Shown: piece after piece, positions 1 to 64,000 of the stretch
Position numbering within the stretch: position 1 is the first letter of the stretch
Layout of the letters: each line of letters opens with the position of its first letter
Assembly: GCA_951406725.2 (NCBI GenBank)
Contig: OX597830.1
Span: 18,786,001 to 18,850,000, forward strand
Direction: 5' to 3'
Length of the DNA: 64,000 nucleotides
From: Octopus vulgaris
Lineage: Eukaryota
Position numbers and translations under genes: made by a program
Notes under the pieces: generated by a model
Databases searched by the model: none
What the model saw: only the letters and a program-made list of their open reading frames with translations
Told to the model about the DNA's origin: nothing

Positions 1-666
1 CTGCAGGAAGAGGAGACGTTGCCAGTCAAGGGTGAGTCCCATAAGCATGAAAGTGCCATCAGTTGAGCCTGTCTAAGATACATGAAGAGCAGTGGAGCTT
101 TTCTTTATGCATTTATTTAGTGTTCTAGCATTGCTGACAGGTGGTATTATATTGAACAGATGTTAGTGTATATTGGGTATATCCAGCCGTTGGCCAAATT
201 TCTTGACAAGACACCAACCAGGCATCTTTTACAAGCAGGAGCAGATGGTTTTTCTTCTCTTTGGTGGCTATGGTGAAAAAAGATTGCGGTGGCTATGTTT
301 AAAATAGTTGAGGCCTGAACTCTATTTCTTCTACGAAGCACTCAACTTTTCAAGTACCACTTGAAGTAGAAAGGCAGAGAGGGAAGTCGTACTCTCATAC
401 AAATTTGAGAAAAAGTAAGTGCAAGTTATGAACAGTAGTTAAATTTTTACCTGAAGATTTTAGTCAGGTGAGTGGAAGTGCTTGATGGTCTGATTTTGGG
501 GTTCCCTGATTGTCCAAGAGGGAGCTTCCTACTCTTTTGTGAGTGACCTTGTTTGTAATTTTAGGAACAGATATTGTTAATCCATGTTATCATGCTGTTC
601 TATGTACTTACTCGGCCCCTATTTTCTGTCTGGGTGTCATTCACACACACACACAATATATATATA

Positions 667-2258
667 CAGTGGGGGGGGGGGGGGGGAATAAATATTCGTA
701 CATGTCAAAATTCTTTATTTAATTTCTAATGAACATAATTGGGATATACCAATACTATATTTGCATACACATGCATAAACTAAGAATATGCAAAAGAAAT
801 TGAATTATAGTAACTAAGGAATTTATATACAATTATAAATATTTAGGGGTGAAAAAAATATTCGTACAGAATAAATTTATGATTTTCTATGCCACAAAAT
901 ACTGTTAAAATAATTTTTTTTTACTAGGAATTTCTCGTTTGTTCCAATAATCTTATCAGTTGTCATTTTTAAGTGTCCAAACACTAGCTTCTTCATTCAG
1001 CATTGAGACAACATAAAGTAGTATCGTAATAATGGCGAAAAGTAAAGAACTCACAAATTCAGTGAAAAACTTAATTATTGAACAGTGGAAAGCAGGTAAA
1101 AGTTACAGGAAAATATCAGAGACCCTTTGTATTCCATTTTCTACCATATCTTCATTTATTCAAAGATATAAAAAAATTAGGAACAGTTGAAAACAGAATA
1201 AGATCCGGTGCACCATGCAAGATTTCCCCTAGATCTTTAAGAAAAATGAAGCAAAGAATCAGAAAAAAACGCAATGATCACCAGAAAGGAGTTGCAAGAA
1301 GATTTGTTAGCTTCAGGGACTAGTGTTACACTACGAACAATCAGCAATGAACTTCATAAGAATGAACTGAAATCACGCTCTCCTAGAAAATCTCTGCTGT
1401 TGACTAAAAGGCATAGAGATGCCCGTTTAAAATTTGCTTATGAACATAAAGATAAATCTGATACATTCTGGGAAAATGTTCTATGGACAGATGAGTCAAA
1501 AATGGAATTGTTTGGAGCCATGTTCGGAAGAAAGATGGTACCGCCTATTCACCAAAAAACACAATTCCTACTGTAAAGTTTGGAGGTGGCAACATCATGG
1601 TGTGGGGGTGTTTCTCTGCAAATGGTACTGGCAATTTACATGTGATAGATGGTAGAATGAATGCAGAGAGGTACCAAAATATTTTGAACAATGATTTATG
1701 GGACTCTGTAGAAAAACTCCAGCTTTGTGAAGGGTGGGTTTTACAACAGGATAATGATCCTAAGCACACAGCGAAGTCTATCAAAAAATGGACTGTCGAT
1801 CACAATATAAAATTATTAGAATGGCCAAGCCAGTCATCTGACTTGAACCCCATTGAAAATTTGTGGCATTATTTGAAAATTAAAATTCATTCAAGAGCCC
1901 CAACATGCATTGCAGATTTGAAGAAAATTTGTCAAGAAGAATGGGAAAAAATTCCTAAAGAAACATGCAAGTCATTGATTAAGAACTACAAGAAGAGATT
2001 GGTTGAAGTGGAACTGAATAATGGTTATGCTACGAAATATTAAATCAGAACTATTTATGTTCTGTACAAATACTTTTTTCACACCTAAATATTTATAATT
2101 GAATATAAATTCCTTAGTTACTATAATTTATTAGTTTCTTTTTCATATTCTTAGTTTATGCATGTGTATGCAAACATAGTATTGGTATATCCCATTTATG
2201 TTCATTAGAAATTAAATAAAGAATTTTGAAATGTACAAATATTTATTTCCCCCCACTG
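667..2258 (+). mobile_element. Full-length Tc1-family (DD34E) DNA transposon with long IR/DR termini
   Basis: TA|CAGTGGGG at 667 and CCCCACTG|TA at 2258; ~200-bp imperfect TIRs (667-~872, ~2059-2258). Each TIR holds two copies of an AAATATTCGTACA-like direct repeat. Internal transposase present. Confidence 0.95.
1032..2043 (+). pseudogene. Tc1 transposase, frameshifted
   Basis: Starts MAKSKEL (ATG 1032); paired-like HTH, WTDESK, GGGNIMVWGCF, QQDNDPKH...SSDLNPIENLW with 34 residues between D and E. Frameshifts near 1170, 1265 and 1520. Confidence 0.93.
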
Positions 2259-2441
2259 TATATATATGTACATATGTATATGTGTGTGTGTGTGTGTGTA
2301 TATGGTTGTTTTGGGGCTTTTTTTTTCTTTTGGTATGTTTCATTTAATGTCTAGCATGGATTACAAAGAGGTGATTGAAGCAGGATTTTTACAGCTGGAT
2401 GCTCTTTCTGATGCCAGCCCATACCTGTTTTCAAGTAAGGG

Positions 2442-2478
<37 letters not shown>

Positions 2479-2481
<3 letters not shown>

Positions 2482-2560
2482 ATAATAAATAATATTAGGG
2501 TAATAAGAATTATAGAAATTACTATTACCAGTGGCCTAGCACAAAAAAATTAGTCAATAG
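2479..2560 (-). mobile_element. (TA)n-abutting tail fragment carrying the CTAGG bulged stem-loop motif
   Basis: Minus strand CTAGGCCACT-GGTAATAG-TAATT-loop-AATT-CTTATTACC-CTA then (TA)n; same layout as at 4021, 38809 and ~51880. Confidence 0.5.
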
Positions 2561-2639
2561 GCTATATATTATTCACATAAAAATATCGTGTACATTAAAA
2601 CACATTAAGAGGCTTCCAAATGTTGTCCACAAAGACATT

Positions 2640-3455
2640 AGATATAAGTCTTATATGATGAGGAATGGTCACATTTTCAGTAAAAGAAAATCACTACATC
2701 AGATCTAAGAGGTTCTTAAACAAACTGAAAAATCCAGCAGAAGAAGATTTGCTTTGGTTTTCCTCAAGCAAGAAAAATTTCGACCAAGATCAAAAAGTTG
2801 ACAGAAGAAATGACAGATGGTTATGTGCAGACCATTCTGAAGTTCCAAGTGTTATGCGTACAAAATTTCCTGAAATTGTCATGTTTTTAAGGGTTGTCAG
2901 CAATGAAGGACATGTGATGCTTCCTTACTTCTTTCCACAAAGTCTTAGAGTTAACTCTGCCACCTACATTGAGGTCCTGGAAATAATTTTTAAGCCCTGT
3001 GTATGCAATGGAAGGCCATATGTGTTTTAGTAAGACTCTGCACTAACACACATGGCTCTAGTAATACAGGAATGGATGGCTGAAAATGTTCATGATCACA
3101 TAGCCTCTAACATTTGGCCTCCTAATTCCACAGATCTCAATCTATTGGACTATGATATGTGGAGCCTTGTTGAGAGAGAGGTCAATGAACACGTCCATAA
3201 CACCAAAGATTCTTTAAAAGCTATCATAGTGAGAATAATGTCCAAAATGAACCAGGACCATTTGATTTGAGCATGTAGATGATTTAGATCTCATACAGAA
3301 GCAGTTATTGAAGCTGAAGGTGGCTTTATTGAATAACATTATAGAAAAGCAAGTTTATTTTTATCCTCATAGCATTTTTTGATAAATAAAGTTATTATCT
3401 GTTATTATATATGTTTTTTTATAAACATAAACCTCTCCTCAAATATCTTACACAC

Positions 3456-3459
<4 letters not shown>
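2640..3459 (+). mobile_element. maT (DD37D) Tc1/mariner transposon remnant, 3' part
   Basis: DQDQKVDRRNDRW, VVSNEGHVMLPYFFP, DSALTH...WPPNSTDLNLLDY with 37 residues between the last two D; ends in CACCCTG (TIR-like). Internal stops. Confidence 0.85.
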
Positions 3460-3496
<37 letters not shown>

Positions 3497-3545
3497 ATAT
3501 ATATATATATATAAATAAATATATATATATATATATATGCATATA

Positions 3546-3712
3546 GTTCAAATTTACAGAAAACAAAAGATGAAGGCAGGTGAGGGAACAAGCAGGTGTA
3601 TTAGTTTAACACTTAGGAAGAATGGAAAAGTCTTTGACGTTTGAAGCTTACACTCGTTTTGAGAAAGGTTTGAGAGGAAAGAAAACAGAATGAGAATGAA
3701 AAAAAAAAAGAA

Positions 3713-3715
<3 letters not shown>
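3546..3715 (-). repeat. (TA)n-embedded dispersed repeat (related copy at 59527-59617)
   Basis: Bounded by TA tracts; 3555-3620 is similar to the reverse complement of 59535-59600. Confidence 0.55.
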
Positions 3716-3752
<37 letters not shown>

Positions 3753-3756
<4 letters not shown>

Positions 3757-4080
3757 ACAATAAAGGAAGCCATAATAGGCCATTCACCCACTAGAAATAA
3801 CAGCCAAAGCTTAACCGCAAATAAAGTTAATTCAGTAAACCAGGAGAAAATTTAAAAAACATTTACAGGGTAAATGTTTTTTAAATTTTCTCCTGTTTAC
3901 TGAATTAACTTTATTTGCGGTTGAAGCTTGTTATTCTAGTGGGTGAATGGCTATTATGGCCGTTCCTTATTGTTGATGTTGAACTTAAAAATGGTCTATG
4001 ACTATTTTAATTTTTTCCTACTAGGCCGCTGGTGGCAAAAGAATTCTACAAAATTTTTTTGCCACCCTATATTGATTAAT
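3753..4080 (+). mobile_element. Foldback element in (TA)n: ~110-bp inverted arms plus ~100-nt tail (PLE-like)
   Basis: 3753-3866 is the near-perfect reverse complement of 3870-3977. Unpaired tail 3978-4080 with hairpin GGTGGCAAAA/TTTTGCCACC (4031-4066). TA tracts on both sides. Confidence 0.65.
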
Positions 4081-4569
4081 TATATATATATATATATAAT
4101 AGTACTTTTATAAACAAGTGTTTCTCTGTAGATTGAAAAATAGATGAACAAGCTTCATTGATTTTCAAATCTTATTGAATTCTCATCAGATGTGTTTACA
4201 TCAATTTGACCAGTCGCAGAGAAATGAGCAGCCAATCCGTTTATATACTTGATAATTACAATAGCTACAGAAAAATGTTAACATTTTATTTTAAATATCA
4301 GGGGCCTTTCAACAGGGATCTTAGTCACACAGTATCGAGATATGATATAATATACGCAACCTATTTAGGACTTTTATAAACGGCTAATTTAGCTGTTGTA
4401 ATGTTAGCTTTTGTATCAATATAATCAACAATATCTCTACCTCAAATTTGAGGCTATGTATCTGTATTTGAAATCAATTTGTAGATATGGGTATGAGGTT
4501 TGTATCACATGTGGTTCTAGGTTCAATCCCACTGTACACTAATATTTCTCGTCTTATTTTAACATGTGA

Positions 4570-4765
4570 GGTAACGAGCTAGCAGAATCATTAGCACACT
4601 GGGTAAAATGCTTAGTGGCATTTAGTCCATCTTTTCAAATTCTGCTGAGGTCGACTTTGCCTTTCATCCCTTTGGGTCAATAAAATAAGTACCAGTTGAG
4701 CACAGGGAGTCAATATAATTGCTCCGAAATTGCTGGCCTTGTGCCTAAATCTGAAATCATTATTA
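4570..4765 (+). mobile_element. SINE-B, degenerate, with alternative 3' tail
   Basis: GAGCTAGCAGAATCATTAGCAC head, GCCTTTCATCC...AAGTACCAG central domain, tail GCCTTGTGCCTAAATCTGAAATC(ATT)n. Confidence 0.75.
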
Positions 4766-4994
4766 CTTTAACATGGTTTCACATCTATGCTTCACTGTTG
4801 AAGTCTAAGAAGAGTCTAATAAAGCCAAAATATGTCTTGGATTGTCAAAATTATTACAATAATAAATCAATGTTCTAATATTGTCTTTTCCCTTACTCCG
4901 TAAATAATTCTTAATAAATATTTGAAGATCACTACATTAAATATTGGTTTTGTTGCAGATGGCATCTCTGAGTAATTAACTTCAGGAATATATA

Positions 4995-5378
4995 TTCTTT
5001 CAGTCATTTGACTGTGGCCATACTAGAGCACTGCCTTTAGTTGAATAAATCGACCCCAGGACTTATTCTTTGTAAGCCTAGTACTTATTCTATCAGTGTT
5101 TTTTGTGAAACCACTAAGTTATGGGGATATAAACACACCAACATCGGTTGTCAAGCGATGGTGGAGGGACAAACACAAATATATACACACATATATATAT
5201 ATACAAATATATATATACGACGGGCTTCTTTCAGTTTCCTTCTACCAAATCCACTCACAAGACTTTGGTCGACTCGAGGCTAAAGTAGAAGACAATTGCT
5301 AAAAGCACCACCTAGTGGGACCGAACCTGGAACCATGTGGTTGGGAAGCAAGCTTCTTACCACACAACCACTCCTGCG
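4995..5378 (-). mobile_element. tRNA-derived SINE-A
   Basis: Matches the family consensus seen in many copies: head GGAGTGGCTGTGTGGTAAG...GGTTC, internal (TA/TG)n, tail CAGTCAAATGACTGAAA. Confidence 0.85.
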
Positions 5379-5412
5379 TATGTGTGTGTATAATGTATAT
5401 AGATGAAGTTAA

Positions 5413-6090
5413 AGGACATGGACCACACCCCAATTTCTGTTACTTTCTTTTTGTTTTTTTCTACAGAAACACACCTTTTCGACTGGAGATTTCGAATCTA
5501 CAAAAAAAAAAAAAAAAAAAAAAAAAGCAGCATTTCAAAATTTGAACCTACCCCCTAATTTTTCACTTTTTTTTTTAGAAACTCTTTTTGGCGAAATGCG
5601 TAGAAAAATACAGAGATTATGATTCTGAATAAAATTTTGTAAAATTTCAATTTTTCAAGAAAAAAAAAAATAATAATAATAAACACTCCCTCCGCTCCTA
5701 CTAAAATAGCAGACGTAAAAAGTATCTAAACAGAAAACTCGACATGCTAAAAACAACATCTAAACCACGAATCACGTTTTCAAAATCTTAATTTCGACCA
5801 CCCCTTTTTTCTTTGCCTGAGGGGGTAAAAATCAAAATTTTGAAAACGTGTTTTGGGGGTTTTGAATATCTTCAATTTTTAAGTACGCTCCAACCTGAAA
5901 GTCCGACAAGCTAGAAACAACAGCCAAATCGAAGATCCACTTTCTATATACGAATTACCAAAAAAGTAAGAAGAAAAATTTTGAAATGCCGATTTTTGTT
6001 TTTTTGCAGCTTCGGAATATCCGCAGTCGAAAAAGTGGGTTTCTGAAGGGGGAGGAAAAAAACCCCGAAAGGGTGTATGGTCCATGTCCT
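5413..6090. mobile_element. Non-autonomous Kolobok-like DNA transposon
   Basis: TTAA|AGGACATGGACCACACCC ... GGGTGTATGGTCCATGTCCT|TTAC; ~19-bp TIRs starting AGG with a TTAA-type target. Confidence 0.7.
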
Positions 6091-6114
6091 TTACCTCCAC
6101 CATGTGTGTGTATG

Positions 6115-6177
<63 letters not shown>

Positions 6178-6625
6178 TGTGTGTGTATTATTTTTTTTAA
6201 ACACTGGTCTTCGGTAAAGATTTACTTTATTCTCCAAAAGCTGGTATGATAAATGTGTGTGTGTGTTTTGTCGATGTGCACGGCGAAGGATGTAAACACC
6301 GGCCGGCGAGAAAACCGAAATTCGGTGATTTTCGAACGAAGCACTTTGTGATATTTGCTCTGCAACGAGCTATAATCAATTTCCCTTTCAGAAATGCAGT
6401 GAACCAGTAGCTGATTCTCTGTTTACTTGTCATGGTTTTTAAAAAATATATAAAAGCGAACAGATATTTTCACTCATTCCATTCTATGTCAAAGAAAAAA
6501 AAATTCGTCGATGATAGTGACCTCCCTTCGACCTTCTGTAGGCGTATGTGTGTGTTAGAGAGAGAGAGAAAGAGAGAGAGAAAATGTGAGAGAGGGAGAG
6601 AAAGTGAGAGAGAGAGAGAGAAAGT

Positions 6626-6676
<51 letters not shown>

Positions 6677-7828
6677 CGAGAGAGATAGAGAGAGAGATAA
6701 CGCTGTCCAAGTTAAGCGAGTGAATAGTTAATTGTATTAAGTACTGTCACAGCCTAGTATTTTGTAAACAATACCATTGTTCCATGGCTGTCCCGCGTTT
6801 GCAAATATTTCTCGCTCACTATATATCTTCTCTTCCATCTATCTTCCCCCCGTCTAAATAATATAGTCTATCCTTTTATTTCTTTTCGCTGATTTGAGTC
6901 ATACTGGGCGCTTCTTGGAGGGTTTTTTCAATCAAATATACCGACCTCAGTACTTTGTCTCGTCTTCATTTAATCGTCCTCTATTTATGGAATGGCTAAG
7001 TTCATCTGAGCCCATTCGAGTAGTTGCCTAACTCATACAGACGGGAATAACACTAATTTATATATGTTCATGTGGAAGAGAAAGCCTAAGAGATGTGTGT
7101 GTGCGCGCATCTTGAGTTTGTTAGTGTGCATATACGCGCGGCTTTGCACATGTAGGATAGGAGTGGAGTGTAACAAAGGTTTCTCGCAGCTGGTGTATAT
7201 ATAGAGATAACTGTAATCTACAGATAATCTTATGTAAAACTATCAGACCGACAGCACGATTCGTCAGTTAAATCTTACGATATTTGCTGCCCGGCATAAT
7301 GCAGTTTGTTGGTCACTGGTCAGCAGATTCAAGGAGGACTGCTCGTCTGTCGATCCTAATTTCCACTAATCTTTTATAGATCGTAGCGGAGACCTACCTA
7401 TTTACCTGCTTTGCTTTCGTTAGCAAAATGAAACGAAGAACCTGGCATTTCTAATGCTAGACACTCAACCTCTGCCCAGGCGTGTTCTAGAACTTACGTG
7501 TCATCTTATCAATTCGCCTTTAATCATCGGTCTGCACAATCTGTTAACCTGTGCTCCAACAACAACGATATACTGAGTGAAGTGGAAGCCTATTTGTGTT
7601 CGCTCAAACCGCTCGAAATAGCTGCTAAATCGCCCTCAAATCACACTCTAGGTTACATTGGCTGCTGCGGTTTTGGATACACTATACTTTAAAAAGAAGG
7701 AACAACGGTCACAGCTGAAATATCTTTGATGATAGGTCTATTTGATTAGGGTCTGAATTAGGGCTAAACAGCAACTGCTCGCTATATATGCTATACATGT
7801 TCACTGTCTCCGAATCCCTACAAATATA

Positions 7829-8061
7829 TTTTTCTTTACTACGCACAAGGGGCTAAACACAGAGGGGACAAACAAGGACAGACAAAGGGATTACGTCGAT
7901 TACATCGACCTCAGTGCGTAACTGGTACTTAATTTATCGACCCCGAAAGGATGAAAGGCAAAGTCGCCCTCAGCGGAATTTGAACTCGGAACGTAACGAC
8001 AGACGAAATACGGCTACGCATTTCGCCCGGCGTGCTAACGATTCTGCCAGCTCGCCGCCTT
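7829..8061 (-). mobile_element. tRNA-derived SINE-B with 17-bp TSD
   Basis: A-box TGGCAGAATCG, B-box GAGTTCAAATTC, central CCTTTCATCCTTTCGGGGTCGATAAATTAAGTACCAG (Meta-domain-like); TSD GAATCCCTACAAATATA at 7812-7828 and 8062-8078. Confidence 0.9.
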
Positions 8062-8177
8062 GAATCCCTACAAATATAATCAATTCAATGTATACTTTTA
8101 ACTTCCTCCTCGAAAATGAGAAGGTAGGCATTAACAATACAGCAGCAGCGAACCAACGTGAATGGAGCAAGGAGCTA

Positions 8178-8336
8178 CCGTATTTTAACATGTATAAGGA
8201 ACCCTTTTTTGTCAAAAATTAGGTTAAAAAATATGGGAGTTTCTTATACATTGATAGTATTATAATCCCTTTTAAAACCTTTTTCCAAATTTTAAGCTCC
8301 CCAAATTAGGGGTTCCTAATACACGTTAAAATACGG
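8178..8336. mobile_element. pogo/Tc2-type MITE
   Basis: TA|CCGTATTTTAACATGTATAAGGAACCC ... GGGTTCCTAATACACGTTAAAATACGG|TA. Confidence 0.8.
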
Positions 8337-8899
8337 TATGTAGCTGCCTGGTTTGCTAGAACTAGCAGCCAAATGTTTCCTCGAAAAACACACACACCAT
8401 ACTGTTTTAAAAAGGGAAGGATATAATGAATATTGCAGACCCTGAATATATGATCATAAGATTTCGAGGCCGGTGCTGAGTGATAATAGTGAAGCAATGG
8501 GTGGTTACAATTGCGCCACTTCTGATCAGGTTAACGTGCAGTTAAGGAATACAAAATAAAATGAAAGTAAATTGTTTGGAAGCGAAGGCATTGACTCCCT
8601 TAATTTTATTAACTGAACTCCATTATGCCGTACCGACGGGTACCTAGTTGTGTAGTACCTTCTAGTAATATATTAAATATTTCAGAAATACTAGCTCAAA
8701 TATACCGTTCCAACGTACCACACCAAGCAATTGAACACCACTGAGCAGGCAAATTTGGTGGCTTGCGTGCGATACAAAATCCTTCACGACTACTGCGTTG
8801 TACCAAAAGAACCGACTAGAAGCTCTGGTATTGTTCTCGTCACTTCACTGTAAATTGTAAAACGAAATTAAACGGATTTCATTTTCGTTACTTCGGTCT

Positions 8900-9278
8900 C
8901 TCTCTTTACTCTTTTACTTGTTTCAGTCATTTGACTGCGGCCATGCTGGAGCACCGCCTTTAGTCGAGCAAATCGACCCCGGGACTTATTCTTTGTAAGC
9001 CCAGTACTTATTCTATCGGTCTCTTTTGCCGAACCGCTAGGTGACGGGGACGTAAACACACCAGCATCGGGGGACAAACATATACACACACACACCTATA
9101 TATATATACATATATACGACAGACTTCTTTCAGTTTCCGTCTACCAAATCCACTCACAAGGCATTGGTCGGCCCGGGGCTATAGCACAAGACACTTGCCC
9201 AAGATGCCACGCAGTGGGACTGAACCCGGAACTATGTGGTTGGTTAGCAAGCTACTTACCACACAGCCACTGCTGCCT
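8900..9278 (-). mobile_element. SINE-A, full length
   Basis: Family consensus from head to (AGTAAAAG)n tail. Confidence 0.9.
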
Positions 9279-9534
9279 CTATTTTTAATTTTATTATGTT
9301 TTTATTTTGGTTTTTTTAAACCGCGAACGGCATTTGAAACTACAGGATCGGTACTGGTCACGGTTCAACAGTAACAATGGCAATAAAAGTTATGAAGCAG
9401 TACCTGTATAAACAATAGTTTCGAATATTGTTTAGACTCGTGTGAACTCTTATCGGACACTCCTATGACCAAAAAATTTCACAACGTAATAATACGTCTT
9501 TTTGTTTTCTTTTCAATGCTTGCATCATTGTGAC

Positions 9535-9785
9535 ACCCACCCATCCACCCGACTTTGTTTCCTCGTAACTTCCAGAAAAATTGACATTTTCAATGAAATT
9601 TTCTACAAATACGCTTCAGATAATGTAAATAGCAATTATATCGGAATTTGTGGTGCAGAGTTTCTGTTTTTCCGAGGGTGAGGGGAGAAGTTTTGGAAAA
9701 TTCACACGAGTCATCCTTGTTTTCTCATATCTTTCAGAAAAATGGGTATTCCTTATGTAATTTTCTACAAATTTCTTTCAAATTA
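9535..9785. repeat. Dispersed repeat with an internal tandem unit (related copy ~19800-19935)
   Basis: CCGACTTTGTTTCCTCGT...GAAATTTTC...CTTCAG...ATCGGAATTT is shared with 19808-19930; probably derived from a DNA transposon. Confidence 0.5.
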
Positions 9786-10168
9786 CTCTTTTACTTGTTT
9801 CAGTCATTTGACTGCAGCCATGCTGGAGCACCGCCTTTAGTCGAGCAAATCGACCCCAGGACTTATTCTTTGTAAGCCTAGTACTTATTGTATCAGTCTC
9901 TTTTGCCGAACCTTTATGTTACGGGGGACATAAACACACCAGCATCGGTTGTCAAGCGATGTTGGGCGGACAAACACAAACACACACACATATACATTAT
10001 ATATATATATATATACGACGGGTTTCTTTCAGTTTCCGTCTACCAAATCCACTCACAAGGCTTTGGTCGGCTCGAGGCTATAGTAGAAGACACTTGCCCA
10101 AGGTGCCACGCAGTGGGAACGAACCCGGAACCATGTGGTAGGTAAGCAAGCTACTTACCACACAGCCA
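9786..10168 (-). mobile_element. SINE-A, full length
   Basis: Family consensus. Confidence 0.9.
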
Positions 10169-10610
10169 TTACGATTATTTAATAGGAAAAAGAAATTGGT
10201 AGACTCGTACACATACAAATTTCGTTTTCATTATTAAATAATTGTAACATCGCAATTTTTCTCCGAAAGTTCTAGTTTCACTTTATAGATGTATATATTG
10301 CGTATCAGCATTTATGTGTACGAGCGCGCCCAAATTTTTGGTTTTTCTTTCTTTTTCATATTAAATTCTGATATATTCCTAATCTGCACACACTGAAAAG
10401 GTACTTATCTTTTATCCTTTATTTGTTTCAGTCATTAGACTGCGGCCTTGCTGGGGCACCGCCTTGGAGAATTTTTATCGAACGAATCGACACCAGTACT
10501 CATTTTTTTTTATAGCCTGGTATTTACTCTTTCAATCTCCTTTGCCGAATCGCTAAGTTACGGGAACGTAAACACACCAACACCGCTTATCAAGCGAGGG
10601 CACACATGAC

Positions 10611-10642
<32 letters not shown>

Positions 10643-10685
10643 GACCAAGAATCACCCGACAGTAAATCAAAAAATTTCTATAGAT

Positions 10686-11172
10686 ACTCTTTTACTCGTT
10701 TCAGTCATTTGACTGTGGCCATGCTGGAGCATCACCTTTTAGTCAAGCAAATCAACCCCAGGACTTATTCTTTGTAAGCCTAGTACTTATTCTATCGGGC
10801 TCTTTTGCCGAACCGCCAAGTTACGGGGATGTAAACACACCTGCATCGGTTGTCAAGTGATGCCGGGGGGGGGGACCCGCACAAACATACATATATATAT
10901 ATATATATATCTATATGTGTGTGTGTATGTATGTTTGTGCGGGTCCCCCCCCCCCGGCATCACTTGACAACCGATGCAGGTGTGTTTACATCCCCGTAAC
11001 TTGGCGGTTCGGCAAAAGAGCCCGATAGAATAAGTACACGAATATATACACGACGGGCTTCTTTCAATTTCTGTCTACCAAATCCACTCATAAGGCTTTG
11101 GTCGGCCCGTGGCTATAGTAGAAGACACTCGCCCCAGGTGTCACGCCGTGGAACTGAATCCGGAACCATGTG
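10686..11172 (-). mobile_element. SINE-A with an internal inverted duplication
   Basis: Family consensus; 10783-~10891 is repeated in inverted orientation at ~10925-11037. Confidence 0.85.
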
Positions 11173-11640
11173 GGCAGTACTTTTAGGTCAACTGTAAAAG
11201 CCAGCATAGGCTATAATTGCCGGAAGAGGGGCAAGCTCAAGGGCTGCCCCGGACGGACCACAGTGTAGCTACACCACTGCTTAAGACAGTGGGAAATTTT
11301 GGCTGCTATTTCTAACAGTTCGACTGGATGCATAGAAGCTTCCTGGTTGATTCGCGCTGTCAACAATATAGGCCTTCCCAATAGACGCATTGCAATGAAC
11401 TTGGAAATAAATATTTACGACAGTTCATGGCGTCGAGAGTACTATTTTTTTCTTTTTTCGCCCCTGAAATAAACTCAGAAGAATTTCGGTATGACCTAGA
11501 GGACTAAGTTACATTTTTTTCACAGTCCATTTTCAATCCCAACATTTATCATTTTTGGACTATTAATGTGAAAGTAAAAGAAAAAAGGAAAAAATACAGA
11601 CGAAGTTATCAAAAGGATTTACAGGTTACTAACAAAACAT

Positions 11641-11847
11641 CTTTACTCTTTTACTTGTTTCAGTTATTTGACTGCGGCCATGCTGGAGCACCGCCTTTCG
11701 TCGAGCAAATCGACCGCAGGACTTATTCTTTCTAAGCCTAGTACTTATTCTATCGGTGTCTTTTGCCGAACCGCTAGGTTACGGGGGACGTAAACACACC
11801 AGCATCGATTGTCAAGCGATGTTGGGGGAACAAACACAGACACACAA

Positions 11848-11905
<58 letters not shown>
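11641..11905 (-). mobile_element. SINE-A 3' half abutting the Tx1 3' junction
   Basis: Family consensus tail and body up to the internal (TA)n. Confidence 0.85.
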
Positions 11906-11909
<4 letters not shown>

Positions 11910-12188
11910 TCGTTGCCGTTCATCAGACAGTTTTTGCTCAAAAACTGCAAAACTGTCTGATGAACGGGTTGAATTTTTTCAGTTTCCGTCTCAGGCGTTA
12001 CATCAGTTTCTGTCTCAGAGGGGACATACAAGGACAGACAAACGTATAGGGCGAAGTAGCTTAAAACGTTTTAGTATTTACAATATAATAGGTACAAATT
12101 TCAATAAAAGTTTACAAATTTCATGTTACATAGTAGGGCAAGGGACACAGCCCTCTGGGTAAAACCTTTACTTCTTGATCCGGCACAC

Positions 12189-15065
12189 TTACCTGGTGCT
12201 AAACATACCCAGCATGCAAGCCACAGGCTTCCATCTTTTCATAAACATATCTCGTGACAGACACCTCTTCTCCAGCCTGATCTTACTACCGAGTTGGTAA
12301 CTAAAAAAGTTAACCAACCCCTGGTCAGATACAAAGATACCTGTCACTATACCTTTCGTATGCGTCTTCCATACTGTTTCTTTCAGTATGGCTGCTACGC
12401 AGGAAAGACAAGCCTTCCTTTCCCTGCTGAGGAAAGGAGATGGCACAATCTCAATGATAGACTCCGCTGATAGCTGTACTATTCCACTCACTGACAACAG
12501 TTGTTCGGCAAAATAATCAGTCCCGATAACTCCGGGAACTCCACGAATGCGTGCAAGACGGTTTCCCTATCCTGCTCACATCGCGGACATGTCGGCGAGA
12601 CGGCACTTCCGTGCCTTGACAGCTTGTCGCGAACAGGTAACGCCGCACGGAAACACTGCCAGGCTAGGGATTTATGGTAATTATCCAAATACCTCGGCCC
12701 GAACGTTCTCCGGAACAGGTTGAGTAACTGATTTTCATCGTAGCCCAGGATCTCCCCCAAGACGTCTTCTGACAAATTCCACTAACCCGCTATAGAAATC
12801 CGCGGTGGAACTCCTGTTGCCGGCAGTGCCCGCCCGAAAGAGTAGCTGGAGTGCCTGACGACACTCCAATTGCCATCCCCCCAGTTTAGGTCTCCGCTTG
12901 ATCCATGCACCGGTGTCCGTTAAGGACGTTAACTGGGGAAGGTAGAACCGAACGTGCGGTGACCACAACTGCTCTCCATCTAGATAAAGCCAGAAGTGCC
13001 TCAATCTTTACGCGAATTTTCGCATCTTCAACCAAGGCATCCCTAGCCCACCCTTTAGCGGTTTCTGGCAGCAGACAGAGCGCTTTACAAGTGGCTTTCC
13101 TCCTGTCCACAAAAAGGATTCTCTCCAACATGTTCATCCACAAATCGGGGCAAGGCACCACGGTCAGATGGTAGGTGATTACTGATGCTATGAACATCTG
13201 CACTACCTCCGCCCTCCCTAGCAGAGATAACGCCCATCCAGACCAGACGCAGCAAATGATTTTAGCTCAATAGAGGCCATCGATTGGTTAAAATTCGAAA
13301 AATTAAACTACGTTAAACTTACAAATTACAATTTTCTCAAGAAAGCCAAGAGAAAAAAAATGTTTTATTTTGATACATTCTACCAGTATACGAAGTTTAA
13401 AAGTGTTTAGTTAACTAGAAATTGTGTTGAAAACTGCCGTTCAAAAGGAAAAGATCCCACGTTTGAGCTTCCCCGACAAGTTTGTCCACGACCCGCACCA
13501 ACCTTTTCGCTAGCACCTTGGCCAAAATCTTTAACTCTGTGTTCAGCAGAGTTATGGGCCTGAAGTTCCCTATCTCGTCCCCCTTGCTCGGGTCCTTCCT
13601 GATCAACGTCACCACCCCCGGCTCGCAGACTTGGAAATTCTCCCATTCTGCTGCCAATTGGCGAAGACGCTAGCCAGCAGGTGCCCGAACAAGTCTGGCA
13701 TACTTTTACAAAACTCATAAGGCAGACCATCGAGACCCGGCGACTTCTCCTCGGGGCACTCGCCCAACACCTCGATTACTTCCTCAGCTGTGATTGGCCC
13801 CTCACAGCACGTGCCGAGAGACGCGGGCCACCAGACAGGAAGTCCCTAAGGACCTCACTATGATCCAGCGTCCCGCACCTCCCGAACAACTCGGCGAAGT
13901 GCTTGTAAAGTGCCTCACACATCTCGTCCCGCTCCTTGACCGTGCATTCGTTTTCGTCAACAAGAGACCTAATTGTGGCATCGTTTCCACGCTGTGTTTC
14001 TATCGTACGGGCCCATCCGGCACATTAATTCCCTCACGGCCCAATGCTCGCACTTTAGCCTGAACTCTACACCCCTGATGTTTGATTTTGAGGTGACAGT
14101 CTAATGCTGTTCTCACCGCCAAAATGTGAGATGCAGAGCCCAACCTCAACGCCTCCTCTAAGTTCTTAATTGCCCTTTTATTCCAGCCCTGTCTAGTCTT
14201 AGTTGCTTACTAAACCTAATGGACTCTAATCGAATGGCTCTTTTAAGGGCGAACCACCACCGGTTATTTACCACGGCTCCGGTTAACGCCTTCTGCACTA
14301 ACTCCTTAATCCAACTACGGTATGCCTTACAAGTCAAAATAGACTTGTTCAGCTTCCAGTAGCCGGGTCCTATCTTAAGTGTGCTACTTATGTCCAGTCT
14401 ACACTTGATCATTCTATGGTCAGTATAGGACACCTGGACAAGCTGTGGACAACTAAAACTAGACTTATCTAGTTCTTATCACTATCCTATCTAGATAAGA
14501 CTTGAACCTTCCGTCGCCTCTCATCCAGGTCCACTCTGGGACGTTCGGATGGTCAAGTCTGTAACGATCTGCCAGCTGAAACCTCTTAAGCAGAAGCACG
14601 AGTTCACTTATCTATGGATCGAGCCAACACTATCGAGGTGTACGTCAACGATAGCATTTAATACCACTAATGTCTTCGATGTCACGAGAAAGCCCTCTAG
14701 GCGCCGATAAAAATCAGTTTGGAAACCTCTAGCACAAGGTGCATAGAGTCCGATCAACCTGAAAGCCTTACTGCTGTATATCACATCAAGGACGACCAGC
14801 CCACCTTCAGGGTCCACGTAGACTGTACTTGTCTGCAGAGCCAAGCCTTTACGGATCAGTACCACTACACCCCCTCGCCCTCCGGTCTGGCCAGGAGACA
14901 TGATTTTCTCGTAGCCATTCAGGAGAGGCGAGAAGGTTTGTAGACTGTCCAGCTTGGTCTCTGTAGCAACCATTACATGTATATCATGTGATCGAAGATC
15001 GTCGAGGAAACACGCCTGCTTCCATTTCGAACTCAGACCACGCACATTTAAACAACCAAAGTTAA
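12189..15065 (-). pseudogene. Tx1 ORF2 (APE endonuclease-RT-zinc finger), disrupted
   Basis: CLNVRGL...ATETKL, FRLIGLYAP, TDHRMI...GPGYWKLNKSIL, KSPGLDGLPYEF, NFRPITLLNTELKILAKVLAKRL; multiple frameshifts. Confidence 0.9.
13250..13457. mobile_element. One-ended Merlin-type MITE inside Tx1 ORF2
   Basis: Ends AAAACTGCCGTTCAAAAGGAAAAGATCC, similar to the TIR of 23680-24107 and 49167-49561; the other end is missing. Confidence 0.75.
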
Positions 15066-15098
15066 ATGAGTCCGTTCACAAAAAGTAAAAAGTTCTAC

Positions 15099-16474
15099 TT
15101 ACTTTTTCCTTGGAGAAGCTGGGGTCGACTTCACCGCATGGGGATCAGCCCCTTCCTTCGCATAATCTGGTAATTCATTAATTTTCCAAATGGTGTGCGG
15201 GTTCCTTTCCCTTAAGTCGCGGTATAGGGTTTCCCCTATCGCTGCACATCTCCGCGTTAATTCTTTATGTTGAATATAAAGTTTTGTCCTCTGATGTGTC
15301 ACAATAGCTTCGTTGGTGTATTGTTCCGTAGTGTCGTATTCGACAAGCATACGGTTTTCCTCTTTTTCTTCCGGGGCAGTTGAGCGGGATTTCTTTTTTA
15401 TTGTCTTTTGTGTATTGTTTTGGTTTTTTGTAGGGGATATGGATGGGGAGGGTTTTCGTTTTCGAGGTGTTGTAAATCCACCCTCTGATACCTCCATGGT
15501 ATCGTCTGAGGGGTCAATGTCTGTGGGGGGTCACACTTTTTGGAGCAGTCGGTGCCACAGCTTCCAAGGGGATGGGTGTTTTTACATTTGTAGGGGTTTG
15601 TGCGTGCAGGGGCTGAGTCTTTTTTGTCGTTTGTTTCGGGGCTGGCACCACAACAGGGGGAGAGGGAATTTTTTTGTTTGTGGGGATTTGTGTGTTTGCG
15701 GGGGTGGGTTTTTTTGGTTATTTGAGGGGCCTGGTATTTGCGACAACTTTTTTTTTTCTTCACAGTCCGCTCGAATGTGGCCCTTTTTTCCGCACTGTTA
15801 ACAGGTGGGCTTACGGCCTTCCACCTGTACCCTAAGGGCCATATTCTCCCCAACGAGCACTCACTCTGGTAGGACCTGAAGGTCCTCCTGTGTCCCCTGA
15901 ATCAGGATCGTAGCGCTTCGCCCGAGTCAATTCTGGGGGGTGGGGTGGAGCATGTTATTTGTAAGATTTTTATTTGGTCCGCCATATCAAACAACAGGGC
16001 GGCCACCACTTCTCTTGGGTCTACTTTAGGCGGTACTTCATTTATTCTTAATCTAGATATTCTTTTCCCCATATACATGGGTAGAAGTACCACCTCATTT
16101 GACTTCAGGGGACACGCGGAGTGCCCGCGGGCCACCTCTTCGTCTGAGAAGCGAACCTCGACTGAGTCATATGTCCGTCCCCTTGCAATGTACGTTATTT
16201 CCCTCCATATCGGGGACAGGCATTTCTCTATTTTTGCTTCTTCAAAGTGTTTAAACCTTCTGTCTTTTGGGCAGACGGTTTTGAACACTACGGTCCGCTT
16301 TTCAGCGTCCACCACAGTTGAAGAAGGTGATATTATCACATCACCTCCTTCTTTATTCATACGTTTAAAATATCCCTGTAGCATACCCACAGGCATATCA
16401 ATGTTTCCGGTTGCCACTGCGGCAACCTCCGGAAACTTTTTTTCCATTGTTAACATGACAGCCGACATCATCAT
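15099..16474 (-). pseudogene. Tx1 ORF1 (nucleic-acid binding, zinc knuckle), disrupted
   Basis: ORF segments 15902-16474 and 15099-15497; VEGRKPTC*QCGKKGHIRADC at ~15762-15823. Confidence 0.8.
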
Positions 16475-17072
16475 TGCTCTTTATAAGAGCACACTTTTCG
16501 TGTATAATTTCCACCGACATGGTTGAAATTAATAACACGAGTAATAAAATTAATTAAATTGGTTTCTCACAAACTGGGAAACCTATAAAAAATTTTTCCT
16601 CTCAAAGAGGATAATAAATTTTTGAATTATGTAATACAGTTCAAATCCCACCCCCGTTAGGGGGAGGGGCACAAAAATAGTCTAAAGACTATTACAATTC
16701 AAAAATGTTATTCACACACGAAGAAAAAAGCCACAATGGCCAAAGTTCAGTATTTTTACGAAAGTGTTAAATTATTAAATTATTCCCAGGTAAGACCGAG
16801 GAATAAAACAATTCAAAAACGTTCAAATGTAACTCTTTGTTTCAAAGGTAACACATCCAAAAAGTAATATCAACAAAACAGTAACAAAGAAGCAATAACA
16901 ACAGCAAAAATTCTTACCACGAGGAAAGACACGTATTGACCCTTCTATGGTTAGCACACAGCCATTCTTGCGCCTTGGTAAAGTATATGTAAATGATGAG
17001 ACTTTTTTGTTCGAGAAAAAAATACGGTATTTATTATAATGAAGTGAGAGATAACCTAAAAAAGATCGAATA

Positions 17073-17413
17073 TCTTTTATCTTTTACTTGTTTCAGTCAT
17101 TTCACTGCGGCCATGCTAGAGCACGCCTCCAAGGGTATTTAGCCGAACATATCGACCCCAGGACTTTTTTTTTAAAGCCTAGCATTATTCTATCGGTCTC
17201 TTACCGAACAGCTAAATTACGGAGCCATAAACACCGGTTATCACAGACACAAAGACACACAAATATGCGACGGGCTTCTTTCAGTTTTCGTCAACCAGAT
17301 CCACTCAGAAGGATCTGGTCGGCCCGAGGCTATAGTAGAAGACATTTGCCAAAGGTGGTACTGAACCTTAAACCATGTGGTTGTGAAGCAAGCTTCTTAC
17401 CAAATAGTCACAC
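17073..17413 (-). mobile_element. SINE-A, degenerate
   Basis: Family consensus with deletions. Confidence 0.75.
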
Positions 17414-17571
17414 TTAAGGTGTAGATTAGATGCAGTTTCGATATTAAGCATCATAAATCTTTGACATCATTCTCATCGATTTTGCATACTTACATGATTC
17501 TCCATACCAAATGCCCTTCCTATCGCCAACCCTCACCTATTTTTAAGTAAAGTAATATTTCCCCATGACAA

Positions 17572-17782
17572 AGCGGAAGGTTGGCAGAAGTTAGAAAGCT
17601 GGGCAAAATGTTTAGCGGTATTTCGTCCGTTTTTACGTTCTGAGTTCAAATTCCGCCGAGATCGACTTTGCCTTTCACCTTTTCGAAGTCGATAAAATAC
17701 GTAGCAGTTATGCGCTTGGATGGACGTAATCGACTTATTTCTTCCCTCAAAATTGCTAGCCTTGTGCCAAAATTTGAAATTA
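17572..17782 (+). mobile_element. SINE-B with alternative tail
   Basis: Head, GAGTTCAAATTCC, central domain, tail AAATTGCTAGCCTTGTGCCAAAATTTGAAA. Confidence 0.8.
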
Positions 17783-17820
17783 ATATTTCCCTATGGCCAG
17801 ATGTTTTTCACGAAATATAT

Positions 17821-18085
17821 TTGGTAGACGGAAACTGAAAGAAGCCCGTCGTATATATGTATATATATATATATGCGTGTGTGTGTTTGTGTCTGTCCTC
17901 CTAGCATTGCTTGACAACCGATGCTGGTGTGTTTATGTCCCCGTCACTTAGCGGTTCGGCAAAAGAGACCGATAGAATAAGTACTGGGCTTACAAAAGAA
18001 TAAGTCACGGGGTTGAGTTGCTCGATTAAAGGCGGTGCTCCAGCATGGCCGCAGTCAAATGACTGAAACAAGTAAAAGAATAAAA
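17821..18085 (+). mobile_element. SINE-A, 5'-truncated
   Basis: Family consensus from TTGGTAGACGGAAACTG to tail. Confidence 0.85.
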
Positions 18086-20075
18086 GAAAAAAGAATTGAG
18101 ATTAATTGTTGTGGGATACCCTCCGCTTGAAATGTCAAGCAAAAATCTAACTGAAGATTCTAATTGGTCTACATTAAAAAAATTATTTACCTTTATTTGA
18201 CTGTTAATTTCCATAAGGATAAGGTTTCTGAGAGATCATTCTAATTTGCAAAGTCTGCTCAGGTTTCAGTTGCTGTAGTCTTATTTAGTAATTCTCTCAT
18301 CACTACTTCGGCAAGCACGCTTAAGTCATGCTTCGTTGAGGAAGTCTATTAATACCGAAACATGTTTGGAGTTGTCTCCTGTCCTTTCTCAAATGATTAA
18401 ACTACTTGACTATTTACTGAGCTAGTGCTAACCTCTTTTCACTCCATTAATATTTCTAATAAGATTTGAAAAAAAAAAAAATGCGACCCCAAAAAATACT
18501 ATTAAATTAAATGCTAACTGTATTATATGAAGTTTGGCAGAGCGTTAAAAAATTCAGGATGGCTGAGGATTTAGCAACTGAAGGTCTCTGGGTAACGAGA
18601 CAAGAAATTATAAAAACCCGCATATCTGGTCACAATTAAACATCTACGTCAGGCAATATATAACAGTACAGGGGGTGGGGCAGCGAATAAATTTTGCGAT
18701 AATTTAATAGCTTAATTCTGCAAGAAGGAATAATGACTTGGCTAAATTTATTCAAAGTTAGTCACCAGAAGATTGCTGACAGAAAATGAATGCATGAAAG
18801 CGAGAAAAGCTGACCGTGACATTTAAAAACACGGTTTAACGTAAAAGATGGTTGGTTGGTAAAGAAAAGCATAATATCGAAAAATATCAATGCTAGAAAT
18901 AGCAGTCAAAATTTCATTATATCTGTTCTCGGTAAAATGAGTTAAGAGTCTTAATATAAAAATTATTTTCACTATAAAAAAAACCCCAAAAACATGCGAA
19001 TAGGGAAATGAAGAAACACGTGTTTGGATAACATATGTATTACCTGTAGTATTTACTTTTCGTAAGACGAATATTTAGGAGAACAGCATATTTTGTTTTT
19101 TTTTTCATCAAAACTTGTTCGTCTTAGACCAAGGGTACTTTTTGTTTTTTGAATAAAAGCGGGTGTTTTCCACGACTCAGTAACCTTTTCCATTCGATTC
19201 TATCAAATAAAACTTTCTTGAGAATCATGTGCATTTGCAAATTGGTTTTGTTGTTTGTGTTCCGTCATTTGTTCTCTGTGTGGACCCTTACAAGAACGAA
19301 AAAGGAACTTTCATTCCAAAGTGAAAATTATACTAATATTTGAGTAGCAGTTCTTTTATAATAAATTTAAAATTTGAGGTGGTCTACGGGGGAAAAAAAT
19401 TACTTATTTTGGTGGTCCACAGCGAAAAAAGGTATGGAACTCCTGTCCTAGATATTACCGTTGACGTCTTTGCGAGCAACTAAACTTCAAAGTGAGAAAA
19501 CATTATTGACCTCAATAAGCTCAGATGAACACAGACGATTCCTTTTGGCGGGTAAATATCTAGGCCACACCTGACTATTTTTCAAGCTGACTTTCACAGC
19601 AGCTCAGCTGTTTTCTGTCAAGTCTGAATGATATCGAACAAGTTGATTGAAATGCCAGGCCAGTCAAGTTAGTAGAAAAGCTGAAATCGATTAATAAAAT
19701 GTTCCATCTTACTTGAATATAAGATTCGAAAATATACAATATGTCGTTACTATTTATTTATTTTTGCTGTGTGGTGATAAGTTTGACCTTACCCACGCGT
19801 GTTCCCCACCGACTTTGTTTCGAATTGACTTTGTTTCCTCGTGACCTTCCGGAAAAATAAGTATTTTTTACGAAATTTTCAGCAAATACCCTTCAGGTTG
19901 TATAGATTACGACTGTATCGGAATTTAAGGTAAAAAAAAAAATTTTTTTTAATGGCGGGCGCGCATACACACTTTTTTCAAAATTTCAAGTTTCATTTTG
20001 TAAACATACGAGATGTGTGTTAGTTTGTATGTGTGAGCGAACACTATATATATATATATATATATAGTGTGAGCG

Positions 20076-20149
<74 letters not shown>

Positions 20150-20150
<1 letters not shown>

Positions 20151-20575
20151 TTCTTTATTAGCCACACAGAAGGGACAGATTACAAAGTAGAGCTTTTCTT
20201 TTTGGGAAAAAAAGGTGGGGTAGGTTTTCGATCAAAAGGGATCGTAAAAGGGAAAGAAGAAGAAAAAAAAGGAAAAGAAACAAAAGAAAAAACGATCAAT
20301 AGGGATCGTGTATCACAGTGTCATGATGTAAAGGGGCAAGCAGATAAGGTTTATCCGTGGGAAGAAAGGCCTACGGAAAAGACCACGGTAACCTCGGTCA
20401 ATATTGTTACATGTTACCACATTTGTTTGCAAGTAGGTAACCCTCTGTTTTAATTTTCCGGGTTCATAGGATTATGCTCAAGGTGGCTTCGTCATTCATA
20501 CGTGCCATCCTTGCTACATTCACCCATCTTTTTTTTTAAACATTCGCTAGACAAAACTTGCCTCTCTACTCTCAC
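20150..20575 (-). mobile_element. 3' end of a second Tx1-like LINE family
   Basis: Minus-strand peptide LSSECLKK.RWVNVARMARM resembles the ORF2 C-terminus at 12189-12260; 3' UTR ends TGTCCCTTCTGTGTGGCTAATAAAGAA next to (CA)n. Confidence 0.65.
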
Positions 20576-21064
20576 TTATAAATTGGGAAAATATCTTACA
20601 GCTGTTTCAGCCAAGAGCCACAATACCTCATTCTACCTTTATTCCTCAAGTAGACTGAAGTAATAAGTAGATGAAATTGAGGTACTTGAGTGTACATCAA
20701 ATTCTGATAAAATCGCTATCTACACTACCTGAAATGTACGTGTGGGAAATTTCATTAAAACAATATTTATTTCTCTGAAAAGTAATGAGGAAACAAAGTT
20801 GGAATGAGGGTGGGGCACACATATGTAGGTTTCACAGAAGTTTGCTTCCCAACCACATGGTTCTGGGTTCAGTCTCAATGCACGCCACCATGGCCTACTG
20901 TCTACTGCTGTAGCCTCAAGCCAACCAAAGCCTCGAAAGTGTTGATATAGTTGGAAGAAACTGAAAAAAAGCCCACCGAACACACACACACACACACACA
21001 TACATGTATGTATGTATGTATGTATGTATGTATGTGTGTGTGTGTTATTATTCCTCACCAATAA

Positions 21065-21237
21065 GGTGGCGAGTTGGCAGAGACGCTAGCACGCCAAGCG
21101 AAATGCTTAGCAGTATTTCGTCTATCTTTACGTTCTGAGTTCAAATTCCGCCGAGGTCGACATAGCCTTTCGTCTTTTCGGGGTCGATAAATTAAATACC
21201 AGTTGCGTACCGGGATCGATCTAATCGACTGGCCCCA
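21065..21237 (+). mobile_element. SINE-B, 3'-truncated
   Basis: Head and central domain present. Confidence 0.85.
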
Positions 21238-21252
21238 AGATGTCACGCAGTA

Positions 21253-21559
21253 GTTGTTTGTTCCTTCTCGAGCCATGCCTGGCTCATTAGGGCCGGTTTC
21301 CCGGTTTCCTTGGCGTATAGGTTCCCCACCTGGATGGGACGCCGGTCCGTCGCAGGTGAGCTGCAAGATGCAAGAGGAAAGAGTGAGAGAAAATTGTGGC
21401 GAAAGAGTCAGCAGAAGTTCGCCATTACCTTCTGCCGGAGCCGCGTGGAGCTTAGGTGTTTCGCTCATAAACACACACACATCGCCCGGTCTGAGATTCG
21501 AACCCGTGATCCTTCGACTGCGAGTCCGCTGCTCTAACCACTAGGCCATGTGCCTCCAC
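21253..21559 (-). mobile_element. tRNA-derived SINE-C
   Basis: Head GTGGAGGCACATGGCCTAGTGGTTAGAGCAGCGGACTC...GGTTCGAATCTC; tail CCTGCGACGGACCGGCGTCCCATCCAG...GAAACCGG. Confidence 0.85.
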
Positions 21560-22374
21560 CACACAGTAGAACTGAACCCGTTGCTATATGGCTGCAAAGC
21601 ATCTTCTTGACTACACAGCCATGTCTGTGTACTACACAGCCATGTCTGTGTAGCGACAGCGTTTTTACAATCCGCTACACCAGTTTCTAAAAACATCTCT
21701 AAGCAATCTCATTTTTACTTTTTTTTTACATCAACCTGTGTAACCTTGAACATTTACTTAGTGATACTCTCTAATCATTACATTAGAAAAAAATATTCTT
21801 TTTGTTTTTATCTTTTTCCTTACATAATTGTTTCTAGTTAGCCATTTAATGTTCTCTGAGTTTAATTAAACTAATATTCAGTAAAATGCTTGGAATATTG
21901 TAATTGCAAGTAAAAATCCTCAAGCATTTTGTAAATCGTAATACATAGTTACAAAACTAATTCTTCTATTTTATCGCAGCTAATACAGAGAATTTGTGTG
22001 TTTATAATAATAGACGTTCTCAGGTTAAATTTATTAAAAGCCAAAGCAAAATCGCTTCTATTGAGTTATCAACAATTACTATTTTTAAAAGCGTTGTTGT
22101 TTTTCAGCTTTATTTTGTCACAAAGCCATTAAAACAACGATAATTAGTTACCTATTTATAAATGTACAATGGATAAAAGAAGAAATCCAATAAAGAATAT
22201 GTTTAGAACCACAATTAAAAAGGTACGTTTGCAAATAATTTTTTATAAGTGAAGCCAGTAAAAAAGCCTCCCTGCGGTCATTCGACCGACTAGAAATAAC
22301 AACTAAATCTCTTTCAATTCACACCGTGCCATCTTAGAAATTGAAGAACCCATCAGATAATGTAGTCATAGATG

Positions 22375-22986
22375 TGTAGCGAACTCTAGTGAGCTTCCTC
22401 TCTTATATTACACACTTACGAACGTAGCAGGTAGCAGCTAACCTGTGGACGCTGTTTTGGACCCCGGTGTGTCTACCACTCTGGTTGGTTGGTTGGTTGG
22501 TATTGGCGCAATTTGTCTTTTACTCTATCGCGCGCCAATATACAACCCAATCAATCGCAACCTTTAAATAAGTCACGTGAGACAGTCTGTTCCAAACAAG
22601 CATTTGAGCCTACCGTCAGCTATAAAAGCTCACCTACATCTAGTCTCAACGTGCGTTGGTTCCCGACCTTCTAAGGTCTAACCACTGACCACATTACAGC
22701 GACCTCCATCATCGTCGCGACCATGAGGTCTCTGACCGACGTCGCCAGCATCTACACAGCACCAACACATTGCACTGGTTCTAACATATCGCTGTTCGTG
22801 AGCTTTACACCAGGGTTAACAGCTAACATACAACCCACTTAGATGCTTGCAGATATATGAATAAATGTCCATCAACCACTTCCATTCAGCTTGTGTATAT
22901 ATACGTGTGACTACAATAAACGTATTTAAAGTTGTCACCTTTGTTCCATGTATTTCTTTACTGGGTTCCTACCAAACCAGATTACA
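22375..22986 (+). mobile_element. Candidate solo LTR
   Basis: Begins TGTAG, ends TTACA; TATAAAA at 22621, AATAAA at 22915; GC-richer than flanks; no clear TSD. Confidence 0.5.
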
Positions 22987-22989
22987 GCC

Positions 22990-23365
22990 TTCTTTTGCTC
23001 TTTTACTTGTTTCAATCATTTGACTGCGGCCATGCTGGAGCACCACCTTTAGTCGAGTAGATCGACCCCAGGACTTATTCTTTGTAAGCCCAGTACTTAT
23101 TCTATCGGTCTCTTTTGCCGAACCGCTAAGTTACGGGAACGTAAACACACCAGCATCGGTTGTCAAGCGACGTTGGGGTGACCAACACAAACACACACAC
23201 ACACATACACACACACACATACAACGGGCTTCTTTCAGTTTATGTTTACCAAATCCACTCATAAGGCTATAGTAGAAGTCACTTGCCCAAGGTGCCACGC
23301 AGTGGGAATGAACCCGGAACCATGTGGTTCGTAAGCAAGCTACTTACCACACAGCCACTCCTGCA
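22990..23365 (-). mobile_element. SINE-A
   Basis: Family consensus. Confidence 0.85.
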
Positions 23366-23454
23366 CGTTCACGAACTGGAAATAACTAAGCCTGAAAATG
23401 CATGTCTTTTCGACACAGTCACAAATCGCCGACAACTTGTCCAAGACTTCTACG

Positions 23455-24150
23455 TTTGGGTACTGAGAACATTTATTTTGAGAAACCTGACAGCGATGCA
23501 GACACTTTGAAAGCACTTAAAGCTCTTGTTTTAAGTAGGTTGGACTTCAGCACACAAGTATGATCGCCTAGTACACCAAGCCTTACCCACTAAAAGTTAA
23601 GTGGGGTGGGGAGCTAAAACCATAAAGCAAATAAAAGTAAAACCTCAACTACTGGGAACGCCTCTGCGAATCATGTTTCGGATCTTTTCGGTTTGACCGG
23701 CAGTTTTTTTTTTAATAATTTCCACGTAACTAAATATTTTTAAACTTCGTATACTAGTAGAATGTGTTTGTAAAACATCTTTTTCTCTTGGCTTTATTGA
23801 GAAAATTCTATAGTTCGTAAGATATTTGTTGTTTTTTCTTCAATTTCTGCAATTTCAACCAATCAATGACGTCTGTTGAAGTAAAAAAAACATTCTGTGC
23901 CGTATGAATATGTCCCTCGTTTAAGAAACAGATTGGGTTTATTTACATTTGTGAAGAAAAAAACCCTAAACACCACCCCTAACCCTAACCCTAACCCTAA
24001 CCCTAAAACAGATTGAAATGCAATAGATCGATACCAGGGTCACAATTATGGGTGACAATTTCATATGACACCGCTAGAAAAAACTGCCGTTCAAACCGAA
24101 AAGATCCCATGTTTCTAATTTTTGGAAAGAAGGCGGTAACGATATGCCAT
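23455..24150 (+). mobile_element. CR1-like LINE RT C-terminal remnant interrupted by a MITE
   Basis: Frameshifted peptides WVLRTF...MQTL, ALVLSRLDFSTQV*SP, LNYWERL. Confidence 0.5.
23680..24107. mobile_element. Merlin-type MITE with internal (TAACCC)n
   Basis: ~28-bp TIRs GGATCTTTTCGGTTTGAMCGGCAGTTTT; perfect 8-bp TSD CATGTTTC (23672-23679, 24108-24115); telomere-like repeats at ~23977-24006. Confidence 0.85.
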
Positions 24151-24169
24151 CCGGTTCATCTCGTTTCTC

Positions 24170-24552
24170 TTGTCTACTTGCTTCTATCATTGGGCTGCAG
24201 CCATGCCGGTGGGGCACCACTTCGAAGGGTTTAGTCAAACGCATTGACCCCAGTACGTATTTTTTTAAAGTTTGGTACTTATTCTAACGGTATCCTTTGC
24301 CGAACTGTTAGGTTTCGGAGACGTAAATAAACCAACGTCGGTTGTCATGTGGTGATAGAGGTCAAAGATGCACACACACGCATACACATATATGATGAGC
24401 TTCTTTCAGTTTTCGTCTACCAAATGCTCTCGCAAGGCTTTGGTCGGCAACTATGGTAGAATATATCTGCCCAAGGTACCACAAAGTGGGGCCGAGTCTG
24501 AAACGATGTGGTTGGAAAGCAAACTGCTTACCATAAAGCTATACCTGCGCCT
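24170..24552 (-). mobile_element. SINE-A, diverged
   Basis: Family consensus. Confidence 0.75.
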
Positions 24553-24874
24553 ATATATATGGAAGATTCTTAAAGAGAGTGTTCTGAAATTTGGCATACA
24601 AGAGAGAAAAAACCCCCAGAAAATATGGGACTTACTCACCGATCCCCAAATTCCCTTCCGCAATCCTCTCATTAGGAACTTATACTTAAGACAATTTGGG
24701 ATTTAAAGGCCGTCGGTTTATACGAATTATTTTCTCCTGAAAGTATTAGAAAACGTTTTAAGTTTGACCGTTAAATTCGAATAACTAGATGTGAGGTTTG
24801 AGCTGTAATAACCATAAACAACCCTCGCCTTCTCGCCAGTTCACAGATCCACACACGCGCACGCACTGGCACGC

Positions 24875-24905
<31 letters not shown>

Positions 24906-25317
24906 GATTTTTGTGTTTCTTTATTTAGGATTACACTGTACAATGTGTTTTTTTTTTACTAATGTATGACAGCAGTGTGAGACTGAAGTGAAATTTAACT
25001 GCTATATCTAGCAGGTCGGGGCACAGATGCAATAAACCTCGTTGTTGCTGAGTATTCTCAGATCAGTCACTGTCTAACAAAACTAATCGACTACGTTTCA
25101 GCTCCATGTCGAACAAAATAGTCTGCCAATATACAATTATCTTTCTCGCTTGTTTTACAATTTTAATTGTTTATCTTCAGAGTAGGTGACTGAACTAACA
25201 GGTGAGTTAGTTCATTACTTCAGCGAAATGGTCGCCTTTTAGAGACGATGAGAGTTTTCTTATTTTACTAAGGGAAAAGATTAGAAGGAAGTTTTTTCTT
25301 CTATGTATATCCATATC

Positions 25318-25549
25318 TATTTCTTTACTACCCACAAGGGGCTACACATAGAGGGGACAAACAAGGACAGACAAACGGATTAAGTCGATTACATCGACCC
25401 CAGTGCGTAATTGGTACTTATTTAATCGACCCCGAAAGGATGAAAGGCAAGTGTCGACCTCGGCGGAATTTGAACTCAGAACATAAAGACAGACGAAATA
25501 CGGCTACGCATTTTTCCCGACGTGCTAACGTTTCTGCCAGCTCGCCGCC
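25318..25549 (-). mobile_element. SINE-B with 15-bp TSD
   Basis: TSD ATGTATATCCATATC at 25303-25317 and 25550-25564. Confidence 0.9.
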
Positions 25550-26279
25550 ATGTATATCCATATCGTCATGTATGTTTACATCAATGTTATTAGATTCCAT
25601 GTGTTCGTTGAAGCTGATATGGAGCTGAATTTCACATTAGCAAAATCTACGGATACCTTTATACTTAAGTAACTATCGTTGGCGCCATTGCTTTTTGCTT
25701 CCTGCCCCATTTACTTAATGCTTTCTTTCTTCCTCTATACTTGAACACTTCGCCCTTTTCGTTCGCGATGTTGGTTTTCTCAACTTATTCTTTCTGCTTC
25801 TCAACTTCTCTCTTCGTTCATCCCGCACTTCAGCTTTCTGAGTCTCTCATCCCTCTCCATCTTCTTATCAGCCTTGTTTTCTCGCTCTGTTCGCAGATAA
25901 CATTCCACAACCTTAAACGACGGACGAACGATGCATACAGCAGTATAAACCCTGGTATACAAGAGGCATGATAATAGTACTAGGGGTGACTTTGAATAAA
26001 GAACTGCTCGATCAGAGTTCACTTGAGACTAAGTAATAACGACAAGTTGTGTTTAGGCGCCAACGAAGGAGTCTCTGCAGGGTGGCTTGACCCGCCAAAC
26101 ACGGTCGCCAGATTCCCTCTTAAAAGAAAAGGAAACATTGGAGAATACTGTCCAGGATATACTATACACAAAGATGGGATGGTCGTAGTTGGAGAACCTT
26201 TGATAATAGATCTGCTCAGCCGAACCGAACTAAGGCTATGCAACACTCACCAATTACCACCACCGCAACTACCTCCTGA

Positions 26280-27263
26280 TGTAGGCACAAAGAGTCGTAG
26301 TGCCAATCGCACTACAAAAGCGGTTGTTAAAAGAATTTCATATTGGTCACCCAGGAATTTCGAGAATGAAAGTACTTATGAGAAGTTACGTACATTGGCC
26401 TACAATGGATCGTGACATTGAAGAGTCGGTGAAATCCTGCAGAGGTTGTGTCCTTGCAACAAAGTCACTATCGATAAATTCCAACAGTGGCCTAAAACTG
26501 ACAGTCCATGGTCTCATATAGATTTTGTTAGACCAATAAATGGTGCGTATTACCTGATTGTAATAGATAGTAATATTAAGTGGCCGGAAATATGCAAGAT
26601 AAGGTGTCCCGGACACCATAGTTTCAGATAACAGTACGCAGTTTACGGTGTATAAGTTTTAAATTTTTTGAAAAATGTACGCAGTTGTACAAATCTCTAT
26701 TCCGCCATATCGCCCAAGATCAAAGGAGCAAACGGAACGGTTCGTAGATACATTTAAAAGAGCATTAAAAAATCAAGAAACGAGCTAGTCGATGACACAG
26801 CATTGACGCAATTCTCGAGGGTTCATAGGATAGCACTAAACCCAAACACTTGTTAAGGCAAGTCGCCAGTGGAACTAATATTTGATCGAAAAATTTTTGA
26901 CAAGTTGTTATCAGTAAGAAAAATAAATAGGGAAAACACAAAAAATACGACATAGTATTTTAATATCGGTGACAAGGTGTTTTTCAAAATATATAAAAAT
27001 GGAAGAGAAGGTTGGGAAGACGGAGTAGTAACAAAAAGAATAGGCAAAATGACGTATATAAGAGGCGGAAATGGGAACACAAAAGGCATTTACACTAGCT
27101 AAAAAATAGATATACGGAAAAAAAGGAAAGAGATACCCACGGAAATGCTCTACGACACCTTTGATGTTCCGACGCCACAAGGAGTCGAACCTAGGAGTAG
27201 CAGCACAAGAAAGAGGATACAAACAGAGCGGTTGAAAGTAGTGTCTAAAAGGAAGAAATATTA
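26280..27263 (+). pseudogene. Gypsy (Mag/K02A2.6-like) integrase, degenerate
   Basis: EFHIGHPGISRMKVLMRSYVHWPTMDRDIEESVKSCRGC (HHCC), PWSHIDF...YYLIVIDSNIKWPE, GVPDTIVSDN, ERFVDTFKRALKK. Confidence 0.85.
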
Positions 27264-27335
27264 AACTTCCTTAGGAGAAAAAAATAAATAAATAAAAATA
27301 ATAATGATATTAACTTCGAGCGGAAGTCAATCTCA

Positions 27336-28000
27336 AAGGAGAAGATGTTGTGGCGAGAGTCATTGACAACCCTGTGAAAGGTACAGTTTGAAGTCGAGTT
27401 TGAAAAGTTGGAACCGGTAATCGACTGGGATGACGTGATACCGTTAATAAAGGACTGTCTTTTAGATAGCCCTCAATCAATGGATAGCGAGTAATAAGAC
27501 TTTTTATTGGAAAGACAATGCGTCAGGAATCCCATGTGGACCGCTGGAGAATACACGGATTGGCGACTTGCAATGGTATGTTACATGTTAATTAATTGTT
27601 ACGTAAATATCCGATAATAATGGACTGTAAACAAGATTAATGGTACTGCATATGATGAGGGGCGCATGCAACCATTCATGATTTCATTATTATATAATCA
27701 TTTCATTCATATTCATTCTATGTATTGTTTCCTCTGTGGTGTCTTGTCTGTTTTTGTTTGTCCCTCCTCTATGTTGAACCCTTGTGGCTACAATAAAGAA
27801 AGGAGCCATTGACAACCCTGTGGGATTGGAAGAATGGACTGGCCGAACTCTTATAAAAAGTAGCGTATTCGTTGAGACAGGGAGAATGGTGGTAGGAGTC
27901 GTTGACAGTTTGTGGGAGTCGTAGGAGGTCGTTGAGGTGTTTAGTGAATTAATTCGAACTACGTCGTGTGAAAACAGTTGTGCCTATTCCCACTTCGTGA
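27336..28000 (+). mobile_element. Polypurine tract and 3' LTR of the Gypsy remnant (3' boundary uncertain)
   Basis: AAAGGAGAAGA followed by TGTTG at 27346; TATAAAAA at ~27852. Confidence 0.55.
27377..27802 (+). mobile_element. Short retroposed insert with Tx1/SINE-B-like tail inside the LTR
   Basis: Flanked by GAGYCATTGACAACCCTGTG (27357-27376, 27803-27822); ends TGTTTGTCCCTCCTCTATGTTGAACCCTTGTGGCTACAATAAAGAAA. Confidence 0.55.
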
Positions 28001-28518
28001 AATCTGTATATCCAAAGTATAGAAGGATACAATAAATAAATAAGTACTGAGGTCAATTTGTTCGACTAAATTCAAGACCGTGTCCCCAAAATGATTGCCT
28101 TTACTGAAACAAGTAAGCAGTAAAAAACAAACGATTTTAAAAAATAGATAAATGGATCTCCATCGGTTTCGACAATGAGTAGATCGATCCACTGAACTGC
28201 TTACTCCTTGAATTATATAAATTTAAAGGCTGAGTATTTTATAGACGTGTTTGCTTAATGTAATTCTCCGACATAGCGTACGACAAACTCGGCCTTTTGA
28301 ATTACAAGTACAGTCCATACGACGCGCTTCCACATAGTTTCCGCCAACCCAGTTTCACTCATAAAGTATGGGTCGACTCGAGGTTATGGTAATAAATAAA
28401 TAAATAAATAAGTAAATAAAAAAGTCATGCAGTGGGATCGAAACCGAAACTTCCCGGTTATGAAGTGCGCTTCTTAACCACTCGGCGATGCCTACATCCC
28501 ATGGAACAGTCCTCCTTT

Positions 28519-28832
28519 TCTCTCTCTCTCTCTCTCTCTCCCTCGCTCTCTTTCTCTTTCTCTCTCCCTCTCTCTTTCTCTTTCTCTCTCTTTCACTCTC
28601 TCTCCCTCGCCCTTTTTCTCTTTCTCTCTCTCTCCCTCGCTCTCTTTCTCTTCCTCTCTTTCTCTTCCTCTCTTTCTCTTTCTCTCTCTCTCCCTCGCTC
28701 TCTTTCTCTTCCTCTCTTTCTCTTTCACTCTCTCTCCCTCGCTCTCTTTCTCTTTCTCTCTCCCTCGCTTTCTTTCTCTTTCTCTCTCTCTCTCGCTCTC
28801 TTTCTCTTTCTCTCTCTCCCTCGTTCTCTCTC

Positions 28833-28866
<34 letters not shown>

Positions 28867-28873
28867 TCACACA
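28519..28873. repeat. Compound (CT)n low-complexity tract
   Basis: Direct inspection. Confidence 0.95.
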
Positions 28874-29495
28874 CATCAAAGCATTTGTCAATTCCAGACA
28901 ATGGAGGAACAAGAGCTCCATCGAACTTACCGTCTCTCATTCCCAAAACTGACGAAAGTAGCAGCAGCAGCAGCAATAATAATTGCTAATCAAGCTAAAT
29001 GTGTGCAAACAATTAACAATTTGGAATGTTACTTTTGTTGTTGTGGTTATTGTTATATGACTGTCCTTGTTATTGTTTAGCCCTAGGCTAAACAGACCTG
29101 CAATTGTTTCTAATTTTAGCACAAGGCTAACAAATTCAAAGAAAGTGGGGAAGGGCAAGTCGTGTTCTTCAGTGATACTTAACGATGAAAGGCAAAGTCG
29201 ACCGCGGCTGGATTTAAACCCCGAACATAAAGAGCTGTGTGTGTGTGTGTGTTTGTAGGAACATGTTTGTCCCCAGTACCGCTTGACAGCAGCTGTTGGT
29301 GCGTTTACGTCCCCGTAACGTAGCGGTTCGACAAAAGAGACGACAGAGAGAAAAAGTACAAGGCTTCACAAAAATGGAAGTACAGGAGTCGATTCGTTCG
29401 GCTAAAATTCCTCAAGGCGTGCCCCAGCATGGCCGCACTTTAATGCGTAAAACAAGAAAAAGAAAGAAGCATTTTGTCCGACTCGCTAACGTTTC

Positions 29496-30095
29496 TTATT
29501 TCTTTACTGCACCCCACGGGCTACACACAGACGGGACAAACAAGGACAGACAAAGGAATTAAGTCGATTATATCGACCCCATTGCGTAACTGGTACTTAT
29601 TTAATCAACCCCGAAAGGATGAAAGGCAAAGTCGACCTCGCCGGAATTTGAACTCAGAACTTAGCGGCAGACGAAATACCTATTTCTTTAATACCCACAA
29701 GGGGCTAAACACAGAGGGGACAAACAAGGACAGACAAACGGATTAAGTCAATTACTTCGACCCCAGTGCGTAACTGGTACTTAATTTATCGACCCCGAAA
29801 GGATGAAAGGCAAAGTCGATCTCGGCGGAATTTGAACTCACAACGTAACGGCAGACGAAATACCTATTTCTTTACTACCCACAAGGGGCTACACACAGAG
29901 GGGACAAACAAGGACAGACAAAGGGATTAAGTCGATTACGTCAACCCCAGTGCGTAACTGGTACTTAATTTATCGACCCCGAAAGGATGAAAGGCAAAGT
30001 TGATCTCAGCGGAATTTGAACTCAGAACGTAACGGCAGACGAAATACCGCTAAGCATTTCGTCCGGCGTGCTAACGTTTCTGCCAGCTCGCCGCC
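29496..30095 (-). mobile_element. Tandem trimer of SINE-B (one head plus two headless ~184-bp units)
   Basis: Identical junction ACGAAATACC|TATTTCTTTA at 29680 and 29864. Confidence 0.9.
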
Positions 30096-30349
30096 TTAAT
30101 GTTTCTATCAGTTCGTTACCTTTCTGCGTCTTTTTTCTTTCAAGCATTGTGTATCTAGGACTTCATTATCTGATGTGCCCTTACTTTTTAAAGGCAGTAC
30201 TGTGTGGTATTATGGTGTTTATTTCTAACAGGTCAAACGACCGCGGAGAACCCGCTTCCTATTGATTTGTGTTTTGAAATGTTGTTTTGTGTTGTTGCTG
30301 CTGTTATTGCTGTCGCTGTTTAGCTCCAGATCAGCACTGATTAATCATA

Positions 30350-30842
30350 TTCTTTTATTTATTTCAGTCATTTGATTGCGGCCATGCTGGAGCACCGCCT
30401 TTAGTCGAGCAAATCGACCCCAGGACTTACTCTTTGTAAGCCTAGTACTTAATCTATCGGTCTCTTTTGCCGAACCGCCAAGTTACGGGGACGTAAACAC
30501 ACCAGCACCGGACGTCAAGCGATGTTGTGAGGACAAACACAGACACGCAAACATATACACACACATACACATACACATATATATACATATATATACGACG
30601 GGCTTCTTTCAGTTTCCGTCTACCAAATCCACTCACAAGGCTTTGGTCGGCCCAGGCTATAGTAGAAGACACTTGCCCAAGGTGTCACGCAGTGGGACGG
30701 ACTGAATCCGGAACCATGTGGGCAGTACTTTTAGGTCACCTGTAAAAGAGAGGCAAGCCCAAGGGCTGCTCCGGACGGCCCACAGAACACAGAACTATGA
30801 GGCTGGTAAGCAAGCTACTTACCACACAGCCACTCCTACGCC
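30350..30842 (-). mobile_element. SINE-A with a ~70-bp insertion in the tRNA head
   Basis: Consensus is interrupted at 30723-30790, then the head resumes. Confidence 0.8.
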
Positions 30843-30871
30843 TACTAATGATTATTATTAAAATACATATA

Positions 30872-31225
30872 TTTTATCTTTTACTTGTTTCATTCGTTGG
30901 ACTACGGCCAATCGATTTTTCTTTTGCCGAACTGCTACATTGCAAAGACGTAAACAAACCAACAACGGTTGTTAAGCAATAGTAGGGGAACAAACACAAA
31001 CACATACACACATATAAGTACATATATAGATACGTATATCTGTATTTATATGTAAATGCAAACACACACACACACATAACGGGATTCCACGTAGTTTCTG
31101 CCTACCAAATCCACTCACGAAGCATTGGTCTTTCTGAGGCTGTAGCAGAAGACTTTGGCCAAGGTACTGCCCAGTGGGACCGAACTGAAAATAACGTGGT
31201 TCCAATACAAGCTTCTTAACTACCC
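30872..31225 (-). mobile_element. SINE-A, diverged
   Basis: Family consensus with deletion. Confidence 0.7.
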
Positions 31226-31253
31226 AGACATTAGTGAAAATATCAAAATAGAA

Positions 31254-31660
31254 GGTGCAGAAGTGGCTGTGTAGTAAGTAGCTTGCTTACCAACCACATG
31301 GTTCCGGGTTCAGTCCCACTACATGGCACCTTGGGCAAGTGACTTCTACTATGGCCTTGGGCCGACCAAAGCCTTGTGAGTGGATTTGGTAGACGGAAAC
31401 TGAAAGAAGCCCGTCGTATATATGTATATGTATATATATTTGTGTGTGTGTGTCTGTGTTTGTCCCCCCAGCATCGCTTGACAACCGATGCTGGTATGTT
31501 TACGTCCCCGTAACTTAGCGGTTCGGCAAAAGACACCGTTAGAACAAGCACTAGGCTTACAAAGAATTTGTCCTGGGGTCGGTTTGCTCGACTAAAGGCG
31601 GTGTGCTCCAGCATGGCCGCGGCCAAATGACTGAAAGAAACAAGTAAAAGAGTAAAGAGA
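31254..31660 (+). mobile_element. SINE-A, full length
   Basis: A-box TGGCTGTGTAGT, B-box GGTTCAGTCC, internal microsatellite, (AGTAAAAG)n tail. Confidence 0.9.
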
Positions 31661-31906
31661 ACAAAAGTCGACTATCGGGAATCGAACCCGAACCTCAAAC
31701 TCGATTTGTGCGAAAGTTTATAGCACGCTACAGCAGTAATCGCATCGATTTTTCCATGGCAATTATGCAATGTTCTTCTGTTGCACTTTGATGAACTAGT
31801 TAGACTAGGTGCGCAACAGATGTCGTTCGTCTGCACCCAGCTCTGGCAGTGTGCATCTCAGCACAATTGATCGGGCTGGAGGGGGGGGGGAATGCTGCTG
31901 CTGTTT

Positions 31907-31907
<1 letters not shown>

Positions 31908-31947
<40 letters not shown>

Positions 31948-31966
31948 GCTGCTGCTGCTACTACTG

Positions 31967-32000
<34 letters not shown>

Positions 32001-32273
32001 CACCACAACCAACACTACTACTACCATCACCACCACCAACAACAACACTACTACTACTACTACCACCACCACCACAACCAACACTACTACTACCATCACC
32101 ACCACTATTACTACAACTACTACTACTACTACAAACACTACTACTACTACCACCGCCACCACCACTACTGCTACTAGTACTACTACTACCACCACCACCA
32201 CCGCTACTACTACCATCACCACCACCAACACTACTACTACTGCCATCACTACTACTACTACTACTACTACCAT

Positions 32274-32318
<45 letters not shown>

Positions 32319-32326
32319 CACCACTA
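31908..32326. repeat. Compound (ACT/ACC/AAC)n trinucleotide tract
   Basis: Direct inspection. Confidence 0.95.
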
Positions 32327-32743
32327 CGTATCCATGGATATATTCATATACATTTACATATGTATACATGTGCGCGCGTGAGTGCGTCCATGAGGCGTAT
32401 TATAGACTTAATATTTTAACACAAGTGTTGTTTTGTTTCCATTTCTATTTTCTTCCGGACAATAACCACCACATACTTTCTCGCGTATCACAGCCAGCTT
32501 TTGTTTATAGCCAAGCGGAGCGGGTTTTCTAGAATAACCATTACCTTTGTTTTTTTGTATTTTATTTTTGTTTATTCATTTTTTTTTTATTCTTGGTTGT
32601 TTTATTGTTAATTGAAGTCTAATGACACACCGAAACACTGCTACGAATGTTTCTCACTATTGTGTTTTTTTAAGTTTTAAATTGTTTCTGATAAAGAAAT
32701 GCTTGCTTGTTTACTCCGGATGGCAATATACCAGGAAATAAAG

Positions 32744-33155
32744 ATGGCGAGCTGGCAGAAACGTTAGCACGCCGGGCGAAATGCGTAGCCGTATTTCGTC
32801 TGTCTTTACGTTCTGAGTTCAAATTCCGCCGAGGTCGACTTTGCCTTTCATACTTTCGGGGTGGATAAATTAAGTACCAGTTACGCAATGGGGTCGATAT
32901 AATCGACTCAATCCGTTTGTCTGTCCTTGTTTGTCCTCTCTGTGTTTAGCCCTTTGTGGGTAGTGAAGAAATAGGTATTTTGTTTGTCTTTATGTTCTGA
33001 GTTCAAATTCCGCCGAGGTCGACTGCCTTTCATACTTTCGGGGTCGATAAATTAAGTACCAGTTACGTACTGGAGTAGATGTAATCGACTTAATCCGTTT
33101 GTCTGTCCTTGTTTGTCCTCTCTATGTTTAGCCCCTTGCGGGCAATAAAGAAATA
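32744..33155 (+). mobile_element. Tandem dimer of SINE-B
   Basis: Junction AAGAAATAG|GTATTTTG at ~32974, the same position as in the trimer. Confidence 0.9.
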
Positions 33156-33164
33156 AGAAAATAA

Positions 33165-33254
33165 AATGTAAATCAAGATACTGATAGTAAGGGGTCGCGT
33201 GAGTTTCAAGCTTTTGGGTAAGGGTCGCGAGTGCCGAAACGTTGGGAACCACTG
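33165..33254 (-). mobile_element. hAT (Charlie-type) MITE end
   Basis: Minus strand starts CAGTGGTTCCCAAC with repeated CGCGACCC subterminal motifs. Confidence 0.65.
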
Positions 33255-33762
33255 TTCTGAAGAGCTGCTGTTGAAACTGGCTCTGCTGAAGTTCAATGAT
33301 TTCGTCGAGGTATTCATCATTGGCATCTGCTGTCACAACACTAAACGTGAACGGCTGTCTCCCCATGCTGGACATGACTTTCTGGTACAAGCTCATCTAA
33401 GTGCATGGCAGTTGTTTGCTTCAGCTCCCCGGTACAGAAATGTCTCCAGTTCCAGGCAAATCTTCGATCTTACTTACACAGTCGTCCTGTAGAGGAGAGT
33501 TTGCGAAGTTATCATTCTCTGTTCGTCGTTTCCATAAAGGTAGCTCTTCCTTAAACGCCTTCAGGTTTTCTTCTGCTTCAATGATGTTGACTCCACCGCC
33601 CTGCATCTGTCGATTGAGATGATTAAGAGCTTCGAAAATATCGGCCATGTACGCCAAAATGAGAATGAACTCAAAATTTTCGAAACAATCTGCCAGACAA
33701 TGTTATTACTCTCGCGAAAACAGGGCTAATTCCACACGCGTGGCACGAACACGATTCAACAC
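33255..33762 (-). pseudogene. hAT Buster/Charlie-type transposase fragment
   Basis: LAYMADIFEALNHLNRQMQGGGVNIIEAEENLKAFKEELPLWKRR; DEYLDEIIELQQS. Confidence 0.85.
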
Positions 33763-34810
33763 CTGATCAAACAAGACCCATTTTGTCAGTTTTCCTGGCT
33801 CTTTGGTTTTGATAGCCTTTTATAAATGCTTCAGCCAGTTGGCATTGTATTCTCCATTGATGCTGGGGTCATTTTGACGATAGTCAATGAACACAATGCC
33901 TTTTGAATCATAAACAAAAAAACTGAGATCATCACCTTCCCTGCAAATGAAACGACCTTGACCTTCTTTGGAACGGGTGAGGAAGGATGCTTCCACTGCA
34001 TAGATTGTCTCTTTGTCTCTGACTCAAAGTGATTAAGCCAACATTCATCTTGGTTTTCGAAGCGTTCAAGGAAACCAGCTGAATCTGCCTCAAACGTTTC
34101 CTCTGAAGTAATTAGCCTGGCGCGCTTTTGATCAGGGATCAGAAAACATGGCACCTACCGAGTACTTTTGGAAAACAGATTTAGCCGCAAATCATATGAT
34201 TTCATAGTTAGTGTACAAAATACACTTTCTAATCGTCAGTGCAGGCGTAATCAAGACACATGATCGGTACACTGTATTTATTATGGTAGTTTTGACTTTA
34301 AGAGTCTCAGTGTGAGGCATTTACGTGTAGTAATGCCCTTAATATATATATATTCGTTATGTCTAGTTCATTGCGCAGAATATTCTCAGCGCTCTCATGG
34401 AATATGCTAATAGCATTGGCTATTTGATTTATAGTCAATCGCCTGCTATCCATCACCATGTGGTGAACACGATCAATGTTTTCTTCGGTGGTGGCAGTAG
34501 CAGGATGTCCAGATTTTGGGTCTTCTTCTCCCCTCCCTTCCTAAGTTCTGCTGCCCATTTTTGTACCGTTGGTAAAGCTGGAGCATCATCCCGTAATACA
34601 GCAACAGTATTAGCATGAATGTCATTGGGAGCTTAAACCATTTTTCTGCAAGTAACAGAATAATACCAAATTTTACCCATTTTCAAGAGAAGGTGCTACT
34701 AGTTACTTTTTGAAGTGTTCTGTGAACAGTCAAATGTTAGTTTACCTGGAAAGAAACATTGCACTTATTAATAAGAAGTGAGGCATTTACGTGTAGTAAT
34801 GTCCTTAATA
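33763..34810 (-). mobile_element. mariner transposon remnant (5' part), interrupted at ~34160-34360
   Basis: N-terminal PTVQKWAAEL, RRLTINQIANAISIS; catalytic part QDECWLNHFESETKRQSMQWKHPSSPVPKK...AGKVMISVF...KGIVFIDY. Confidence 0.8.
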
Positions 34811-34977
34811 TCAAAACAATACACACACACACACACACACACACATGTATGTATGTATTTGGCATTGTTACATAACGTCGTAAAGCTGGTCACTTTGTAC
34901 CCAGAACAGTGGCCTTTGACCTCCTGAAGCAATAGAAACTGGAGACAAAATTCTTTCGGTCCCAAAAACAAGGCGCG

Positions 34978-35025
<48 letters not shown>

Positions 35026-36201
35026 TTTGTGTGTGTGTATCTATCTAGGTACAGAGAGGTAGTAAAAATATACCGTTAGTTTTTTTTAAATATGTTTTAT
35101 TTTAGAATCCTAATAGCAAATCCTGCTGTAATGATTCTAAAATACAACAAGCTGTAAAGGACTACGTTTGATTTTTGCAGATAATAAAGGTGCGTAGATT
35201 ATGAATTTTGATTGAAGAGAGAGGCCCTCGAAACAAAAAGTTTCAGGGGGCCTCTAAAAGTCATGAGATGGCCCTGCATAAAATGTTACACCAGTAGAGA
35301 TGGATTATAATTTAAATGTTATGAATCAACAAGAGGAAAGCAATAGGGCCTGCCTCGGGCGAGGAAATAAACGGTGCTGTGGTACAATGTTTTGTCCTTT
35401 TTGATGAACGTTATGTGTAATTCAAGGAAGATTTGGCTGCTATCTCTAGTAGGTCGAGAGACCACGTAAAGATTTCCTATGTGCTGTTCCCATGGAGACA
35501 AACAGTCTCGACATACGGTCTCTCTGGCAATGTGGGCTGCCGAGTGGTTAAAATTACATAAATACAGTAACTTTTTTATGAATGCAAATGTCGTAACCAG
35601 CACGGAAAATTACATCAGCACTCTAGACTTTGAAATAATCTGATGAATAATTGAGAAACCAAGTTGCTGGAAGAAATTTAAAGAGATCCTTCCCCCCACC
35701 CTTCATGCATTAAATTCCGATATAATCCTAATTTACACCATCGCATTTGTAGCAATTTTCATTAAAATTTTCATTGAAAGTTTCGAAGAAACAAAAAGGT
35801 TGGAACACAATTGTGTTTGTAGGCCCAATTTATAACCACAGCTGAATAAAGCAGTTTTTTTTCTCTCTGCAACTGATACACTGGTCTTAACTGTGCACAT
35901 TTGTCCATGATGTTGAATAAAAAGTGATTCAACAGCTTACAGAATATTCCGAAGATTGACGAATATTTAGATAGTTTTTGTTGTTGAAATCAAATTGACA
36001 ACATCCAGTCTCTTCAAAATACTTCTAAAAGTGAAGTGGGTCTGTGCTTTAAGTGCTTAAGTGAGATATCTATCTGCTATTCTCAGAAGTTTCCGCATTT
36101 ATTTATGACTGCTGAGTCATGTTGAACACTCAGAATTAAGTAAACTCCCAAATACAGTTAAAATATATTGTGCTGGTCCTTAATTTTTACATACTGCAGG
36201 T

Positions 36202-36366
36202 CACTAATTCCCAACCTTTTCACTACCAAGGACCTCTTTCATATAAATGAATTTTCCCAGGAACCCCAGGATATTGAAAGGTCTGTCAGCTTAACATGTT
36301 CGCGGACCCCCATTACTACCTTTGCGGATCACCAGGGGTCCGCAGACCATAGGTTGGGAAACACTG
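36202..36366. mobile_element. hAT MITE
   Basis: CACTAATTCCCAACC ... GGTTGGGAAACACTG; 8-bp TSD CTGCAGGT/CTGTAGGT. Confidence 0.8.
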
Positions 36367-36405
36367 CTGTAGGTTGTATGTAATTTGTTGCACTAAATGT
36401 GTGCA

Positions 36406-36486
<81 letters not shown>

Positions 36487-36507
36487 AGTGGATCTAGGAG
36501 GAAGGAA

Positions 36508-37282
36508 GTGGATTCGATCCACCATAGCCAAATTTAAATTAAAACTTCAACAGAACTTTTCTCACGGTGGAACAATAGTTTTTCTGTGACAGCAGTTTTA
36601 TATTTGCCAGATGCCTTAGCTAGAACGAAATAATGTCTTCACCACTTGACCTTTCTAACCTCTTCTACTTCAACAAAAGCTAGAATAGAGATATCACAGA
36701 CCACCTGCGAAAACTATTGTTTTCAACGATATGTCTATTCTTCTGGATAGCTATAAAAGCAAGAACCCCAAGCAAAAATCAGTTAGTCACTTGGTGACAA
36801 CTCAGCTAGTCGGCTCGTGACAACTCAATCATTTAGTTAATGAATGACAACTCGAGTCAGAGACAGCTACCATCAGTTAGGGAGCGGAACGCTAGAATCA
36901 TGATCATAAGCAAGGCAGCTACTAAAGGCAATGGTCAAATGGAGAAATTAAATTTACTATCAGCAGCTATGAGATCCAACTTCCCATACTCTCTCACTTT
37001 CACTAACTCATTTTGTCTCCTCTGCATATTACCATATCTCTCTCTATGGTTTACTACTACAATAAGAACAGACAGGCCGAAATTAACTTTTTTACTTCGC
37101 ATGCTCTAGGATTTTATCACCTGTCCGTCGATGTGACGGTAAAAATAAATATTTTCTTCACATATTCAATCACTGTTCTTTCATCTTTACATAATAGCAA
37201 TCAACGAAGAACGAATCCTTACAAACTGATTACAACGCTGACATCTCATATTATTCTTTACTAATCTAATTTCATCCGTTAC

Positions 37283-37356
<74 letters not shown>

Positions 37357-37455
37357 GCGCGCGCGCACACACATACACACATACATACACACACACACAC
37401 ACATAATCTTTTTTTGTTTCAGTCATTTGACTGAGGCGATGCTGGAGCACAACCT

Positions 37456-37496
<41 letters not shown>

Positions 37497-38422
37497 CTAC
37501 TACATGTGTGGAAAATCGGTGTGTGTTTGTTTATGGCGTTGTTAGCTAACACCTCCTACATCGTTTTATTGGTTTTGATGAAACTTGACACATGAGTTGA
37601 ACTCATGTCTAGAAACCGCGTGACATACTTAGATTGTTGAAAAATCAATTATACGGCCCCTGGAAGGGACCTTTATGTCTACCTCATATAACTAAGTTTT
37701 TTATACACCCAAGGGAAATAAACCATAGCATGTACACAATATTTTTTTAAACACCCAAGGGAAATAACCCATTTCAATATGTTCGATTACTTTGAATATT
37801 GATTTTTGGTGTGTCCTATTTCTAATTTTTGCAAACAATATCACTTTTATATTTTATTTGACACATGAGTAGAACTCATGTCTGGAAACATCGTGACATA
37901 CTCAGATTGTGGAAAAAAATAATAGGGCCCCTCCAATGGATCCTTCTATCTACTACATATTACTAATATTTTATTTAAACAGCCCAAGGGAAATACCCCA
38001 TACCACCTGCAGTTTTTAACGAAGCGATCACTATTTGAATCTCACGATCAGCCGAACTAATTCTGCATTTCACTACTCAGATTTGAACTGCTAAACATTA
38101 TTATTGCACTTCCTTAATTTGAATCTTAAACCTTAAAGACTTCATTCATACATTTCTATACATACATACTTTTTTGAATGTCCATTACTCCGATAATTCT
38201 GCATTTTTACAGTTACACTTTATCCATGACAGTAGATAATTTTTTTTATTCCACAACGTATTTGTAGTGGCTTCATGCAGGCATAGCGTGGATTCGATCC
38301 TCGATTGCCAAATTTCACTTAACACTTCAACAGCACTTTTCTCACGGTAAAACAATAGTTTTCCTGTGAATGACAGCATTTATACATTTCCCAGATGCCT
38401 TTGCTAAGTAGAATAATGTCTT
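36508..38422. repeat. Pair of diverged ~135-bp direct repeats (36508-36640 and 38288-38422)
   Basis: Both read GTGGATTCGATCC...ACTTCAACAG.ACTTTTCTCACGGT...CAATAGTTTT...CCAGATGCCTT...AATAATGTCTT. Confidence 0.7.
37515..38030 (+). mobile_element. Possible Helentron-associated (HINE/DINE-1-like) element with a duplicated core
   Basis: Follows a microsatellite; TTGACACATGAGT.GAACTCATGTCT core at ~37586 and ~37858; no termini confirmed. Confidence 0.4.
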
Positions 38423-38676
38423 AGCCTCTCGCCAACCTCCGACAACCTCTCTCACCAACCTCCGACAATCTTTCTCGCCAACCTCCGAAAACCTCTCTCG
38501 CCAACTTCGTTTCAGTCATTAGAATGTGGCTGGTCACCGCCTTGATGAGTTTTTAGTCGAACGAATCGATCCCAACACTTCTTTTTAAAACCTGATACTT
38601 ATTTTAACGGTTTATTCTGCTGAACCGCAAAGTACGTTGTCAAACGCACACACGTGGAAACAAACGCGCGACTCAC

Positions 38677-38740
<64 letters not shown>

Positions 38741-38751
<11 letters not shown>

Positions 38752-39207
38752 TGAGGGAGATAAATTGAATATTAATTTAATTAATACCAATTTAAAACCA
38801 GTAGCCTAGCGTATAAGAAATCTGAAAAATCAGAAAAAGTTTCAATATATGTGTATATTTAGGAAAACCACTAGGTGGATAACTGTACGCTAGAAGAAGA
38901 TCACATACGATCTAACTACAAAGAAAAAATGTTCCCCTGAGAATATTCAGCGAACACCAGAACATAAGCGGGCAAGACAGATGAAAATTATATAAAAATC
39001 AAGAATTAATCGTATACCGGTTCCGTCTGTTACCGATAAATTACTTACGTCATCCTTCGTCCGCAGAACTCGTCAGTACGATCGTTCCAATTTCAATATA
39101 ATTTGAAAAACTAAACACTAATTGTCCATATAAAACTTTTTTCTTTGTAGTTAGATCGTATGTGATCTTCTTCTAGCGTATGGTTATCCACCTAGTGGTT
39201 TCCCTAA

Positions 39208-39210
<3 letters not shown>
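38741..39210 (-). mobile_element. PLE-like element in microsatellite: inverted 74-bp arms, hammerhead, ~110-nt tail
   Basis: 38856-38929 is inverted at 39137-39210; HHR in the spacer; tail 38741-38850 carries the CTAGGCTACTGGT stem-loop. Confidence 0.65.
39009..39082 (-). ncRNA. Type I hammerhead ribozyme, long loop II, degenerate core (GGAA)
   Basis: ATCGTA-CTGACGA-GTTCTG...CAGAC-GGAA-CCG-GTA-TACGAT; 6-bp stem I, palindromic stem III ACCGGT. Confidence 0.7.
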
Positions 39211-39282
<72 letters not shown>

Positions 39283-39289
39283 TATATAT

Positions 39290-39432
39290 GGTCACCGTGA
39301 TCACCGTGACCGACCAGGCTATCAGATGTTGCTACACATCGCTGGTCACAATGCGCTTCGCATTGTTTTAACCTTCAAATGACGCCACCCCGCTGGCTAA
39401 GCGAGCAGGCCAGGAGAAGAAAGAATGAGAGG
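39290..39432 (-). mobile_element. SINE 3' fragment (tail type shared with 50503-50765)
   Basis: Minus strand GGCCTGCTCGCTTAGCCAGCGGGGTGGCGTCATTTG...GCATTGTGACCAGCGATGTGTAGCAACATCTGATAGCCTGGTCGGTCACGGTGA. Confidence 0.7.
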
Positions 39433-39565
39433 GAATGCTGAAAAGTGAAGTTCCTGACTTTACAGGGCTTAGAAAAGCTGAAGGACCGCTGCAATAAGGG
39501 GATCAGTGAGGGGAATAAAATTATGTTTAGCTGATCCTCCTGTACTTTCTTTTACCCAAAGCCTA

Positions 39566-39629
<64 letters not shown>

Positions 39630-39630
<1 letters not shown>

Positions 39631-40552
39631 AAAGCTAATAATAAAATAGAAACAGACATATATTATAAGCCTACAGACTCTAAGCAATATCTTCCATTCA
39701 ATTCATGCCACCCCAGACACACCAGGATGAATATCCCCTTCAATCTAGCAAAAAGGATATGCACTATAGTCTCTAACGCAAACACCAGAGACACACGACT
39801 ACAAGAACTAAAAGATACCCTTATCACCAGGAACTATCCACCTTCACTTATTGACAAGTGCATTCAACGTGCCCTTCAACTTAACATCAAGGAACTGAGA
39901 CATCCCAAATCAAAGAAAAACTTACAACCAAAAGCCTTACCATACATCTCCACACACAACCCTCTCAATAACGAAGCCTTCGGCACCATCCTCCACAACA
40001 TACCCCTCCTAAAAAAAGACCACAGAATGAACACAATCCTCCAAACACACACGATCATAAAAAGCAAAGACAGCCTAAATCCATGAAAAGTCTCCTAACA
40101 CAATCCCGAATTCACTCTTCAACACAGAAGCCGACAGTAAAAAATGTGGAAGACCCAATTGCGGGATATGCGACTATCTAATTGAGGGATCAGAGTTCTC
40201 CTTCAAACAGGGACAACGGTTTACAGTGAAAAGCAACTTCACATGTGCTTCGGAGAACCTAATATACTCACTAACCTGCTCCGGGTGTCAAGAGCAGTAC
40301 ATAGGCCAAACAAAAAATAGTTTGCGTAAACGAATGGCGCTGCACAGATCCCAGATAAAAATTCCCCAAAACAGAAAAATAGCTTTTAGCCAACACATAG
40401 ATACTTGCGCCAACAAAAGAACACCAAGCTTCAGGATTTTCCCCCTCTACCAATTTAGGGACGATACAACCTCGAGACAACGAATAAGTAAAGAAACTCT
40501 CTTTATTACAAAATACAGGCCACTTCTTAACGGGTCTACGACAAACAATTAA
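39630..40552 (+). pseudogene. PLE RT-thumb/GIY-YIG endonuclease ORF, frameshifted
   Basis: ETDIYYKPTDSKQYLPFNSCHPRHT.MNIPFNLAKRIC; KCGRPNCGIC; FTCASENLIYSLTCSGCQEQYIGQTKNSLRKRMALHRSQI...E..FITKYRPLLN. Confidence 0.9.
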
Positions 40553-40721
40553 TATACCTCAACTTTAGAATAAAAGAAATATATACACACACAAATATTA
40601 CATTCCAAAGAATCCATTACTAATCACAGCTATAGTCACAGCTATAACTCCATAACATGCCAACTTCAAGCCATACAACACCTCACTACTTTCACCCATT
40701 CATATTCTCCCTTCTCTGTTT

Positions 40722-40946
40722 TTTTCTTCTTCTTCCTCTTCTTCTTCATCATCATCATTATCATCATCATCGTCGTCATCATCATCACCACCATCATCAT
40801 CATCATCATCTTCTCCTTCTTCTTCTTCTTCTTCTTCTTCTTCTTCTTCTTCTTCTTCTTCTTCATCATCATCAACATCGTCATCTTCTTCTTCTTCTTC
40901 TTCTTCTTCTTCTTCTTCTTCTTCTTCTTCTTCTTCTTCTACTTCT
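40722..40946. repeat. Compound (CTT)n/(CAT)n microsatellite in the PLE 3' region
   Basis: Direct inspection. Confidence 0.95.
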
Positions 40947-41300
40947 CCACCTTCTACCCCTTAACTTTGTCACTAATGTTTTTTAGTATAACACCTACGC
41001 AAATTCCATAAACAAGCCTTTCAATAGAAATATTCTTCTGAATTGAACTGCGACTGCTAGCCGCCACTGACCATTCAAAATACGACCATCAGGGCACTCC
41101 CAGATTTTCCCACCCCCTCTCCTCATCAGCCTTCTTCTTCTTCTACTCTACCAAGAACTCACAACGACCTCGAACACACAAGTGCAAACAAGGGAGTCAG
41201 AGAAAGGCAGAATGCCACTTATATCTGAACACTACTATAGAAATATTCCATTAAAAAAACTTTTCTTCTAATTTTTCTAAATTTAATTATTTAATCGTTA

Positions 41301-41338
41301 CAGTTGAAAAGGTCTCAAAATGACCGAAACCGGTACTG
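41301..41338 (+). ncRNA. Minimal type I hammerhead ribozyme with U3-A8 core variant
   Basis: CAG-TTGAAAA-GGTC-TCAAAAT-GACC-GAAA-CCG-GTA-CTG; lies at the 3' end of a PLE, the expected position. Confidence 0.75.
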
Positions 41339-41385
41339 AAATGTTCACTATAAAATTATTTTAGCATTTTCTATTTTTGACTTGT

Positions 41386-41449
<64 letters not shown>

Positions 41450-41451
<2 letters not shown>

Positions 41452-41618
41452 TTTTATTTGTTTCAGTCATTTGACTGCGGCCATGCTGGAACATCGCCTT
41501 TAGTCGAACAAATTGACCCTTGTCTTTGTAAGCCTAGTACTTATTTTATCGGTCTTTTTAGCCGAACCGCTAGGTTACGGGGACGTAAACGCACCAGCAT
41601 CAATTGTCAAGCAATGTT

Positions 41619-41657
<39 letters not shown>

Positions 41658-41690
41658 TACATATATACGCTTCTTTCAGTTTCCGGCCCA
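41450..41690 (-). mobile_element. SINE-A 3' part
   Basis: Family consensus. Confidence 0.8.
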
Positions 41691-42222
41691 AGAATGTTTG
41701 AATGTTTAGGTATCGAGTACCGAGCGAACTTTTGAATAGCCTGTTTCTATGCTACTCAGTACATTCTGGTTTCAAATTCGGATTTGATTCATCAAATCAC
41801 TTGAAAACCAGCTGATACTAAAGCAACCAATCCTGTATACCACGAGGCAAGTCCTGTTGTTTTAGTTTGTTTTAGTCGCTACTCGGGTTTTGTTGTACCC
41901 CCGTTAGTAGCTGACTCCATGACCCTATATAAATTCCTATTGTATGATATTATTTGTTCCTACCCACATACAGATGGTGACTGGCAGGAATTAATTTCGC
42001 TGATTAATCGTCAATATTAATTGTGACTTTGCGAGTTAGTATCTGTGTCACTTTTATAAACCCCGTGAGTCAGATTGGTTGTTCTAGCATCCCTCCTTTA
42101 CCATCCTTCGGGGGCAACGCCTTTTCTATTTTGTCTGCTGGGACCATGAGGCACTCTGAATAACAGGAAATTGTACGTTCCACTCCTTAATGTAAAGTTA
42201 ATACCAATATTTTAAAACATAC

Positions 42223-42666
<444 letters not shown>

Positions 42667-42734
42667 ACTTTAATCCCTTAGAAACCAGTTAAAAATATTA
42701 CAATAAATTTTATTAATATAATAGTAATAATAAT

Positions 42735-42910
42735 CCTTTCTACTATAGGCATAAGACCTGAAATTTTGGTGGAGGGACTAAGTCGATTACACCGACCCCA
42801 ATGCTCTACAGGTACTTACTTTATCAATTTCGAAAGGGATGGAAAGTAAAGTCGACCGCGGCGGAATCTGAACTTAGAACGTAAAGACAGATGAAATACT
42901 GCCGAGCATT
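42735..42910 (-). mobile_element. SINE-B with alternative (ATT)n tail
   Basis: Tail AAAATTTCAGGTCTTATGCCTATAGTAGAAAGGATTATTATT on the minus strand. Confidence 0.75.
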
Positions 42911-43422
42911 TCTACTCGGCCAGCATTTCTACTCGCTCACACACTTAATAGTAAAGATATTTCCAAATTTTGGCAAAAAGGCTAGTGATTTTGTTAAATT
43001 TAACAAAATCCAAGGCCTGTAGTTTTAGGAGTGGGGTTAAGTTTCTTGATTAAATATTGGTAAAGTACTGGAATCGATTTGTTCGACTAAACCCGTCAAG
43101 ATGGTGCTCCAGCATGGCTACAAACAGTTGGAAGATTGAAACTAGTAAAAGAAAACGACAACCAGCATCCTGGTGCTCCGTTGCATTGGCCATTCGCATT
43201 CTAACCGAAATTGCAGCCTAAAGATAAACTAGATAGCCATGGTAATACGGATAAGCAACAGAAACATTAACAGAATATTGAACATGCATTTTTTTTCAGT
43301 GTAAAACGGAGGGCGTAGGGTGGGATGCACCTTCGGAAATCCTCCGGCCCCGATTTCACCAGAATTTTTTTTCAACGTTTTTTTTTTTTATGTTATCATC
43401 TTAGTTGACCTCCTAATATACC

Positions 43423-43653
43423 TATTTATTTATTACCCACAAGGAGCTAAACACAGAGGGGACAAAAAGGACAGACATAGGTATTAAGTCGATTACATCG
43501 ACCCCAGTGCGTAACTGGTACTTTAATTTATCGACCCCGAAAGGATGAAAGGCAAAGTCGACCTCGGCGGAATTTGAACTCAGAACGTAACGGCAGACGA
43601 AATACCGCAAAGCACTTCGCCCGGCGTGTTAACGTTTCTGCCAGCTCACCGCC
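43423..43653 (-). mobile_element. SINE-B inserted in the Merlin-like inverted repeat
   Basis: Family consensus; short ATATACC duplication. Confidence 0.9.
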
Positions 43654-43889
43654 TTTATATACCGCAAATGCATTTTTTTCTGTGGGAAACAGAGGAGCGT
43701 TTTTTGTTGTTACCTTAATTGATCTTATAATATAAAGTAAATGAATTTTTGCCATAGATTAATCGATAAAACAAAATTTTGCAGCACAGTTTGGGTACAG
43801 GGAAGTAATTTACAAAGATTTTAATGAAACATATCAACTAACTGACCTTAAAATTTAAAATTTGAAAAGAATTAACTTACCTTATGCAG

Positions 43890-44150
43890 TTAGAGGGCAG
43901 TCCTGTATATCTTCTGTCTTCGGATTTGTGCTGGAATCAACTCTTTACTAGCGAGGGGTGTATATAATTTTGCTGCCTCAATAAAAAATTGGTGCAGCAA
44001 TTTTTTTTTTTCAATAGCAGAGATAAGTAAATACCTGGCCAGGTACTGGTGTAGACAGTTTGAACGAATATCCAGCCTTTTTATCCATCCTTTTAAATCT
44101 CGCCCAAAAACGTTCAATGTTTTGTGTGCGTATGTGTGCATCTGTGGTGT
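43890..44150 (-). pseudogene. Merlin/IS1595 (ISXO2-like) transposase C-terminal fragment
   Basis: TTDAHIRTQNIERF(fs)RDLKGWIKR...QYLARYLLI; TxxIExxW-type motif carrying the catalytic E. Confidence 0.7.
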
Positions 44151-44499
44151 CCAGCACAAATCCTGTTTACTATTACTGGACAGTATTTTTGTGACGTATA
44201 TAATATATACTCAGAAAAAATGCATTTGCGATATATTAGGAGGTCAAGAAAGATGAGACCATAAAAAAAAAAAAACGTTGAAAAAATAATTCCGGTGAAA
44301 TCGGGGTCGGAGGATTTCCAAGGGTACATCCCACCCCACCCCTCCGTTTTCCGCGGAAAGAATGCCTTTCCGACAGCTTGCGAGGTCAACTAAGACGATT
44401 GCACCCCCAAAAACCGCGAGAAAAATTATTTTGTACCGAAATCGAGTCTGGTGGGAAACTATAAATTTACCATTTTTTAAAGTCTGGTGTTTATTCTAT

Positions 44500-47087
44500 C
44501 GGTATCTTTGTCGGTCAGACGAGAGAGCAAACGCCTCAGGTTACTCAAGTGATCATTGGCGTCTTGCCCACTGATGAGCATATCGTTTTGGAAGACGGCA
44601 ACTCCAGGCTGATCACTGGTTAGGATCTCCACGATCTCCTGGTAGTAACCAGGCGCTGACTTGATTCCAAATGGGAGTCGTTGCTGCAGGAGTACTCCCC
44701 GGTGAGTGCTGAGGGCTAGCCTTCGTTGACTCTCTGGTACCAGCTTGATCTGGTTGTAGGCATCAGCAAGGTCAATCTTCGTGTAACCGCATCCACCTCC
44801 TAGCTTCTGCATCAGTTCCTCTGAGAACGGCATTGGATGACGGTGTCCCTCTAGTTGACCGTTGATACAGAGTAGTCGTTATTGATCCGAAACATGAGCT
44901 TCGGGGTGCCCGGACTATGTGCCTTCTGAATCGGTACCACTGGTGTTCCATATTCGTTGAACTGGACTTGCTTCAAGACACCTTTGGCGATGCTTCCTTC
45001 GTAACCTTTGACCATGTCATCACGAAGAGCGAACGGAACCGGTTGTGCCTTGTGAAAAACTGGCTTCGCATTAGTCTTGAACTTTACTTCCAGTTTGAAA
45101 TCTTTAAGGCAGGGAAGTATAAGGCTTGTTAGAGGTCTTAGGATGCGATGTTCTTGCACCCACACTCTTGTCTTGACTCTCTGTGCATCTCAGCCCAAGA
45201 GCATTGTCTACAGAGATTCCCAGTGTCTGGATAGCGTTTCGTCCCAGCAAGTTCGGGTCAGGGATCTCAGTGACTATGTAAGGAGTTGAGCTTTGTTTAT
45301 CAGTCATTGGATCCTTGATTTGGTCCATAAAAGTTCCTTGCACGGGCAGGTCGTGCTTGCTGGTAGACTCGTAACGAAGTCTGATACAATCCAGCTTCAG
45401 TTTTCCTAGTTGTTTCCAGACCAGCAAAGAAACGAAATTTCCCGTAATTGCAGTGTCCAGTTCCATCGTGAACTGTCAGTTCTGGATTGTGATTGGCACA
45501 ACTAACCTAGAAGTATCGTCGGAAACTTCATCGAAGATTATTTTGACAAGCTCTGCTTTCGTGATTCTCTTGACGGAAGGTTGGGGACGATGTTTCCGTT
45601 GCTGTCCTTGCTTCTTCTTACAGCTTCCAAATGTCCTTTCTTGTCACAAAAATGGCATTGACTTCTTTGCAGGGGCAGTCTGTCACTTTATGGGCCTTTC
45701 CACATCTGTAATACTTCAACTCAGGATCTGTGGAATTAGTACTGCTGGTGGGTTATTCGTTGACCCTTGTTCTGTCTCTGCTTGTCCTCGTTGACAGGAC
45801 TGGTCTTCGAACCGTAAGCAGTTTCCTTGGCAACCATCGCCGGGTCTTCGGTCTCAATCGCAACTTGGACAGCACGGGCAAGTCTAGCACTGTGTCCTTG
45901 ATCTCGAAAAGAGTCTTCAAAACAGCTTCATTGTTGACAGAACATATGAATCTCTGTCTAAGAGCTTCATCTTCAGGGTCTGTGATCGAAAGAAAGTCAT
46001 AGGCAGCAGCGTCTTGACGTATAAACGCTGCCATCCCCTTGAGAGTTTCGCCTGGCTTTCGTTGCATGTCACTCCAGATCTTGAAACGTTCTCGCACAAT
46101 GAAACGTTTTGGGTCGAATTGTTCTTTCATAAAGTTGACAATTTCCTCCATCGTCAGCTCGTTAATATCTTTGGGATGCACCCTTGGAAATCCTCCGACC
46201 CCGATTTCACCGGAAATTATTTTTTCAACGTTTTTTTTTTTTTTTATGGTCTCATCTTTCTTGACCTCCTAATATATCGCAAATGCATTTTTTCTGAGTA
46301 TATATCATATACGTCACAAAAACACTGTCCAGTAATTAGCTAGATTCGCCAGTTGTTTATAGATGGTAGCGGTTTGATTCGTCAAGAAAACCTGAGCCTT
46401 GCGCTGGTCAAGCACGGCGTTAGTCACAACAAAAGTGCGGAGTCTTGACTAGTAATCAGGTCACAGTTCTGATGTTGAATCAAATGCAGCAAATGGTGGG
46501 ATAGTAGTTGAAGAGTGGAGGCGCAATGGCCCAGTGGTTAGGGCAGCGGACTCGCGGTCATAGGATCGCGGTTTCGATTCCCAGACCGGGCGTTGTGAGT
46601 GTTTATTGAGCGAAAACACCTAAAGCTCCACGAGGCTCCGGCAGGGGATGGTGGTGATCCCTGCTGTACTCTTTCACCACAACTTTCTCTCACTCTTACT
46701 TCCTGTTTCTGTTGTACCTGTATTTCAAAGGGCTGGCCTTCTCACTCTCTGTGTCATGCTGAATATCCCCGAGAACTACGTTAAGGGTACACGTGTCTGT
46801 GGAGTGCTCAGCCACTTACACGCTAATTTCACGAGCAGGCTGTTCCGTTGATTCGGATCAACCGGAACCCTCGTCGTCGTAACCGACGGAGTGCTTCCAT
46901 CCCAGTAGTTGAAGAAGTTGAAAGACAGGAACTTGGACTGGAATACTTTTCAGAAATTTGAACTTGAATCAGCCTTCTCAAAGCTTCCATATCTTCTCTG
47001 CTGCAGCGCCTGTACCTCCATTTGTTCCCTCTGGAGTCAAAATTGTTGAGGGAACAACTTTCTCAGCTCGCCGCTTTGTTCCGCCAT
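44500..47087 (-). pseudogene. Gypsy gag-pol, multiply disrupted
   Basis: ATG 47087 (MAEQSGELRKLF); ORF pieces 45753-46181, 45104-45466, 44851-45165, 44477-44833. Confidence 0.85.
46515..46903 (+). mobile_element. SINE-C with a distinct tail and 12-bp TSD, inserted in gag
   Basis: tRNA head TGGCCCAGTGGTTAG...GTTTCGATTCC; TSD AGTAGTTGAAGA at 46503-46514 and 46904-46915. Confidence 0.9.
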
Positions 47088-47272
47088 TGTTGTCAAGGTA
47101 AAAATAGTTTACAGTAACATAAAGTATTATATTCCGCAAAACTCTTGACAAAGCAACAATGTAACTGATACTAGAAATAGAGAAGCTTACGTGCAAAACT
47201 GGTTGTTTACCTTTCAAATGATTATTATCAACATCAAGGTAAAAAGTTCAATCGGCAAGGATAGTCTTTCTT

Positions 47273-47290
47273 ATCCTATCGGCGACACCA
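47273..47290 (-). promoter_or_regulatory. Primer-binding site (tRNA-Ser-like)
   Basis: TGGTGTCGCCGATAGGAT, 3 nt after the LTR end. Confidence 0.7.
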
Positions 47291-47293
47291 ATT

Positions 47294-47534
47294 TGTCACG
47301 CTTCTCTCATTCACCTGCAAAGAAGAACACTGTGATACACTAGTTAGGTTTATTACCTGCCTCTCGAACAGTATATAACAAGGAAAGACGTCCCCCTGCA
47401 AGCTCTGCTTATATAGCGGCAAGCCATTAGAACATTCTAGAGAGTTCTACAACTTTCCATTCGATTCCATTGGACAAATTCGCATGCCAGCAATTTCTAT
47501 TGGGTAGATTTAGATGCTAGCAATCTTCACAACA
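47294..47534 (-). mobile_element. 5' LTR (241 bp)
   Basis: TG...CA termini, TATATAA and AATAAA on the minus strand, PBS immediately downstream. Confidence 0.85.
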
Positions 47535-47961
47535 CTATTAACGCTTTATTTATTGATTTATGGGGGAAATGAATTGCATGTCAATGACTACCATACATAA
47601 CTACACCAATACACCAAATATGAAATCAAATGGAACAAAAAGAAATTGGAAAGTGGCAGCCAAACAGAAAAGATCCTATGTTCAATGTTTGTTGGTGATT
47701 GGGGTGTTATGGTGTTATGTATTTTCAAATCCTAATTTAAAGATGTAGGGGTCTATATTTGAATTTATTGTTAAGATAGAGAGGTTATGTACCTTCAGCC
47801 ATTTGAGTCTGACGAGTCGCTTACGCTGCTAAACGCTTTATAGGTGCGAAAACAATGGTCACTATCTCATCGGTCATAACATTTAACTACCTAAAACAAA
47901 CAAAAACAAAACAAAAATAATTATTGCTCTAATGCCTTTTCGGATATATGAGCTACTGACG

Positions 47962-48019
<58 letters not shown>

Positions 48020-48238
48020 TATGTTTCAGTCATTGGACTGAGGCCATGCTGGGGCACCGCCTTGAAAAGTTTAGTCGAACAATCCAACTAGAGTATATAT
48101 TTTAAAAAAATTAGTACTTAATCTATCGGCTTCTTTTTTTATAGAACCGCTAGGTTTTAGGGACGTAAACAAACCAACGCTTGTTATCAAGCGATGGTGG
48201 TGGACAAACATACACAAACACACACGCACACACACACA
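48020..48238 (-). mobile_element. SINE-A 3' part
   Basis: Family consensus. Confidence 0.75.
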
Positions 48239-48239
48239 T

Positions 48240-48455
<216 letters not shown>

Positions 48456-49166
48456 CTTACTCGCGATTCATGTTTCACGTCATCGCGATCGTCAGACAAG
48501 AACTTCAATAACTTGATAGAGCATGTCTTTTCTGCTACACCCATTAGTGCGAGCATGTTCTTTTGTGTTCTAGATTAATTTGCGCGTTGCTTGTATTTGA
48601 TTGGTTTATAAATTTTAAGAAGGCTCAGATCTTCGTCTTCCTAAATTGGTTGTTTTACGTCTTTTTTTTTTAAGCAATATCTTTATTGCCGGGAAATCTA
48701 TGGTCACGAAGCATATGTCCTGTCACTCAAAGTAGGGAAGCTCTTATTTACTACTCACTGGTCATGCTTTCTTTCTAGATTTAATTGTTTATATGGTAAT
48801 TACTTGTTCGTTAACTTGTACAGGAAGTTATTTTATGGTTCGTTGACGAAGATTACTCGTGAACTTTCCGTAGTAAATCTTGTTACAGTTCGTTGGCCAT
48901 ACTGCTTTTTGTTTGTAGAGTTACTTGTTTTCATTTATTTCTTTAGTTCTTTATTTATTTATTTATTGAAGATAACTTATTCATCAAACGTGCAGGGAAT
49001 TTTTTCATGGTTCGTTGGTCATTTATTCTGTAGATTGTTTTCATGGTTAAACGGTCTTTAATAGGTTGTTTTACGGTAGATGATAATCTACTGCTTCTAT
49101 TTAAGAGATTTTTTTATGTTGTTGACAAATTTCTGTGTCATATAGGGGAAATTTTTTAATTTTCTT

Positions 49167-49561
49167 GGATCTTTTCGGTTTGAACGGCAGTTTTTTCTAG
49201 CGGTGTCATATGAAATTGTCACCCATAATTATGACCCTAGTATCGATCTATTGCATTTCAATCTGTTTTAGGATTAGGGTTAGGGGTGGGGGGAAGGGTA
49301 TCTTTTTTTCTTCAGAAATATAAATAAACCCAATCTGTTTCTTAAACGAGGGACATATTCATACGGCACAGAATGTTTTTTTTACTTCAATAGACGTCAG
49401 TAATTGGTTGAAATTGCAGAAATTGAAGAAAAAAAACAACAAATATCTTACAAACTATAGAATTTTCTCAATTAAGGCAAGAGAACCAGTATACGAAGTT
49501 TAAAAGTGTGTTGTAACGTGGAAATTAGTTTTAAAAACTGCCGTTCAAACCGAAAAGATCC
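49167..49561. mobile_element. Merlin-type MITE (same family as 23680-24107, opposite orientation)
   Basis: TIRs GGATCTTTTCGGTTTGAACGGCAGTTTT; perfect 8-bp TSD ATTTTCTT; internal TTAGGG repeats at ~49268-49285. Confidence 0.85.
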
Positions 49562-49777
49562 ATTTTCTTTTTATCCGTATCTTTTACCTGTTTCAGCATT
49601 TGGACTGCGGCCACGCGGAGGCACCACCTGGAACAGTTTTAGCCGAATAGATTGAGCCCAGTACTTGTTTGTAAGTCTAGTACTTACTCTATCGGTCTTT
49701 TTTACCAATTGGCTCAGTGACGGGGATGTAAACAAACAAATACCAGTTCTCAAGCGGCTGGCGGGGACAAACACAAA

Positions 49778-50013
49778 TCCTTTCTACTATAGATACAAGG
49801 CCTGAAATTTTAGGACAGAGGGATAGCAATTTCAGGGAAAGAGAAAGTCGATTACATCGACACCATTTCTCAACTGGTACTTATTTTATCGATCCCAAAA
49901 GGATGAAAGGCAAAGCTGACCTAAGCGGAATCTGAACTCTGAACACAAGGACAGACGAAATGCCACTAACATTAGTATGCTAAGCACGCTAATGATTCTG
50001 CCAGCTCGTCGCC
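49778..50013 (-). mobile_element. SINE-B with alternative tail
   Basis: Head at 50013; tail AAAATTTCAGGCCTTGTATCTATAGTAGAAAGGA. Confidence 0.75.
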
Positions 50014-50031
50014 TTAATAATAATAATAATG

Positions 50032-50089
<58 letters not shown>

Positions 50090-50502
50090 TGATAATAATA
50101 ATCCTTTCTTATTTTACCAGCAACTAAGAGGTGAGGAAATCAATTACATTGATTCTAGTGTTCAACTGGTATTTATTCTTATTGCCTCTAAAAGGATGAA
50201 AGACACAGTCAACCTTCGTGGAATTTGAACTCAGAACATAAAAATGAATTAAATGCTGCTAAGCAATTTGTCCAGCGTGCTAACAATTCTGTCATCTCAC
50301 TGTGTGAACAACAACAATAACAACAATAACAATAACAGTAACAGATAAAGAGGAGAGATAAGATGAATGATAAACCATGAAATTTAAAGAAATATTTGCA
50401 AGACTCAAAACATTCTGATTTGGTGCTTAAGTAGTCTCTGGAAGCTCTTATAGCATGTAATGTAGTGGCTTGCATTGTTCCATTATTACGTGGTCTGTGA
50501 AA

Positions 50503-50765
50503 GCACATGGTGTAGTGGTTAGGCTGTTGTATTTATGATCGCTAGTTCGTGGGTTCAATTCCTAGACCAGACAGAGTGTTGTTTTCTTGAGCAAAACACT
50601 TCATTTCATGTTGCTCCAAACCCCTTTTGATCAAAGGGGAGTGTTGGCCTGCTTGCCTAACCAGCAGGGTGGTGTCATTTGATGGCTAAAACAGTGAAAA
50701 ACGCATTGTGACCAACAATGTATAACAGCGTCTGATAGTCTGGTCGGTCACATAATCACATGATT
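50503..50765 (+). mobile_element. tRNA-derived SINE (SINE-C-related head, third tail type)
   Basis: TGGTGTAGTGGTTAGG...GGTTCAATTCC; tail matches 39290-39410. Confidence 0.7.
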
Positions 50766-50909
50766 ATAAAATCTACTGAAGACCAAGCCTTAGGGAAGCA
50801 CCAATGCACAGTTAGTCACTATCAAGCTGAGTGCCAGTTGCAAGTGATGGCACCGCATTGAGCCAAGCTTCACTGTAAGGATCAGAGGCTGAGGGGAAAC
50901 ATACCAAAC

Positions 50910-51480
50910 TGTGTTGGTCAAGTCAGTGCAACTGTCCTGCCATCATAGTGCTGGCTGCCTTCCACACCATGTCACTCTTAACAAGATCATAAAGCAGGGC
51001 CTAGACATCACACGCTTCCCTTCCCAGCTCAAGCCAGTGGGGCTAAACCAAGGGGATGGTAAAAGGCCAGACAGTATGACAGTTTTCCTGTTCCATGGCA
51101 GTAGGTCCCTCTCCTGGGATGCCACATGCTGTGACACTTTCTCCAGTGACAACTGGGTGTTGTCAACCACCAGCCCTGAATCTGCTGCTCATTAGGCTGA
51201 GAAAAATAAACTGTCAAGATATCGGTTGCTCTCCAATAGGTTCATGGTTGAGCCTGTGGTAGTTGAGACCTCCGGCATTCTTAGCCTCTGGACCATATCC
51301 CGAGACCTCCAGCATTCTTGGCCCCGGGACCATATTCCTCCTCAACAGCTATCAGGGCAGAGATTGCTGTCCATAAGTGTGAGCTCTGTATGTCAGAGTG
51401 GCTGTTCCAGAGCATCTCCCTCGCTCTCCTCTGGGGCAATGCCTTTTCCATTTTGTCTGCTGATGCTATGAGAAATGTTG
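50910..51480 (+). pseudogene. CRE-clade non-LTR retrotransposon C-terminal restriction-like endonuclease fragment
   Basis: HHVTLNKIIKQGL...PVGLNQGDGKRPDSMT...LSWDATCCDT...AEKNK...PVVVETSG...WLFQSISLALLWGNA. Confidence 0.8.
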
Positions 51481-51790
51481 AAGTATAATTGAAGAAAGTG
51501 GTCTTTACATTTTTTCTTTTATACAAGTTTAATTACCTTCTAGAAGGAAGTTCTAGTGAGAACTGAGGATCCTTTGCATTCATACAAACATACATATATA
51601 CATACATGCACACAGACATGAACACAAAAACATGTATGTATGTATGTAAGTATGTATATGTATATTTGTGTGTTTGTGTGTATGTATATGTGTATATGTA
51701 TTTGTGTGTATGTATGTGTATATATATACATTTGTGTGTGTGTATGTATGTAGATGTATGTATATGTGTGTATATGTATATATGTATATA

Positions 51791-51822
<32 letters not shown>

Positions 51823-51968
51823 AAGCAATAAAGATTCAAGTTAATTTAAATGAATTTACTTGAATATGGTACCTAACTTAGATGCACCAAAAAAAAACTA
51901 TACTGATTTAACAATACAGTAATGTGGGGTGATTATAAGCGAGAATGAAGCAACAAGAATGGATAGGT

Positions 51969-52059
51969 TTTTAGTACAATCGTTTCATACAAGGACAGGT
52001 TTTATTAAAAGTTGCAAAAATTACAGCATATAAACGTGTCCCGTACTCATCAGCTAAAA
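51969..52059 (-). ncRNA. Type I hammerhead ribozyme, extended stem-loop II (mirror copy)
   Basis: Reverse complement of 52457-52546 with a 1-nt indel. Confidence 0.8.
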
Positions 52060-52456
52060 TACATGTGAGTTCTCTAGACATCCTAGTGGTTGAGGCTATA
52101 CTCATGAAGTAATGTAGATAATTAAGTAACATAAACAGATTTCAAAAGTTCATTAAAGTTCTTTAAAGATGATGTACAGTCTTATCACAGAATTTTAAAA
52201 AAAGTCTTAATAGCATCACAGAGAAGGTGACCCAATCCATAGTGCACATATGAATTTCCAGAGATATGTGCACTATGGATTAGGTCACCTTCTCTGTGAT
52301 GCTATTAAGACTTTTTTTAAAATTCTGTGATAAGACTGTACATCATCTTTAAAGAACTTTAATGAACTTTTGAAATCTGTTTATGTTACTTAATTATCTA
52401 CATTACTTCATGAGTATAGCCTCAACCTACTAGGATGTCTAGAGAACTCACATGTA

Positions 52457-52546
52457 TTTTAGCTGATGAGTACGGGACACGTTTATATGCTGTAATTTTG
52501 CAACTTTTAATAAAACCTGTCCTTGTATGAAACGATTGTACTAAAA
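52457..52546 (+). ncRNA. Type I hammerhead ribozyme, extended stem-loop II
   Basis: TTTTAG-CTGATGA-GTACGGGACA...TGTCCTTGTAT-GAAA-CGATT-GTA-CTAAAA; intact core, 6-bp stem I, ~10-bp stem II, GUA cleavage triplet at 52538-52540. Confidence 0.85.
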
Positions 52547-52573
52547 ACTATCCATTCTTGTTGCTTCATTCTC

Positions 52574-52620
<47 letters not shown>

Positions 52621-52691
52621 TATATATATATGCATATATACATGCATATATATGCATATATATATACATATATATACATATATGTATATAT

Positions 52692-55060
52692 CATCATCAT
52701 CACCACCATCATTATCATCATCATCATCGTTTAACGTCCGCTTTCCATGCTGGCATGGGTTGGACAGTCTGACTGAGGCCTGGTGAGCCAGATGGCTGCA
52801 CCAGGCTTCAATCTGATCAGGCAGAGTTTCTACAGCTGGATGCCCTTCCTAATGCCAACCACTCCGAGAGTGTAGTGGGTGCTTTTACGTTCCACAGGCA
52901 CAAGAGCCAGTCAGGCGGTACTGGCAACAGCCATGCTCAAATAGTGGTTTTTATGTGCCACTTGGACAGGAGCCAGTCCAGCGGCACTGGCAATGACTTC
53001 ACTCGAATGTTGTTTTTCATGTGCCACTGGCCCAAGTGCCAGTAAGGCGATGCTGGTAACAGTCACACTCGAATGGTGCTTTTGACATGCCACTGGCATG
53101 CGAGTCAGTCAGGAGGCCTTGCAACGATCATGCTCAGATGGTGCTCTTAGTGCTCCACTAGCACGGATGCCAGTCATGCGGTGCTGTCATCGAATTTGAT
53201 TTTGATTTCATTTGCCTCAACAGGTCTTTGCAAGCAGAGTTTAGTGTCCAATGAAAGAAAGGTATGTACAAATGGGCTGGTTACACCACTGGCATAAGCC
53301 ACGGGTTATGGTCTCACTTGGCTTGCCAGGTCTTCTCAAGCACACATATTTCCAAAGGTCTTGGTCACTGATCATTGCCTCGGTGAGGCCTAATGTTTGA
53401 AAGTCATGCTTCACCACCTCATCCCAGGTCTTCCTGGGTCTACCTCTTCCACAGGTTCCCTCAACCGCTAGGGTGTGACACTTTTTAACACAGCTATCCT
53501 CATCCATTCTCACCACATGACCATACCAGCACAGTCATCTCTCTTGCACATCACATCTGATGCTTCTTAGGTCCAACTTTTCTCTCAAGGCACTTACACT
53601 CTGTCAAGTATGCACACTGACATTACACATCCAGTGGAGCATACTGGCTTCATTCCTTGCAAGCTTACGCATGTCCTCAGCAGTCACGGCCCATGTTTCA
53701 CTGCCATGTAGCATGGCTATTCGTACACATGCATCATACAGTCTACCTTTTACTCTGAGTGAGATGCCCTTTGTCACCAGCAGAGATAGGAGCTCTCTGA
53801 ACTTTGCCCAGGCTATTCTTATTCTAGCAGCTACACTTTCAGAGCACCCACCCCCACTACGGCCTTGGTCACCTAGGTAACGGAAGCTATCAACTACTTC
53901 TAGTTTTTCTCCCTGGAATGTAGCGGAAGTTGTTCTCTGCACATTTTCAGTGTTTATTGCTCCTGAGCATTTGCCACATAGAAAAACTATCTTCCCAGTT
54001 AGCCTTCCTTTGATATTGCTGCACCTCTTATGTGTCCATAGCTTACACTGGGTACATCTTATAGAGTTTCTACCTAGGCCTTTTCTACAGATCGAGCAGG
54101 GCCATCTACCTGAAGGGATTTGTGGTTTGTCTGCCTTCCTACTTATTAGGACTTTGGTTTTAGCTAGGTTGACTCTAAGGCCCTTCGATTCTAATCCTTG
54201 CTTCCAAACCTGAAACTTCACCTCTAGTTCTGATAATGACTCAGCAATTAGAACAAGGTCATCAGCATGGAGGAGCTCTCAGGGGCATCCTGTCTTGAAT
54301 TCCTCTGTTATTGCCAAGAGGACTATGATAAATAGGAGGGGGCTGAGGACTGAACCTTAGTAGACCCCTACCACTATACAGAATTCTTCACTATACTCGT
54401 TGCCAACCCTCACCTTACTGACAGCGTCCCTGTACATGGCTCACACAGCTCTCACTAACCAATCTTCTATCTCTAGTTTCCTTACTGACCACCAGATAAG
54501 GGATCAGGAGATCCATGTCAACGAAAGCCAGGTACAGAGGTTTATCTTTGGCTAGGTATGTCTCCTGCGGCTGTTTTACTAGAAATATAGCATCAGTGGT
54601 GCTTTTCCCTGGCACGAACCCAAACTGCATCTCATCTAAACTGACTTTCTCCCTAAATAGTTGGGCTATGACCCTCTCCGTGACCTTCATTACCTGATCC
54701 AACTTGATACCTCAGTAATTATTTGTATCTAAAGTATCACCTTTACCTTTGTAGCAGTTGACTATTATGCTGCTACACCAGTCATTGGGTATGACTCTTT
54801 TATGTATCACCAGGTTAACTATATAGGTGACTAGGCTGTAGCTGACACCGCCAGATATTTTAAGCATCTCTGCGGTGATTCCTGATGGGCCAGGGACTTT
54901 CCCTGTCTTCATACTCTTAATTGCTTAATCTACCAAGGATAGCTGGTCCCTCTGCTGGGTCGACATTTGACAGACTCTCTCTCTCCCATTCATTCTCTTT
55001 ATGGAGCAACCTTTCATAGTGGCGTCTCCAAACCTCTCTCTTTGCAGCCTCATTCAGCGT
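52692..55060 (-). mobile_element. RTE-clade LINE, 5'-truncated
   Basis: RT motifs QFGFVPGKSTTDAIF, GSVLSPLLF, LLHADDLVL, LRVNLAKTK, FRYLG, GRGRPRKTW; 3' end CCATGCCAGCATGGAAAGCGGACGTTAAAC(GAT)n. Confidence 0.92.
53300..55060 (-). pseudogene. RTE reverse transcriptase with an inserted PHD finger, disrupted
   Basis: ORF pieces 54712-54912, 54415-54702, 53604-54221, 53241-53516; C4HC3 motif at 53967-54098. Confidence 0.88.
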
Positions 55061-55328
55061 CAATAACCATATAAGTCTTGGAAGCAGACCGTGTTGGTAG
55101 AGCCATGGCCTGTATTTTTCTGGAAGCCTTGATCTTTCAATCCCCTTCAACCATTCCTCTGCTTGCTTCACAGTACTGGAGTGACTTGTCAATCATCTTT
55201 CTAAGGCATTTAATTGGATTTTCCTCTATTGATGAAATGACCCCTCCTTGCACTTGCAGCTTGATTTTGTTGGTTACTTTTCCCCTTCTGATCTCCATGC
55301 ACCTAGATTTTTGGGGCTTAAACATCTT
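55061..55328 (-). pseudogene. HERO-like (RLE-type non-LTR) RT C-terminal fragment
   Basis: MFKPQKSRCMEIRRGKV...SIEENPIKCL; EWLKGIERSRLPEKYRPWLYQHGLLPRLIWLL. Confidence 0.7.
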
Positions 55329-55984
55329 ATATATCTTTGCTGGTTACAATTATTGCTATTGTTACAATTGTTGTTGCTGTTGTTACTTATTTTCTGTTCT
55401 GTCAAGGGGTTTGTGGCTTGTCATTTTATTGTTGTGATTATTGTTCATTCATGTGTGACAGTATTCAGCATGAGTTGAGTTTGGATCTGTTTCTCACAAA
55501 TACTTATCTATAATTATCTTCACCCATCACACACTTAGATATGTACATACACTCTCTCTTTTTCTCCATCTTTCACTCTCTCATGTACACAAGTGACAGG
55601 AATGCTGGAACTAATATATTGCTGTGCAAAGTGATTATTTTGAAGGAGGTAGTGTTAAAATTTTGTTAAATAAGTTGTTTTTTTTTATTAAACATAAGTA
55701 ATCTGGGAACCGTTTGACACCATCTCACAGATGTCTTTAAAACAAAATTGGATCTCCTACCGTCAAGAGGCCCAGATGAACCAACTTCATGGCAGGAAGT
55801 GCAATTGAAGGGAGCAGCATTAAGCTCCCTCATTCTCCAAATACCAACAATTAAAGATGGGTTAATGAAAATGTAGTAACACTAATTGATGGTGCCCTAG
55901 CATGGGCATAGCACTTAAGCTAGAGTAAATGGTAAGAGTAAAGAGTAAGGGTGTAAATATATATATATGTTGTGTCTATAATTG

Positions 55985-56170
<186 letters not shown>

Positions 56171-56180
56171 TTTTTTTAAA

Positions 56181-56503
56181 AATTATTTATTTTATTTATG
56201 CGCCCTTTTCAAGCCTAGCCAGGCTCATGGGCCCGGTTTCCCGCTTTCTGTGGCGTGTGTGTTCCCCACAGCTGGACGGGATGCCAGTCCATCGCAGTGT
56301 TACTCAAGAAACAGGAAGAAAGAGTGAGAGAAAGTTGGAGTGAAAGAGTACAACAGGGGTCGCCACCACCCCCTGCCGGAGCCTCGTGGAGCTTTTAGGT
56401 GTTTTCGCTCAATAAACACACACAACGCCCGGTCTGGGAATCAAAACCGCGATCCTCCGACAGCGAGTCCGCTGCCCTAACCACTGGGCCATTGTGCCTC
56501 CAC
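56181..56503 (-). mobile_element. SINE-C, full length
   Basis: Head as at 46515; tail CTGCGATGGACTGGCATCCCGTCCAG...GAAACCGGGCCCATGAGCC. Confidence 0.85.
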
Positions 56504-56519
56504 ATACACATTTGTCTGC

Positions 56520-56878
56520 TTTTATCTTTTACTTGTATAAGTCATTAGACTGTGGCCATGCTGGAACACCACCTTGAGTTTTTAGACAAATGAATCAACT
56601 TTTTTTTAAAGCCTAGTACTTATTCTATCGGTCTTTTGTCAAACCGCTAAGTTACAAGGACATAAACAAACAATCCCCAGTTGTCAAGTGTTGGTGGGGG
56701 ACAAACACACTCATACACATATACTCGTATATGATGGGCTCCTTTCAATTTTTGTCTACCAAATTCACTCCCAAGGCTTTGGTCAGTCCAAGGCTATAGT
56801 AGAATACACTTGCCCAAGGTGCCACATAGTGGGACTGAACCCAGAACCATGTGGTTGGTAAGCAAGCTTCTTACCACC
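56520..56878 (-). mobile_element. SINE-A
   Basis: Family consensus. Confidence 0.8.
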
Positions 56879-57588
56879 AGTCACGATAAACATGTCCATA
56901 TACGTAAGTCTATGAAATTGACTATTGGTTGGTGTGTGTCAACTTTAAATGGATTTTTACTTCCTTACATGAAAGTCAATGTCATGGTTTTAAATAGTTA
57001 CCAAACAAGTCTATTTCTTTTTATTTTTGTAGTTATTTTTTCATTTTTACCACTACTACAATAACATTTAATTCTAAGAAAGCTGTGACTATAACCTGGT
57101 TTATTTTCTAATTGGTGCTAATTTAGCTCATTTACTTTGATAAAATTCTTCAGAAAAACACAAATGCTACGTTATATTGTTTCCCTATCTAAACTCATAA
57201 TAGTGTATTGTAACTACTCAGAATTTATACTTATTAGTTGTAGGTGTGTTTCACATGACTGCACCTACAAATATTTGTGTAAGGAAAGGGTCATGTGAAA
57301 AAAATACAAGTCTCTAACGTGTTGTGGAATAGTTAAAATAGTGAAAATATATACAATGGAGTGAGCATTAAAAATCCAAACAGACTAGGCTTTACGCAGT
57401 GGATGGCATCTCAAAGCAACTAAGTTGCTGTGTGTGAGGTAAAAAGCTTGCTGCTTAACCACATGGTTCTGATTTCAATTCCATTATGTGCCACCTTGGG
57501 CAAGTGTCTTCTAGCATAGTCTCAGGCTGACAAAAGCCTTGTAAGTGGATTTGAAAGAAGCTTGTTATATATATATATATATATATAT

Positions 57589-57784
57589 ACAGCACGGACT
57601 TTGTCAGTGAACAGGTCGCGGATTTTAGCGACGAAAATATTTTGACAAATTAAACTTAAATGTTGAAGTGAATCGAACGGCTTTTGTGTGTTTCTTAAAT
57701 GGCTTATAAACACCTTCCACGCTGCAATTGTTTTTGTTTCAGCACACGATCTCAGATCAAATTACTTGCTATGCGAGTACATCT

Positions 57785-57788
<4 letters not shown>
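57589..57788 (+). repeat. (TA)n-embedded 200-bp element ending CTCCC(TA)n
   Basis: Sharply bounded by TA tracts; same CTCCCTATA end as at 59615. Confidence 0.45.
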
Positions 57789-57822
<34 letters not shown>

Positions 57823-58009
57823 TGGGCATCCAGCTGTGAAAACCATGCCAAAACAGACCTTGCTGGTGCTAGTGCCATGTAAAAGCACCCAATCCACTGT
57901 GTAAAGTGGTTGGTGTTAGGAAGGGCATCCATGGACCACTGCAACAGAAATAATGAAGCTGTGGCCAGCAGGAAGCGACACAGTAGGCATTCTGACTGTG
58001 TTTGTATGC

Positions 58010-58553
58010 CAGAATTCATCCTTACATCTTTGAATAGAGCCTTAGGTTCAATTCAGATGGCTAAGTGAAGCTGCTGGAGTGTGTTGTCAATTCTTGGCTA
58101 GAATGGATCGCTGTTGGAAATCCATATGTGGTAGCAAGGTTCGGCTCCTTGCCATACTTCCAGAAAGAATCAGAAGTGGTTGTTGGGGAATTTCTACTTT
58201 ACCAGTCGCAAATTTCTGGCTTCCTTATTTTCTCAATTATAATTCAATGGATTACTATGCATGGGGCACAGTTGAGAAAGGCACCAACCACACCGCCTGC
58301 AAACACCAAGGTTGACCTGGTGGCCAAGATCAAGGACGCGTTTGAAGATCTTCCCAGAGACACTGTGAGGAATGCATGCACCAGGCTGCTGTGGTGGAAG
58401 CTGAGGGTGGCTACTTTGAGTAAACCATTATCTTCCAGCCATAATCTAATTGATTTATATTTTTTGGTTTTTTAAAATACTTTTATTTTTGGATGGGATA
58501 TTGTGTTTTCTCTTCCTTTTATGCAAACAGTCAGATTTAGCCCAAAGTTCCTG
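58010..58553 (+). mobile_element. Second maT (DD37D-like) transposase remnant
   Basis: LRFNSDG*VKLLECVVNSWLEWIAVGNPYV, SAPCHTSRKNQKWL, NFWLPY...NSMDYYAWGTVEK, DTVRNAC. Confidence 0.75.
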
Positions 58554-59031
58554 TATTTGTACGCATAAATAAAAGTTGTAAAATGTCTAATTCAGACTTC
58601 CATTAGTCTAATTTCTTAGACAAAAAAAAATAATAAAAAGGAAAAACTTCTCATTTTTTTTTACAATGGTGGCATAGAAAGAAGTGAAAGGGTAGTGACC
58701 ACACCCTTTTTCTGAACCTACAAGGGGAAAGCAATTCTGTTTAGAACAGAGACTTGGCCAGAATATTTTGCAGTTTAGTGGAATCTCCTAAAGGCACCCA
58801 AGGGCCAGGTAGTGATGCTAAAGTTGAAAATAGATTGCATCAAGTATTAATACACAAATTGTTCAGTCCATCAAATGGACTTAGAAACAATTTCCATCCA
58901 TCACATTTTATTCATCATCCTTTGACCAACCAGAGTCTTCGTAGAAAATATGTACATATTACACTGCACCTAGAACTAGTGTTGAGTTAGATCTTCAGTT
59001 TAAATTGGATTTGGTACTAATATATCTACAG

Positions 59032-59379
59032 CAGTGTTTCCCAACCTATTTTCCTCAAGGCCCCACTATAACTTTCCAGAAAAATGAATGCCCCACTGGT
59101 GGTTGGTAAAAAACAACTTCATTTTTAATATTTCACAATTATATACTTTCCTTAAAAAAATATCCACTCTAGGGCATAAGAATAGTGCTATACTGTAGCA
59201 AACAGTCTATATACAGTATATTTGCTAGAGAGATTGATTTGGCTAGGCTTAGTATAAGTGTAGTATGTTTGCTGCGGAAAAAAGACTTTCACAATTCCAT
59301 GTCCCTCTAAAAAAAATTTAAAAAATTTGTATTCCATGCCCCACCACAATTTTCCCAACCCCTATGTTGGGAATAACTG
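59032..59379. mobile_element. hAT MITE
   Basis: CAGTGTTTCCCAAC ... GTTGGGAATAACTG; perfect 8-bp TSD ATCTACAG. Confidence 0.88.
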
Positions 59380-59612
59380 ATCTACAGTATCCTACCAATG
59401 CCTGATATCTTCATAGTTGATTTTCCTCACTGTTATTGTACCTAGCCATTTCTGGCATCCTACATGTTGAAGTGCCTAGATTCTATTGAATTCTATAATC
59501 TATGCACACACACACATTATATATATTTTTTCACTTCCCGAGCGTTAAACTAATACATCTGTTTGTTGTCTACACCACCTGTCTTCGTCTTTTGTTTTCT
59601 TTTGTGAATTCT

Positions 59613-59650
<38 letters not shown>

Positions 59651-59971
59651 AAACTGCTATCTTTAGTGGACAGGTATCCACCACTGAAGGTGGGCAAAAA
59701 TAGTCCAAAACTGGCTGATCTGATGGTCCTGTTAAGTTGCTGGAATATGGGTAGGGGTTTACTCCCCTGCTTGCAATATGTATTGGGTGCAGATTGCATA
59801 GATAACCAGCAAGAGGAGGCATCCTTTTGGGGTTAAAAAATGGTAATAACATTGGTTTGTACAGAACAGCCATGTTGAAGTGATGACAAAATATATTTCT
59901 CAGTATAGCTTCTACTTTCATTTCTTAGAGAGATTTTCTAACTAGCTACTTAGATTGTTATATATATATAT

Positions 59972-60116
<145 letters not shown>

Positions 60117-60138
60117 ATATATATATGTATATATAATA

Positions 60139-60555
60139 GGTGTAGGAGTGGCCGTGTGGTAAGTAGCTTGCTTAGCAACCACATGGTTTCGGGTTCAGTC
60201 CCACTGTGTAGCACCTTACGCAATTGTCTTCTACTATAGCCTTGGGCTGACCAAGGCCTTGTGGGATTTGGTAGACGGAAACTGAAAGAAGCCCGTCGTA
60301 TATATGTATATATACATATATATATATATGTATTTGTGTGTATACGTTTGTGTCAGTTTGTCCCCCCAACATCGCTTGACAACCGATGCTGGTATGTTTA
60401 TGTCCCCCGTAATTTAGCGGTTCGGCAAAAGGGACCGATACAATATGTACTAGGTTTACAAAGAATAAGTCCTGGGGTCGATTTGCTCGACTAAAGGCAG
60501 TGCTCCAGCATGGCCACAGTCAAATGACTGGAACAAGTAAAAGAGTAAACGAGTA
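60139..60555 (+). mobile_element. SINE-A, full length
   Basis: Family consensus. Confidence 0.9.
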
Positions 60556-60575
60556 TATATATATATATATATATA

Positions 60576-60716
60576 TTTCTTTATTGCCCACAAGGGGCTA
60601 AACACAGAGGGGATAAACAAGGACAGACTAAGAGATTAAGTCGATTACATCGACCCCAGTGCGTAACTGGTACCTTATTTATCGACCCCGAAAGGATGAA
60701 AGGCAAAGTCGACCTC
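60576..60716 (-). mobile_element. SINE-B 3' part
   Basis: Central domain and Tx1-type tail. Confidence 0.85.
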
Positions 60717-60731
60717 GATATATACACACAC

Positions 60732-60886
<155 letters not shown>

Positions 60887-61882
60887 CACTTGCACCATGA
60901 GCTGGAATCTGAATTTATAGAAATATAAATGAACCCCAGTATTTGGCTGGTATTTCATGTAATTCCACTGGAAGGATGAAAGGTGAAGTTCACATGAACT
61001 GAGTCTAAATAGGCCATAAATAAATAATGCAATGCATTTGTAACACTGTGTCAATCTGTGAAACATGCAAGTTGATTTTTATCCAAAGGGAATAGCTAAC
61101 GTAATTGATTTGAAATTCTACACAGCCTGGAGTCGAAACTGTACCGTAGGCGTGACTCATGGGGAGATTGTCTTTTCTTAATTGTACTTTGAAATGATCG
61201 TTTCTAGAATGTAAACAATTTCGTTTTACCGAACGCGGTATTTCGTAAGAGGAGAGAGAGAGAGTGAGAGAGAGAGAAAGAGAGAGGGGGAGGGAGAGAG
61301 AGAGAGATGGTGAGTTCTTAAGTGATAAAGGGTAAGTGAAAACAGCGAGGGAGTGAGAGGAGAGAAAGAGTGAATGAGTGAGAAGAGAGAGAGAAAAAAG
61401 AGAGAGAGCGCGGGAGAAATGGTAAGAGCTTTTAAGTGACAAAGGATAAGCGGAAACAGTAAGGGAGTGAGAGGAGAGAAAGAGTGAATGAGCAAGAAGA
61501 GAGGGGGGAGAGAGAGAGAGAAAGAGGGAGAGAGGGGGAGAGGAACAGAGAGAGACTAAAACAACAAGGCAACTGTGATTTAGTGATATAATTATCGGGT
61601 TAATTGAAGGGAAGTCTGTAGCTGGAAAACATAGCAGCAACCAAATCAACAACTTAAAGAATATTCTGTAGCCTCGTTTCGTTAAGGCTTTTGTTGCGTC
61701 ATATCCGTTGTCAGCGACTATGACGCAATTTTCGTTTCTAGAATTCGAGCTTTCTAGTTTCTTTTTGGACAAAAGCGAAATGTCATCGATTTGCTTTCAG
61801 TTCTGAATACTTTCGTCATTTATATATATATATTCGTCATTATCGAATATTTTCTTAATTAGTTCCCTATTATATAATTTTA

Positions 61883-61964
61883 CAGTGTCTTCTGCTATAG
61901 CCCCGGGCCGACCAATGCCTTGTGAGTGGATTTGGTAGACGGAAACTGAAAGAAGCTTGTCGTA

Positions 61965-62019
<55 letters not shown>

Positions 62020-62213
62020 TTGTGTGTCTGTGTTTGTTCCCCTAGCATTGCCTGACAACCGATGCTGGTGTGTTTACGTCCCCGTCACTTAGCGGTTCGG
62101 CAAAAAAAAAGAGACCGATAGAATAAGTACTGGGCTTACAAAAGGAATCGAGTTGCTCGACTAAAGGCGGTGCTCCAGCATGGCCGCAGTCAAATGACTG
62201 AAATAAGTAAAAG
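61883..62213 (+). mobile_element. SINE-A, 5'-truncated
   Basis: Family consensus. Confidence 0.85.
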
Positions 62214-62978
62214 TATCTGGGATGCTTTATAGGAAGGAATACAAAACATTCTCCAGAGTTTGGCTGGTGTTTTATTTCATCGATCTCTGTAGGATGGAGG
62301 GCTAAGTTGATCCCAGCGTGGTTCGAACCCGGAATGTAAAGAAGCGTGACTAAATTACATAGAAACATTTTGTCATGGCCCTCTAACTATTCTGTCAATC
62401 CATCGCTTATTGAATATTTTGGGGGCGTTTTTTAAACACAAACATAGGTATTACTGTACAACGTAGGTCCCACCAATTTATTTTCATTATTGAATAGTTT
62501 CGTTCTTGAAGTACTAAATTATTAAAGAATAAAGAAACGAACAAAATAAAAATTATTTCTAACGAAAGATATAGCCCACGCTTAAAAAAGTACTCGACTA
62601 AAAACTCCTCCAAAGCGAACGAAAAACCTCTTGTACATGGTGGCTCGTTATCAATGATTCTAAATAAAAGCGATGTTTACGGAAGTTTTCTCAAGGTGGT
62701 GTCCCGTAAAACGGCCTTCATATGATCTAAGAAAACCCGGCACATTATTGGATTGTGTTGGATGACTTGTGACTGGGCTTTGAGAAGCAACATGTCGAAA
62801 GTTTCTTCCATAAGAAATATAAGAAAAGTCCGGCATTCTTTCGTTTTGACTCACAGAAATAAGGAGCGCCAAAGTCCTAATGTTTCTAGCATCAAAAATG
62901 GTTATATGCAGTTTAATGGACCAGTGCTTCTCAACCGGGGTTCATATGACCGTTGGTGGTGGTGAGGGTCCATATATG

Positions 62979-63210
62979 TATTTCTTTACTACCCACAAGG
63001 GGCTTAACACAGAGGGGACGAACAATGACAGACAAACGGATTAAGTCGATTACATCGACCCCAGTGCGTAACTGGTACTTAATTTATCGACCCCGAAAGA
63101 ATGAAAGACTATGTCAACCTCGGCGGAATTTGAACTCGGAACGTAACGACAGACGAAATACGGCTACGCATTTCGCCCGGCGTGCTAACGTTTCTGCCAG
63201 CTCGTCGCCT
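62979..63210 (-). mobile_element. SINE-B with 16-bp TSD, inserted in a hAT-MITE-like end (CAGTGCTTCTCAACC at 62922)
   Basis: TSD TGAGGGTCCATATATG at 62963-62978 and 63213-63228. Confidence 0.9.
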
Positions 63211-64000
63211 AATGAGGGTCCATATATGATTTTGTTCAAGTTTACGTGCAAGAAATCGCTTATATTTCTGCAATATGCAAAATGTTTTAACTTTTTTTCA
63301 CACGGTGCAGGCATGGCTGCGTGGTAAGCAGGTTCCTTCCCGACCATAAGGTTGCGGGTTCAGTCCCACGACATGGCACTTGGGGCAAGTGTTTTCTAAA
63401 TTCCTGATAATATTTAATTATAAAAACAACAGAATTTTTAAAACACCGAATGACAATGGAGGTCCAGTAGAGCAAAATAGGAACCAAGGCGATCCATTTG
63501 TAAAAAACGAAAAAGAAATGGTCGAGTCACTGAACTAGGCCATTAAACCGTTAAGATATTTTAATCACGGAAGATCGATCTATATAAAATTCTAAATCAG
63601 ATAAAATATTCTGGAAATATATCGAGGTTAAATTGTAAAGAAATGCTTCTAGTTTCTTATGATAATCAATTTTGGGAGATTTTAGATAACAGTCTTTACT
63701 TCGTCTTACAATCGTAAAAATGGTTTTCAAATTGCAGCGTAAATGGGGTGGGGATCCCCCACCTGGCTATGCTTTTGTGGAGCCGGCACTTCTGGTCTAC
63801 TGTTTACGGCGGGTGCTCCCAAACTTTTCAGACCATCGACCCCTTCATGGAATCCTTGACTCCCTCATCGACCTCAAGGCATGTACAAGAAAATCCTGGT
63901 TTAGGGGTTATACCAGGGAAGGGAGAAAACTCATGGCTGCCCCGGATAGCACACTTTACGTCACTGGTTTCAAACTATTTAATTTTAGGGGTTTTTGAAA

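Follow-up and report, generated by a model that had tools for sequence, protein, structure and literature searches.

Predicted nested helices around two TA-junction sites in the leaders of Octopus vulgaris retrozymes and Hydra-clade PLEs

Hammerhead-bearing elements at four hairpin loci

The window, the whole 64-kb stretch of the Octopus vulgaris genome analyzed here, contains four loci at which a hairpin stands beside a (TA)n tract. The original prediction was that a bulged stem-loop recurs there in four sequence-unrelated elements and acts as a cis-acting RNA signal. All four hairpins are present. Three start where they had been placed, at 4021 (+), 2539 (−), and 38809 (−), and the fourth starts at 51876 (−) rather than at ~51887; these loci and their families are called A, B, C, and D, respectively. 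A loose scan of the window (YTAGG-type start, TA tract within 90 nt) returned exactly these four loci, and Rfam gave no match within the 64-kb window. In the 2.8-Gb genome, to which all counts, alignments, and folds given here refer, the A/B/C-type motif had 10,630 matches versus 457 for a reversed control. Each locus belongs to a family of high copy number; first-look candidates numbered 1,219 to 2,653, and 40 were scored per family.

The family A insertion (3755 to 4080) consists of an inverted arm (3755 to ~3866, −) and a direct arm (~3867 to 4080, +), with (TA)n on both sides; it is 5′-truncated and lacks the hammerhead. On the plus strand, the 5′ strands of the helices P1a and P1 described below lie at 3917 to 3921 and 3936 to 3943 (read by hand), their 3′ strands at 4017 to 4029 (P1, 4017 to 4024; P1a, 4025 to 4029), and the terminal hairpin P4 at 4031 to 4066. 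TA is joined at 4080 on the downstream side, and the inverted arm has its upstream-site junction at 3755. The family B end (2479 to 2621, −), with P4 at 2499 to 2529 and the 3′ strands of P1a and P1 at 2530 to 2543, is also 5′-truncated and has lost the P1 5′ strand and the hammerhead. It directly abuts a Tc1/mariner remnant (2622 to 3440, +) that we take to be maT-like. The family C insertion (38745 to 39216) has a minus-strand arm and an inverted arm (39137 to 39216) ending at the upstream site. The minus-strand arm carries a degenerate hammerhead (~39008 to 39083), the 5′ strands of P1a (38915 to 38919) and P1 (38886 to 38893), the 3′ strands of both (38801 to 38813), and P4 (38756 to 38799), the helix coordinates having been read by hand.

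The family D insertion (51822 to 52574) consists of two 3′ ends in head-to-head orientation that appear to derive from an autonomous Hydra-clade PLE, with hammerheads at 52053 to 51975 (−) and 52463 to 52540 (+). Hairpin P4 (51834 to 51865) and the 5′ strand of helix P0 (51868 to 51878) together span 51834 to 51878 (−). The 5′ strand of an outer helix, P00, which is complementary to the start-codon region, lies at 51951 to 51963 (−, by hand), and the upstream TA-junction site of D is ~11 nt 3′ of it. The window copy is terminal, and the P0 partner, which would lie ~50 nt beyond the TA junction, is absent.

Other mobile elements occur elsewhere in the window. An element at 669 to 2258 (+), which has terminal inverted repeats and whose transposase is broken, is, judging from its motifs, presumably Tc1-like. 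A 5′-truncated PLE at 39535 to 41390 (+), which we assume to be Neptune-like, has a Pfam GIY-YIG match with a CxxC inside the core and a degenerate hammerhead ~60 nt before (TA)n, and it lacks a hairpin of the type studied here. Two short PLE-like ends (3502 to 3620 and 59534 to 59651), 78% related, stand beside (TA)n. Broken non-LTR retrotransposon ORFs (endonuclease and RT pieces) are found at ~12200 to 16500 (−) and 53600 to 54280 (−), and broken LTR-retrotransposon-like gag/pol pieces are found at 44477 to 46268 (−).

The description of the four elements as sequence-unrelated holds for their bodies outside the leader, which have no pairwise similarity (z of −1.9 to 1.9), but A, B, and C can be aligned in their leaders; D falls outside this alignment. 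In the comparison of bodies, a fifth family, E, was linked to both A (z = 6.4) and B (z = 19.6). Judged by sequence, A, B, and C fit the ends of 470- to 540-nt non-coding, hammerhead-bearing tandem units, that is, non-LTR retrozymes. The units are 492 nt (A), 471 nt (B), and 544 nt (C, measured on a divergent copy) long, and GC content is 0.36 in A and 0.32 in B, below the 45% limit for retrozymes. No RT ORF was found in the A, B, and C loci. Family A forms 492-nt tandem arrays that are flanked by (TA)n and contain a head-to-head inversion, B and C are alike in this, and the tandem units extend past the hairpin as far as the next hammerhead. A type I hammerhead descriptor matched families A, C, and F; it missed B and E, and the B hammerhead, with a 4-bp stem I, was recognized by eye. 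Among contigs of sequencing runs guessed to be RNA, one of 523 nt equals the 492-nt unit plus 31 nt, a length that fits circles and tandem DNA equally. Published non-LTR retrozymes, which are regarded as non-autonomous PLEs (Li et al. 2026, 10.64898/2026.07.22.740005), are likewise described in the available text as AT-rich, non-coding units that are arranged in tandem and carry a type I hammerhead (Cervera and de la Pena 2020, PMC7229834; 10.64898/2026.07.22.740005). Unlike these, the families described here are dispersed as head-to-head insertions that target (TA)n and have PLE-type tails, and they keep a shared covarying fold across diverged families.

Related families E to I were obtained by pattern searches. 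One such search did not exceed its control and was used only to supply candidates; of 26 of these loci examined, 8 proved to be family members. A later set of 14 loci contained 3 that were not elements, 3 truncated copies, and 8 intact copies.

Family D was assigned from its motifs and is probably the end of an autonomous Hydra-clade PLE. Its ~2.9-kb ORF (~950 aa) encodes RT and endonuclease and is followed by a ~1.9-kb 3′ UTR. It contains RWK, DKT, and LYRDD-type catalytic motifs, a CxCx5C linker, CxxC, CxH, and, at the C terminus, GIY-YIG without CCHH, with one Cys inside the core; Pfam gave no match on a partial D ORF. A canonical hammerhead and (TA)n insertion are both found in D. An initial assignment to the Nematis clade was replaced by Hydra, whose diagnostics these motifs match. 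D is not shorter than 3 kb, whereas the Hydra elements in the text of Craig et al. (2021, PMC8557442) mostly are; the D ORF has an Asn-rich insert. A search with foreign homologues returned seven further Hydra families, mostly 33 to 77% identical, giving at least eight here versus one listed for Octopus in that text. Named relatives among the proteins looked up came from Argonauta. Long Asn-rich inserts between RT and endonuclease are seen in Hydra ORFs of this genome (L167:3107-5965). Family F7 (L277-L288) has a 727-aa ORF and many intact copies, and in 11 of 12 copies, in contrast to the other families, (TA)n is first met within the 3′ UTR, before the hammerhead.

A search among the eight Hydra families turned up no autonomous element with an A/B/C-type leader. 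Three leads to a driver of A, B, and C were dropped: a 6.2-kb spacing proved to be a segmental duplication, F7 has a leader of another kind, and F1, considered for its downstream hairpin, has its junction at −138, although it has a CTAG-type enclosing helix in common with them. Our guess is that the driver is a Hydra enzyme, from the TA targeting, the long hammerhead stem II regions, and the CTAG helix of F1. Between two copies of the 6.2-kb duplication, which carries a G-type retrozyme end, there is a 221-aa intron-free ORF (L257:4270-4935, +) that presumably encodes a dCMP deaminase-like protein.

Two TA junctions and one-sided tails

Junctions were mapped in fetched loci with the TAGG motif as position 0. 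TA was joined by 162 of 191 internal sense-3′ ends (some overlapping loci being counted twice), 58 of them at −34 to −85, 103 at +46 to +73, and one outlier, and sense-5′ ends were TA-adjacent in only 3 of 97 cases. This mapping bore out the (TA)n adjacency of the hairpins and also revealed a second TA-junction site that the original prediction did not include. The two fixed (TA)n sites are 100 to 120 nt apart in A to D and ~150 nt apart in the Hydra families F2 and F6, which have two sites each; in F1, a main site is accompanied by a second one upstream. Both sites fall in predicted single-stranded loops. Junctions are sharp in A and D (15 of 16 A upstream ends are at −46) and scatter over 10 to 30 nt in B and C.

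All 42 two-ended insertions (11 of A, 12 of B, 5 of C, and 14 of D) combined one upstream with one downstream end, and since the queries had been selected on the downstream end, the informative part of this count is the absence of down/down pairs. The stretch between the two sites is a PLE tail, as found in 42 of 42 insertions. These data show that these retrozymes integrate by the PLE route.

D upstream junctions have an extra CG before (TA)n in 7 of 22 cases, with the last base mismatching the template. The A upstream site and the D downstream site have in common an 8-mer, CTTTATTG, after a hairpin, in elements that are otherwise unalignable.

The Poseidon RT, a predicted dimer, starts at two internal sites that bound the tail and cuts both strands (Frangieh et al. 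2024, PMC11167929). As far as the text of that paper describes them, Poseidon tails resemble those found here in having two internal sites 3′ of the hammerhead, a tail at one end, an AT-rich target, and use of both strands. They differ in length, at 30 to 40 bp versus 100 to 120 nt here (~150 in F2/F6), the tails found here being three to four times longer; in place, lying within the ORF rather than in the 5′ leader; and in their start sites, which belong to one AC-rich stem-loop rather than to loops of nested covarying helices. This one biochemical study maps two start sites and, in the text available, gives no conserved structure.

Predicted helices in retrozyme and autonomous leaders

In A, B, C, and their relatives, the CTAG of the predicted stem-loop pairs with an upstream CTAG ~80 to 100 nt away, forming the long-range helix P1. 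Both sides have changed in five of nine pairs of P1, 95% of cells are paired, and P1 is the only helix that RNAalifold keeps in plain MAFFT alignments of 21 copies; P1a and P4 were not predicted in that consensus. The 6- to 7-nt segment thought to be an unpaired bulge is instead a helix strand. It pairs with a segment 21 to 25 nt upstream of P1 to form P1a, which has both-side changes in four of six pairs (12 cells versus 2.9, reached by 0 of 500 shuffles, and the best of seven registers). A cruder permutation test, with representatives that included truncated copies, gave a P value of 0.053 for P1a. As the families share ancestry, these controls are inflated and the shuffle counts are not to be read as probabilities. 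Minimum-energy folds of the eight new intact copies contained P1 in six and P1a in five. Within the loop closed by P1, the upstream junction stands between two hairpins. In predicted folds of A, C, E, and L261/L268, P1a/P1, P4, and the downstream junction all lie within an outer 9- to 13-bp helix; folds of B and F did not recover this helix, and there both it and P1 face competition from other folds. Pairing between the linker and sequence downstream of it differed from family to family. The upper stem of the hairpin is AT-rich, but its length and sequence differ among families, which does not fit a fixed AATT/AATT apex.

In tandem copies of D the hairpin lies ~60 nt upstream of the AUG, and the basal strand and bulge pair with a segment ~50 nt beyond the TA junction, beside the AUG, forming P0. 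Equivalent helices of 9 to 13 bp occur at the same place in F2, F2b, F4, F5, and F6, with unrelated sequences in three groups. P0 is 11 to 13 bp long and above 100 of 100 shuffles in F2, F2b, F4, F6, and D2, and it is 9 bp long in F5 (2/100). Two strand positions differ in a complementary manner between D2 and F4. F1 was not significant in the 140-nt P0 test because its helix, a 10-bp CTAG-type one, spans further. The outer helix P00, also in the 9- to 13-bp class, joins the start-codon region to sequence lying 3′ of the hammerhead, at a pair probability of 0.88 to 0.99 in all six autonomous leaders folded. In these leaders the upstream junction follows the P00 5′ strand and the downstream junction is in the P0 loop after P4. 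The nesting is thus opposite in the two groups: in retrozymes it is the upstream site that sits in the inner loop, and in autonomous elements the downstream site. In both groups, the two junction segments are predicted to lie in unpaired stretches of nested loops.

Of 21 copies, 19 share a U.G as the basal pair of P1. G.U pairs outnumber A.C by 32 to 8, or by 13 to 8 without the one shared pair. The antisense strands also fold better than shuffles (z of −2.6 to −7.4), more so than the sense strands in two of nine cases. By themselves, the G.U counts and strand folding are weak evidence for the RNA strand. The P0 and P1 partners lie 3′ of the junction that they enclose, so cDNA primed there would be made without them, which points to an RNA template.

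Alternatives and a proposed role in template recognition

The leader thus retains part of what had been proposed, a conserved structure at the TA-joined end of hammerhead and PLE elements, but not the form of a stand-alone bulged stem-loop. LINE 3′ stem-loops and hepadnaviral epsilon are structured RNA elements near the start of reverse transcription, and such a stem-loop would be supported by the CC(U) present after P4 in almost every copy, a possible pairing partner of the AG/GG before the linker (86 to 87% of cells paired), and by terminal D-type copies, which, lacking the P0 partner, fold the 7-bp lower helix and 6-nt bulge as drawn in three of eight variants. However, the (T)AG/CT(A) basal helix does not covary (one cell changed on both sides, matched by 204 of 500 shuffles), and the bases concerned take part in longer helices that show compensatory changes. 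The hairpin is also internal to the unit, with the unit or ORF running on downstream, so that it is not at the RNA 3′ end as in LINEs, and there is neither a conserved unpaired bulge nor a sign of protein priming as with epsilon. We therefore consider a stand-alone signal of this kind very improbable. Terminal hairpins of Helitron-like elements or MITEs with a CTAG end, suggested by the hairpin-then-CTAG order on the opposite strand, have next to no likelihood in our view: the element runs on past CTAG, the units carry hammerheads, D is joined to an RT-endonuclease ORF, and the insertions are head-to-head with variable inversion points.

Two further explanations accept the fold and differ on its function. 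It is unlikely, in our judgment, that the fold is selected for RNA housekeeping (circle stability, hammerhead folding, and translational silencing by P00) while an RT that binds loosely or at some other place primes at whatever AU-rich loops it finds exposed. P00 does sequester the AUG, retrozyme RNAs are described as stable circles in the text of PMC7229834, and the B and C junctions scatter, but loose priming gives no reason to expect that all 42 insertions would combine an upstream with a downstream end, the A and D junctions are sharp, and non-coding units, which have no AUG to silence, retain a comparable loop. Alternatively, the helices might act in DNA, as nascent cDNA or an extruded cruciform, and be read by the GIY-YIG endonuclease as it trims an intermediate at two sites. 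Folding of the antisense strands would allow this, and the available texts recount that the Penelope tail is required for endonuclease recognition of plasmid DNA (PMC11167929) and attribute tails to endonuclease-mediated resolution (PMC8557442). Against this, the U.G at the P1 base would become a mismatched A.C in cDNA, the partner strands of P0 and P1 are located past the junction, and the sites mapped in Poseidon were, according to the text of PMC11167929, sites where the RT starts. Hence, we regard action in DNA as decidedly improbable.

The hairpin-containing structure is most likely an RT-binding or initiation signal. We consider it probable, on the basis of predicted folds and junction positions, that the multi-helix RNA leader 3′ of the hammerhead binds a dimeric PLE RT-endonuclease and presents two single-stranded start sites, one per cut strand of (TA)n. 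In this model, the endonuclease would cut both strands of (TA)n, and each 3′-OH would prime cDNA at one of the sites. Copying would proceed 5′-ward through the hammerhead site, which implies that the template would be an uncleaved multimer or circle, giving tandem units. The two cDNAs would be joined head-to-head, with a 100- to 120-nt tail containing the hairpin left on one side only. As P00 buries the AUG, the folded form of an autonomous leader would favor reverse transcription over translation. Retrozymes A, B, and C would borrow a PLE enzyme, most likely Hydra, by keeping such a fold. More speculatively, and with some doubt on our part, the folded leader may be a scaffold for a dimeric telomerase-related enzyme that primes two cDNAs at once, the AUG-burying helix refolding to switch mRNA to template and circular retrozymes parasitizing the system through mimicry with permuted connectivity.

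Hydra PLEs, tails, two-site initiation, and retrozymes are already published. No account of the fold, the AUG-burying helix, or the strict pairing of one upstream with one downstream end was found in literature texts including those of PMC11167929, PMC4209133, PMC8557442, PMC7229834, PMC3846280, and 10.64898/2026.07.22.740005, as far as these were available, and the available text of PMC8557442 contained no description of Hydra leader structure. If true, the single-scaffold reading would provide one mechanism for one-sided tails, head-to-head arms, and tandem arrays. The finding bears on how PLE RTs, the closest relatives of telomerase, recognize their templates and on the origin of one-sided tails. 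With many diverged families, helices that covary, junctions mapped to the base, and ORFs that are young and intact, the octopus genome offers material for direct tests of template recognition.
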